Made by a program: the position numbers and the translations under genes. A DNA stretch of 63,799 nt, the filler included, from Reticulomyxa filosa (lineage: Eukaryota; Protista; Foraminifera), in assembly GCA_000512085.1 (NCBI GenBank). It is 14 parts of 14 records of this genome, joined end to end, with 100 filler letters (N's around TTAATTAATTAA, not from the genome) between each part and the next. Parts side by side here need not be neighbours in the genome. Positions count along the whole stretch, not along the records: positions 48,357 to 50,896 come from ASPP01028855.1; 13 more parts are not named here. The stretch is one strand, 5' to 3'. Position 1 is the stretch's first letter, and the number at the start of each line of letters is the position of its first letter. Below the pieces are notes generated by a model. The model worked only from the letters and a program-made list of their open reading frames with translations. It searched no databases and was not told the origin of the DNA. Of the stretch, positions 1 through 63,799 are shown piece after piece.

Positions 1-1326
1 TTCATTAAGACATAAATTAACAACTCATAAATGTTTATTAAAAAAGATGCAAATTTGCAATTTTTTGGAATTTTTTGTCGTTTTTGACAAAAAAACTTGA
101 AAAAAAGATTTGTTAAAATTTTGTACATTATTACATTTGTGGTTCTACAATTGTGATTCCAAAAACGAATTAATTGCAAATAATTGAAATTAAAATTGTT
201 TTTTTGGAATGAATCATTACTTTTTCTTGAGTAATAATTTTCTGTTGAAGACAAAAAGTTTTCCCTTTTTAGAATAAGTTCTCTTGGACATTACGAATGT
301 CGTTTTTGCTCTTCTCTTTTCAAACAATCTAACAAGCCAAGTGTAAACAGCATGGAACTTGCTATCAAGGATTGCTTCTCCAACGCACTTCTCTGCAAAA
401 ATGGAACAGTTGCCGAAAAAGAAAGAAGACAGCCAGTGTAAACACAAGACACCCAAAACAACAACATCATTCGAAAAAAAAGTGCTGTCATCGCGGCCCA
501 AACAAATGTGCTTGGTCTCTCCTGACATCAGCAACACTCAGATTGACATTGTGTATCTGCCTTCACAGCCGAAGTGAGGATACATTTTTTTTATTTGTCC
601 GAAAGTGCATAACACATGAAATCATTCATAATAATAAAAAATCAGATATTCGATTATATACCCCTTTTCAAAGTCAAAAATAACACTATCTTTTTTTCAT
701 CGATCGAAATTAAAGGTTTATAATATTCAGTGTGTAGAATTAGAAAAAATCATCACACAGTGAGTAATTGTTGCAACGAAGTTCTCAATGTTACTGTATG
801 CTTTAGCCTTTTTTTTGTGAGCACTTGCTTAGGTAAAAATTTTTTTTTATTGTTACATTCGATCTGTTTAGCAGGATCATGTTTTTATGTATTTTTTATC
901 ACTTTGCTGTGACCAAACTCATTTCAAATCTAATATTTTAATAATGTGACTGTCCGAAACACTCGCTATTTTATAAAATAAGATTCTGAAAAACAAAAAT
1001 CATCGGTTGATTGTGTGATACCTACATGTGATTTTCATTTATTTTCTCGTTTTCGGTATCAGACATTTTTCCCGCTGATGGTAATGCCGAAAAAAAGTGA
1101 ACTTTTCAACTTCACCCCAAATTGAATAATTACTAACTTTTTTGCTTTGACATGATACATTATCAAAACATGTAATTCTTCAACTTGCTACCATTGCAAC
1201 AAAAATATTTAGACAAAATTATAATTTCTGAACATTGTAAGGGTGGGGATCGGATCAGTAAATATGATTTATTTATTTTTTAAAGCTCTGATCACTCATC
1301 AAAAAGACACAATTCAAAAAAAAAGG

Positions 1327-1637
1327 ACTCTCCAACAGTGGAAAGAAGTAAACTTGATGAACATCGACAAAGTTTGCAATTGTTTTTGAAGTTAAGACCC
1401 TCCAAAGCAGATTTAACGAAAAAAGGGGTCCTCGAAAAGAAAGACATGGTTAGCGGCGGATACGCTACAGCGACGGTTGAGTGTGTGCGTCAAGACCGCA
1501 GCATACTCCAAGCGAGAGGTATATTGAAGTTGACGGAAGAGCCAATGACAACCATAATGGATTCTGATAATTTTGTGCAGCTGGACGAACAGAGACACAC
1601 GAACCAGCTCATTCACATATCTGTTCAAATGAATTAG
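1327..1637 (+). CDS. RPEL (G-actin-binding) repeat-containing protein, partial exon or pseudogene
   Basis: LQLFLKLRPSKADLTKKGVL fits the RPEL consensus (L...RP...L...G/N-I/V-L). A second degenerate copy is RQDRSILQARGILK. No ATG; likely acceptor aaaag|GAC at 1326/1327. Coding-like sequence continues in another frame after the stop. Confidence 0.5.
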
Positions 1638-1909
1638 AAACAAGCCGCATTGAGCCAAATCGCAAAAGGCTATTCCACCACTCCACAATTGTCAAACTCG
1701 CTGACTTTAACGACGAACAGCACATCTGTAGACAGCAATGACGTGAACCAACCGTCGAATGATCTGGCAAGTGCAAGATCGTAAAAGAATTCACTATAAT
1801 GACCACATAATATTTCAACTACTCGTGACTAATGTCGTCAATGATCGAGTTGAATTGATTAACAATAGAAAGGTATTTTAAAAAAAAAAAAAATATATAT
1901 ATATATATG

Positions 1910-2009
1910 NNNNNNNNNNNNNNNNNNNNNNNNNNNNNNNNNNNNNNNNNNNNTTAATTAATTAANNNNNNNNNNNNNNNNNNNNNNNNNNNNNNNNNNN
2001 NNNNNNNNN
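1910..2009. other. Artificial contig-joining spacer (44N-TTAATTAATTAA-44N); first of 13
   Basis: Identical 100-bp spacer with stops in all six frames at 1910-2009, 3080-3179, 18194-18293, 22145-22244, 24451-24550, 28503-28602, 44159-44258, 46733-46832, 48257-48356, 50897-50996, 54756-54855, 58491-58590 and 59885-59984. Confidence 0.98.
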
Positions 2010-3361
2010 TTTCGGAAAAAGGGAAGAGAACATTCAGTTCAACTTTTTTTTTTGTCTTACAGAAAAATTACATTTTCTTTTAATTCTTTCAATTCAAATA
2101 ATTTTATTTTGTTTCCTAAGAATCTTTAGCATTTCAGTAGCTGTGTTTGAATAATTTCTAAGCTGAAAACAAAGTGAACAAATTAAACAAACTTTCATTC
2201 ATAGAAAAATCAATGATGTTGAAGACCAAGTTTGACAATAAATGCAAATGCAAAAAAGTTGCCATTATAGCATAAGTGTGTCCACTGAACGTTTTAAATA
2301 ATGATCTAAAGAACGAAATGTATCAAGCATAAAGAAAGTAGTAGCATGTGTTAAATAGTGATAATAAATATTAAATATTGCATTAATGCATATTTAAAAA
2401 GATTTTATTTATAAATAAAGATTAGGAAATATATTTTAATTACTTGAAAACTAACAAATAATTGTGTGATGTTCAATTATCGAAATATTTGTTTGAATTT
2501 ATAATAGCATAACTTTGCATTACACAATGAGCATTTTAAATTAAATGTGATCTAATGTATAATTATTTAAGCCACTTTTCAATTGGTTGGAATAATCGAT
2601 GAAAAATTATTAATACAGAACATTTCCAAAATTTTAGTCCAATTCAACAACAACTGATTTCTGAAAAATTTCGAGAGTGATGTCATGCTATTATTCACAA
2701 TGCTTTCATTCAAAATTATTCACGAACAATTCAAGGTTTATCCGCTATTTTGAACTCTTGAAAATTTGCTTGAGAAGTAACAAATCAAAGTAATTTTAAA
2801 AAAATTAATATTTTCAAGCAAAAGTAGTCAATACCTTTTTTCCTACAATCAACTGCAAAAACATCCCCTAAAATGAATCTCTATAAACATTTGCAAATTA
2901 TTCATCAAAAATCAACATTTCTTCAAAATTTAATATTCACACATCATGGAGAATTAAAATGTATAAAAATGTAAAGAATCACAAAAAAGACTGTTCATAA
3001 TTTCTTTCATTTTTCAAAATCATTAACTCCTTGATATGATGTCCAAACTTCCACTGCCAATTTTCTTTTAGATTGAAAGNNNNNNNNNNNNNNNNNNNNN
3101 NNNNNNNNNNNNNNNNNNNNNNNTTAATTAATTAANNNNNNNNNNNNNNNNNNNNNNNNNNNNNNNNNNNNNNNNNNNNTTTTTTTTTTTTTTTTTTGGA
3201 TTAAAGTTTGCCAGAAGTGTTTTTGCTGACAGTGCCAATTTTTTTTGAAATTAAAAAAAAACATAAAAATACAAAAATACATTATATACATACATATACA
3301 TGTACATATATGTATATATACATACATATGTAATGTATGACATTGTAAATGGACTGAATAG

Positions 3362-5000
3362 AGGATGCTTCTTGCTGTCATTTGCCAGCGAAAGCGAATC
3401 GACAATGGTGTTGCACATAGTGAATATAATTGCGAACAACGAGGATTACAACGGGGGATTAGAGAATCAGCTGATATGGTCAGGGTATGTGACAAAAAAA
3501 GGGAAGCGAATGGGCTTGCCGACAATGCGTTATTTTGTGTTACGTGGGATCGAATTGCAGCTGTTTAAATCGCACCAAAACTGGGAGAATGGCGAGGAGC
3601 CTTCGCAAAAGTTTTCATTACTGGGTTGCGATTTTTCACAAAAGCGAAGCGACGGGAAAGAAGTGAAATTCCGAAAGAGAGGATCAAGCGACGAGGACGG
3701 GTTCTTGACGTTGCGAATGCTTTCGCAAGTGGAGCGCGATGACTTTCTCAGCATCTGCGCACAGACATTAGGAGAGGCCATTGCTCGCAATAAGAACCAC
3801 CTCTCGCTGACTCCAAATGGCAACAGCAACACGATGACCCGTGGGACCAGTATCATGCGTATGTCGATGGACGAGTCGGAGAGTGAGTCCGAAGGGGACA
3901 AGTCGGACGGGATGGCCACTACGCCGCGTTCGAAAATGGAGGATGAAAAAGACAGCCAACGAGAAGCCAATGGAGGACAACAACTGTCCGCACGGTCTGC
4001 TGTTGAGACTACGACCCCTTCGAGCACCAATCGAGCCCTTGGCAATGAAATGGATAGCGACAGCTCGAATTTCGTCTTGCTGAATGATAGTGGTGGTGGC
4101 TTGGGCGATGTCATCGAACGTTCTCAAACCCTGAATCGTGGAATGGCGGGTCCCAGCTCCTTTTATGAGTCGGCGCATGCGGCACATTTGGTGAGTGATC
4201 AATTGGTGGAGAAACGGTCGCAGCGATATAACCGCCACTTGGAACAACTGCAACACACTCCGAGAATGTATGGAGCCTCGCACATCAAGGCTCTGAATCG
4301 TCTGGCCAAACGCAGGGCCTCCGATATCGACTTCATCGAGGAAACGTTCAAAGGGGACGAGGTCAAACTCGCCAGCCAAAAAGACGAACATTTGCAGACA
4401 TGCAAGTTGCTCGATACTCTTTCCAAGTCCATCATTTCTGGTGCCTTTTTGAATCGCACTTTGTTCATTCATAAAGCCGTTTGGACACAAAACAAAGTCA
4501 TGGTGTCCAACTACGAACAAAAGTTGGAAACGTTTGATGCTGTTGCCAAAGGCTTGAACAAGGCCTTCGATGATATCGATTTGACGTGGCTCCAAAAAGA
4601 CAACTTCAAAAATGCCGACTCGTTCCTCAAAAAAATGAAAGAGTGCCACTCCACTTTGCTCGCTGCCTCCACTGAGTTGGAAACGTATGCCCAAAAGTCA
4701 GTCATCAAATCCAAACAAACAGGCGTTGGCAAGTTGTGGAATAGCTTGAAGGACAAGTCTCAAAGCAAGGTTTATGACAACTCCGAGTACAAAGAGTTGG
4801 TGAGGCAGATATGTTCCCATGGCTCCAAAATTGAAATGTATTACACTTATCTATCCACGTCGCAACACAATCACAACCTGCTTATCGCTCTTGAAGAGGT
4901 CTGCAAACTCATGTCGGTCTTCTCTGGAGTCGTCCTTTCGGATTTGAAAGAGTTCCTCAAAGTTTATTTGAGGAGAGGCGCCAAAAATCTTTATGAGTAA
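3362..5000 (+). CDS. PH-domain protein with disordered linker and helical C-terminal domain; 5'-partial, last exon
   Basis: WSGYVTKKGKRMGLPTMRYFVLRGIELQLFKS...LTLRMLSQVERDDFLSIC is a typical PH pattern. Long GC-richer ORF ends TAA at 5000. The upstream (TA)n/poly-T region looks intronic (acceptor aatag at ~3361). Confidence 0.75.
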
Positions 5001-5974
5001 TCTTTTTACTTTTCAGTATCATATATCACAAGTTTCTACTCCTGTATGTTTGCTGGTCTGAGAGAGAGGACAAGGGGAAGGGAGAGTGTATATGCGTTTT
5101 GTAAATTCTGCATAAAATACCAAAAGTGTTCACAAACTGCGATAACTATTGAGATTGAATAAGTTACTACAACAGTGCAGCTGTTAACATAAAGAATACT
5201 TTTTCTCTTTTACAAATTTACATGCGTTGAATTTGAGAACAAGGCACAATGTTATTTGAAATTTTTTTTGCTAAAATAATTTTTCAAGGAAAAATTGAAA
5301 TGATTGAACTGTTCATCCATTTCATTCGAAATACAAAGTGCAAGAATTGACGTCGAAAACTGCAAAAGTTTTAAAAGGAGAAAAAAAATATTAAATTCAA
5401 TATTTTAACTCTTTCGCTACACAGGAATGAAACATTTTGAAGGAGCTGACCAACAAACCTAGTAAGCCCTGTGCTGCATCGTGCTCCGACAGAACGTTAG
5501 GGAGTAACTGGCATGGTATTATTTCAATTTCCCATTTTTTTTGGAAAGGCCTGGCCCACAATCTCGTTCTATCATTTTTTATAAGGATGACTTATTCCAC
5601 GCCTTATGTTTATCATTTTTTATTTTTGAGATCATTTAGAAACAAGTCTATTTTGAAAAGAGTCTTAATATCAACTCTAATCGTATTAATAACCAAAACT
5701 ATGTAGACTCACATTGTTCGAAAGTTTATTTTCAGCGAACTCTAAAAGCCAGCCTTTTTTAAAAAGAATAACAAGATTTGAAGGCTAAGCTTGAGAATTT
5801 GCCAAACATTTGGGGCACCAATTTATAACGTGGTGAAATTTGTTAATGCAAAAACAAAAAGAGCAAATGACACAAATCTTTTGAGGAACAACAATCTCTT
5901 AAGTTTTTTTCTTTTAATGATTTATTTTATTGTAAATCAAACCACAAAAAAGACCAGCTTAATGAAACACTGGC

Positions 5975-6612
5975 TTAATCGGAATCGCTGTCTCCGCCAC
6001 CGCCACCGAACAAGTCCTTTGGGGCTATGTTCAAAAAAAGTGTTTGTGTTAAAATCAAACATAAAACAGTCTTTTATGATCGAGGCAAAATACAATGTAG
6101 TAATACCATCTTCTGACTCTTTTTCTTCTTCCTCCTCTTCTTCTTTCTTTGCTTCCGTGGCTGCTGCCGCTCCTCCAGCCGCAGGAGCGGCTCCGGCTGC
6201 AACTGCTACTCCGGCACCTCCTTTGTTTATTGTAAATATTGCAGCTAAGTTTTTCTTAGGTTGTTTTTTTTTTACACAAAAAGTGGTCCGATCTTGCGTA
6301 AACAAAAAAAAAACATACCAGCAGGAACTGCTGCAAGTTTGTCCAATCCTTGTTGAATGGCTTCGTCAACAGTTTTGCCTGATTTTTCCAAATCTTCAAA
6401 TAATGCATTCAATTTTTCTTTGTTTGCTTCTATTCCCACACTGTCTAAAATTTTGGCTATGTCCTGTGGGAGTTGTTTTAATATTGCTTTTTCTCTTCTA
6501 TGCTTCATTAACGAACAAAAAAGAAAAAGGGAAATTTCTAGTTGTCAACTTCTTTTGTTGGTTTGTCTTTGCCTCCCAAACGAGCTAATAGATAACAGAC
6601 TACTTCTTTCAT
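5975..6612 (-). CDS. RPLP2: 60S acidic ribosomal protein P2, 4 exons (6612-6550, 6463-6319, 6220-6107, 6024-5975)
   Basis: GT-AG splicing with matching phases gives MKEVVCYLLARLGGKDKPTKE|DIAKILDSVGIEANKEKLNALFEDLEKSGKTVDEAIQQGLDKLAAVPA|GGAGVAVAAGAAPAAGGAAAATEAKKEEEEEEEKESED|APKDLFGGGGGDSDSD*. This has the P2 N-terminal domain, Ala hinge and acidic tail. Confidence 0.93.
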
Positions 6613-7016
6613 TGTTTAGGCAAAAGGTGGTATTTGATTGCGCCACTAAGAACTATTGAAAATACAATATTTGCAAAAATTCAAAAACAAAAAAAAACTA
6701 GGTAGATTTTTACACAACTACTTTACTTTGGTCGTAGTTTCTCACGAAAATCCATTTTAAAAGCAGTAGTTGCTGGTATATTTTCAAAGTAATTTTTTGT
6801 ATTTTCAGGTCAGACATCAAAAGCATTTATGAACTCTCAAGAACAGCTTCACGTCCGACATAACAATAAAAGTTATAATTTTGATCATTCCCAACGTAGC
6901 TTTGATAACTTCCGACTCATTTGTTAGTTGCGAGAAAAAATAACGCGTAAACAGCGTCTGTTGAAAGACTACACAACAAAAAACTCAATTAAATTCAAAA
7001 TAATAATATTGAAAAA

Positions 7017-9000
7017 ATGGAGGTCATGAAGACAGCGGAAAAGCTAGAGACATGCCCAATTTGCTCACGAGACTTTTTGTCTATTACCTGGTGTACTCCA
7101 GTTGAAACAACAAAATGTGCTTTGTGCACAAGAGACTCAATAGCGCAAACAAAGCAAAGGACATTTGAGATTTTCGAGCGCTATCAAAGAGGACAGTGTG
7201 GATGTGTTCTTTGCGAGTATTGTATAGTAGCAGTTGAGACAAAGGGTAGGAAGAAAAAGAAAAGAGAGGAATGGCAGTAAGGGCTAATAATGACAGAGAA
7301 TAAAAATGTAATTGGCACAATGTTGCAAATGTGATCTCTTTCCTGTATTTGTTTGTTCTTTGCGTTCAATAAAAAAAAAAAGAAATGAATGAAAAAAAAA
7401 AATAAGGAATTGCAACCCACAAAGTCAGCAAGCAAGTCAAAGAAGAGGCCAAACATTAGCCCTCAACTCAATGACACCAAAGAGAGCTTACAGAATGGAG
7501 ACCATAGCACGAGGTAGTAAGATTATACATTATCGAACGGTATCACTATTAATTTTTTTTTTTTTTGAATAGCAATATGAATGCAAGGGACAAAGCAAAG
7601 GAAGAGCCGACAAAAAATCAGTCCAAAAAGAAGTTGAAACGAAATCGAAGTCCAGATCTAGAACGATCGAGACAAGACAAGGAAAGAATAGAAGGGACAG
7701 GAATAGGGGCAGAAGACGAAAAAGAAAAGAAAAAAGAAAAAGAAAAAGAAAAAGAAAAGGAAAAGAGCAAAGACTGTGGTGATGCAGAAGATCAACTCCC
7801 GTCAATATTGACTCCGAAGCGGCGGAAAATAAGCGTTAACGATTACAGAACAACAGCACAGCTAGCAACACTGCCTGTGTTCGAAGAAACAGATCAATGG
7901 GCTTCAAAGGAACAAGGAAAAATTGCAAAGTCAGACACTAAAAAAGAAAAAAGTAATAGCAGCAAAAGCAACAACAGAAACAAAAAAAAGATGAAGAAGA
8001 TATGTTAAGAATAAATTTACGCATGTTGTTGTTGTTGTTGTTGTTGTTGTTGCACGTTTCATTTGCGCTTATGTTTCCTATATGTCCATTACAATAATAA
8101 TAATAATAAGTGTATACGTATACATTTACTATTATTATTATTATTATTTGTTATGATCATTGTGATTATAACAAATAATAATACAAAATATAACAATGAC
8201 AGTGAATTGGATTTGCCAAAGCTATTTTTCTCGAAGACTCCATCGACTAAGCACAAAAAAGCAATCTCTTCCTTTTCGGAAGCGAGGCATGGGAACGCAA
8301 TGCCAAGTCGGAATGAACACACAAGGCAAACAACGCAACATATCAAAGAAAAACAGGGACGCGAAAGAGAAAAAGAAAAAGAAAAAGAAAGAAAAAAGAA
8401 AGGGAAAGAAAAAGGAAAAGAAAAGGGAAAAGAAAAGGGAAAAGAAAAGGGAAAAGAAAAAGAAAAAGAAAAGGAAAAGGAAAGTTCAGTTGAAAGCTCG
8501 ATCGGAAGTTTAATTGAAAGTTTAATCGAAAGTTCAAGTGAAGATGATAGTTCAAACTCGACTTTCCATCATACTTCCAACTCCCATTCAAGTAAACGCC
8601 AACGCAAAAAAGACAAGCAACGATATAAAAAAAGGAATCACAAACACAATGACAAAAATCGTTCAAAGAAAAAGAAAAATACAAAAGATGCACCCATTTT
8701 CATCGTTGATGACTCGGACTCAAGCAAAGACGATGAAACAACTAAGAATAAGGCTTATTGTCATCGTTTACAACAAGAAACACACACCAGTGATGATTAT
8801 TATTCTGATTCACTGTCCAAACAAAAGAAATCCAAGTTGGCTTTTTTATTTTTATTATTACTCTTCATATTTTCGTTCCCCCCCCCCTTTTTTTCCAAAA
8901 AAAAACTCTTGAGTGATATAAGTGTCTCGCGTTGACAAAACAAGGAACAAAAGCACATGCAAGAAATGCGAAAGACACAAGAAAGAATGGCTAGGTACTG
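7017..9000 (+). CDS. Multi-exon hypothetical protein: Cys-rich (RING/zinc-finger-like) N-terminus, then Lys/Glu/Ser-rich low complexity
   Basis: CPIC...CALC...CGCVLCEYC in the first ORF. Downstream coding-like blocks at ~7407-7512, 7573-8002 and ~8200-8835 are separated by poly-A/T and (TTG)n/(AAT)n intron-like DNA. Exon joins are not fully resolved. Confidence 0.45.
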
Positions 9001-9436
9001 ATCAAATTAACAGATTTGCAAAGACAGCTGAGTCACACTGTTAGAAAGATGAAAGACTTACTCTGATGAACAATTGGTTACTTTGGCGATTGCTGTATGC
9101 TTTGCCTAGGGCTGAAACTATTACCATTGTCCATATCTTACTACGGCAATATTTTCGCTTTATGGGGCGATACAGCAATTGTGTTCAACATATGTAATCC
9201 TTCACTTGTTTTAAATTCTGTAATACATTAGATAGCAACTTTTAACTAGCTGTTCTATTTTATCTATCGCATTTTTCATAATTTTGTTTTTCCGAATGTT
9301 TTTTGCACAGCGTATAAAAACCTAATCATTGGTTATATGTTTCATATAGATTGTTTACTGCTTGTTCTTTACCGCGAGGGACTTGTCAAAAGCAAATAAA
9401 TTTTTTTAAATAATATATTCATTAATAGCAAAAAAG

Positions 9437-10372
9437 ATGACCGAACAAGTAGGAGGACAAGAAGAGAAAGAAAGCTATTTGAAAGATGATTCGTTGGAAT
9501 GGTTGACCGTAAATGTGCGAGGACAACAGTACCGAAAGTTGAAGAAAGTTCGGATTGGAAAAATGATGAAAATATCAGGAAGAATCGAAGAGGACAAACG
9601 ACAAGAAAAGACAGATGAAAAATGGAGAAGGAATTGGAAAAGAGAAAGAGGAAACGTGTTTGGTGGAGTAAGAGAAATAAGAGACAAATATAGAAAATTG
9701 AAAGCGATGGGAGTAAAGAGGAATGTACTCGAACATTTTGTGTATGTAAGCCTGAGAATGTCAAATGAAGGTAAAGAACAAGAAATAATAAAAATGATAA
9801 AAGAAGAAGAAGAAGAAGAAGCAAACAATAGAAATGAAAAAGAAAGAGAATGGATAGATGCAGTAATAAAGCAAAGCCAAAATAAAAAGTATCGATCATT
9901 ATGCGATACAAGAAATCGAAAAGACGATCGCAAATGGGTTGAATCGAAATGTTATTTGCCCGAACTTGGTTATAAAAACAGTGGAATAACATTTTATAAT
10001 TGGAAGAATTTAAATGAAAAGATAGCAGAAAATTATGAACGAATTGTGTATGGCGATCACGGGCCCTATATTGAATTCCATTCAGATAACATCTGTTGGG
10101 ATTCCTTTCCCATTTGCATTGACAAAGGGGACTCGATTGCGTATTATATCGAACATTACACAAGGGACAAAAATGTCAAATTGTATCAACAAAAAAAAAA
10201 TGTGAAAGATCAGCCCAATCCACCTAAAGGACCTTACAGTGTTTCACACTTTCGATCTAATGGCTATGCTGATTATGTTGTTGGCATGTTTTATATTTCT
10301 CCAGATCAAATTTCTGTTGGGGGAATACACTGTCATTTCAATTATCCTTTTGCTCCGTATTTTTTTTCCTAA
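9437..10372 (+). CDS. Hypothetical protein with a conserved-looking globular domain (YERIVYGDHGPYIEF...VKLYQQ...GYADYxxGMFYISP); possibly the 5' part of the AlkB gene
   Basis: 311-aa ATG-initiated ORF: charged N-half and aromatic/Gly-rich globular C-half. No AT-rich intergenic gap before the downstream coding exon. Confidence 0.65.
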   Translation: MTEQVGGQEEKESYLKDDSLEWLTVNVRGQQYRKLKKVRIGKMMKISGRIEEDKRQEKTDEKWRRNWKRERGNVFGGVREIRDKYRKLKAMGVKRNVLEHFVYVSLRMSNEGKEQEIIKMIKEEEEEEANNRNEKEREWIDAVIKQSQNKKYRSLCDTRNRKDDRKWVESKCYLPELGYKNSGITFYNWKNLNEKIAENYERIVYGDHGPYIEFHSDNICWDSFPICIDKGDSIAYYIEHYTRDKNVKLYQQKKNVKDQPNPPKGPYSVSHFRSNGYADYVVGMFYISPDQISVGGIHCHFNYPFAPYFFS

Positions 10373-10373
10373 G

Positions 10374-11780
10374 TCGCCCCACTTCTTCGTCATTTGCTCG
10401 TGCAAGAGATCACACAATTCAACCTGCACGTCCAACCACCTCATATCGTTTGGGTGGAGTGGAACCGCATAGCGCTTCATGTGCTCAATCAACATTTCAA
10501 AAGCATAATCGTAATCGCAATAGCAACCGAAATGCAGCTCAGGATGATGGCTACAATGATGATAATGGTGATTACAATGATAATGGTGATTACAATGACG
10601 ATGATGAGTATAATGACGATGGTGATTACAATGACAATGATTATAATGATAAGGGTAACAATGAATACAATGATAAGGGCAACAACGATAATGGTAAGAA
10701 TTATGATGACAATGATCAGGATTACGATTACAATGATAATAACAATGACTACAATGATAAAGATTATGATAATAAGGGCTACAATGATAAGAATTATGAT
10801 GATAATGATAATGGCAATGACAAAAACGATTATTACAAAGACAGATTTGATGACACTGCATCCAATCAGACATATATTACAATGTCAACAGAGGCTGATA
10901 CTGCTACAACATTTGATGCAAAAAGGTAACACTTTCCTCCTCTCCACTCCCCTCTCGGTATTTAAAAAAAAAAAAAAGAATTGCAACAAAAATGCAAACA
11001 TACATAGCATAACCTCTTCCGTATATCGTCCCAAACAATTGAAAATAACAATCACTCCCAATCCGACATTGAAACATGAATTGGCACTAAAGGCATTTGC
11101 GGAGTGCAAGAGTGGGAAATACGTCCCTGGATTAATATATATTCCCGATTTAATAACAGAAGAAGAGCAGGAGCAAATAGCAACAGATTTAAAAAATAAT
11201 GTACATTGGTGGGCAGAGCATTCCCAAATTCAACAAAAACGTAGATCGTTACAATTTGGCTATACATTAGATTATAAGGCAATGGAGTTGTATCCTTCCA
11301 AAGGTGTCCTTGCTACCATACCATCTTGCTTTGCTTATCTTGCTCAAAGAATTCAAACATATTTAGAAAAAGATCTTGGCTTTAAGTCAATTAAATCTTT
11401 CAACCAATTAATTTTAAATGAGTATCTACCAAATCAAGGCATTACTCCACATACCGATCGAACGCATGTCTTTGGCCCAGTTGTTGCTGGTTTAAGCTTA
11501 TTTTCTCCCTGTGTCATCGATTTTCAACTTCCACATTCTAATCCTCCTCTCTCAAAACCTGTGCTTCTTCTTCCTCGCTCTGTTTTTGTTATCACTGATG
11601 ACGCACGATACAAATGGACCCACGGCATTTCCGACTCAAAAACTCATACCTTTTATGGCCATTCTTTTACAAGAGGTATTCGATATTCGATGACTTTTCC
11701 GGCATGCCTTGTCTATTCAATCTGAAGTTTTGTCTCGTTCTTCTTACAACACTGTCAGTGCCACTGCCATGAATCTTTGA
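10374..11780 (+). CDS. AlkB-family 2OG-Fe(II) dioxygenase (ALKBH8/ALKBH4-like catalytic domain) preceded by an Asp/Asn/Tyr-rich repeat exon
   Basis: PGLIYIPDLITEEE, RRSLQFGY, FNQLILNEYLPNQGITPHTD (HxD), LSL, PRSVFVITDDARYKWTHGI (distal His), RxxRYSMTF. The D/N/Y-rich exon splices in phase via intron 10926-11007 (AG|gtaac...catag|C). Removing one T from the run near 11695-11698 restores the conserved TFR and extends the ORF to TGA 11780. Confidence 0.85.
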
Positions 11781-12108
11781 TTTTCTTTTCGTAACTGGTT
11801 TTTGGGTCAATCCAACATCTGTGTATTCTCTCACGAACGCAAATCACATTTAGTTCGATTTTTTTTTAAGTGTGTGCCACTAACAATGAATTCTTTATTA
11901 AAAAACTCTTTGATTTCTTTAGAAAGAAATTCGTCCTTCCTCATTACATTTTCGTGCAACAACACAAAAGGCAGATTACTTGCAAAAAAAAAAATGCTTT
12001 TCTTTGAAGTGGATATCTAATTCATTTTTTTTTGCTTCGTGTTTGAGGACTGCCTTTTTCCCTTTTTTGTAAGGGAGCTGATCCCTGTTTAAAGATTGGA
12101 TATCACAA

Positions 12109-12884
12109 ATGTATAAGCACCATATTATTTCTCAAATGCGCTGTTATTCATTATCAAGAACATTACAAACAAGATCAACCCTAATACACCCGCTATTAAG
12201 AACATTCAGTTCACAGACAAAGCAAAAAAGTCACTTACCAGGGCGTCCAAGCTTTATGGATCAAGCAACTGCACACAACGAAATGTAATTTTCTATACGA
12301 TACAATTATTTATCACTTAAATCCCATTTTCAAACCTTTTTGCGTGGAGAACAATATCGGCAAAAAATGTCACCTTGGCGGGAGAAAATATAATCAAACA
12401 AATCTAAATCAAAACAAATAAAAATAACAGCGAAATTTATGGACTTGAAGAAGCGGAACCAAAATATGTGAAAAGTGAGAATGTAATATTGAACCACGGA
12501 TGGAGGCAAAAGATGCAAAATAAAAGTAAGGAAATGAACGAAAACAAAGAAACAAAAGAAGAAGAACGAGGACAAGGGAAAGACAACCCAGCCAGGCATG
12601 TATTAAATACGTCAGCAGTCGCACAAGACGTAATAGTGGAAGTGGAACCTAAAACCACTATCGAAAATATTTATGTCATTACGTTAATTGCCATTAGTTA
12701 TTGGCTTGGTCGAGTGTTTGTACGCTATTGCTATTCATTTTCAAGTGATTATGTTCCACCATCTCAACGTGAAGACATTGCTCATATCGCCAAACTGTTG
12801 CGACTACAACAGCAACAACAATTGGCTGTGGCACAATCTGGTGCTTCAGCACCTATTGATTGGTTGGACGACTCTGATTCTTAA
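12109..12884 (+). CDS. Orphan single-pass membrane protein with predicted mitochondrial presequence, 2 exons (12109-12284, 12431-12884)
   Basis: Exon 1 MYKHHIISQMRCYSLSRTLQTRSTLIHPLLRTFSS is Arg/Ser/Thr-rich with no acidic residues and an RTFSS cleavage-like site. A phase-2 GT-AG intron joins it to ORF 12468-12884, which has one TM (IYVITLIAISYWLGRVFV). Confidence 0.6.
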
Positions 12885-14985
12885 GAGAGAATATTTGTGA
12901 TTGAGTCTCTTTTTTTTGTGGAATAAAAAGAACACTCTTGCACAATCGATTCGACTCCTTTTGTCATGTTTGACTCTTTTTTTTTTGCATTCTTTTCACA
13001 AGCAATGAAATTAAAATTTGTTGAAAAAGTTTCCCCTACTTGCACACTTGCTTCAAGCAATAAAAAAAATTGCAGCTTTTTGATATTGGTTATTATATTT
13101 TACAATTTTAAATTGTTTGTGCGTAATATCAGCAAAGAAAGAATCTTATTCAATTGTACTTTTTTCAATTCCTGTCTTTTTTGAAGACGTTGATTAATTT
13201 TCAAAATAAAAACATTTAGATAAACACTTCATAAACAGCAAATAAATGATTCATTAACAATCACAACTGATAAAATATTGGAAAGAGATTAAAAAGACAG
13301 CAGTTAAATTTTTTTTTAGTTTTACTGTCCATTAAATTATTGTATGTTTTTCTGTTATAATAATGCTATAAGAAATAGTAAATGAAAAAATTATTTATGC
13401 AAAAAAAGTTGTCATTTAGTTAATGAAACCCAATGTTTGATTATACAATTTATTTATTGGCAATGTATCTTCGAAAGTGACACCTGCACAATCAATGAAA
13501 AGATTATATCTGGAAGTGATATGTTTACAAAATGATAGATTAGTGACCATTATGTTTAATGATATTTATATAATATGTTTATCTTCTAAGATAAAAAGAA
13601 TAACCAAACATCAAATTAATATCGTATTCACAAATAACAAACTTATCATATACATAAGAAGAAAGGAAATGATAATAAGTTTGGAAAATCTATTTAAAAT
13701 ACAAAACTTATTTGATATAAAATAAATAATTTAATAAATCTTTTTTTAATGTTTGTGAAAAGTTGGCTTATCGTCTTTTAATTTAAATACACAGCATTCT
13801 AAATATGCTTTGTACTTTTCTCATTATCTTTTTTCAATTCACAAACGTACTTTTTTTAACAAAGTTTATTTTCTTTGGGTCTAATTACAAAAGAACCATT
13901 TCTCTTAGCTTTTTATTGCAAAGGCTATTCTTTTTTGATGAAATCAATCTGTATTACAAAACAAAGTCGGTGCTAGCTCCACAACTTATTTCACAAAAAA
14001 TTTAATGTAAATAATACTTCGTGTTGGTTTAATTCTCAAAACAAAATAAATGCGATATTGCGTCTCCAAAAAAAAACAACGTGTGCATCAAACTATTTTT
14101 TGCCGAATTTTTGCTGCTATCAATTTTAGATAAATTTCGTATTAAAAAATGTTATAACAAGTTTAAAACCTTAATTTTACACGGAAAAAATACAATGTAA
14201 AAATTGCTGCGCGAAAAACAACAATTGCGCTGCTAAGTATTCAACCGCACAATGATATCCAAAACCTATTTTTTATATAAAATTTGTAATTTAAAAGGTT
14301 AACAATTGGTTGATGATGTAATTGCAACATTTTTTATTTTCCACCATCTAAATCAATGGAAAAAAATTTATCCTACTGATTTTTGCAATTTTTATCTTCC
14401 GTTAGTTCACCATGAGAAACCTTTCATTAGAACTGGAAAGGTACTCCAACATAACGGACACGAATAGAGAAAAATTTTTACACAACTTCAACTGTTGGCA
14501 ATATCTTTCGAATTCCCGCAAATGCGGCAAAACATTAAACTTTTTCGCTTTTGTCATGCGAAGGTCATTTATTAAACTTTAATGAAGCGACCTGAATTAA
14601 AACTAAAAGTAACAAACAAAACTGAATATTTTTACGGAAAGGAAGTTTTAAAAAAAGTTGAAGTTTTACTTTTTTAAATCTTTGTTTCGGTGCAAAATCT
14701 TTTATTGATTTAATAGTTTAATTTTTCTTTGAAAGGCATAAAACTGGAGCAATGACCTTGTAACAATACCCCGGTTTATGTTCTCAAACTTTTTGTAGAA
14801 AAGAGTCACTCAGATAAGACCAGTGACAAAATAGGAGTATTGTGCGAGAATATAGCTCTCTTTTGTTTTGCTACAGTATTGAGAAAAAATGCAATTTGGA
14901 CAATATCACGCAAAAAACAGTAACAACAAACTGTACAAAAACATTTTCCAAAGTTTCAAATTAAGGCATTATAATGCTTTGTGTG

Positions 14986-16086
14986 TTAGTTTTTCCAATC
15001 GATATTCTGTGGCAAAATTTTGGAATTTCTTCTTTTGGCTATTACGTTGGCGTATGAATATTGGCTCCCAACGATAGCACGCCAACACAAAACAAGTTTG
15101 TCTCCAATACCGCAGCACCAGTTGCACTTGATTGGAGAAAATCGGTTGCTGGCTCGAGTAAGATATTCCCAAATTTGCCACCATTGAAACAGCAATGGTA
15201 TCGCGATCATAAACATCATTTCGATGAGCAACGAAAGCGAAGACAAGCGAAAAGAATGAATACGAGCAAATAGGACCCATAACACTAGTATGATGACATA
15301 TTTGTTGATTATGTACATGACACGCCAAAAAGGAGGTGCAAAAGATCGGTCGAATCCATGAATGCCTAAAGCAAAAAAAAAAAAAAACAAACTATAAAAT
15401 AAATGTGTATACAAATAAGTGTAGGTATACTTATTGTATGTAATATATGTATGCAATGCATATTCACAAATGCCCTTGTAACAACATGACAGACATACCT
15501 GCAGAAATGGAGGCATCATCACCATAAATGTGATCTTTTGCTAATTCCAGGTATTGAATCTCGAGTACAAGACTAATCAACCAATAAAAACCCAATAATA
15601 TATGCCAAAAATATCTATCAAATCTCCAAATGTTTTGATCTTGTCCGCGAATCAACGTTGTCACAATCATAAGCACCACATTAACTAAAGGCACTAGTGA
15701 TCCGACTCCAGCGATTAGCCATCCCTTGGGTTTTTTTTTTTGCCAAAACTTTTCTGCAAAAATTTAGCAGACGCAAATGTGGTTATAACCCAATCATTGA
15801 TTAGAAATACTGTAAGTGCTACACAGAATCCACACAGAAATATTGTATTCACTGATTTGGACGGCTTGTCATACCATCCACAAATAAAACCTGTCCAAAT
15901 TAGACATAGGCGTAACAATGTCGATAACAGGTAACGAAGATGTGAAGAACTCCATATATAGCCTTCGTGCTGCCATTTTGGTCTTTCTTTATCTTCGTCT
16001 CTTCCATTTATATAATCTGCTATTACCAATACCATTACTAAGACAGTTGCCTGGATTGGCAGAATTAAGTACACTTCTGGCAGCAT
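14986..16086 (-). CDS. Multi-pass (about 7 TM) membrane protein, one intron, apparent homopolymer frameshift at 15731-15741
   Basis: ORFs 15715-16110, 15464-15694 and 14986-15525 join via a poly-A slip (KKKPKGWLIAGVGSLVPL) and an intron (~15499-15368). Seven hydrophobic stretches counted by eye. Confidence 0.6.
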
Positions 16087-17063
16087 TGTCTGAATAAAGA
16101 TTTTTTTCAAGCAGAAACAACTCTACTTTGTCAGATCAACAAACGAAAGCTATTTCGTTTCATTACACTCAATGCATTAATTAATTTACTTGTTATAGAT
16201 GAAATACAACTCGTTAGTATTTTAGAATTCTTTTTTATTTTTAATTTTCTTTTTGCCTGCCACTTCAAATTTAAATTGAGTGACTTAACAATCAATACCA
16301 AAGTAATAAATTCAGCCGTTTGTTGCGTGCCAGTTAGCAATAGGCTCATATTAAAAAGTATGTTAGAAGTCGATTGCTTACTGAAACAATTAGCTAGCAG
16401 AAATGAGTTTAAACATATTTGTTCCCTCTCCAACAATATCTGCATATTTGAATTTTTTCGTAATTAAAAAATAGCACCATTTATTACTTTCAATTATTTA
16501 TTTTTCGCTTGAGAAATACGACGGAAGGTTGGAAGCGATTTTGAGAAACAAAAGACCCAAAAAAAACAAACAAAAACACTGATTTTGTCAAACCAAGTAA
16601 AATTTTGGCTGAAGACGCTGACTCGATGAACACTGAATGTCTTCTAATGCGTACATTAAACAAACAAATAAGAAAGGAGAAGGAAAAAACTTGGAAAGAA
16701 AACAAAATGAAGACAATTTTTCTAAACTAACAGAAACAAACACGAAAGAGACGGAATAAGTTGGCAAATGGATACCAACCTCGTAATTCGTGCCTTCAAT
16801 AACCAAAAAAGCACACATACAAACCAACATCCACAATTTTCTGTTTTTTTTTTTTTTTTTTTTTTTTTGTAACTGTTTATGATATAGTCCAATCTTAAGT
16901 CATCATCGCGCCTCCACCCCTTTTGCTTCTTCTTTTTGTTTTGAAAACAACTATAAAGGGGAAAAAAAGCTTGAAGAAGAGAAGAGGGAAAAAAAAAAAA
17001 AAATCAAAACAAAAAAGAAGGAACAAATAAAAATAAAAATAAAATATAAAAAACAATGGGCAA

Positions 17064-18062
17064 TTAAAAAAGTGAAAATCTCCGATTGTATTTGGCATTG
17101 TTGGAGTTAAAAGGATGGGATATCAGAGTCGACGAGGAATTAGTTTTTCCATTTGTCGTTTTGGCGCTTTGAAGATTTCTATTGGCTTTGCGTTGCGAGC
17201 ATTGTTCGATGAAATATCGTTGATAATACTTGGATTCACTAAATCGAGTTAACAAATTGCCATTTATCAATGACGACACTTCTCGTTCCGCCGAGTTCAA
17301 GCACAAGTCCAACGATAAAACGTCTTTCTCTGCAGATCAAACCGTTACATATTTTTTGAATTTGTATTTCACAAATATATATATATATACATATATACAT
17401 ATATATGTACATATGTAATGATTTGAAATAAGAATAAACAAGTTAATGAATACAGTGAAACTGTTATCAAAACGCTTGATTAAATTCTGTTTTTGATGAC
17501 GTTTGCCATTGGACTCGGGAATGACAGCATTAGCATTGCCTTGTTGTTGTTGTTGTTGTTGTTGTGGTGGTGGAGGTGACATTGGAGAATTGTGAATGGA
17601 AGAGGAATTGTCATTGCCGTTTTGAACATGAACCGGCGACGAAGATGATGCCGGCAAGGATGACTTAGAACTTGTACTATTCGTGTGAGACGTGTGATGT
17701 GTGTGATCTGCTATAACGGGCATGGGCTCAGGGATGATCGTCAAGATCTCATCCAAAATGAAATTTCCTCGTTTTGAAGAAGATGTCGCTTGTTTGTTTG
17801 TTGCATCTTCTTCATTCGGTACCCCCTCGGCAGAGTTGGTACTGTCTCCAATGCGATTGGACACTATGGGCTGAGGGCTATCATTTTGAGGTCTACAGTT
17901 TTTTACCAAATGCGGGAACAAACAATGTTGAATCGCTTGATAGTTACCATGGCTAATATTCACCTGCTGCGGTGCATTGGAGGCCAAAAAGCGATACCAA
18001 AGCATTTGGATATGGCTATTGATTTCTTCAAACGTACCTTTTTTTTTTAGTTCGCGGCATTC
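17064..18062 (-). CDS. RGS (regulator of G-protein signalling) domain protein, 3' exons; 5' end cut by contig boundary
   Basis: IQMLWYRFLASNAPQQVNISH and LNSAEREVSSLINGNLLTRFSESKYYQRY match RGS helices (F...AP.EVNI; A..EV..L...RF..S..Y). They are split by a long low-complexity insert and an intron. Confidence 0.8.
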
Positions 18063-18366
18063 TTTCATATATATATTGAATGAGCATGAACAATAATAAC
18101 AACCAAAAATTATATTGTTGGATTGTTTGTTTGAAATGTATACGTATACACGTATATATGTAATACACATAAATATTTGTGTTACAATAATTTNNNNNNN
18201 NNNNNNNNNNNNNNNNNNNNNNNNNNNNNNNNNNNNNTTAATTAATTAANNNNNNNNNNNNNNNNNNNNNNNNNNNNNNNNNNNNNNNNNNNNTTGGAGA
18301 AAAATTTATTTCATTTAATTTAATCAAAAAATCAAATCAGCGAAAAATTTTTTACTGAAAGACAGT

Positions 18367-18750
18367 CTATCCCCAAATACGAATAGGGCCATTATTTGAA
18401 CCATAGCACAAACTAATACCACAACTATCATTATTTCTTTTGAGTAATTTAGGTGCAAAAAAATATTTCAAGCATGAAGACAGTAGCTGCTGTATGGAAT
18501 AGTGACATAAATAATAACAAGTAACTGAATGAACAAAAACAAAAGAACTAACATAATTGATAATAAGTTTGTCAAAATTATACATCCATTCTAATTAAAT
18601 TTTTAAGTTCCAAATACAATTTTCAACGATAATTTGAATCTCTTCTTCTGGCTGATTCAATCATGAACCACACAATAAATGTTAAACACAATTAACAAGA
18701 TTTATAAAAAATTGAAATACCCATTGCGTTAAAATCTCAAAGGTAGTCAT
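18367..18750 (-). pseudogene. Internally deleted WD40-family gene keeping its 5' exons/introns and 3' terminus
   Basis: MTTFEILTQW|PEEEIQIIVENCIWNLKI*LEWMYNFDKLIINY|AATVFMLEIFFAPKLLK is joined directly to NNDSCGISLCYGSNNGPIRIWG*. The same termini occur in the intact gene at 54967-56028, but all WD repeats are missing. Confidence 0.8.
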
Positions 18751-19150
18751 TCTTTCAACACCTCTTAATTTTTGGCGATTAAAATTTTATTAGACACAGA
18801 ATAAAACTTTTTTCTCAATAAAAAAATTACCAAAAAACTTTAACATAAGAAACATTTAAAAAATTGCTTCACGACTATTTTGTCAAATGAATACTGCCAA
18901 CACTTTAAATTAAACACTCATTAACTTCTTTAATTGATGTCGCTTTCATGTTTATTCTTTTTAAAACAAAAAAAAACAATATTTAAACAATCTTTCCAAA
19001 AAAAAAAGTACAATATGTAATAAACTAAAAAAAACATGCTAAGCATTATCACAACATAACTTCAAAAATCAAACAACATAACACACGAACATATTTTTGT
19101 CAAACTATATAAATCTCGTAACGAAAAAAAACGACCTTAAAGTGCATATA

Positions 19151-19268
19151 AAAAATTAAGTTTGAAATGACTCCCTTGGGAAAAACAGAAAATAAAAAAA
19201 TATTTGCCAGCACAACATTTTTTTTTTATTTTGTTTTTGTCAAGGGAGTCATTTCAAACTTAATTTTT
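19151..19268. repeat. Inverted repeat / hairpin with a 28-bp perfect stem
   Basis: AAAAATTAAGTTTGAAATGACTCCCTTG (19151-19178) is the exact reverse complement of CAAGGGAGTCATTTCAAACTTAATTTTT (19241-19268). Imperfect pairing extends inward and outward. Confidence 0.85.
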
Positions 19269-19769
19269 GTTTTACACAAAAATAAGGTTTCGTATGGCAA
19301 AAAAACTCAGATTGAAAAATCCATGTTTGACAAAAACCGACAAATACTTTTTTCTGCAGAAAAATCCATAAAATTTAAAAAAACCGTTCGAATTATCGTT
19401 TAATTTCATACAAAAAAATTTGACAGCGCCCTTTTGGTATTTGTTTACTGAATGATTTTGTTTATATTGAGTTGTTTTTAGCACAATATTTTTTTGACAG
19501 ATTAATTTTTTTTTAATTTAATTAAATATTTTTTTCAAAGCATTAAATTATATTTTACTTTTTTTTTGTTTAACATTTTGCTTTTGGTTTTTTATGTATA
19601 TTTGCATTTACACATGTTTTGTGCTTATGGATTTATTGTTAAAATTTAGCTGCGCGGAAAAGTGATTTAAAAATTTGTACTTGAGTTGTTATGTTGAAGA
19701 TTTTTTTTTTACATTTCGTGCCAGTTGATCATAATCGAATATAATAGTTGATGTTTTATATAACTGGTT

Positions 19770-20144
19770 TGCTCATTGAAATTTTGATTGGCGGAAGTTT
19801 TTTCAATTATTTTTTCTATCATAAATTTGCTTGCCTTAAATTTGTTTTCTATGCTAAAATGAATGAGTAGTAAGTTCGAAAAAGAATACAAAGAAATTTT
19901 AGTAATCGAGAATTTAATCTTTCACTGCTCTTATTCACAAGTGTTTACGCCTTGAAAAAATTACTGTAATAATATAACACTTGTTATTCCGAATGTATCA
20001 TGTGGATATATGGCGTTCTTGCATTACCTGAAAAAGACGTGTGAACTGCAAAAAGCCGATTTGCTGGGAAAAAGTATCAAAATTCTCAAATGGGTAAGAA
20101 AATGCGTCGAAAAAAGAAAAGCGAACGTTACACAGATAAAATAA
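19770..20144 (+). pseudogene. Degenerate hydrophobic-protein reading frame convergent with a WD40 gene
   Basis: ...LLALNLFSMLK*MSSKFEKEYKEILVIENLIFHCSYSQVFTP*KNYCNNITLVIPNVSCGYMAFLHYLKKTCELQKADLLGKSIKILKWVRKCVEKRKANVTQIK*. A homologous 3' part lies on the - strand at ~56375-56523. Confidence 0.5.
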
Positions 20145-20601
20145 ATTACAACAATACAATCTCATTCTTTTTAAAGTACTTATTTTGTTGTATGAATTTC
20201 AAATTTATTAACACTTTTTTCATTTATCCAATTTTGACAAACTTTTTTAATTCTATCATTATACTCTTTGAAAAGACTCAACATTTCAAGTTTTTAAATA
20301 ATATTTCGTATTCTTTGAAATAGAAAAAATTTATATCATGAATTACTACAAAGACATTTGTGTTCGATTCTATACAAAAAACACAGCACTTGAAATATCA
20401 TGCAATTTATTTTTTAATATTTCATTGTTATGCTTTTAAATTCTATGAAAAATATTGAACGCAGCTTTTTCAATTTTTTAAACAACAAAGCAAAATATAA
20501 CACATCTTTCAATGCTTGCATTCAATCAAATCAAATAAGTTTAATATCATCTTACTTTTCTTTTAATCAAACCTTTCGTTTCTTATTTGGCAAAAAGTAA
20601 A

Positions 20602-21558
20602 TTATCCCCAAATACGAATGAGACCTTCGCATGAACCATAACACAAATTCTAATCATATGTAACATTCTTTGCCTTGTCTTTCTTTTTCAATCCAATAAA
20701 TTTAAGACACATTATTCCAAAATCTTCCTTATCATCTCCTTTGATCATATACAATTCATTCTTATTTGATCGATATCCCAAAAACGAATTGTATTACCGT
20801 CTGATCCAGAACATATCACATTTGAATTACAAATACTATTTTTATACAAATGGTGAATATTCAACAGCATGCACATAACTTGTATGTCCATTGAACACTT
20901 GAATCTGTTCACCAGATCGAATATCCCACAAACGAACACTTTCATCATCTAATCCAGATAATATTGTATTCAATAATTCATTTGATCCATATTTTACACT
21001 TATCACATAATCTGTATGTCCTTTGAATACATTCAATTGTTTGGTTGTTTCAATATCCCATATTCAAATGGTTTTATCCAGTGACCCAGAACAAATTTTA
21101 TATCCATTTCCACCAATCGCCAATATTATTTACTTTATTATTATTATTATTATTGCTTTGTAATGGTGAAATATCAACACACCAGGCAGTATCTTTATGC
21201 CCATTGAAAATATGTAATGATTTCGATGTTTCAACATCCCATAAACGAATTGTTTTGTCATATGATCCCGAACACAAATATCTACCATCATTAAATGGTG
21301 AAAATTCAATGCCATAAATACAACCAGTGTGCCCATTGAATATTTGTAATTGCTTATTATATTTGAAATCTCAAAAACGAATAGTATGTCCAGTGAATGT
21401 ATTGATTAATTTGGATGATGAACGAAATGTGTCAAACATGAAGATAGGGGTATCTATATTAAATAAATATTTAAATATTTTGATTTGCATTTAAGAAAAG
21501 AAAGAACAAATGAACTGACATAATTGACGACAAATTTGTCAAAATTTTTGATCATCCA
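20602..21558 (-). pseudogene. WD40-repeat family pseudogene (frameshifts, stop, deletion of first repeats)
   Basis: Fragments GHTDYVISVKYGSNELLNTILSGLDDESVRLWDIRSGEQIQVFNGH, ICSGSDGNTIRFWDI and LCYGSCEGLIRIWG* are spread over several frames; TIRF*DFK. Colinear with 54967-56028. Confidence 0.9.
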
Positions 21559-21561
21559 ATG

Positions 21562-21980
21562 ATGGATCAATTTTGTAAATTCAATCCAAAAGGAAAGCAA
21601 TTTGTGTAATTTTATTTGAATATTCAATAAATATATTATGGATGAAACGAATCCAGTAAGTCGTGCTAATGTCATATCGATATTGAAAAAATCAAAAAAC
21701 TAAGAATTAGAAGAAGATACAACATTATTAACTTTCACAAATGTTCTTAAGCAATGATATGAAGATTTTTGATGAAAACAACTTAACTAAGTAAAATTTA
21801 AAAATAATAGAAAAGTAATTACAGTAGGTTGCAAAGAAAACTGAACGCCTAATACGATATCCTAAGGTCTAAATGTTGATTTTTCATGGAGAAAATCAAT
21901 TATCAACAATAAATCTGCAAATCATTATTCATCTAATCAAAACAAGATTTTAATAAATCAATTTCAAAATTATTATTATT
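21562..21980 (+). pseudogene. Remnant of the NACHT-family gene N-terminal region (homologous to ~62260-62445)
   Basis: gatcaattttgtaaattcaatcc...gaattagaagaagatacaaca aligns by eye with gatcaactttgtaaattcaatcc...gaattagaagaagatataaca at 62265-62437. Confidence 0.55.
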
Positions 21981-22090
21981 TATTGAAAATAAAAACATTC
22001 CCAAGTAAATTGTCAATTTTTCATATCCAAATATTCGTTCTAAAAAAAGGGAGTTGTCAAAACTCTTCAAAAAAAAAAAGCACATCGGAC

Positions 22091-22144
22091 ATGTCTACTC
22101 AACTCAACATCTTTCAAACTTTGCCTGACTTACCCAAGCCCTTC
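22091..22144 (+). CDS. Start of a Kelch-repeat family gene, truncated by contig end
   Basis: MSTQLNIFQTLPDLPKPF resembles the N-terminus MGNQTTTPFQLLKTLPTPL of the Kelch gene at 48438. Confidence 0.5.
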
Positions 22145-22244
22145 NNNNNNNNNNNNNNNNNNNNNNNNNNNNNNNNNNNNNNNNNNNNTTAATTAATTAA
22201 NNNNNNNNNNNNNNNNNNNNNNNNNNNNNNNNNNNNNNNNNNNN

Positions 22245-23090
22245 TCACGTGGATATTTATTGTTGATAATATTTAATACTCTTTGTTGAATTTACAAGAA
22301 ATGATTGGTTGTCCACATTTTAATCTTCCCACGCAATTTGAGATAATAATCCATTTCCATTTCAAAGATCTTAAATATTTTGTTATCATTTAATTTATTA
22401 TTTAATCCATTTGATTTCATCCAATTCCATTTCATATAACTTTTCAACAATGTCTCATACAATTTTGAAAAAGTCATTTCTTCCCATTTTTCATTATTTG
22501 ATTTATCTTGTCTTGATTAATAATGAAATAATCTCAAATACAATGGTATATGACCCAATAATTTTACACTTCGATTATTGTTCAATTTCTTCATCAATAC
22601 ACTTGCTTCATTGCTATTTTTAAAATAAGCATTGACATAATTTTGAATATCTTGTGATTGGAATCCAATGACATTCAACATTCTTGGATTGTTTAGATAT
22701 TCACACATTGCATTGAGTCGGCTTGTCATGATTATGGAATAATTTTGATTTGAAGTACAATGTTGCACGTCACTATTGTCATTAATGTGATGAAAAACAT
22801 TGATAATTTTTCGCAAAGGGATGTGCAATAGATATTGAAATTGATGATTCCACATTTGACCATTGCCCTACAAATATGCAATTCTTTGAGACAACTCCCT
22901 GCTTCTCCTTGAATATTAATGTGGCGTATTTCTAATTTTTTTCTTGATTACTCCAAATATCTTGTAATTTGATATTTTCAGTTTGATTTTCATAGATCAA
23001 TGAATAATCTAATGAATTTGGCGATTCTCCATTTTCTTCTTTATAATCTTTATTTCTTTTTTTCTATATGCTATGCCAATATCACATTGA
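22245..23090 (-). pseudogene. NACHT (STAND NTPase) domain pseudogene
   Basis: Degenerate Walker A (LIFKGEAGSC-LKRIAY) followed by MWNHQFQYLLHIPLRKI, sensor IIMTSR, LNVIGF..QDIQNYV..YF and GHIPLYLRL. The Walker B segment appears deleted; frameshifts present. Confidence 0.75.
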
Positions 23091-23719
23091 TTAATACAAA
23101 ACAAAATAGCTGAAGAAATGCATAAATCTTATTTCTTTTCCAGCACAAGATTATTGCTGACATACGTAGAACAATATACAAATATGGGCACAGATGACGA
23201 TGCAAAACATGTTCATTGCTATGATCCTATCGACGCATATTTCATCCTCAAGTCGACTCTGAAACGGAATAACCAAATGACAAATAAAGAGCGTGAAAAA
23301 TTGATTAAACTTTAGGATATGAGGATTAAATTACATGAAATGAGGACGGGAACATATCTCCAAAAGGATAATCCGATATTTTAGTGTGGAAGAATAATTT
23401 GCTGCACTTGTTTCAATATGTGAGTTGCAATTGCAAGAATATAAAGATTAACGAAGTGATTGATTTAAGGATCAAAATATTTTCTTATGGATTACCCCCT
23501 AATGAAGTAATAGACTGCATGACGCTAAAAGAGCCGAAACAATTTATAAATTAAAGAACAATAACACACAATAGAACGACAATATATATCAGATTGTGTA
23601 TTGATTTGATGATGTTGCACGTTCGTTTTTTCAATAAAGACAAATTGATATAAAGACAGTAATTTATAATACAAAGCAATGAAAAAAAAAGGAACATCGA
23701 AAGCAAAAGGATAGTATAC

Positions 23720-24441
23720 GTTTATAAACGATGAAGTGTGCGTTGCGATGTGCGAGCTTCACTATTTCATTGTGCACGAACTGTGTAATCGCTGTGGCGT
23801 CATCCAACTGCTGCGAGTTCAATTGCTCCAATTCTTCTTTCGTTTTCTCTTCGTGTCTTCCAACTTATTTAATACATTATCCAATATTGCTCCTTTCAGC
23901 TCTTTTCCACGTCGTCTTTTTTTCTTGCAACTCTTCATGCAGCTTTTTATACTCGCGGGATGACACTTGCGATTGCCTGTTCAAGGACCTCCTTTTCGAC
24001 CATCTCTTGTTTTTATTTCTCCAATGTAAGCAGCTCTGCTTCATATGTAAGCTTCTCCACTTCGTACGACTCGTTCAATAAAGTATTGTCTTTGGTCAGA
24101 AGCTTCAAGCCGTGCTCCTTCATGTGCACTATTCGATTTCAATTCCTCGTTTTTCATTTTCATCTCTCGTTCTCCTTGGCTAGGTTCTTTATCACCTCCG
24201 TTGCTTGGTTCCTTTGGTCCAAACGCTTCAGGTTGCGCTCCGCCGTCAAGCCCGCCAATGTCTTCACCAACTTGTTCCTCTGCTTGTCTGTCAATGATGA
24301 CACGTACTTTGACAACAAAGCTGTGCTTTCTTTACTCACCGAACCTCGATGTCGCGTTCCTTGGCCTGACATTGCGATTTTGCTCGAATCATAGGACATT
24401 CGGCGATGTTGCTTTGGTACATTATCTTTTATCTCGTCCAT
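23720..24441 (-). pseudogene. Coiled-coil protein remnant with multiple stops/frameshifts
   Basis: ORF 24160-24441 continues as Glu/Lys/Leu-rich heptad-like sequence (EVEKLTYEAELLTLEK*KQEMVEKEVLEQ...KTKEELEQLNSQQLDD) broken by stops. Confidence 0.45.
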
Positions 24442-24550
24442 GCTATATTANNNNNNNNNNNNNNNNNNNNNNNNNNNNNNNNNNNNNNNNNNNNTTAATT
24501 AATTAANNNNNNNNNNNNNNNNNNNNNNNNNNNNNNNNNNNNNNNNNNNN

Positions 24551-26558
24551 TTTTCAAAATATTGAATTGCTTCTTCATTTGTTCCGTTCTTTTCTAATAT
24601 CAATCCCAACACATCATAGGATGCTGCAAGGTCTAAATCAAAGTTATTACTCTTATCATTCATCAAAATTTCCAAAGCTTTGTCAACATATTCTTTAGCT
24701 TTATTCATTTGTTGTTTTCCTTTTATCCACACAAACCCCAATTCATTCAATGATTGTGCAACAAGTGCATGTTTTTCACCAAATTTCTTTAATTGAATAT
24801 TCAATGCCTTCTCATGATATTCAATCGATGTTTCATATTCTCCTATTTCAAAATATGAACGTCCCAAACAATAGAACGATGTTGCAACATTTGTGTGATC
24901 TTCATCTAATTGTTCTGATGAAATTTTCAAGTGTTTTTTATAATATTCAATTGATTCAGCATATTCTCCTTTTTCAAGATGAATGTTTCCCAAGTGACAG
25001 TAACAAATGGCAATATTTATTTGATTTCCGTCGATGTTTTCAGAATAAATATTCAATGCTTTTTTGTGATATTCATATGATTTATCATATTCATCTTTCA
25101 AATAATAAACTCTTCCCAAATTATTGTATAAAGTGGCAACATTAATGTGATTATTACCTAATTTTTCCAATCGAATTTTCAACGCCTTTTGATAATATTC
25201 AAGTGCCTTGTCATATTCCCCTTTCTCGCCGTGAACAATTCCCAATTGATTGTATGAATTACCAACATCAATGTGATCTGAACCCAATTTATCTAATCTT
25301 ATTGTTAATGCTTTTTTATGATGTTCAATCGATTTGTCATATTCTCTTTTTTTTATATAAATAATTCCCAAATTATTGTATAAAATAGCAACATTAATGT
25401 GACCACTTCCTAATTTTTCAAATCGAATTTTCAACGCCTTTTGGTAATATTCAATTGCCTTGTCGTGTTCTTCTTTATTTACATAAGCAATTCCCAATTG
25501 ATGGTATGAATTACCAACATCAATGTGACCTGATCCCAATTTATCTAATCTTATTGTTAATGCTTTTTCATGATATTCAATTGATTTGTCATATTCTCTT
25601 TTCACATTATATACAACTCCTAACCAGAAAAAAGCGTTTGCGACTTTAATATCAGAATCATCTAGCGTTTGCAACCTGACACAAAGTGCAAAATGAATCA
25701 ATGAAATTGCTTCATCAAAATTTGATTTCTCATATGAATCAATTCCTGATTTAAAAATCTCGTCTGCATCAATGGGCCATGAGACAGTGAAAATAGGTTG
25801 CTTAAAATGATAATTAATAACAGATTTTTTGGTATGAATAAGATGTTGAGTAATGTGAAAATGACCAATTCCATCAATGATGCAATCAATAACATAAACA
25901 CATCCATCGATTGTAATATTATTAAATGTGATATTTTTTGAATGAAATGAATAAACAACATATGGTGAAATCACCTTTTTTTCTTTCATGTATTTATTTG
26001 AATTAATCATCATTGAAAAATCAATACCCTGAAAAAACCATCGATCATTTGACTTTGCAAATTCATCAAGATTGGTTGAGACAATCACAATTCCTTTTTG
26101 TTTTTTTTCAATCATTTGCTTGACTATTGTATGAGCTGTCTTGTTCGCTTCATTCCATGGTTTATTTTGATCCAATTCAATATTTTTAACATCTTGTTTT
26201 TCATCATTAGGATGTTTCATATCTTCATCATTGTTTTCTGATTATTTGCATTTCCAATCCATTTTTTTTAAAAAAAGAAAGTATATCTCCTTTTTTAAAA
26301 AAAAGAAACAAAACTGTGAATGAAATGAATAAAAAGGCGAACAGGGTTGGTATCGAATACAATTCGAAGTTTTTGATCATTGTCAATATTTTGGCCATTT
26401 ATGTCTGTGATTTTAAAATGGGGTGGATTTCTTGCTTTTAATTCGGCCCTGTTACTAATTAGCTCTTTTACCTTAGCTTCCAGACTTTTCAAGGACAAGG
26501 AGCTGAGTGTCACTTCAGAACTTTCAGCTTCGATGCAAACAGAGGCTTGAAAAGACAT
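24551..26558 (-). CDS. TPR-repeat protein (42-aa kinesin-light-chain-type TPRs) with N-terminal PB1-like beta-grasp module; exons 26558-26315 and 26237-<24551; 3'-truncated
   Basis: At least 9 repeats of the type EYDKAIEYYQKALKIRxxKLGxxHIxVAxxYNNLG. A phase-1 intron (CAC A|gttttg...aatcag|AA) joins ORF 26295-26558 in frame to ORF 24499-26220. Confidence 0.9.
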
Positions 26559-28430
26559 ACTTGTTCAAAGTCAGATGACTGCCGCAAAAAAAAAAACTCC
26601 AAAAATGCTTCCCTTTTCCCTTTTTTTTTTTAAAGTTTTTACGTTTGTGAAACCTGCTATTGTTGTTATGTTTGTCCTCAGTTCCATACATTTGACTTAC
26701 ATCAAATGCATCGAAGAAGACAAAAAAATTTTAAAGTAGCTATGCTTTTTACATTCTTATTTGAAAATTGAAAGTGTTGATTACAAAAGCAAATTATACT
26801 TTGTAATTTATCCGATTCATTCATTAAAAAAACACAAGTTTTAATTGTCAACAATTTCTATTGTCTTTTTTCCAAGGTGGTAACTGGTACAAAAAAACGC
26901 ATGTTTCGGCTTTGGTTGTCAAAAAATGTGGAAGAGATGCTTCACCATCCAGTGAATGGGAAGGAAGCAGTTGAAGATGGTGATTTTTATATCCAAAGTG
27001 GCATGTATGATGTGGATAAAAATTACGTGAGAACAACAGCGGTGTATGATGACCGAAAAACATTTGCATTGACTGTGAGAGAGCGATTTGTGGGCAGAGC
27101 TAGCGGTTTGACAAAATTGAGCACGACCTAGCCGTACGCTGCCGCGTTTGTCTTGTTGACTTCCTTGACTTTTGCCGTGGCCAAGTATTTGTTTACGTCT
27201 GATGCTGGTCCGAACATTATTGCCAATTAATAAAAATAGCATTTTTTTTTGCATTGCTACTTTTGGACGTGTCTGTTTTTTAAACATTAAAAAAAAAGGG
27301 GGGGGGTGGCAATGCAAATTGCACATTCAAAAAGAACCTTTTCCACAAACGTATACTAAAAATGTCACTAGCAAACAAGAGGGTGTGCATTGGGTTTTTG
27401 AATGGTTGAAAATTGAGATAGAATGTACAATGTGCAGAGCTATTGAATGCCATTGTTATGAATTGCATTTGTGGTGAATGTGCTTGTCGAACGGATACTG
27501 CGACAGTTGCTTGAGCGGTGACAACAACATCAGCAAATTGGCTCGGACGAACTCTTGGAGGTGGCTGTTTTGGCTCCATATGGCTCTATTTGCATTCAAA
27601 TAATGCAGCCAAATTACGTCGATAACTAATCGAAAATGTCCATGATCATAGTGCTTCTGAGCTGATAGTCAGCTTTCTGAAGAAAAAAATTTTGTTGATA
27701 CATTTGAATTTTTAACAAACTTGTTCACAAAATTCATGGCTTTCTTTTAAAATTGAGCGAAAGCAAATTCTCCTTCTGACACAATCAAAAATTACTTACT
27801 CTATGTTACAAGATTTTGTTCAAACAAAACTTCCTTTGCTGTCAATTTTTCTGACGCTCAAGAAAACTTTCAAAAAAATCCGGGTTATCTTTCAAAAGCT
27901 GTCACTGTCATTTTCAAACTAATAGTCCATCTATAATGCTTTTCTTGATAGCCACAATTGATCCTTGCTCATATTCCCTTCTCTTATTGTGTTTTGATTG
28001 ATGCATCATCTAAAATGATTCAATATTGGTTGTCTGTCTTTTTTTATATCTATCACTGCATTCTTCAAAAAGATTCAATGGCAGCAACAATATTTCAAGT
28101 TTTTAAATAATTTTCCGTGTTCTTTGAAACAAAAAAGAATTATATCATGAATTAATACAAAAACAATTTGCTCGATTATACAAAAAACACAACACTTCAA
28201 ATATCTGCAATTTATTTTGATATTTGAATACAATATTCGTTAATTTGCTTTTCAATTCTTAAAAAACATTTAGTGCAGTTTTTTCAATTTTTTTAAACGA
28301 CAAAGTAAAATAAAACAAATCCATCAATGCTTGCATTCAATCAAATCAAACGAGTTTAACATCACTTTATTTTTCTTTAATCAAGCTCTTCAAACAAAAA
28401 AATGCTTTCATTATTTCATAAAACAGCAAA

Positions 28431-28502
28431 TTATCCCCAAATACGAATGGGACCTTTGTATGAACCATAACACAAATTCAAATCATGTGCAATATTCTTT
28501 TT
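28431..28502 (-). CDS. 3' end of a WD40-family gene (contig-truncated) with conserved downstream flank
   Basis: KNIAHDLNLCYGSYKGPIRIWG*. Flank 28090-28430 resembles 20280-20600 and the reverse complement of 56030-56280. Confidence 0.75.
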   Translation of the reverse strand, partial: KKNIAHDLNLCYGSYKGPIRIWG

Positions 28503-28647
28503 NNNNNNNNNNNNNNNNNNNNNNNNNNNNNNNNNNNNNNNNNNNNTTAATTAATTAANNNNNNNNNNNNNNNNNNNNNNNNNNNNNNNNNNNNNNNNNN
28601 NNTTTTTTAAAAAAAAAATAATTTTGTTTTTTTTATTTTTTCAAAAG

Positions 28648-29607
28648 GAACTGGATTAGGAGAAAATTGGTTAACAAATTTAACATCTTCAATTCGATCA
28701 GGACTTCCATCATCGGATGGTTATATAATAACACATGCACCACAAGCTCCTTATTTTGCAAATAAAGCTAATTATGCCAAAGGTGCTTATTTAACAGTAC
28801 ATAAAAACGTTGGATCGTCAATTAATTGGTATAATCTTCAGTTTTATAACCAAGATTCATCTGCCTATTCTACCTATGCCACTTTGTTTCAAGCTGCTGA
28901 TGGTTGGTCTTCCAACACTTCGGTGTACCAAATGATTAATGGTTTTAATGCTCTCAAGTTTAGTAAGTCTTTGGAATTTTTTTTTTTTTTTTGTGATAAC
29001 AATGAATAAACTAATACATAAATGAATACGTATGTGTAACATATACATTTATTTATTTATTTGTTCATTCATTGTTATTATGACTTGATTTATTTGGCTC
29101 ATTTTATAATATTTTTTAAATAGCGTAAAAATTCCATCCGACATGATTGTGGTAGGGAAGCCTTGCACCGCGGGGGATGTTACTAACACAGGCTATGTCG
29201 CCCCAGCCACTTTGGCTTCAATCTTCTCCGAAGCTATTGCCAACACAAAAATCACTTGGAACGCGGGCTTTATGATTTGGCAATTTTCCAGTGATGTCAA
29301 ACTGAACTTTACTTTTGGTGATACTGTGTCAGCAAGCTTTTCTGGTGTCACTGTAACTTCTTCGCCCACACGTCCTCCGACAACACGTTCTCCATCCAAG
29401 GCCCCTGCGTCTCCTAGCTCGCCGTCAACCCCTTCTTTCTCTCCTACTCCTGCTCCGCTCTCCACCGCTAGTGAGCATACTACTGTTGTCGATACGTCTG
29501 ATGTCATGAGCCGATCTTGCTTGGGCCACTATTGTTTGCGCTTTTGCTCTCTCTTTTTTCTTTTTAATTTGCTTTGTAAATTAAATTTTTTTTTTTGGAA
29601 ACTATGA
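28648..29607 (+). CDS. GH18 chitinase, C-terminal part with Ser/Pro/Thr-rich stalk and hydrophobic tail; 5'-truncated; exons 28648-28957 and 29124-29607
   Basis: GENWLTNLT...YIITHAPQAPYF...INWYNLQFYNQ...IPSDMIVVGKP...NTGYV...WNAGFMIWQF are GH18 barrel strand motifs. A phase-2 intron gives an in-frame join. The catalytic DxDxE lies upstream and is not in this contig. Confidence 0.85.
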
Positions 29608-29688
29608 TCAAGTTTATTAATCTTGTAAATTCACTTTTTTTTTTCAGTTTCACTAATACTTGAGGGGAAGCAGGCTCATGTGTATACT

Positions 29689-29772
29689 CTTTCATTCCTT
29701 CCTTTCGTTCCTTCCTTCTCTCCCTTCCTTCCTTTTCTCCCTTCCTTCCTTTTCTCCCTTCCTTTCTTTTCC
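29689..29772. repeat. Polypyrimidine (CCTT)n-like microsatellite
   Basis: ctttcattccttcctttcgttccttccttctctcccttccttcc... downstream of the chitinase stop. Confidence 0.8.
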
Positions 29773-30749
29773 AACCTCGTGTCATTAACTCTTATACATT
29801 TCTTTCACATCAATAAATCTCATGAAAATTGAAATTTGCTTAAGTGGTAATCAAACCAGAGATTAACATATATCTTCAATCACTTACGTGAATAATATTT
29901 CTGAAAGAGATTTTTACATCCTTCTTTGTTTCAAAGACATAGCCAAGGACGACCGGACAGACGAATAGTAAAAGAAAAATAGCTAGTGCTTTGTTTCAAA
30001 GATGTATTGTCTATTTTGCATGAGTTTATGCACGAGATTTATGATAATCAATTTTAAAAAATTTTAAATTAAAATAAAAATGACGATGCAAAATTTGCAA
30101 AAAAAACAAACACATTAAATAATGTCATTGTCAGTCCTGGCCAAAAGCAAAAAGCTTTAAGAAATGATCATTCTTTCAACCAGACTTACACGAATTGGCT
30201 CAAATAGTTTTTTTTAATAAGTATATATTTTTAAAGTTTTTTTTAAAAAAAAGTATAAACTTAAATAAGTACATAAATACAAGACTTGTTCGCGCGCAAA
30301 TAACTATAATTTCATCTTCGAACACTATAAAAACTTTTTTAATAACGCACTAATACAAAACAGGACCTCGAAAACTCGAAGTGCTAAATATATAATATAT
30401 TTGCACTTGTGTAAAATATATTGCAGCTTGACTTAACTGCTCACACAATATTATACTAACACAGTATAATTATTATAATTGTACATTATATATTATATAT
30501 TCATTTTACCATATTGGTCAAATGACATTTAAGAAATCAGTCTAACTCAACAAAATTCACTTAGAGAACTTTTCTTTTGGATGTCGAGACCTTTCGTGCA
30601 CAAGTGAAACAAATTGTCGCACATTGAGTCAATGATTGTACAGAAATCATTTGAGCTTACGCAATGAAACTTCTTCAAAAATTGTAGAAAACATTCGTCA
30701 GTTAAACTTTATTTTTTTGTTTAAATAACAAGAAATATATAAATATATA

Positions 30750-31143
30750 CAGTAGAATGCAAAGTAAAGTTGAAACCTAAAATAGCACCTTATAGAAATT
30801 ATTGATTTTCTACATGAAAAACAACATTCAGACATAATTTTTTTTGAAAAATATCTACAAATGGTGTACTTTTTAAATAGCATTTTGGTTTTTTATTAAA
30901 TCTTTACTAATTTTTAAAAATTTGAATATTTTATTCATTTTTGAAAATTTTCGAGAAAAAGTTGACAATCTTGACTAAGTCGTAACAATGAAACTTGCCA
31001 ACTTTTTTTAAAGCATTTTCAGAAAGTTCTAAATGCGTAGATATTTGTAAAAAAAATTAGGTCTGATTATTGTTTTTTCATGTAGAAAATCAATAATCTA
31101 TATGGTGCCATTTTAGGTGTCAACTTTACTTTGCATTCTACTG
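30750..31143. mobile_element. MITE of Tc1/mariner/pogo type: ~110-bp imperfect TIRs starting CAGTAG, TA target-site duplication
   Basis: ta|CAGTAGAATGCAAAGTAAAGTTGAAACCTAAAATAGCACC... at 30750 mirrors ...GGTGCCATTTTAGGTGTCAACTTTACTTTGCATTCTACTG|ta ending at 31143. TA at 30748-30749 and 31144-31145; 394 bp, no coding capacity. Confidence 0.85.
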
Positions 31144-31539
31144 TATCATACATCTGGGACACTTTATTTATGTTTTTATTAAAAATTAAATACTTTTTGA
31201 TTTTCACTAGTAAAACTCCAAAAGTTTGTGACATTCTTTTTAGGCTTGGCATTTTCTAATTAATAATTTTGTTGAAACCTGCACCTATAATAAAGTAAGA
31301 ACATTGATTTAAATTAAATTTTTACCTTTCCAAAAAAATAATATTTTAATAATTATCTTTTATCTAGCATTGGAAAGATTTTGTCTTATTGCAGGAACAA
31401 GTGAAGAAGGCATTAATCAAGTTTCAAGTATAAAAAGATTGACTCCAATTTTGAGACGTATTTTGGATATCACCACTCTTTTATTTTTTTTTATAAAAAA
31501 AAATTTTACTGATGGCAGTGTGAATATCTTGATCACCGC

Positions 31540-32260
31540 AATTGGGTCGTCGATTGACATCATTGACACTTCATTGGTTCAATGTGGTGTCTTTGGCTTC
31601 TCGCATCGTCTTCATCAATTGATCCTTGTCACACGAAGACATTAGTTTCATCAACTCTCTTCGTCGAGATTGCTTAATTGGGCCATTGTCAACATGGACG
31701 TACCATAAGGTTCGAGATCCATGTCCAAATTCATCTTCGTGTCGATCGGTTTGAGCAAGTGTTCCAAACATCATAGCACTTCTTCAATTCAGGAACCAAT
31801 TGCGGAGTTTGTTGTTTATGAATATTCAATTTATCTTCCAATACATCAGTCAAAATATATTTAATTTGTTCAACATTTGTCATAATAATAAAAATTATAA
31901 AGATAAACAAAAACATATTTTCTACTAGAATGTTCCGGCATGCATTGGATAACGGCTTCAGTGAGTTCTGCATCTTCGATCGTCGGAAAGCTGTTTGGTA
32001 CTTGTGCAATCTTTGCCAATCTTTGGGACTACACACGATTTCGGTATCGTCATAATACTCTTGGATTCCTATTGTTTCGCAAAAGAACACCAAATAACAA
32101 TGGCAATGTCAACAATATCATTATACATAAAAATATAAATAAATAACAAACCAAAACTCTTGATTTGCAATAACGTGTTTTCGCTATTCAATATTTTGTA
32201 CATTCATACATTCTCGAATAGCTCCCGTAAGGCTTGTCTCTGGCAACATGTAAATCGATA
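31540..32260 (-). pseudogene. Unassigned coding-like remnant
   Basis: GC-richer overlapping ORFs 31731-32093 and 31571-31774 linked by a frameshift; no recognisable motif. Confidence 0.3.
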
Positions 32261-33121
32261 GAATCAAATATTGCTACATGTTATGCTATCATTTGAGCTT
32301 CATAAAAATTTTTTTATCACAAACACATAATACGAGGCAGACCTCGAATACTCGATGTGCCGAATATATAATATAAAATATATATCATTATGTAAATAAA
32401 GTGCTGCATGACTTAACTGTATTTATTTAACATAATGTATATAATTTTAATTAATTTATAAATTATATAGTACGGTATTTCCAGGTTTGTGTCATTTGTG
32501 CTGCAACTAATTCTTTTCCTTTTTTAGGGAGTCTTCCAATTGATCTTTCACCAAAAGTTCTTACAGTTTCAATACTAGTAAATTAAGTTGAAGTGATAAA
32601 AACACAAATTATAGATTTTTTGTTTTCTTTCCTTTTTGATTTTTTTTTTAGTTAGTTTCCGTTCACTAGTTTTCTGTTCTTTTTAATATGTAGTAGAAGG
32701 ACTTACAAAAATTTTAATATAACTTTTGTAAATTATTTATTTTTTTTAAAAAAATTTCATCAAATCAATAAAAGAGAACAAAAAATCTTTGTGACAGAAA
32801 TTATTGTGGCCAAATTTTGTAAGATGACGACTTGCTTGAAAATTAAACGAATAAAATGATGAATTTGTTGGATTGTTAATATCCAGTTCTTGTCAAAACA
32901 CGGCTTTTCAAAAGAAATAGGAGCTACTCCATTTAGTAAACTTCTTTCAGTTTATCCTCCTTTGCGTCATTCATGTTTACTTGACAAATGAGAGTAGGAT
33001 TAATGGAAGAAAAATAAGAGATAGAAGTTGAAAGGAAAAATAGAGGGAATTAATGCAATTGCAAACCCTGTATTTCTTTTCTTTTTTTAAAAAAAAGTAT
33101 TTTTTTTACAAAGCCTTTGTT

Positions 33122-34877
33122 TCAATTGATGTTTTCTTCAATTTCTTTTGCCTTATATGTGTACACTGGTAAATCATCTAATTCACTTTGTGAGGGAGCA
33201 GTTCCGAATGATGCATTAAAAACAGTATTGCATTCAGAAGAGACGTTGCCACACCCCCAAATATTTTTGTTAATATTAATAGTGTCTCCAGTTTGCGATT
33301 TAAAAACAATCAAACTCCCTTGTCCCAGAAAAACAAAATAATCGAAATTTTTGGCAACTTTGTAAGTTGCCTTTTGGCCAGGAGCAAGTATAATGTACCC
33401 ACCACGAACTTGTTGCTTTGTGTACATACATGTATATATGTACATATAAATATATGTACAAATATAAATGGATTAAAAAAAAAAAAAATCAAAAATGCAA
33501 AATACAAAAAAATAAGTAACTAATTTTGTTTGGATTTGCTCTAGACAAGTTTGTTGGAGTTGGAAACATTTGGAGTGTTCTTGCACAGTTTGATTGTATT
33601 TGTCCGTGGCAATATCGACGTAGTTTTTGGCCACACTGAGCTTGACTTTGAGCTCTTCCAAAGGCGAGAGTAGATGTTCACAAAGGAATTTGGGCATCTT
33701 TGCAACTTCGACGCTGATCAAGTGTTTCACCTTGGTTTTGTAATCCTCGAGATTGCTAAGAGCAACAACTGGCAATGGCGCCTGAGTGCTATCGCATTCA
33801 ATGCGACGACGAACGTCCTCCACAAACTCCCTTTGATAAGACTCCAAATTTTTGGTGTCCCGTCCCTCAAATCTGGTAAACACAATAATGACATGCTTCC
33901 AAATACCCACTCCAAACATTGCTTTCAGCTCTTGCAAAAACTTGTTGTAATTGTCGTCAATCCTCCGACGCTGATAATTTTTGACTAGGATAAAGGCATT
34001 GATAAATTGAATTCCTCGTAAATACGTCACTAAATTATTTGCATGCTGTCGATCCCGTCGATTGGAGTCAAATGTCCCTGGACAATCAATTACACTTATG
34101 GAGTGGTCATAGTCATAGAACGATCCTTTCGCAAGGTATCGCTTTGAAATGTCCTGCGTTTTGGAGTCCGTGCTGTCACTCACTTCAAATGGACCTTTGT
34201 TGCCTTCCGTCGATTCATCACCAAGGATTCGATTCCCCAGAGTTGATTTACCTTCACCTGTTGGACTGTACAATAGTATACGTATACTTTCCATATCTTT
34301 CAATTCTTCTTTAAATTTCGCGACATTTTGCTCTTTTTTTTTTATATTCCAAAAAAAAAAAAAAAAAAGTGCAAGATATTGATTTTTTATATTTTTTTAT
34401 TTTATTTTTTTTTTTTGGAGTGAGATTAAGGAATATTGTACCTTCAGCTTCTACTTGCTTTGCTAAGCTGTCATACTCTGATCGCCTCTGCTGGAACTCT
34501 TTTTCGTGATCGGACTTGGTCGTTTCACATCGCTTAGCCATTGTTGCTAAAACGCTATATTTTTCTTTCAATTGTTTGAGATTCATCGCCTTCAGTCTTA
34601 CATCGTAGTCTCTTTCCAATTGCTCTAATTCTCTTTTCTTTTTCTGCATATCTCTTTCCGCTTGCTCTTTTGCTTCCTTCATTCGCTTTTCACTCTCTTT
34701 TCTGAACTCTTTTAGTCGCTCTTGTCGGATCGCTTCTCGTGCTGCTTCTTGCTCTCTCATTACCGCTTCATGTCTCCTCATCTGATCTGAGAGTGACGAG
34801 GAGAGTTTATTCTGTTGCGCTTTCTCTTCTTGAATGCGTCGTTCCAAATCGCGAACTTGTTGTGAATGATTAGACAT
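33122..34877 (-). CDS. AIG1/GIMAP-like GTPase with N-terminal coiled coil and extra C-terminal domain; exons 34877-34442, ~34332-33521, ~33417-33122
   Basis: RILLYSPTGEGKSTLGNRILG (G1), SKTQ (G2), VIDCPGTFDS (G3), FGVGIWKHVIIVFTR (AIG1 conserved box/G4). Two GT-AG introns keep the frame. Confidence 0.88.
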
Positions 34878-35153
34878 TATTTATTTATTTTTATACAAGG
34901 GATACGATTTTTTTTTTACCCAAAAAAATGACTCTGATTTGAATAAAATTAAGATTTAGTAATAACTTGCAAATGAAACAAACAAAACGTGCGATTGGTA
35001 AAAAAAAGACATAAATTTTCTTTTTATTTGTCTAAAGAAAATAGTAATCGGATAACACTTTAACTGACTCTTAAAATTTTTTTTTTAAAAAGGGTGAATT
35101 CACTTCGTTTTCTTTCTTTGTTTTCAAGTTTTCGTTGTTTTGACAGCTCAGAA

Positions 35154-36570
35154 ATGAATAAAGCTTGGTTTTTGTTTGGCATTCTCCGTTGGTTTGGATT
35201 TGGTGCTCAGACGTCAACCGAAGGAAACAGAGTCCAGCAACGAAAAACAATGGATTAATAAAGCGGAAGAGGCAAGCATAAAAAGACGAAAGCAAATACA
35301 GGCAAATAAAACAGAATCGAAGGCCTTGCAAGAAAAGTACATCAACGAAATGCAAACGAAAAACAAGGACCAGTTGTCGATAGATCTCGGTCAATTTAAA
35401 AGTCAGGAGCCCGACTTACAAGATTTGTGCAAGACGCACTATTCTCGTTGGATCAAAATGAAAAAGAAAGGAAAAGCTCATCGATGAAATGCTCACAGAG
35501 TGTACGTATACTTTTTTTTTTAAAAAAAAAAAAGAGTGCATTTTTTTCAAATTTTTTGATTTGTTTCTGCAAAAAAAAAAAAAAAAAATAACGCCTACAG
35601 CACAAATCATATGTACTTTCGGTAAAGAGAGAAATTCGAATGCATTGAATATTGTACTGTATGGTGCAACGGGCGATGGTAAGTCACTCTTGGGTAACCG
35701 CATAGCTGGTGATAATTCAAAAGAGGGTTGCAATTGACCATTTAATCCAGGAGACACCAGCAAATCGGTGACATCAAAAATTGAAAAGTTTTTTATTCCC
35801 GAAGGCTTATACAAGTATCCAGTAAGTTTACTGGACCAGCCAGGAGTGTTTGAATCATCTGAAAGTGACGCTAAGAACTCCAAAAATTTGAGTAATTATT
35901 TGCGAGGAATTGGATATATCCACGCATTAGTTCTGGTCATAAGCTGTCAAAACCCTCGCATTGATAGCAAGTTCCAACAAATGATCAAGGATATACATGC
36001 AAATTTTGGAAAAAAAGTATGGGAAAATGTGATCATTGTGCTGACCAAAATTGATACATTATCTTCAAAAGATTTGCCCAAGCGTTGCACAAGTTTGCCT
36101 GATGAAATTCGCAAGATTTTGAAGTTGACCAAAGAAGAAGCTCCACTTCCTATTATTCCTCTTGACAACTTTGCGGAATATGAGCAACCGGTTCAAAGAT
36201 TAGTAAATGAAATTGTGCCTCCTTTGAAAAAAATTTCTTTTAAAGACTGTTACTCCCCTATTGAAGAGCTACAGGTCAGTGTGACTGCCTTATTTTTTTT
36301 TCTCCCTCTGTTTTTTCTTTTTGCAAAAAAAAAAAAAAAGAAACAAAACAAAACAAAACAAAAAATAGGAAAAGCTCATTAAAAAAATTGAAGAAGGAGA
36401 AGAAGCATACACCGATTATGAGAGGGAAAGACAAAAGTTAGATTGCTTGCGCTCAAAAATCGCAAAAATTCAGGAAACTAAGTTATTTGAGTTGTTTGGA
36501 AAAAAAAAAAAAAATATCGTGTATAAACTATCTGACAAATATGGGTCTATTTGTGTAAATAGAACTTCGA
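35154..36570 (+). pseudogene. Second AIG1/GIMAP-like GTPase, divergently oriented; probably pseudogenised
   Basis: NIVLYGATGDGKSLLGNRIAG, SVTS, LLDQPGVFES, FGKKVWENVIIVLTKID. In-frame TGA at 35735-35737 aligns with Gly in the paralogue (EGNKGPF vs EGCN*PF). The 5' exon also looks frameshifted. Confidence 0.8.
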
Positions 36571-36959
36571 AGCTGTAAACACTTTGATTGGTGCAATTAC
36601 GTTTTTAAAAATTGTTTTTTTTTCATAATGTACGTAAGTGTGATCGGTATGCTCGTTTGGAGTAAACAACGAGACTCCAGATCAAACCTTTTTTTTTGGC
36701 ATTTGTTGCAGTGAAAGTAATACTGTAGCATTTACGCAAACCTTAGGTTTTTCCTTGTAGCTTGTTTGCTTTCTCAATCCTAGAACAAAAAACTGAGTCT
36801 TCTTACGTACATAAAATTATGCAAGGATGCCAAAGTGCAGGTGTTTTGCTAATTGATACTTCGCAAAATGAAAACGTGACACAGATCAGAAAGGGAGGAA
36901 ATAAGGAAATACTAGACGACGAAATAAAATTGGGTCATTTTTGTTTTAAATCTATTACA

Positions 36960-37312
36960 CTTTCCATTAAGCAGTAAGTGCGTTGTTATGAATGAATGTA
37001 CATGACTGAAAAGGTGTTCAAAAATTTGGATTAGAAATGAGTGGCTCTGACAACCTTGCACATTGTGCTGAGTAGTATTCGTTTTGATACAAACCATAAT
37101 GGCATATTCTTCTGTCAATTGGTGAAAAATCACGTTTAATAAACTGAAATGTACTTAAATCAAATACACCAATGTTGTTTGAAGAATATGCAATAAACAA
37201 CAAGTGATTGTTACTTCCTCCACAAATAATAATTTCGTCTTTGTGTGGTACGTGTTACTCAAATTTGAGTGGAATTGGTAAAGAGATAAAAGCTTCAAAG
37301 AGAGCTTCCATG
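36960..37312 (-). pseudogene. Internally deleted Kelch-family pseudogene
   Basis: MEALFEAFISLPIPLKFE*HVPHKDEIIICGG is joined to SNNHLLFIAYSSNNIGVFDLSTFQFIK. Both halves match the Kelch gene at 48438. Confidence 0.8.
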
Positions 37313-38392
37313 AAAAGATTTATACTTCCTTTAGCTCTTACTTCACGTAATGGAAAGTAAAGAAACTTTGTGTTTGCTTAAAAGGTTCAAAGCGCTAAGA
37401 GTTTTTTATGAAGAGTTGAAACAGAAGGAAAAGCCCAAGACGTTTTCAAAACGCAGGTTGAATTAAAAGACTTGTTTTTAGAATATTTGCATTGCCATTA
37501 AAGAAAACACTTTTTCTTAATTCGGTCTAACCAATTTAATAAAATCTCAAGCTTACTTAAAACTATTAGATGAAGAGGTAATAAAAATAAATAGAAGAGT
37601 TTGTAACTGTTCAAATTTGTTTTCAATTAATTATAGATAATCCTTTCTTTGCTAGTGCGTTTGAAAGATCCGGAACGAAAAAGACTAGACCGCTTAGGAA
37701 AAACGACAAAAAAAACTAGAAAATATATTATATTTATGTCTCATGTATTCCTCTAATGTTGTGAGAAGATTTGGATATTCTCTGCTATTGAAATCCAGAA
37801 GCCACGGTTTCTCTCGTAGTGTGTACGATAGTCTGGATCTTTCTTGCGGCGTTTTTGCGAACAAAAGCCGTCCAACAAGGAAAAACCAGAACTTTTGTTA
37901 CCTCAGGTTGAAAACAACCAAAGCAGTACAGAGACAGTAACAAACATAAAAATTGACACTTTGGGCCCAGCGGTGATAACAGAAGAAGGAAAAAATTCGG
38001 TTTTTTGAAGATTGGCATAGTAAACCACAACACGAAAAAGACGCGATATTAAAAGTTGTTTTACAAAGAAACAAGGAAAGACTGACCAAATTGAAAGAAC
38101 GACAACAGCAAGAAGAAGAAGACAAGACAAACAAACCAGAATAATTTTTTTTTTTTTTTGGCAATTCGAAAAAGCGATTTTATATTAGTTTTCGTTTCGG
38201 TCAGTTTGGCCCCCTTATGTTTTCCCGAAATTTATTTCTAAACATAAACAATTACCAACTTCAACAATTTGTATCGAATTCAAAAAACTAACAAAATATT
38301 GGATTATTACAAAACAAACTTTTTGATCAAAGAGACATTAGAATCTCAGAGAAAATTAAAAAGCTATTGGTCTCACAAAAAAAAAAAAAAAA

Positions 38393-39160
38393 CTAATGGT
38401 CAAATGTAACCAGATCCCTAAAATAGTGTATATCACCTTCGGACTTAACGCCGAACAAACTATTGTCAACGGAAATGATTTGGACCATTCCAAGAAGATC
38501 GTTTCCAAAAACAAATCTCGGAACAAGCTTAGCGTTGGGTGGAAATTGGCAGGTGATGGAGAACAGAGGTTTGGTTAGTGATGCGGAATTTTTGTCAGGA
38601 GTATATACACAAGCGTAAGTGAGTGTTTTTTTTTCGACATCCAGCTGCATATCCAAAACAAAGTGGTTCAATCTGTCCCATTGATACCAGCTGTTATCCG
38701 AAGCAGAGCCATCAATGTATGTTTGTTGCCAATTTGAAATTGACCAATCTTTTGCGTTGCAAAAAAATTGTGGTGTATACTCCTCGCCAACAATACCTAT
38801 GCCTATTGTTAACCAAAATGTACGCATCCTTTTATTAGCCACGTTTTTTTGAGTTTGAATACGCCATGTGTGTATCCCTGTTATCACACTATATTCTTCA
38901 TTCATTACAATGCAAGTGTAATTTTTCCCTCCTGTCATCAGTATTATACACCCGTCATTCTCTGGATGTTCAAATGTAGGGTGTCCAAAAATTTTACAAT
39001 TACGAAAACTCAGGCGTTCGTCTTTGCAGAATTTCAATATCAACTTTATCAAGTCCAGTGGGTAGGGTCTGTCGTCTTCACTGCATCCACGAAACCAATA
39101 TTCCAAAATTTTTTGATGTGACCAGTCAACAAATTTTATTTGTAATTTTTGATCGGCCAT
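38393..39160 (-). CDS. SPRY/B30.2-like beta-sandwich protein with short N-terminal helical motif
   Basis: TGIHTWRIQ...FWLTIGIG...VLDMQLDVEKKTLTY...LVPRFVF follows the SPRY strand pattern. First ATG at 39160; intronless ORF. Confidence 0.6.
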   Translation of the reverse strand: MADQKLQIKFVDWSHQKILEYWFRGCSEDDRPYPLDLIKLILKFCKDERLSFRNCKIFGHPTFEHPENDGCIILMTGGKNYTCIVMNEEYSVITGIHTWRIQTQKNVANKRMRTFWLTIGIGIVGEEYTPQFFCNAKDWSISNWQQTYIDGSASDNSWYQWDRLNHFVLDMQLDVEKKTLTYACVYTPDKNSASLTKPLFSITCQFPPNAKLVPRFVFGNDLLGMVQIISVDNSLFGVKSEGDIHYFRDLVTFDH

Positions 39161-39540
39161 TATGTTTTTCACTCTTATGTTTTTTTCATCAACTTCAACA
39201 TCAAAAAAAACTTCACTCAGCCTGAACTGAACCAACACCACAGTGACTCAAAGAAGTCTCAAAAATAGGACAGTTACTAGACTGATAGCAATCAGTCTTC
39301 AATAATAACCGAATTGTTGAAGATACAAAATGGTGAAAGGCATGTCCAAGACACTGGGAAAGTTAATTTTCAAAAAACTCTAATACATTATTTGTGACAT
39401 TTGCATATAACCTCCCTTCACAATGCCGTCTGTTACTTTTACTGAAGTAGATACCAAGCGATATGGTAAATTAAACAGAAAAACTATTACACTTAAAAAA
39501 GAGAATTCACCAAAGACAGTTTGCTTTTTGATTAGGCCGA

Positions 39541-39773
39541 ATGTGGATTAAAACAGTAGCCGTAGCTTTTTTGGTTGGCTTTGCAACAGGTGCTCTTGTC
39601 GGATGGAAAGCGCACAGCAGTTTTGCTCAACAGTTTAGTATAGTGTGTTTGTCTTTCTACGACAAAAAATGTGAGCATTTACATGTTTGGGATTCAGAAA
39701 TAAACCAGTCGCACGTCCCGTCTCAACAAAAAACATTCCTAACCGAAAGGGATTTATAAATAACCTGAGTTGA
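39541..39773 (+). CDS. Possible small single-pass membrane protein, 2 exons
   Basis: MWIKTVAVAFLVGFATGALVGWKAH has a GxxxG-rich TM. A plausible phase-2 intron (CA|gtttag...attcag|A) gives a short basic tail ending TGA 39773. Confidence 0.35.
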
Positions 39774-40185
39774 TGTTGACAAAACTTCAGAATAAATCAA
39801 AACACAGAGCCCGTTCCCATTTTATGGGTACTTTTCTCCTTTTTTTGCTTTGAGTTCCATTGCACTTTTCGCTCATCTGTCCGATGTCTACATTCCTTTT
39901 TTTACATTCTTTGGGACTATTTCAGCTTATCTGAAATTGCCAGCATTTTCAAGAAATTCTTTTTCATATGAAGAAAGTTATCAAGATTTTTTCAGATGCG
40001 GTCATTTAAAAAAAAAGGAAAAATTATTCTATTCAATTTCATTTTTTTAAGAGATAGAAAAAATATATAATCCAAAAATAATAAAATAAAATAGGTTTAA
40101 ACAAAGAAAAGCACAGATCGGTTTATAGCCTTTGTCTTTCATAACTTCCTTAAAAAAAAGAGAAATTTTCTTTTAATAAAAAAAA

Positions 40186-42732
40186 TTAACTTTTCTGAAC
40201 ATTTTTGTTCATTTGTTTGACATACTCCCAAATGGTAATACTGGCAGACACGTGAGCATTTAAGCTACGGATAACACCAAATTGTGGTATTTCCACGCAA
40301 ATATCGACAAAATTGATGATTTCGGGAGGGATGCCAGAACGCTCTTTTCCGATTATCAAGATTGTCTTTTTGTCGGGATGAAACACAAACTCATTCAAAG
40401 GCAACGAGTTGGTAGTTTGTTCCAAGCCAATGATTTGGTAATGCTTACTTCTCATTTCTTTCAAGTACTGAATTAAATTCCATCGTTCCACTTGGACAAT
40501 AGGTAGCCAGTATTGCGCAGTTACAGCCAATGTCTGATATTCAAAGTTTTCAATCATCCGCAAATCGTGGATAGTCATCGCACTCGCGCCAAAGACTTCA
40601 CACGTGCGAGTCAATCCTCCCAAATTCGGAAGTTTCTCCAACAAGGAAGCTACCACGATCAGATCGTGTTTGCGTTTTGCGCCATCGAGTGTATCGTCTT
40701 TGTTGATTAGGTCATTCTGTGTCATCCCACCATGAAGATAGGGGGGAGGAGGGGGGGGAGGGAGCAAAATCCAAGTAATTTGTTTTTCTTATTATGAATG
40801 AATAAAAAAAATGAATATATAAATAAATGTATTTACTTTATTGATATGCATATTTAACCTGTTGAGACGACTCATGGCAATATTCTTCAATCAACGTCAT
40901 AACAGGATCAATTTTGCGTTGATATCCTCCCGGTCCAGTATTCGTTTCTGAAGTGCTTTGTTCTTTGTCGTTTTGTTTCTCTTCGGTTGTGGTGTGTTTG
41001 GAAGTGTCCTTTTGCAATGAAACAGCATGTTGTTGTTGTTGCTGTTGCTGTTCTCGCTCTGTATGTAGCTCTCGGTTTCGAGTCTCTTTTCCGACCATTC
41101 CGTACTCGTAGCGCAAGGCTGTAAAGACAGGGACGACAGCGGCTTGCAACAGCCTGGTTCCGCCGATGAAGCATTGTCGATTGTACAGCAGCCACTCCAA
41201 CTGCGCAATGTCATGCTGAAAGCAATCAGACAACAGCTGACTGTCGAACACCGGTTGGTAGTGTCGCACCAAAGTGGTCGTTACGTAATGCTTACGATTT
41301 CGAATCGACTCGATTGCATTTTCCGGGCGTGTGGCCTCTGCGACTGGAGTTAGCATATCACCACTTCGTAGCCATTGCAATACGACTTTCATTCGATCCC
41401 TTTTTTTTTTTTTTTTTTTTTTTGGGTTTTATTGAGGAGAGAAAGAGAGAGAAGAGGTCTATTTATATATATATGTACATATATATATATATATATATAT
41501 ATTTTAAAATGAACCTCAGAGTTATGGCCTCTTTGGACTGGATCAAGGCATCATGAATACTGAGAATGACATCTCCCAATAGGGCTTTGGCAGAGTCGTC
41601 CAGACTCAAAGCCGATTGAATGCCAGAGAGCAAGTAGTATTGAGCACCAGATCGGATTTGTCCGAAATTGTGTGACGTCCAAATAACGAGAATGCGCAAT
41701 ACACGCACGTGGATGTCCAGCAATTCTTTCTTGTCAATGTAGTCTTTGTCAATGCTGTACTGCTGTGTCATTTGCATCATGGTTTCTCCCAACGCATACA
41801 TTAGCCAGACGTGTGCATTGGTTCTGCGTTTGAAAATCTATTATTTACACAGCGTATGATATTAAAAGCTAATCAAGTATTATATACACATATATATATA
41901 TATGTATATATGACTGACTTTGTAATCTCCAAACAAAGAGTCAATGAAACGCGTGTTGCGAATGATTTTGACAAGGATTAAGGTGACCCATTGTCTTTGA
42001 TCGGTTGATATCGAACTGTCTGAAAATATAATTTCGCTCAAATTGCACAAGAGATCTTGTATCTCTTTTTGCTCCCATCCGTAGCTCGTCTTCACGTATC
42101 CGCACACATGCCAAACAAATTCCCAGCAACGGATATGCAAAGGCTCCAAATATGCTGATCGAGACACTTTCTTCAAATACGTCAACAGTGATCTGTATGT
42201 ACAGAATAGTTTATCCCATAATATGTATATGTATATGTACACATGTGTATGGGTATGTGTTTATAAATGTTGTAAGCTTTGAAATTGGAATCGATAAATA
42301 AATAAATAAATAAATAAATGGAAAAAACACACAAAACGTCAAAAAGCTGACAACAAATTGATGGTGCTTTTCTCCGGAATGACAGCACATTGCTCCTAAG
42401 AACATTGCCACACACCCAAACAAATATTCATCACGATAGACGACATCTTCGGTGTCGAGTGACTTGGCATGATGATCACAATGACACAAATGCTTGATAA
42501 TGTCATCGATATACAACAGCGCAATGTCAGGATATTTGTGCCACAATAAACAGATGTGAGTAATGAACAATTGCAACACACGGCCATTGTTGCACTGGAG
42601 AACTTTGTGAAAGTTCTGTCGAATGATGCCCCCTCTCTCGTTATGGTGTTCCTTTTTATCAAAGAGCGAGGGCAGCAGTAGCAAATCCAAATATTTCGAA
42701 ACGCCAAGAGAGGACTTGTTAATTTCTGTAAA

Positions 42733-42771
<39 letters not shown>

Positions 42772-44110
42772 GATATCACATACAAATAAACAAATAAACA
42801 AATAAATAAATAAATATATACATATATGTATGTAAATGTAAATGCTATAGTTCATACCGTACCACGCCGCACTGGTCAACAATTCCAAAGATTGTTCATA
42901 CCCATTTGCAACGTAGGGCAATACCAAAGTGGCGCAATATAAGGCTCTGGAGAGCAAGTCCCCGCCGCAGACATCGATGGTGTCGGTAATCCACAGGAGC
43001 ACTTGGAAGGCGCACGAGGGATGAATGCGCGATCGCATGGGGTCGTACTGCTCCATCAAGGCAATGAGTGACTCGATCTGCAGCTGCTGCAGCTTCCACA
43101 AGTACAGACGTACGTCCTCGCCACCGCTCTTTTTCAGCTGCCATTTCAAGATGATTTGCGCGATATTGGTCAACAATTGAGAGGGAAAAGACGAGGAGTC
43201 CTTACTATTGCTATCAAAAGAGGAATTATTATTATTATTATCATTATTATTTCTGGACATCGTGGGAAGGCTGGCAATGGAGGTGTCCAACAACAGACCG
43301 GATTGGATAATCGCACACCAAATTTCGAGAATCGTCAAATCTTTGGTATGTGTCCACGAGTAATCGTCTGTCGAACGAGTTAGGAACGACACCAAATTGT
43401 TTCTTTTTTTTATTATCGTATGCTTTATTTCGGGGATGTTATTGTAATGGCGAATTAACGTGGTCACTTTCATTATTATTATTATTATATTGTTAAAAAA
43501 AAAACACTCTTGTTTTTTTTTTTTTTTTTGAAAGAAAAAGAATAAATAGTTTATTGATCTTTCAACATACAACACTTTAACGCCCACTGATTTGCATCAG
43601 ATCCATTCGGACTCAAATGCACATTTGTGCACTCGGTGTCCAAATAGTCCAGGATATTTTGCACTGCTGGGGACAGTAATTTCAGCATACTTTGTTTCCT
43701 TTTTTTTTTGTTTGCTCTCCCTCTTTAGTGGTGGTCGAGTTGCAATAACAAAGTTACACATGCAAAAAAAAAAAAAAAAAAAAAGTCACAACTGCATTTG
43801 CAATGCATCGGGAAAACGAACGTACTGCTGCAGTAGCACGTCGATTACCTCAATCACAAACTTACCAACATGTCCGGGGATGTAAGGCCGTGAATAAAGA
43901 ACGGACGCTTTTCTGTCGTGATTGCATCAATGTTTCCATTCACAAATAAACAAGTACATGTTTTTAAAAAAAAAAAAAAAAAAATTCAAACTCAATGATG
44001 GCGGCGACCCCCTTGGAAAACGTGGACGAGTCAGGTTTGAAAAATAAAAAGATAGACGCCAATTGTGAGGCTTGAGCTGGGTGGTCCTGTTCGATATATC
44101 ACCAAAGGAG
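40186..44110 (-). CDS. TARBP1: tRNA (guanosine-18 2'-O)-methyltransferase Trm3/TARBP1, multi-exon, 5'-truncated
   Basis: C-terminal SpoU domain LIVVASLLEKLPNLGGLTRTCEVFGA...IIGLEQTTNS...IIGKERSGIP...CVEIPQFGVIRSLNAHVSASITIWEYVKQ, with YQRKIDP upstream. Preceded by helical exons (40838-41392, 41463-41801, 41880-42242, 42211-42690, 42769-43587). Confidence 0.92.
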
Positions 44111-44285
44111 ACATTTGTCATTGCAACATTGCACCACAAAATAAAAAAAAAAAAAAAANNNNNNNNNNNNNNNNNNNNNNNNNNNNNNNNNNNNNNNNNN
44201 NNTTAATTAATTAANNNNNNNNNNNNNNNNNNNNNNNNNNNNNNNNNNNNNNNNNNNNTCAAATAAAAAATGTGCATGTAAACAG

Positions 44286-45182
44286 GCGTTCCTCACATAA
44301 CAGAAATGGTCAAGTGGTTTTCGCTTATGGTGATAATAATAGCCACACAAGACATTGCCACAGATGGCTGGGCATTGACAATACTACATGAAGAAAACTG
44401 CGGATATCAATCCACGTGTCAGGCCTTTGGACAAAATCTGGGGTCCGCATGCGCCTTCCCCTTGTTCTTGCTCTTACAAAGCGACGACATGTGTAGACGT
44501 TATTTGGGAGCCAAACAAGGTTATTTTGATAATTTATAAAAAATAAGTAATAACAATAATAAGTAATAACAATAATAATATATATATATATATATATATA
44601 TATTATTATTGTTATTACTTATTAACTTATTAACTTAATTTAAAAAAAAAAGTGACAATTGTTTTTTTTTTTTTTTTTAAAAAAAAAAAAATTGATTAAA
44701 AAAAAAAAAAAGCAATATTGAATTTGCCATCATTTTTATGGCTGTGCGGTGTGCTGATACTGGTGGTGACAATGTTGGTGATGGTGTTTGTGAAGGAGCG
44801 AAGACCGACCACGTCCGAGCAAAAGGAGTTGGACGGACTGACGATCGTGTCGGTATACGCGGACATGGCTAGGATAGCGCGAGTGCCGAGCATACTGTGG
44901 CTGGTGTTGATTTTGCTAACCGGGAGACTAGCGTTCACATGCATCGACTCGGCCACGCAGCTGAGACTAAACCAAAAGGGCTTTCCCAAGGAAACATTGA
45001 GTCTACTGTCACTGCTGTACACGCCGTTCGACTTGACGTGGCCCATTGCGTCTGCGTCGCTATCTCGAGCAATGAATCTGCAAGCATTGCAAATGTTAAA
45101 GTTCGGGTACTTTGTTCGAATGGCCATTGGCCTGGTCTTCGTAGGGTTGGTGTACACTTTTGACGATTTGAATTTCATAGAC

Positions 45183-45230
<48 letters not shown>

Positions 45231-45683
45231 AATACTCTGTTGGCTGCCGTCGATGGCCATTCTCCAAAGAAAGTTCATTTGTCTTTCCTTTTTTTGACAT
45301 TTCATATTTGCACCACCATTTTGTATTCCTTTTCTTCCAGCATAATGTTCACCAATATGGTTGCCTTTTTTGCCAAAATCGCTGATCCTACCATCGGAGG
45401 CACCTACTTAACTTTACTGTCCACGATTGCAAACATGGGGCTCATCTGGCCGAAATACTTTGTTTTCAAAGGCATTGACTACTTCACTGTTCGTCAATCC
45501 TATGTGTGTGGCGACAATGCTCAAATGTGCACTAACATTGTACAGGACGGCTATTTTGTTATGTCTTTCTTCTCTTTTGTTTTTGGTGTTGTTTGGATCT
45601 TTTTTGCTCGCCATCTTCTTAGCGCGCTAGAGGCACTTCCCAAAGCAAGCTGGAAGGTCCCTAGGGGTGGTAAACATGCTTAA
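44286..45683 (+). CDS. SLC33A1: Acetyl-CoA transporter 1 (AmpG-like MFS), 5'-truncated; exons 44286-44519 and 44713-45683
   Basis: ATQDIATDGWALTIL...YQSTCQAFGQNLG; GFPKETLSLL; AFFAKIADPTIGGTYLTLLSTIANMGLIWP; DGYFV. Phase-1 intron is in frame; poly-Asn insert in a loop. Confidence 0.9.
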
Positions 45684-46448
45684 GAGCAACTCTACCCCCC
45701 CTTATTGCCAACACATGTCATAGACATTCTATTGTCTCGACATGTTTATTATCTAAGTCAAATTCTTTTTTTTTTTTGATTTTTTTAATCACAACAAAAA
45801 ATCGTTTCTTTTTTTTTTTAAAAAATATATATTTCATCATAGCCAATTTGTAGAGCACAACAACTTTAACACATCAACGTTTTTCGATTGCCTTGTTTTT
45901 GAACAAGCAAAAATTTCTTTCTTTCTCTTTGTTCATGAACCGCAGATTTGCTTTTTAAAAAAAATGGAAAAGTCGCACTATTCGACTGTGCAAGTAAAGC
46001 CAAAAATTCCACGAGTAATCAATACACATTGCCTTCAGAATATTTTATAATTGCTGTCGAAAATTCTCATTTATAAGCTGTAAACAGTGACTTTTTTTTT
46101 TGAAACAAGTTCGTGAAGCCCCAGATCTTGAACCACTGCATTTTTCAAAGTTGTATCTTCAAAAAGGCTTAAAAAAGGTAATAATTATCATCCCACAAGT
46201 TTAAACAGAACAAGTTATGTGTCAGCGTATTTGCGCTTTCTTTTTTTTTAAGGATTGGGTGCGTGTGGTGGGGACTGTTCAAACAGTTGTCAAAGGAATA
46301 CTTGTGCCAAGTTATTTTGACATGGACACCATTGACACTAACAAACTATTAATCAAAGTTTTGGATCATGACCCTATCCATTTTTATTTTTTATTTTTTT
46401 GAAGCATTTACTCCGAGAAATAACTGTGTGCATTACTTGATCAGACTT

Positions 46449-46660
46449 ATGGAAACGAATCTGGTCATTCTCCTACAAAACTTTTGGGGGGAATGCAAAA
46501 TCAGTTCCGACAAGACAAATTTGCAACAGAAATGAGAGCATTAAAAAGATTGTGTAGCAATGTGATCGAAGAAGGAGAATTGCAAAGACAATTAGAAGAA
46601 GCGAATGGTAACATAGCAATGGTGGTTGAAAAGCTGATCTCGGAATTAATGAATGAGAAA
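46449..46660 (+). CDS. Exon with UBA/CUE-like helical motif, truncated by contig end
   Basis: DKFATEMRALKRLCSNVIEEGELQRQLEEANGNIAMVVEKLI resembles a UBA-type three-helix pattern (L...NGN....VE.L). Donor GAGAAA|gttatt at 46660/46661. Confidence 0.35.
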
Positions 46661-46832
46661 GTTATTTTATCAAAAAAAAAAAAAAAAAAAGAAAAGGTCA
46701 ACCCAATAATATTTCAAAAAAAAAAAAAAAAANNNNNNNNNNNNNNNNNNNNNNNNNNNNNNNNNNNNNNNNNNNNTTAATTAATTAANNNNNNNNNNNN
46801 NNNNNNNNNNNNNNNNNNNNNNNNNNNNNNNN

Positions 46833-46876
46833 CCCAAAAACGAATTGTCTTATCCAATGATCCAGAACATATCACA
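46833..46876 (-). pseudogene. 5'-truncated WD40-family fragment
   Basis: Reverse complement encodes VICSGSLDKTIRFW; homology ends abruptly upstream. Confidence 0.6.
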
Positions 46877-47443
46877 ATAGAAAAACCTAAAAATAACTAG
46901 CTTCCAAAAAGACTGAAAATATGCATAACAATGATAACTTTGTAGACATTTCTTTATGTTTTTTTTTGTTTCTCTTGAGATCTCTTGACGATAAAAGATG
47001 AAAAAATGTTCAATTTTTTGACGATTCCTCGCTGATTTTGAGATAAAAAAGTTCACGATACAAGTGAACAGCGTACTGCCTTTTCAGTGAGGGAAAAACG
47101 GATACTCTTTATAAGATGTCATTTTATGTTTAGTCTTCCTGCAACCTATTGTATTAGCTGTTTCCACGTTATAGTACATAAGTTTATCTCTTCTTGTTTT
47201 TAAGTACGTAAGCGAATGTTTACTTTGATTTATCATTTAAACCTTACGAGTGTTAAATGGCATCAGTGTAATCAAAAGAAAAAAGGAAAAGATATCTATA
47301 CTAGGAGTTTGCAAACACCAAACGTTCATTTTAAAAAATGCAAAAAACTTTTAGAGATTGCACCAAAAAGGTAAAAACGTGCAAAAAACTAGGAAAAAAA
47401 ACTTGATAAGAACGGGGCTGAGGGTGAAAAAAATTGTGTAAAA

Positions 47444-47723
47444 ATGACAGATTCAAAGATTGATACAAATTTTTCGCCATCAAATATCGTGTTCGATAAA
47501 ATACAAAAAGATTTAGGAGAATATCATTCAGATAGTACGGACGAAGACATGGTGCTTGAGCCGCAAGAAGAAGCGAGGAACGACAAGAAAAACGCAAAGG
47601 ACATAAATGAAACAAATGCAGCCGAGAATGAAAACAGTGACAATGAGAATAAATACCCGTTGGATGAAAACGGAGATGCTGTTATGTCAGACAAACTGAC
47701 AGACAGTGTTAATGATAGCAGTA

Positions 47724-47756
<33 letters not shown>

Positions 47757-48169
47757 ATAATAATAATAGTAATAGTAATAACAATAACAATGATAATAAC
47801 AATAATGACAACGATGACGACAACGATGCAAATGACTTGGAAATGGAAAGAGAAAAAGAAGAAAAGGAGAACGGGCTTAGTAATGGTGAAGGAGACTACG
47901 AAAATGAGAATGACAATTACAATGATAATAATAACAATGGCAATGAAAATGAAGAGCAAATGAAAGACAAAGACGAAATGGAGGTGGACAAAGAAGAGAA
48001 GAAAGAAGACCTGGCACTGATCCAACAGCTGGGTTTGGACGAAAACGGCCAAATCATGCCTGGTTTCGAAAGTGTTCAAGATGTGCACTCTTCTTTCACC
48101 AGTGATTCTGACTTTTCAATATTCATTCGCCAAATTGCTAGTGACATACCATTGCAACGAGTTTTGTAA
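47444..48169 (+). CDS. Acidic/Asn-rich N-terminal exon of a hypothetical protein (contig-truncated)
   Basis: 241-aa ATG-initiated ORF with D/E/N bias and poly-Asn. Probable donor near 48160 followed by a poly-A/poly-T intron. Confidence 0.55.
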
Positions 48170-48217
48170 TCAAAACACAATACATACAAAAAAAAAAAAA
48201 AAATCCTACATTTTCGC

Positions 48218-48256
<39 letters not shown>

Positions 48257-48437
48257 NNNNNNNNNNNNNNNNNNNNNNNNNNNNNNNNNNNNNNNNNNNN
48301 TTAATTAATTAANNNNNNNNNNNNNNNNNNNNNNNNNNNNNNNNNNNNNNNNNNNNTTTGCCAAAATATATGAGTTGATTGTGGAAGAATATATCGTAAA
48401 AATCTAAAGTATTTCAAAGTTTCTCAACATTATTAAC

Positions 48438-50896
48438 ATGGGTAACCAAACCACAACTCCCTTTCAACTGTTGAAGACATTGCCAACTCCACTTAAAGAT
48501 CCTCAATGTGTGGTACACAAATACGAAATCCTCATTTGTGGAGGTTTCAGTCAAAGAGCTTGTTATTCTTATCATACACTCAAAAACGAATACAAGTTTA
48601 TCTGTCAGTACCCAAATAATGTTAAATTATTAGGTGGACACTATGTAGTGAAACTGGTAGATAATGACAACAACAAAGACAGCAATCAAATCACTTTGTT
48701 GTCTTTTGATGGAAATGGAATGACAAAAAAACATACATTGGTGATGAAATATAGAAGTGTTTGGGATAATGATAACGACAATAAGTCAAAAATATCAAAC
48801 AAATACAATCAATGGCTTCCTTTCACAGACAATAACAATCGTCCAATTATCATTGCAAGAGATCATAATTATTCTGCAGCGCGTGCATTGATTGGTGGAA
48901 GAAACAATAATTTGTTATTTATCACTTATTCTCCAAAGAATATTAGTGTGTTTGATTTAAATACATTTCAATTTATTAAACATGATACTTTACCAACCAA
49001 TGATCGTACATATTGTCATTGCTTTGTATCAAAATCAGAAAATAGACAAGTACAAGAACAAGAAATGATGAAAACAAATCAAAAAAATAAACAAAATTAT
49101 CAAATGCTGTTGTTTAAATATAATACAGGATTATCAATTGAATATGATGAAGATAACAATACTTTTCAATTTCGGAAACTACCTGTTTGTAAGGATATTG
49201 CATTATTATATGAATGTGCATATGTGTGTACCAATGATGTCATCTTGTTCTTTGGTGGACATGATTTGAAAAATCATATTTATTCAAGATCAGTGCACAA
49301 GTATTCAATTGGAGAAAACAAATGGACGACATTTCAAAACACTTTACCCAGAGGATTAAAGGAGTGTGCTGCAATATTGAGTGAAGACAAAACATATGTG
49401 CATATTATTGGAGGATGTAATGGTGGAGACGTTGTGTCAACACACATGAAAAAAGAAGTGAGTCAATGGCTGAGTAAAAAAGAAATGAAAAAAGGAAAAA
49501 AATTGAAGATAGAAGAAGAAGAAGAAGAAGAAGAAGAAGAAGAAAAAGAGGAAGAAATGAAGGAAGTAAAATATGAAGAAAAGAAAGTAAAGATAGATAT
49601 CGATGTTAAGTATTATTTTAAATTATATTGAATGACAATTGATTTGTAAGTATACAAATGAAAATAGGAAAAAGAAGAAAAGAAAAAATGGATGAAATGG
49701 TGGAAAGAAAGAAATGAAAACGACAAAGCAGAAATGATCGAAAAATTTGAACAATTATCGAGTAATGATTTTGGAGCGTGGATATTAAATCAAAGTAAAT
49801 GGAAAAATGATTTAAACGATGAAAATATATCTGGAGTTTATGTCGCAATTGAAAATTACATTAATTATCATTCCACTGATGTTTTGTTTTGTTTTTTTTT
49901 TATATTAAATTTATATTAAAACAAAAAAAAATATATATATAAGTTGTTTGATACATAGAACAACGATGAGAAAAAAGATAATGAAATCAATCAGGTTACC
50001 TTTGTTTCTGTTTTTTTTTTCCAATTATTGTCCTTTGAAAATATAGTAATAATAAAAAAATATTAAAATAATAAAAGACAGCAGTATTTGTGCAAGTAAA
50101 TGATAAGAAAGTATCAATATATTTAAAAGAGTTGACATTAAACGAGCTATTTCGTCAATGTTGTTATTGTTTAGATAAAAAAGATTTTACAAAGTTGTCA
50201 AAAATGAAAATGGATGTTGCTGATATGAATGACAATATAATTGAATCAGATGAAGATGTAATGAAAGTGTTAGAATTAAAAGATCCAACATTTAAATTAA
50301 TTTGGACTCATTCAGGAGAAAAAATAAAAATAAAAAATGCATTAGTTATGATGATTGCGATAAGTGAATACAACGAAGGATTGGAATGGAAAAGTCTTAA
50401 AAATGTAAAAGACAAAGATATTGCAAATTTCAAAAAATTATTTGAAGAAGAATTAAAGTATGATTTTGTATGTAATGATACACCAAATATGACACAAGAA
50501 GATGTAAAAGATTATATTGAATCAACCATACTAAGTAAGAGATTAAGAAAAAATATAAACAAATATGATGGTTTGATTATAATTATTTGTGGACATGGTA
50601 ATGATGAAAACGTATTAGTAACAAGTGAAGGTAAAACAGTATCAATTGATAAAATTCATGTAACTTTTGATAGCCATGAAATGCCATCATTAAAAGACTG
50701 TCCTAAAATATTTATTATTGATGCTTGTCGTGGTCGAAGTGCACCTCATGCAGTTGAAATAAGAGGTTTAGAGAGTAATGCAAAACCACAGAAATTATAT
50801 TGTCATAATGATGACGGATTTTTAACTATTTGGTCAACCACAAAAGGTCATGTTGTCGCTGATTATTCACTACTAAGTGAAACAATGAAAGATGTT
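48438..50896 (+). CDS. Kelch propeller - acidic linker - helical domain - PB1-like module - caspase-family (peptidase C14) protease; exons 48438-49604, 49668-49880, 49959-49994, 50078->50896; 3'-truncated
   Basis: Kelch motifs ILICGG, LIGG, ILFFGG...VHKYSIGENKW, HIIGG. Three phase-0 GT-AG introns keep one frame. Catalytic dyad IIICGHG (His 50594-50596) and PKIFIIDACRG (Cys 50726-50728), plus NALVMMIAISEY and DGFLTIWSTTKGH strands. Confidence 0.88.
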
Positions 50897-51138
50897 NNNN
50901 NNNNNNNNNNNNNNNNNNNNNNNNNNNNNNNNNNNNNNNNTTAATTAATTAANNNNNNNNNNNNNNNNNNNNNNNNNNNNNNNNNNNNNNNNNNNNGGAT
51001 AACTTTTGGAACAAAAGAAAAGGAATGGCGGTATTCCCTTATTAAAAAAATAAGTAAAATTAACACCACAAAAAAGGACTAGTAAGACACCAATTTGATT
51101 TTCAACTTGCAAAAAAAAAAAGGGGGGGGGGAGGCGAG

Positions 51139-52306
51139 TCAATGATGCGATTTTTGAAGTGCAGGCCACTTGGAAAACAGTTTGACATAATGGACAGGGA
51201 ATTGCAGCAGTTGAAAGAAATAGTCATCATTGGTGGAGTCATCCAAATAATCCCAAATTTCGTTCGGAGATATTTTGGTCAAACAATAAGGGCACGTTTC
51301 ATTGTTTGATTCTTTTCTCCAATCGGTGATACACTTTTCACAAAACTGATGAGTACATCCCAACACTATCCCATTTTCAACCTCGCTAAAGCATATTGAG
51401 CACATATTGTTATCACTTTCCTCTTTCAAGTCATCACCACTTACTACTTCATTCACCTTTCTAAAAAAACAAGAAAAAAAAAAAAAAAAAGAATTTCCAA
51501 AAAAGTAATATATATATATATATATATATATACATATGTATATATAACTGTTCTTCAGTGGTCGGAGGATTATGCTCGTGATCAATATCCATGTCCACAC
51601 CTTCATCGCCTTGTTCTTTATCTTGTTTTTGTTCTTGTTGCTGCTGCTGTTGCTGTTCTTGCGATTGCGGCTGGCCGGGATTGTCTTGCAGTTCGTCCTC
51701 AACGACATCGCTGTTGGCACGGTTGCGCAAGCTTGTGACTGACTTTTGAAAGAGCAGGGATTTCAAATGTGCAACCTCATTGCTATCTTTGTGAGTGGTA
51801 CCATTTTGGCCGACGACGAACTGTGTCAACAGGTCCAACTTGTCGTAAAAGAATAAAAAGAGATAGTAGAACTCGTTGACGCTGAGACGGAAGCTTTGGA
51901 TTGCCAAGGATTCATTTTTGTCTTTGTCATTGGCTTTCAGGTCTTCCACCTGTTCCAACGACGCTGTTCCCAATGGCTCGTCCAATTGCTCTTTTGCGCT
52001 GCGCTTGGAATTTCTTACTACGTCTACGCGCACTATTGTGTTGTCCCCAAATTTCCAAAGTATTTTGCTCAATGTGTTGTCCAGCTTCACTTGCGTGTAC
52101 AAACGACATCGCATTATTCGCTCCTCCATCTTGTTCGGCACACGCAGCATTCCCAATATCACGTTCAGCTTTCCTATGTCTTTCTTCATCGTTTCCAAGC
52201 TTTCTGCTGTTTTACGCACGCGACGACTTTGTGTGTTCCACGCGTCTTTTTTCAACACATATTCAATGTCAACATTTGCTTGCGGTGGAGTAAAGATGTT
52301 GCCCAT
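51139..52306 (-). CDS. RNF141: RNF141-like C3HC4 RING protein, 2 exons, possible N-myristoylation (MGN...)
   Basis: CSICFSEVENGIVLGCTHQFCEKCITDW...CPYC...NEIWDYLD. The N-terminal region (GKLNVIL...ILWK...IVRV; RLSVNEFYYLF) resembles RNF141 as I recall it. Phase-2 intron CA|gttata...ttttag|A. Confidence 0.75.
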
Positions 52307-52701
52307 TGTCGCAAATATTATTATCAATTTTTTTTAATAAAAAAAAAAAGAATGTTCTCTTCCCCCTTCCTCACTGCCTTTGAAAATTACAGAAACAAAA
52401 TAAGGCGAATGACCAAATAAAAAAAGAGTTGTTTTTTAATTCATTGTTGTAACTTACCGAATGCTTTTTTTTTTTATGCAAGTTAAAAATGTTGTGGCAA
52501 GTATTTAACAACAAAACACCGTTACAAAAGAACATACAAAGAGATAAAACAATCAAGGCTGAAGTATATGTTGAAAAGTGGCAAAATTTAATTGTTGTAT
52601 TATCAACACATTTTTTTTTTTTTTAATTTAGATTATGATAGTTTGAAAATGTACAAAAAAAAAAAAAAAAAGCAAAAGTGAAAAAAAGCTGCAAAAGTAC
52701 T

Positions 52702-54458
52702 TTACTTTAAAGTTTCACATGTGAAGGTACCACTAGTATTGATTTCGCCAGAAATGATAAATTCCGAATAGAAATTGAGGGTAGTGTCCTTTGCAGCTTG
52801 TGCATCAACAAAGATCTTATCGAAACCGATCAATCGTTTCAAAGGCAGACCCCTGGCTCCAGCATTCGTTGGAGCCCAATACGCTAAAACAGGTGTACTT
52901 CCCGGGATACTCTTTAAATTGTTAACCTTAATAGTGATTGACGTAGTGGTATGATTTTGAACGGAGCAAGAAAAAGAAGTATAGCTCAGCCCGTAGCCGA
53001 AAGGATAATTGACTGAGCCAGGATAGTAGCGATATCCTCGTCCAGGATTGCCATCATTACTCGAAGAAGGCCTCATGTTCATATCGGTCATTAGTACATG
53101 ATTCACATAACTATTTAAATACCATGTTTGCGTTAGCATCGCGCTCGGATTGACCTCCCCAAATATCACATCAAATATAGCCAATCCTCCAAACATCCCA
53201 GGATATCCTGCCCATAATATCGCGCTAATTCTTGAGTCCTGCTGCCATTGAGACACATCAACACACCCGCCTGACAACAATACCAATATGATCGGGCCGG
53301 TTGTCACATTTGCAATGGAGCTGATCAATTGATTTTGTACCCCTGGTAGTGCCAGTGACGTTCGATCATTGCCTTCACTTTCTTGTGTTCTTTTTTTTTT
53401 TTTTTTTTTCAAACCAATCAAAATAGTCAACCAATCAAAATAAACAAACAAAGAAAAAACAGTGAAAATGGAGATAACGAAGGGAAAAAAAAAAAAAAAG
53501 CAAAGATGTTCGAACCTGATCTAATCCCATAACCAAGATGTTCACTTGCGCTTTTTTGGCATTATTAATCGCAGCCCCAAACCCACTAGTGTTCGTGCCA
53601 CTGATAGCACAGCCAGACGATACCAACACCTGATTCGTTACAACATACGCGTATAATCCATCCTATGCAATACCAACAAATTCACATCATATATAGTGTA
53701 TATAAGTATAGATATGTATGTATATGTATACTTATATAAATACCAGAGCACTGTAAATATACGGCGGATTACCATAATAGTTTCTGTGTTTATTTAATAT
53801 ACAATTGCATATCATGAAAGGAATATATACATATATAATATATAAAGATGAATGAAAATAAAAATGTTTGCGTGTGTATTGTAGAAGTATTAACACACCC
53901 AGCCATAACCATTGCATTGTTTGCATTAGGACCAGTGATGGCAATCGACTGAATAGAAGCGGCAGACAAAGGTAGGATTGAATTTTGGTTTTTGAGCAAG
54001 ACGACAGATTGTTGGGACGCTTCGTACGAGATTTGTAAATGATTTGGACTGATGACAAGATCGATAGGATAGGTGGTGAAGGGCACTTCGTCCTGCGGGT
54101 CGAACATTCCCAGTCGCATTTGCACCATGGTCAAGTCGTACATTGCCCTTTGCAGATCCCCTATCGCCAACTCCCCACTGCTCACCGAGTCGACCACCGA
54201 CCCTTGCAAAAACGAGCCGCAGTCGATATCCATACCCGCCTTCAGCGCAACCGAATCAGTTTGGCCGGCGTCGGTGGTATAATTGTGTGGGTCCAATATA
54301 TTTTCAGTCGCACCGCAGTCTCCTGTTATGTAGCCCTTTTATTTTTTTTATTTTTATTTTTTTTTTTATTTGACAAATTTAATATTTTAGTATTTCAATT
54401 TTTTGCCTGTTTTATTTGTTTGTATTCATTTGTGTTTCATTTAAACATATCTTCATAT

Positions 54459-54496
<38 letters not shown>

Positions 54497-54755
54497 ATAT
54501 GAACTTGAAATCCCCATGAGTTTCGAAGGAGGTCAGTCAACAACCAGTGATTGGCACACGACGGGACGCCATTGACTTCGTTGTAGCTGCACATGACACC
54601 GGAGCCTTTGCCTTTTGTGGCACAGCTTTTGAAGGCAGGCAGATAGGTATCGTTCAAGTCATAGTCAGACACAATGGCGTTGAATGCGTTGCGCGACACG
54701 CCGTCGCTGTATTCCAAACTGTACGCCGCGTAGTGCTTGCAGCACGCGCTCACTT
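52702..54755 (-). CDS. GH3 beta-xylosidase/arabinofuranosidase-like glycosidase, multi-exon, 5'-truncated
   Basis: SACCKHYAAY, DTYLPAF, VMCSYNEVNGVPSCAN, WGFQ|GYITGDCGA (nucleophile Asp), AGMDIDCG, SVVLLKN, GPNAN, ESEGNDRTSLALPG, AILWAGYPG, YPFGYGLSYT. Confidence 0.93.
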
Positions 54756-54855
54756 NNNNNNNNNNNNNNNNNNNNNNNNNNNNNNNNNNNNNNNNNNNNT
54801 TAATTAATTAANNNNNNNNNNNNNNNNNNNNNNNNNNNNNNNNNNNNNNNNNNNN

Positions 54856-56028
54856 TCAAAGATTTTGACAAAATTGTTGTCAATTATGTTAGTTTATTTT
54901 GTTCTTTCTTTTCTTAAATGCCAATCAAAACATTCAAATGTTTATTTAACATAGATATATGTCTTCATGCTTGACACATTTCGGTCATCATCCAACTTAA
55001 TCAATACATTCACTAAACATACTAATTTGGTGTATAGTATTGATTATTCAACATTTGATGATTGTCAATTGATTTGTTCTGGATCAGCTGATAAAACAGT
55101 TCGTGTATGGAATGTTGATAACAACGAGCAAATTCAATCATTCAATAAACATTCAGATTCTGTGAATTGTGTGAAATTTTCACAATATCATTATAATAAT
55201 AATAATCAAAATGTCATTTGTTCTTCATCATTTGACAGCACCATTCGTTTTTGGGATTTCAAAGATAATAAGCAATTACAAATATTCAATGAACACATTA
55301 ATGGCGTTTGTGGTATTGAATTTTCATCATTTAACGGTGGTAGATATTTGTGTTCTGGATCATTTGACAAGACAATTCGTTTATGGGATGTTGAAACATC
55401 AAAATCATTACATGTTTTCAATGGACATGAAGATGGTGTTTTGTGTGTTGATATTTCACCATTACAAAGCAAGAATAAAAATGATAATAAAATCAGTGAT
55501 ATTGGTGTGATTGGTGGAAATGGATATACAATTTGTTCCGGATCATTTGATAATACCATTCGAATATGGGATATTGAAACAGCCAAACAACTCAATGTAT
55601 TCGAAGGACATGTAAGTTATGTGAATAGTGTAAAATATGGATCAAATGAGTTAATGAATACAATATTATCTGGATCATATGATAAAAGTGTTCGTTTGTG
55701 GGATATTCGATCTGGTCAACAAATTCAAGTATTTAATGAACACACAGATGTTGTATGGTCTGTTGAATATTCACCACTTGTAATAAAGAATAATAGGAGT
55801 AATTCAAATGCGATATGTTCTGGATCATGGGATAATACAATTCGTTTTTGGGATATTCGATCAAATGAGAATGAATTGCATATGATCAAAGGAGATTATA
55901 AAAATGATCGTGGAATAACTTGTCTTAAATTTATTGTATTGAAAAAGGAAGACAAGACAAATAATGTCACGTATGATTTGAATTTGTGTTACGGTTCACG
56001 CAATGGTCCCATTCGTATTTGGGGATAA
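54856..56028 (+). CDS. WD40-repeat protein (expanded family); intact main exon ORF 54967-56028, upstream exon cut by contig start
   Basis: About seven repeats H...V..I.FS....ICSGS.D.TIR.WD, ending LCYGSRNGPIRIWG*. Upstream KDFDKIVVNY|gttagt exon end at ~54887. Confidence 0.93.
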
Positions 56029-56523
56029 TTTACTTTTTTTTTGAATAAGAAATGAAATCTTTTTTGTTTGAAAGGTTTGATTAAAAGAAAAGTAAGGTGA
56101 AACTTGTTTGATTTGATTGATTGAAAGGTTTGTTCTATTTTGCTTTGTTGTTTAAAAAAATTGAAAAAACTGCTTTCAATATTTTTCAAAGAATTTAAAA
56201 GCATAACAAATGAAAATTGTATAGATTTTTTTTATTTCAAAGAACACGAAATATTATTTAAATACTTGAAATATCAAGTCTTTTCAAAGAGTATAATGAA
56301 AAAGGTGTTAATAAATTTGAAATGCAGACAACAAAGTAAGCACTTTGAAAAGAATGAGATTGTATTTTGTAATTTATTTTATCTGTGCAACGTTTGCTTT
56401 TCTTTTTTCTACCCATTTCTTACCCATTTGAGAATCTTGATACTTTTTTTCCAGCAGGTCGGGCTTTTTGCAGTTCAAATATCTTTTTCAGGTAATGCAA
56501 GAACGCCATATATCCACATGATA

Positions 56524-57560
56524 GTCAAGGCTCTGGACAGCGTGTTGACATAGTCAGCTGCAATGGTGAGGTCGTCATGGTACGAGGCATGATAGAAGTT
56601 CGTGAGGCCCACGAAGGTGATATTTGTTGCGTCCGCTAGAACAATGGCAAACAATGCACTCCCCAATGGACCCCCCCTTGGTGGACATTTGTTCGTGATT
56701 GTATTACATGCCCTGTCGGTAAGAAAAGGGGAACATGCTTTGAATAACATCCGTTGACATAGACAGTCAACTCCGATATTTGGTGGTGGACTAGCTGGAT
56801 CATTTGTTGACCTTTTTGATTGAATTAAAGGCGTTTTGGAAATCTATCTTGACGACAGTGGCTCCTTTGGTGTGTTTGGCGTATTGGATGGCAGCCTTGA
56901 ATCCGTGGACAAAGAGTTCGATACAGGCTTTGACATTGATGCCGGTCTGATGAACTCCGACGATATATTTGATCTTGTCGCCAAATTTCTTGCACAAAAT
57001 GACCGCTGCTTAGCGACGAAATAACGAGCCAATAGCGATTGGTCTTGGTGATCCATCTGGCTTCCAAATCGCGATCAATCTCGCGCCATAAGCGACCGGT
57101 GCTACCACTTCATCGATTTTACCTTGGCATATTAAGTTAACTACTCCGGCCCATAAAGAGATAACGTCCGAGTGTATGGTGGTTCATTTAGATATTTGGC
57201 AACGAGTGCGTCGATTGTTGACTGGTCATATGTCACTTATGGAGATGGAGCCAATGACTTAAATACTTTGGAGTATTCTCCAAGTGATGCAAAATTAATG
57301 CACCTTGTCTGGACTTGCGCCTCTGATTTTCCTTTCGGCTGGTATTTGGGCAATACTTTCAAATTGTTAGATTGGCCAAAGTAATCTTGCCATAATGCAC
57401 TGTATGATCTTTGTCTCCATTTCTGCATCTTTTCCTTCAAAGTTGTTACAAATGTACTAGTGTGCATTTTTCCTCCACTATCAGGAAAACAAAGTGTTAA
57501 CCGAATAAGCACCATCCATTTGGACCAGGCTTGTTTCATCATTGTTGTTAACAATATCAC
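56524..57560 (-). mobile_element. Degenerate non-LTR retrotransposon reverse transcriptase (CRE/SLACS-like)
   Basis: LGEYSKVFKSL; PDGSPRPIAIGSLFRR*AA; QTGINVKACIELFVH; VVKIDFQNAFNSI; (QG)GPLGSALFAI; SYHDDLTIA. These RT motifs are in the canonical order, broken by stops and frameshifts. Confidence 0.85.
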
Positions 57561-58071
57561 GGAGACAAGCTGCTGATGCGAAAACGGAACGAAAAGCGCG
57601 AAATTTTGGTCAGCTGCAACTGCTGGTTTGTATTGATTGACTTATCATCCTTGGATTTGTTTTTTTCATTCATGTATACGTGTTGACGCATAATTTTCTG
57701 TCCACAAATGAGTCTTTTTTGAAGAAGAAGACTTAAAAGAGTACTTTTTTTTACTATAAATGTTCGTAAGTATACAAACTTATTTTTGGACATTTTAAAT
57801 GCAAGGTGTCTTTTTTTTTTAAATAATAAACCAAAAATATCTTATAAAAATTATCAATTTTTTATGTGAAATGTTCTTTTTATTGATGCCGTTGTTTTAT
57901 CGTGGTAATTTTTGATTATGCGCATTTTTTAATATTTATTAACAACTTTGATTTAAAACTTAACAACAAATTTTATATTGAATGAATTGAAATGAAAATT
58001 AAACCAAACTTTATCAATTTCTTTTCACTACAGAAAAAAATTGATAAATCGAAAAGTTCATTCATATATGT

Positions 58072-58490
58072 TCATCCCCAAACATGAATTGGACCATTGG
58101 TTGAACCATAACATAAATTGATGCAACAATCACTATTTGATTTTCGTTCGTTATTATTTACTTTCTTTTTCAATTCCATAAATTTAAGACACGTTACTTT
58201 CTCATCTACGTTTATCACATGCAACTCATACTTATTTGATCGAATATCCCAAAAACGAATTGTTTTATCAAATGATCCAGAACATATTACATTTGAATTA
58301 CCACCAACAACTACATCTATATTCTTTATTACAAATGGTGAATATTCAACAAACCATACAAAATATGTATGTCCATTGAACACTTGAATTTGTTCACCAG
58401 ATCGAATATCCCATAAACGAACACTTTTATCATCTGATCCAGATAATATTGTATTTAATAATTCATTTGATCCATATTTTACACTTCTCA
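58072..58490 (-). CDS. WD40-family gene, 3' part (contig-truncated)
   Basis: SVKYGSNELLNTILSGSDDKSVRLWDIRSGEQIQVFNGH...VICSGSFDKTIRFWDIRSNK...LCYGSTNGPIHVWG*; open across the segment. Confidence 0.88.
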
Positions 58491-59984
58491 NNNNNNNNNN
58501 NNNNNNNNNNNNNNNNNNNNNNNNNNNNNNNNNNTTAATTAATTAANNNNNNNNNNNNNNNNNNNNNNNNNNNNNNNNNNNNNNNNNNNNGAAAACAATG
58601 GTATGGATAATTGGAGTAAACTTTTCTTTCTTTGTGAAATATTCTTTTGTTTGGTTACTTATTAAATTCCAAGTTTCAATTTTCTAATTTGATAATGAAT
58701 ATATTGTATCCTTAATTGAAAAGAAATCATATAAAATAATCATTTACATAAACATTACATAACATAATTGAAATGGATATCCCGTATGTTTATGAATATC
58801 ATGATGATGCAACATCTTCAACTTATTCAATATTGCTAAATTCTTTTGGTTAGCCTTTTATGATTTTATTACTTTGTTTCATTTAATTTTGAATATCATG
58901 TAAGTAAATTAACACAAAAAATAAAAATTTTCTTTGATAAATTTGATATTCTAATTTTTCTCTAATTATGTATCTCAATGAATTAGTTATATTCTCTTCT
59001 TTTATTTGATTGCTTATTTGGTAAATGAAATTAAGTATATATTTTATCATAGTTAAATTGTCAAACAGGAATTTAAAAAACTTTTTTAAATAATACAAAA
59101 CTCTTGTCGACTCCAGAAAAAAGTTTTTATAAGTTTTTTGAATAGACTATTCATATAATAGATTTACTTGTTTAGATAAACTTTTTGCACTCCAATTTTA
59201 TCCTTTTGCAGCAAAAATCCATTTAAAAAAAACAGGATAAAATTTAATGATTATAATTTAGGCGTAGTGGGATTTTCCAAGTTTCTATTTGAGAATCAGC
59301 ATCTGACAATCTACAAAATATGGGTTGTGTCAACAGAGTGTAAAAAACGAGAATAAATCCAATAATTTCCTTTACAATTACGCTGAATATGTCTTGATCA
59401 TAATACTTAATATGTCTCTTTAAACAAATTATTTTTCGAACTGAAGTATCTTGAACTTTTGTCCTTAATAAAAAATATATTTTTGCATATTTATGAGCCA
59501 TTTAAATTTAAAAATATTATCTTACATTTAATAATTTATTGAATTGAATATGCACTTCATTATGTCAAAATTGAATTGTTATACATCAGAATGTATTTAA
59601 CATATGACAACTTCTTTTGTTTTTTGCTTAAAATCGTTTTTGATGATGTAAAATGGAAAGATGATCGAGTCTTTTACTATGTAATTACATAAATTATCAA
59701 TTAATTTGAAATAGTTTAATAAAATTGTATAATGCTTTTTTTTAATTATTTTTAAAATAAATTATTTGTACCCAGAAGAATAATATTAATCCAATTTTTT
59801 ATCTAGTTTTTTTTTTCTGGAGTGGCTTTTGTCAGAAAAGGATAAAATTGGATTAGAAAAAATGACCACATCACAATTGTATGANNNNNNNNNNNNNNNN
59901 NNNNNNNNNNNNNNNNNNNNNNNNNNNNTTAATTAATTAANNNNNNNNNNNNNNNNNNNNNNNNNNNNNNNNNNNNNNNNNNNN

Positions 59985-60745
59985 AAATAAATATATTCAT
60001 ACGAAATGTGCTAAATTAATTGAAGCAATATCATGGAATATGAATAAAGAACTTTGTGAATCATGTTCAAAAGCATTTGGAGCAATAATTATATAATTAA
60101 ATACAGAACAAATAGATAATGCTTTAGAATGTATTAAATTATGTGAAATGATAATTGAAATGATTATAACAAAATTGAATAAGAAACAATTAGAAAATGT
60201 GAATTTGAAGAATTAATTGAAAGGATTGTAATGAAATTGATAAATAAATTAAAGGATAAACAAAAGATTGCTATTTTACATTACATAAAATTATTTGAAG
60301 AACAATTGAATATTGCATTTAATTATTTAACAAAGATAAGATTGCACATAATTTATATAAAAAATTATATAAAATTATTTCCATGAATAAACATATTGAT
60401 CATTTATATGCACAAATAATTCAAAAATTATTGTTATTACAATGGAATAAAAAACAATTAAATGATGATATGATAAAAATAAAAATGTCCAATATTTATC
60501 TGCACAATTAATTGGAGAATATCAAAATAATTAAATAATAAACAAATAAATATTGTTTAAAAATATTTAATCAATAAATTAAATGATAATAATGAAGATA
60601 TATTGGCTTGTATATCATGCACAAAATCTTTTGGAAGAATGTCACAAGATTAAATAATCAACAATTAAAAAATACTTAATAAATAAAATAAATAATGATA
60701 ATGATATTTAATTGAAAAAATTTTATTACAAATAGATAATATTTT
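59985..60745 (+). pseudogene. HEAT/ARM-like helical repeat pseudogene
   Basis: Recurrent fragments CAKLIEAI...LCESCSKAFGAII.KLNTEQIDNAL, LNKKQLENV, CISCTKSFGR, LNNQQL with many stops. Confidence 0.5.
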
Positions 60746-60796
60746 TATATTTTTTTTGTATTAGTGAATAATAGGGGGATATGTGATTTTTTCAAT

Positions 60797-61600
60797 GCTA
60801 CACATCAGCTACACGACAACGGCGACTACACTATATCTACGACATACACGACAGCTACAGCGACAGCTACAATTACATCTATAACTACAGTTACATCGAC
60901 TGCGACACTACTGCGACACGACAGCGGCGACTACATCTACGACCTACACGACAGCTACACGACAACTACACGACAACTACACGACATCGACAACTACAGC
61001 TACATCGACTGCGACACTACTGCGACACGACAGCAGCGACTACACTACATCTACGACCTACACGACAGCTACACGACATCGACAACTACAATGCAGCTAC
61101 ATCGACTGCGACTCGACTGCGACAGCTACAACTACAACCACAGCTACAACTGCACGACAACTGACGACGGCGACACGACACCTACACGACATCTACAACT
61201 GCAGCTGCACGACGGCGACACGACAGCTACAGCTGCAACTACAGATACACGACAACTACACTACAACTACACTACAACTGCACGGCAACTGCACGACAAC
61301 TGCACGACAACTGCACGACGGCGACACGACAGCTACAACTGCACGACAACTACACTACAACTGCACGGCAACTGCACGATAACTGCACGACGGCGACACG
61401 ACAGCTACAGCTGCACGACAGCTACACTACAACTACACTACAACTGCACGACGGCGACACGACAGCTACAGCTGCACGACAACTACACTACAATTACACT
61501 ACAACTGCACGACAACTGCACGACAACTGCACGACAACTGCAAGACAGCTGCACGACAACTGCACGACGGCGACACGACTGCGACACGACTGCAACAGTT
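60797..61600. repeat. Complex A/C-rich tandem repeat built from ACGACA(A/G)CT, GCACGACAACT and CTACA units
   Basis: About 800 bp of shuffled 5-11-bp units with strong strand asymmetry and high CpG relative to the flanks; explains ORF 60764-61912. Confidence 0.9.
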
Positions 61601-62038
61601 ACACTGACTGTCAAGATTGTTCCTGCTAAGATTGATCCGGTCAAGATGCATAGTAGATTCAATAAACAGCTGGATCCCTTTTATTTTAAAGGGAGGGGAG
61701 GAGGAGGGCCAGCATTCCTGGCTCCAAATTCCGGTGTTCTTATTTTGTTTTGTGTTGTAATTTTCTATTTAAAAATTTTGTTCATTTATTATTTACTGTT
61801 TGTTCCTGCATTTTTGTACTGTTTTTGTTCATTCATTACTTATTGTTTGTTACTATATTACTATCTTGTTTTTGTTTCTGACTTCTTGTACTGTTTGTTA
61901 CTGCGTTCCTGATTGTTTTTTCTTTAACAACGACTAAAAATATTATTGTAAACTTTATTGAATACTTCAATAACATTGAGTATACAATATGATCGAAAAT
62001 CCAAAATTAAGATATTTATTTTATAAACATATTCTAGT

Positions 62039-63030
62039 ATGGAAACCTAATAATCAATTAGAAGACGAATTGAAATAAGCAATTGATGAAACATTGACAA
62101 AGATTAATGATATAATTTGTGAATGGATTGATACAAAAGAAATTTAAAAAATTACAAATTGTTACAATCCACATTTAAAAGTTCGAATATTGAAATCTCC
62201 ACTACTAAAAAAAATAAGTGATGTCAAAAATAATACCACATTAAAGTTGGCTGAGTTTGTGTATGATCAACTTTGTAAATTCAATCCAACGAAAATGAAA
62301 GAACAAGTTATTTATGTTATTTTGTTTGAATATTTTAAGAAACACATTATGTGTGAAATGAATCCAACAGTTGTGCTGATATTATATCATTATTAAAAGA
62401 ATCAAGAAAACAAGAATTAGAAGAAGATATAACAATATTCAAGCACTCAATTATCCATACACTGGCAATGATTATTAAAAAAAAGATTCATGTGATTGTC
62501 GTTAATACATAATTGATTCATTAAGAGAAGAAAAAAAAAATGAACAATAACAGCAAGTGATAGTATTACAATGAGAATCAGGAGCAGGTAAAAGCCTATT
62601 TTATCGTTATTTAGAAGATACAGCGAGAAATACAAACAATAATTCCATAACATCAATTCCTGTTTATATTTCATCACCAAAATGTTATAATGAATTAAAT
62701 GAAAAATATTAATTTCCCAAATTTACATAAAATGATGAAAGAACCATTTCTGTTTCGAATGATATTAACTATATTGCCATCACTAATGAAACAACATTCT
62801 ATTAGAACTAAAATATCAAAAGCTATAAATATACAAAGCATTCAATGAACAATGGATTGATATTCACGTTAAAAATATTTCAAATAAATTATCAAAATTA
62901 AGTATTCAAACAAATCATAGAAAAATCAAATTTGCATTTCAACAATATTGTCAAAATATAAGGAATCAAGTTGCTAATTTTAAAAAATATATATAATTTA
63001 TGCCTTATCATAAAAGGATATAGCGCTTGA
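62039..63030 (+). pseudogene. NACHT-type P-loop NTPase pseudogene with family-specific N-terminal region
   Basis: VIVLQ*ESGAGKSLF.RYLE (Walker A, 62560-62620), IPVYISSPKCYN, EQWIDIHVKNISNKL; numerous stops and frameshifts. Confidence 0.7.
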
Positions 63031-63799
63031 AAAAAAATTTAAAAAGTTTAAATTTTCCATTTTACAAACTACAACTCGCAACTAATATGCTAAGAAAAGA
63101 TAAATCTTTAATTTAAATAAAATCAACATTTACAGTATAGACAAGAACAAAAGGTGCATTTACATCAGTTGGGCTATGACTTCTACATGTGAACTAGCAT
63201 ATAATGTCTTCTGCATTCAGAAAGATTTTATATAATCATAATTTGCACAAAAATACAACAAAATATCCATTTCACTTTATAATAAGTTTGCACGTTATGC
63301 TTGTTTGATAACAAGATTTGTTTAGTTCTTATTTTTTATATTTTTCTTTAAAGTGCACTACATCAAATTTTAGGGCGAGATTTGCTAACTTGATATGTAA
63401 GACTATTACTTGATGCGCCTTGCTTTTTTAAAAATCTGGAGTCCTCTAGTTAAATATTTTATTTTTTAATTATATTTTGAATTTCACAAAAATGTTTGCC
63501 ACTTGTTCTAATTGAACCTTTTTCGTAGCATTATATAGGAAGAAACCAGCTTATCAAAAGCACACCAAAAGAAATATAAGTTTCTATCCTTCAAACAAAG
63601 TATAGCATTTAAAAGGTGTTGTTTTTAGATTAATGGCGGCAGTTCAAATATAATTACTCTGGATCAGTAGTGAAGTTTACCAATTCTGGCCATGTTGAAA
63701 CTTTTCTTTCATTTTTAAGCAGATTGTCAATTTGTCGTATCCAAATATTCGTCCGAAAAAAAAAGGAGTTACCAGAACACTTCAAAAAAAAAAAAAAAA

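What the first reader, a model, noticed from the sequence alone, without database searches (positions are those of the whole stretch)
48438..50896. Kelch propeller fused through a PB1-like module to a caspase-family protease
Seen: three separate ORFs plus a 36-nt micro-exon splice in one frame via three phase-0 GT-AG introns. The product is Kelch propeller / poly-Glu linker / ~70-aa Trp-rich helical domain / ~80-aa beta-grasp-like module / C14 protease with intact His-Gly and DACRG dyad. Known: PSLxxxPKIFII-x-ACRG resembles animal caspases, but Asp replaces the Gln of QACRG, Leu sits where caspases have the S1 Arg, and there is no SWR Arg. That pattern fits Arg/Lys-cutting paracaspases such as MALT1. 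Inference: a single-chain sensor-adaptor-protease, possibly for immunity or cell death. I recall caspase-like genes being noted in Reticulomyxa, but I do not know this architecture as described.
Basis: partly seen in the sequence, partly recalled or inferred. Interest (0 to 1): 0.85.

Follow-up and report, generated by a model that had tools for sequence, protein, structure and literature searches.

The report
Foraminiferan Kelch-linked caspase-fold protease family
This is one gene of a large family in a giant single-celled amoeba, in which a propeller-shaped binding module is joined to a caspase-shaped protease whose pocket predicts cutting after arginine or lysine rather than aspartate, so the proteins now cited as 'caspases outside animals' are probably not true caspases.

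Summary
Confirmed as a gene model; splicing was not shown by reads. All close relatives are Reticulomyxa filosa proteins. Four exons (389, 71, 12 and over 273 aa, cut by the piece edge) join through three phase-0 GT-AG introns whose positions recur in paralogs. Four public R. filosa models, one uninterrupted JGI ORF and two Bolivina proteins also carry Kelch and C14 in one chain. The protease has an intact His-Cys dyad and, in a paralog's model, the caspase fold (Z 21-23 to caspases, 18 to MALT1, 12-16 to metacaspases). None of 111 non-animal domains has Arg or Gln at the three caspase S1 positions. Leu, Asp and mostly Asp stand there, plus an Asp matching MALT1 Asp365, and a conserved Arg/Lys-Gly sits in the cleavage linker. 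So it is most likely Arg/Lys-specific and dimer-activated. The adjacent module is beta-grasp, PB1/CIDE-N-like; canonical PB1 motifs are not met. The protease family (32 or more copies) is known in the literature as 'caspase-like'. I found no paper on its architecture, specificity, or exchange of modules with a Kelch family of 344 or more members. An immune or cell-death role is unshown.

The parts
48438..49604 (+). Exon 1 (389 aa): divergent Kelch-type beta-propeller (about residues 5-345) plus charged linker; starts Met-Gly with Thr at position 6 (possible myristoylation, inference)
   Evidence: 344 relatives, the 120 listed all R. filosa, best about 60-69% identical
49512..49544 (+). Run of 11 Glu in the acidic/basic linker
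   Evidence: sequence
49605..49667 (+). Intron 1, GT..AG, phase 0, 63 nt
   Evidence: same position in L004, L005, L007, L008, L009
49668..49880 (+). Exon 2 (71 aa): Trp-rich helical domain without family assignment; absent from some paralogs, doubled in others
   Evidence: no convincing match
49881..49958 (+). Intron 2, GT..AG, phase 0, 78 nt
49959..49994 (+). Micro-exon 3 (12 aa), charged linker
   Evidence: identical in L011; similar micro-exons in L001, L005, L008
49995..50077 (+). Intron 3, GT..AG, phase 0, 83 nt
50078..50305 (+). Beta-grasp module, PB1/CIDE-N-like (exon 4 residues 1-76)
   Evidence: paralog models, pLDDT about 90; best matches PB1 domains, Z 8-9, rmsd 2.1-3.0 over 71-77 residues
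50324..50896 (+). C14 caspase-fold protease domain, cut by the piece edge about 50 residues before its end
50396..50419 (+). Loop 1 / helix 1: Leu107 at the caspase S1 Arg position, Asp114 matching MALT1 Asp365 (inferred from position)
50594..50596 (+). Catalytic His173
50720..50728 (+). Asp215 (caspase Gln; MALT1 Asp462) and catalytic Cys217
50762..50767 (+). Arg229-Gly230, conserved basic site in the inter-subunit linker; candidate self-cleavage site
   Evidence: 67 of 93 linkers hold Arg/Lys-Gly, 23 expected after shuffling
50861..50863 (+). Asp262 at the caspase S-W-R Arg position (MALT1 Glu500)

Best explanation
One multi-exon gene of Reticulomyxa filosa encodes a cytoplasmic zymogen: Kelch propeller, charged linker, small helical domain, PB1/CIDE-N-like beta-grasp module and a caspase-fold protease that cuts after Arg/Lys. 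Shown here: exon structure by comparison, domain folds (from paralog models), intact dyad, acidic S1 residues, family size, and single-chain relatives. Inferred: the propeller binds a trigger or scaffold and clusters the chains, helped by the beta-grasp and helical modules. The six-stranded protease then dimerises and becomes active, as initiator caspases and MALT1 do, trims itself at the conserved Arg-Gly in the linker, and cleaves cellular targets. The front module is exchangeable (Kelch, TPR, TRAF finger, HSP70), so the family acts as a set of signal-switched proteases. The biological output (defence, stress, cytoskeletal remodelling, death) is unknown.
For: Splice model conserved in paralogs. 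Kelch lies directly upstream of C14 in 6 fetched loci; gaps between the split annotations are only 52-144 nt. Single-chain models RFI_21820, RFI_03392, RFI_12165, RFI_22965, an uninterrupted 731-aa ORF in a JGI contig and two Bolivina argentea proteins. Caspase fold. S1 columns over 111 domains: no Arg at either Arg position, no Gln, Asp in 102; MALT1 determinants from PMC4357240. Linker Arg/Lys-Gly. Purifying selection on the protease against its closest paralogs, dN/dS 0.21-0.26. Activation of six-stranded C14 enzymes by dimerisation (PMC4357240).
Against: No reads for this locus. The structures are predictions for paralogs P0002 and P0010, not for this gene. The third acidic position is less conserved (Asp 57, Glu 4 of 88 filled). 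The beta-grasp module lacks the strand-1 Lys and the D-x-D/E-x-D/E core, and its Z scores are only about 1 above other ubiquitin-like folds. The Kelch-C14 proteins of the JGI contig and Bolivina show no match to the beta-grasp or helical profiles, so these modules are not required. Several paralogs are broken.
Confidence: 0.6

Rival explanations
1. Same single chain and Arg/Lys specificity, but the propeller is a substrate-recruiting module rather than an activation sensor: it brings a chosen protein to the protease, as sister Kelch genes may bring targets to a ubiquitin ligase through their short C-terminal tail.
For: 59 of 120 listed Kelch paralogs end in a conserved 38-residue helical tail instead of the protease; fusion-type and tail-type propellers are interleaved in the tree. 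Kelch propellers as ligase substrate receptors is established knowledge (KLHL and F-box-Kelch families).
Against: The tail matched nothing in Pfam, PDB or the Atlas, so its ligase role is only a resemblance. A six-stranded C14 domain still needs dimerisation.
Confidence: 0.2
2. Two separate neighbouring genes: a Kelch gene ending at the stop at 49631 and a protease gene starting at Met 49692, as public annotation splits several paralogs.
For: Split annotation in L003, L004, L005, L009; some protease paralogs have no Kelch just upstream (L002); no reads.
Against: Only 60 nt lie between stop and start; conserved phase-0 donors and acceptors at that junction; uninterrupted Kelch-C14 ORF elsewhere; single-chain models.
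Confidence: 0.07
3. A true Asp-cutting caspase, as the literature labels the R. filosa proteins.
For: Best sequence and structure matches are animal caspases; PMC5982838 groups them with animal caspases.
Against: All three residues that make the basic S1 pocket (PMC4357240) are absent here and across the family; the conserved linker site is Arg/Lys-Gly.
Confidence: 0.04
4. A decaying copy from a birth-and-death family, with no present function.
For: Stops, frameshifts or lost catalytic residues in several paralogs (L007, L003, L004, P0106; 16 of 111 domains lack the dyad); Kelch dN/dS up to 0.76; the 3' end is missing from the piece.
Against: This copy has four open exons, intact splice sites and dyad, and protease dN/dS 0.26 against an 87%-identical paralog. 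Some paralog breaks lie in homopolymer runs and may be sequencing errors (inference).
Confidence: 0.09

Closest known systems
R. filosa caspase-like proteins (Klim et al. 2018, PMC5982838; used as outgroup in PMC10959488 and PMC11463336)
   Same: Same C14 protein group in the same organism; branches with animal caspases in their trees.
   Different: Those papers rest on trees and BLAST; my term search of PMC5982838 found no treatment of specificity or Kelch. Here the S1 pocket predicts Arg/Lys and the architecture is resolved.
Animal initiator caspases (caspase-8, -9, Dronc; MEROPS C14A)
   Same: Caspase-type fold, K-x-F-I-I-x-A-C-R-G motif, linker after the catalytic Cys, N-terminal recruitment modules; best structural matches (Z 21-23).
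   Different: No Arg/Gln/Arg S1 pocket; no CARD or DED found; Kelch, helical and beta-grasp modules instead; Arg/Lys-Gly in the linker.
Paracaspase MALT1 (C14B)
   Same: Caspase-type fold with acidic residues at the positions of Asp365, Asp462 and Glu500; predicted basic P1; dimer activation expected.
   Different: No death or Ig domains found; structurally further than caspases (Z 18.2 against 21-23); no tree with MALT1 could be built.
Metacaspases (Yca1, TbMCA2, AtMC4)
   Same: Acidic S1, Arg/Lys specificity, non-animal distribution.
   Different: Lower structural match (Z 12-16); the model's length and element order fit the caspase type without the two extra strands.
PB1 and CIDE-N domains
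   Same: Beta-grasp fold, acidic stretch in the second half.
   Different: No Pfam match; strand-1 Lys and canonical OPCA core missing; not reported next to a caspase domain in the PB1 survey read.

Membership tests
Peptidase family C14 | PF00656 above cut-off and His-Cys dyad | tested here: met
   66.4 bits against 21.4; His173, Cys217
Peptidase family C14 | Caspase-hemoglobinase fold | tested here: met
   Model of paralog P0002 (75% identical over the domain): Foldseek E 2e-12, Z up to 23
Caspases (C14A) | S1 pocket Arg, Gln, Arg | tested here: not met
   Leu (or Lys in a pairwise alignment), Asp, Asp; no Arg or Gln in 111 family domains
Caspases (C14A) | Cleavage after Asp | not testable with these tools
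   needs an assay
Caspases (C14A) | Caspase-type sheet without the metacaspase insertion | tested here: met
Paracaspases (MALT1 type) | Acidic residues at the Asp365, Asp462, Glu500 positions | tested here: met
   Asp114, Asp215, Asp262; mapped through the caspase-3 alignment and PMC4357240, not by direct alignment to MALT1
Paracaspases (MALT1 type) | Death domain and Ig domains around the protease | tested here: not met
   none in Pfam or fold searches; paralogs end just after the protease
Paracaspases (MALT1 type) | One clade with MALT1 | not testable with these tools
   no MALT1 sequence could be fetched by reference
Metacaspases | Eight-stranded monomeric sheet with two extra strands | tested here: not met
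   Z 12-16 against 21-23 for caspases; element list of the model
PB1 domain | Beta-grasp fold of 80-100 residues | tested here: met
PB1 domain | Lys in strand 1 or D-x-D/E-x-D/E core | tested here: not met
   strand 1 has no Lys (a Lys at the start of strand 2 in 14 of 18); Asp49 and Ser57-Asp58 are conserved but the core reads D-M-N-D-N; no Pfam PB1 hit
Kelch-repeat propeller | Kelch motif match and repeated Gly-Gly blades | tested here: met
   PF01344 30.4 against 20.1 bits; six Gly-Gly-type motifs; the propeller itself was not folded here
SAM domain (considered for exon 2) | Profile or fold match | tested here: inconclusive
   no profile match; fold searches were filled by the beta-grasp part, and exon 2 was not folded alone

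The most novel reading that the evidence does not exclude
Foraminifera have independently built a large, exon-shuffled receptor-protease system: a pool of hundreds of Kelch propellers (and TPR, TRAF, HSP70 or kinase modules) is coupled to an Arg/Lys-cutting enzyme on the caspase scaffold and acts as a one-chain inflammasome-like defence or damage switch. The enzyme would be the closest known non-animal relative of caspases that still has the acidic pocket, bracketing the origin of Asp specificity.
Probability: 0.25. Interest if true: 0.8.

Novelty: new variant of a known kind. Interest (0 to 1): 0.58.

Why it matters
The Reticulomyxa proteins are the main published evidence that caspases existed in the last eukaryotic common ancestor (PMC5982838, PMC10565124) and serve as outgroup in animal caspase trees. 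If their pocket is acidic they are not caspases by the defining biochemical property (Asp specificity, PMC11121540), and they become a test system for how Asp specificity arose: one peptide assay decides it. The family is also large and modular across foraminifera, which points to an undescribed protease signalling system in an ecologically major group.

Tried and rejected
No prokaryotic, viral or plasmid relative was found (narrow patterns, so weak evidence; searches failed for lack of conserved stretches). Exon 2 as SAM: no support. Sister tail as F-box or SOCS box: no support; my first count of that tail used a faulty pattern and was redone. Positive selection on the Kelch exon: not seen, pairwise dN/dS 0.25-0.76. 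The clade test was badly posed and is not used; the fairer test (p-AU 0.04, quick tree, group chosen after seeing the tree) only weakly suggests separate origins of the Bolivina fusions. Paper searches for Reticulomyxa plus Kelch, and for Kelch plus PB1 plus C14, gave nothing; the library lacks most subscription journals. The origin of JGI sample 3300030740 could not be confirmed.

Full report
Source and observation. The piece (48357-50896, AT-rich) holds one gene model on the + strand. All 32 relatives of exon 4 and all 120 listed relatives of exon 1 are Reticulomyxa filosa proteins, so the piece is almost certainly from that foraminiferan. The four exons are open and in phase, and the three introns are GT..AG, phase 0, 63-83 nt, 12-18% GC, with stops in all frames. 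Exon 1 matches Kelch motifs and exon 4 Peptidase_C14. The gene is cut by the piece edge about 50 residues before the end seen in paralogs.

One gene or two. An open splice path proves little, as each junction has 6-9 in-frame alternatives. Comparative evidence decides it. In six paralogous loci a Kelch exon lies just upstream of the protease. Where public annotation splits them, the gap is 52-144 nt, against mostly 300 nt or more between other neighbours. Phase-0 introns with GTT donors lie at the same positions in L005, L008, L009, L004, L001 and L006. The micro-exon is identical in protein in the 87%-identical paralog L011. Four GenBank models already join Kelch, helical domain and C14 (RFI_21820, RFI_03392, RFI_12165, RFI_22965), though these are predictions too. 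Independent of splicing, a JGI contig encodes Kelch plus C14 as one uninterrupted 731-codon frame, and two Bolivina argentea proteins do so as well (transcript-derived by my recollection only).

The protease. A model of paralog P0002 (pLDDT 82) has the caspase fold. Z scores are 21-23 to caspases and cFLIP, 18.2 to MALT1, and 12-16 to metacaspases. His173 and Cys217 are intact. Caspase P1 specificity rests on Arg, Gln and Arg, and MALT1 uses Asp365, Asp462 and Glu500 in similar positions (PMC4357240). The family profile aligned to caspase-3 puts Leu on the first Arg, Asp on the Gln and Asp on the S-W-R Arg. In this gene these are Leu107, Asp215 and Asp262, with Asp114 on helix 1. A pairwise alignment places Lys108 on the first Arg because the Reticulomyxa loop is one residue longer, but that column is variable while the Leu is nearly fixed. 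Over 111 non-animal domains the columns read Leu 101 and Ile 6; Asp 102 and Asn 6; and Asp 57, Asn 8, Ala 7, Glu 4 of 88 filled, with no Arg or Gln at the caspase positions. The linker after the Cys holds Arg/Lys-Gly in 67 of 93 domains against 23 expected, where caspases have their Asp cleavage site. Together these predict cleavage after Arg/Lys and self-trimming; neither is assayed.

The middle modules. The first 76 residues of exon 4 fold as a beta-grasp domain. PB1 domains rank first (Z 8-9), with ubiquitin-like and CIDE-N domains within about 1 Z. The canonical PB1 Lys and OPCA core are not present, so I call it PB1/CIDE-N-like. Exon 2 is a four-helix Trp-rich unit with no assignment. It can be absent (L008), doubled (P0154, P0215) or attached to other fronts.

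The family. R. filosa has at least 32 such proteases and 344 related Kelch proteins; about half of the listed Kelch proteins end in a short conserved tail instead. The same back end follows TPR repeats, a TRAF finger or HSP70 in R. filosa models. In Bolivina, Nonionella and unnamed assemblies the protease follows MATH-SAM, kinase, GGACT or peptidoglycan-binding domains. In a quick tree rooted on animal caspases, the non-animal domains form one side (98) and all R. filosa domains lie in one group (98) with a few unnamed ones. MALT1 and metacaspases were not available, so this says nothing on which is sister to caspases. Modules appear to be exchanged: against L005 and L009 the Kelch exon has dS 0.33 but the protease 1.12 and 0.97, and fusion-type propellers need 7 changes on the Kelch tree. 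All introns being phase 0 would allow this (inference). Selection is purifying on the protease (dN/dS 0.21-0.26 against its closest paralogs). It is weaker on the propeller in close pairs (0.68-0.76) but never above 1, so diversifying selection is not shown.

Mechanism. Initiator caspases and MALT1 are switched on by dimerisation through recruitment domains (PMC4357240). The most likely reading (0.6) is a cytoplasmic zymogen whose propeller binds a trigger or scaffold, clusters, dimerises the protease and cleaves targets after Arg/Lys; no hydrophobic segment suggests secretion. Rivals are a substrate-recruiting propeller (0.2), a decaying copy (0.09), two genes (0.07) and a true caspase (0.04). 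The steps from binding to output are inferred.

Known and new. Klim et al. 2018 reported R. filosa caspase-like proteins from trees and BLAST and used them to place caspases in the eukaryotic ancestor; later papers use one as outgroup. My term searches found no discussion of their pocket or of Kelch fusions, in a library that lacks most subscription journals. It is a C14 peptidase; it fails the membership tests for caspases (pocket), MALT1-type paracaspases (architecture) and metacaspases (fold), and it works most like a paracaspase with a caspase-like scaffold. Verdict: new variant of a known kind, interest 0.58.

Noticed in passing
P0050:372-412 and relatives (alignment A6): 59 of 120 listed R. 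filosa Kelch paralogs end in a highly conserved 38-residue Trp-containing helical tail, also found before WD40 repeats (P0143, P0148). F-box or SOCS-box-like by eye only; no Pfam or PDB match.
   Followed up: partly
P0231 (ETO35864.1): R. filosa model in which an HSP70 domain is followed by the exon-2 helical domain and the beta-grasp module; a chaperone front on the same back end, if the model is right.
   Followed up: no
P0159, P0173, P0261, P0272, P0222, P0235: Same protease behind TPR repeats, a TRAF finger, MATH-SAM (Nonionella), a kinase, GGACT (Bolivina) and a peptidoglycan-binding domain.
   Followed up: partly
L009:10721-15218; L001:2228-3337; L004:6981-9359: Neighbours of paralogs include a 1795-aa NACHT plus HEAT gene, a TPR gene and a WD40 gene; may be chance in a genome rich in such families.
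   Followed up: no
L007:3699-5952; L003:4402-6644; L004:5325-6151; L008:2960-3724: Broken paralogs: stops and frameshifts (some in homopolymer runs, possibly sequencing errors) or loss of the catalytic His; 16 of 111 domains lack the dyad and could be cFLIP-like regulators.
   Followed up: partly
P0191, P0209, P0214, P0266, P0284: Proteins with two or three C14 domains in tandem, which could dimerise within one chain.
   Followed up: no
window 48438-48455: N-terminus Met-Gly with Thr at position 6 fits a myristoylation signal; 33 of 120 Kelch paralogs start Met-Gly.
   Followed up: no
L005:3-389; L002:2949-3179: Further Kelch fragments lie near the paralogous loci, suggesting local duplication.
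   Followed up: no
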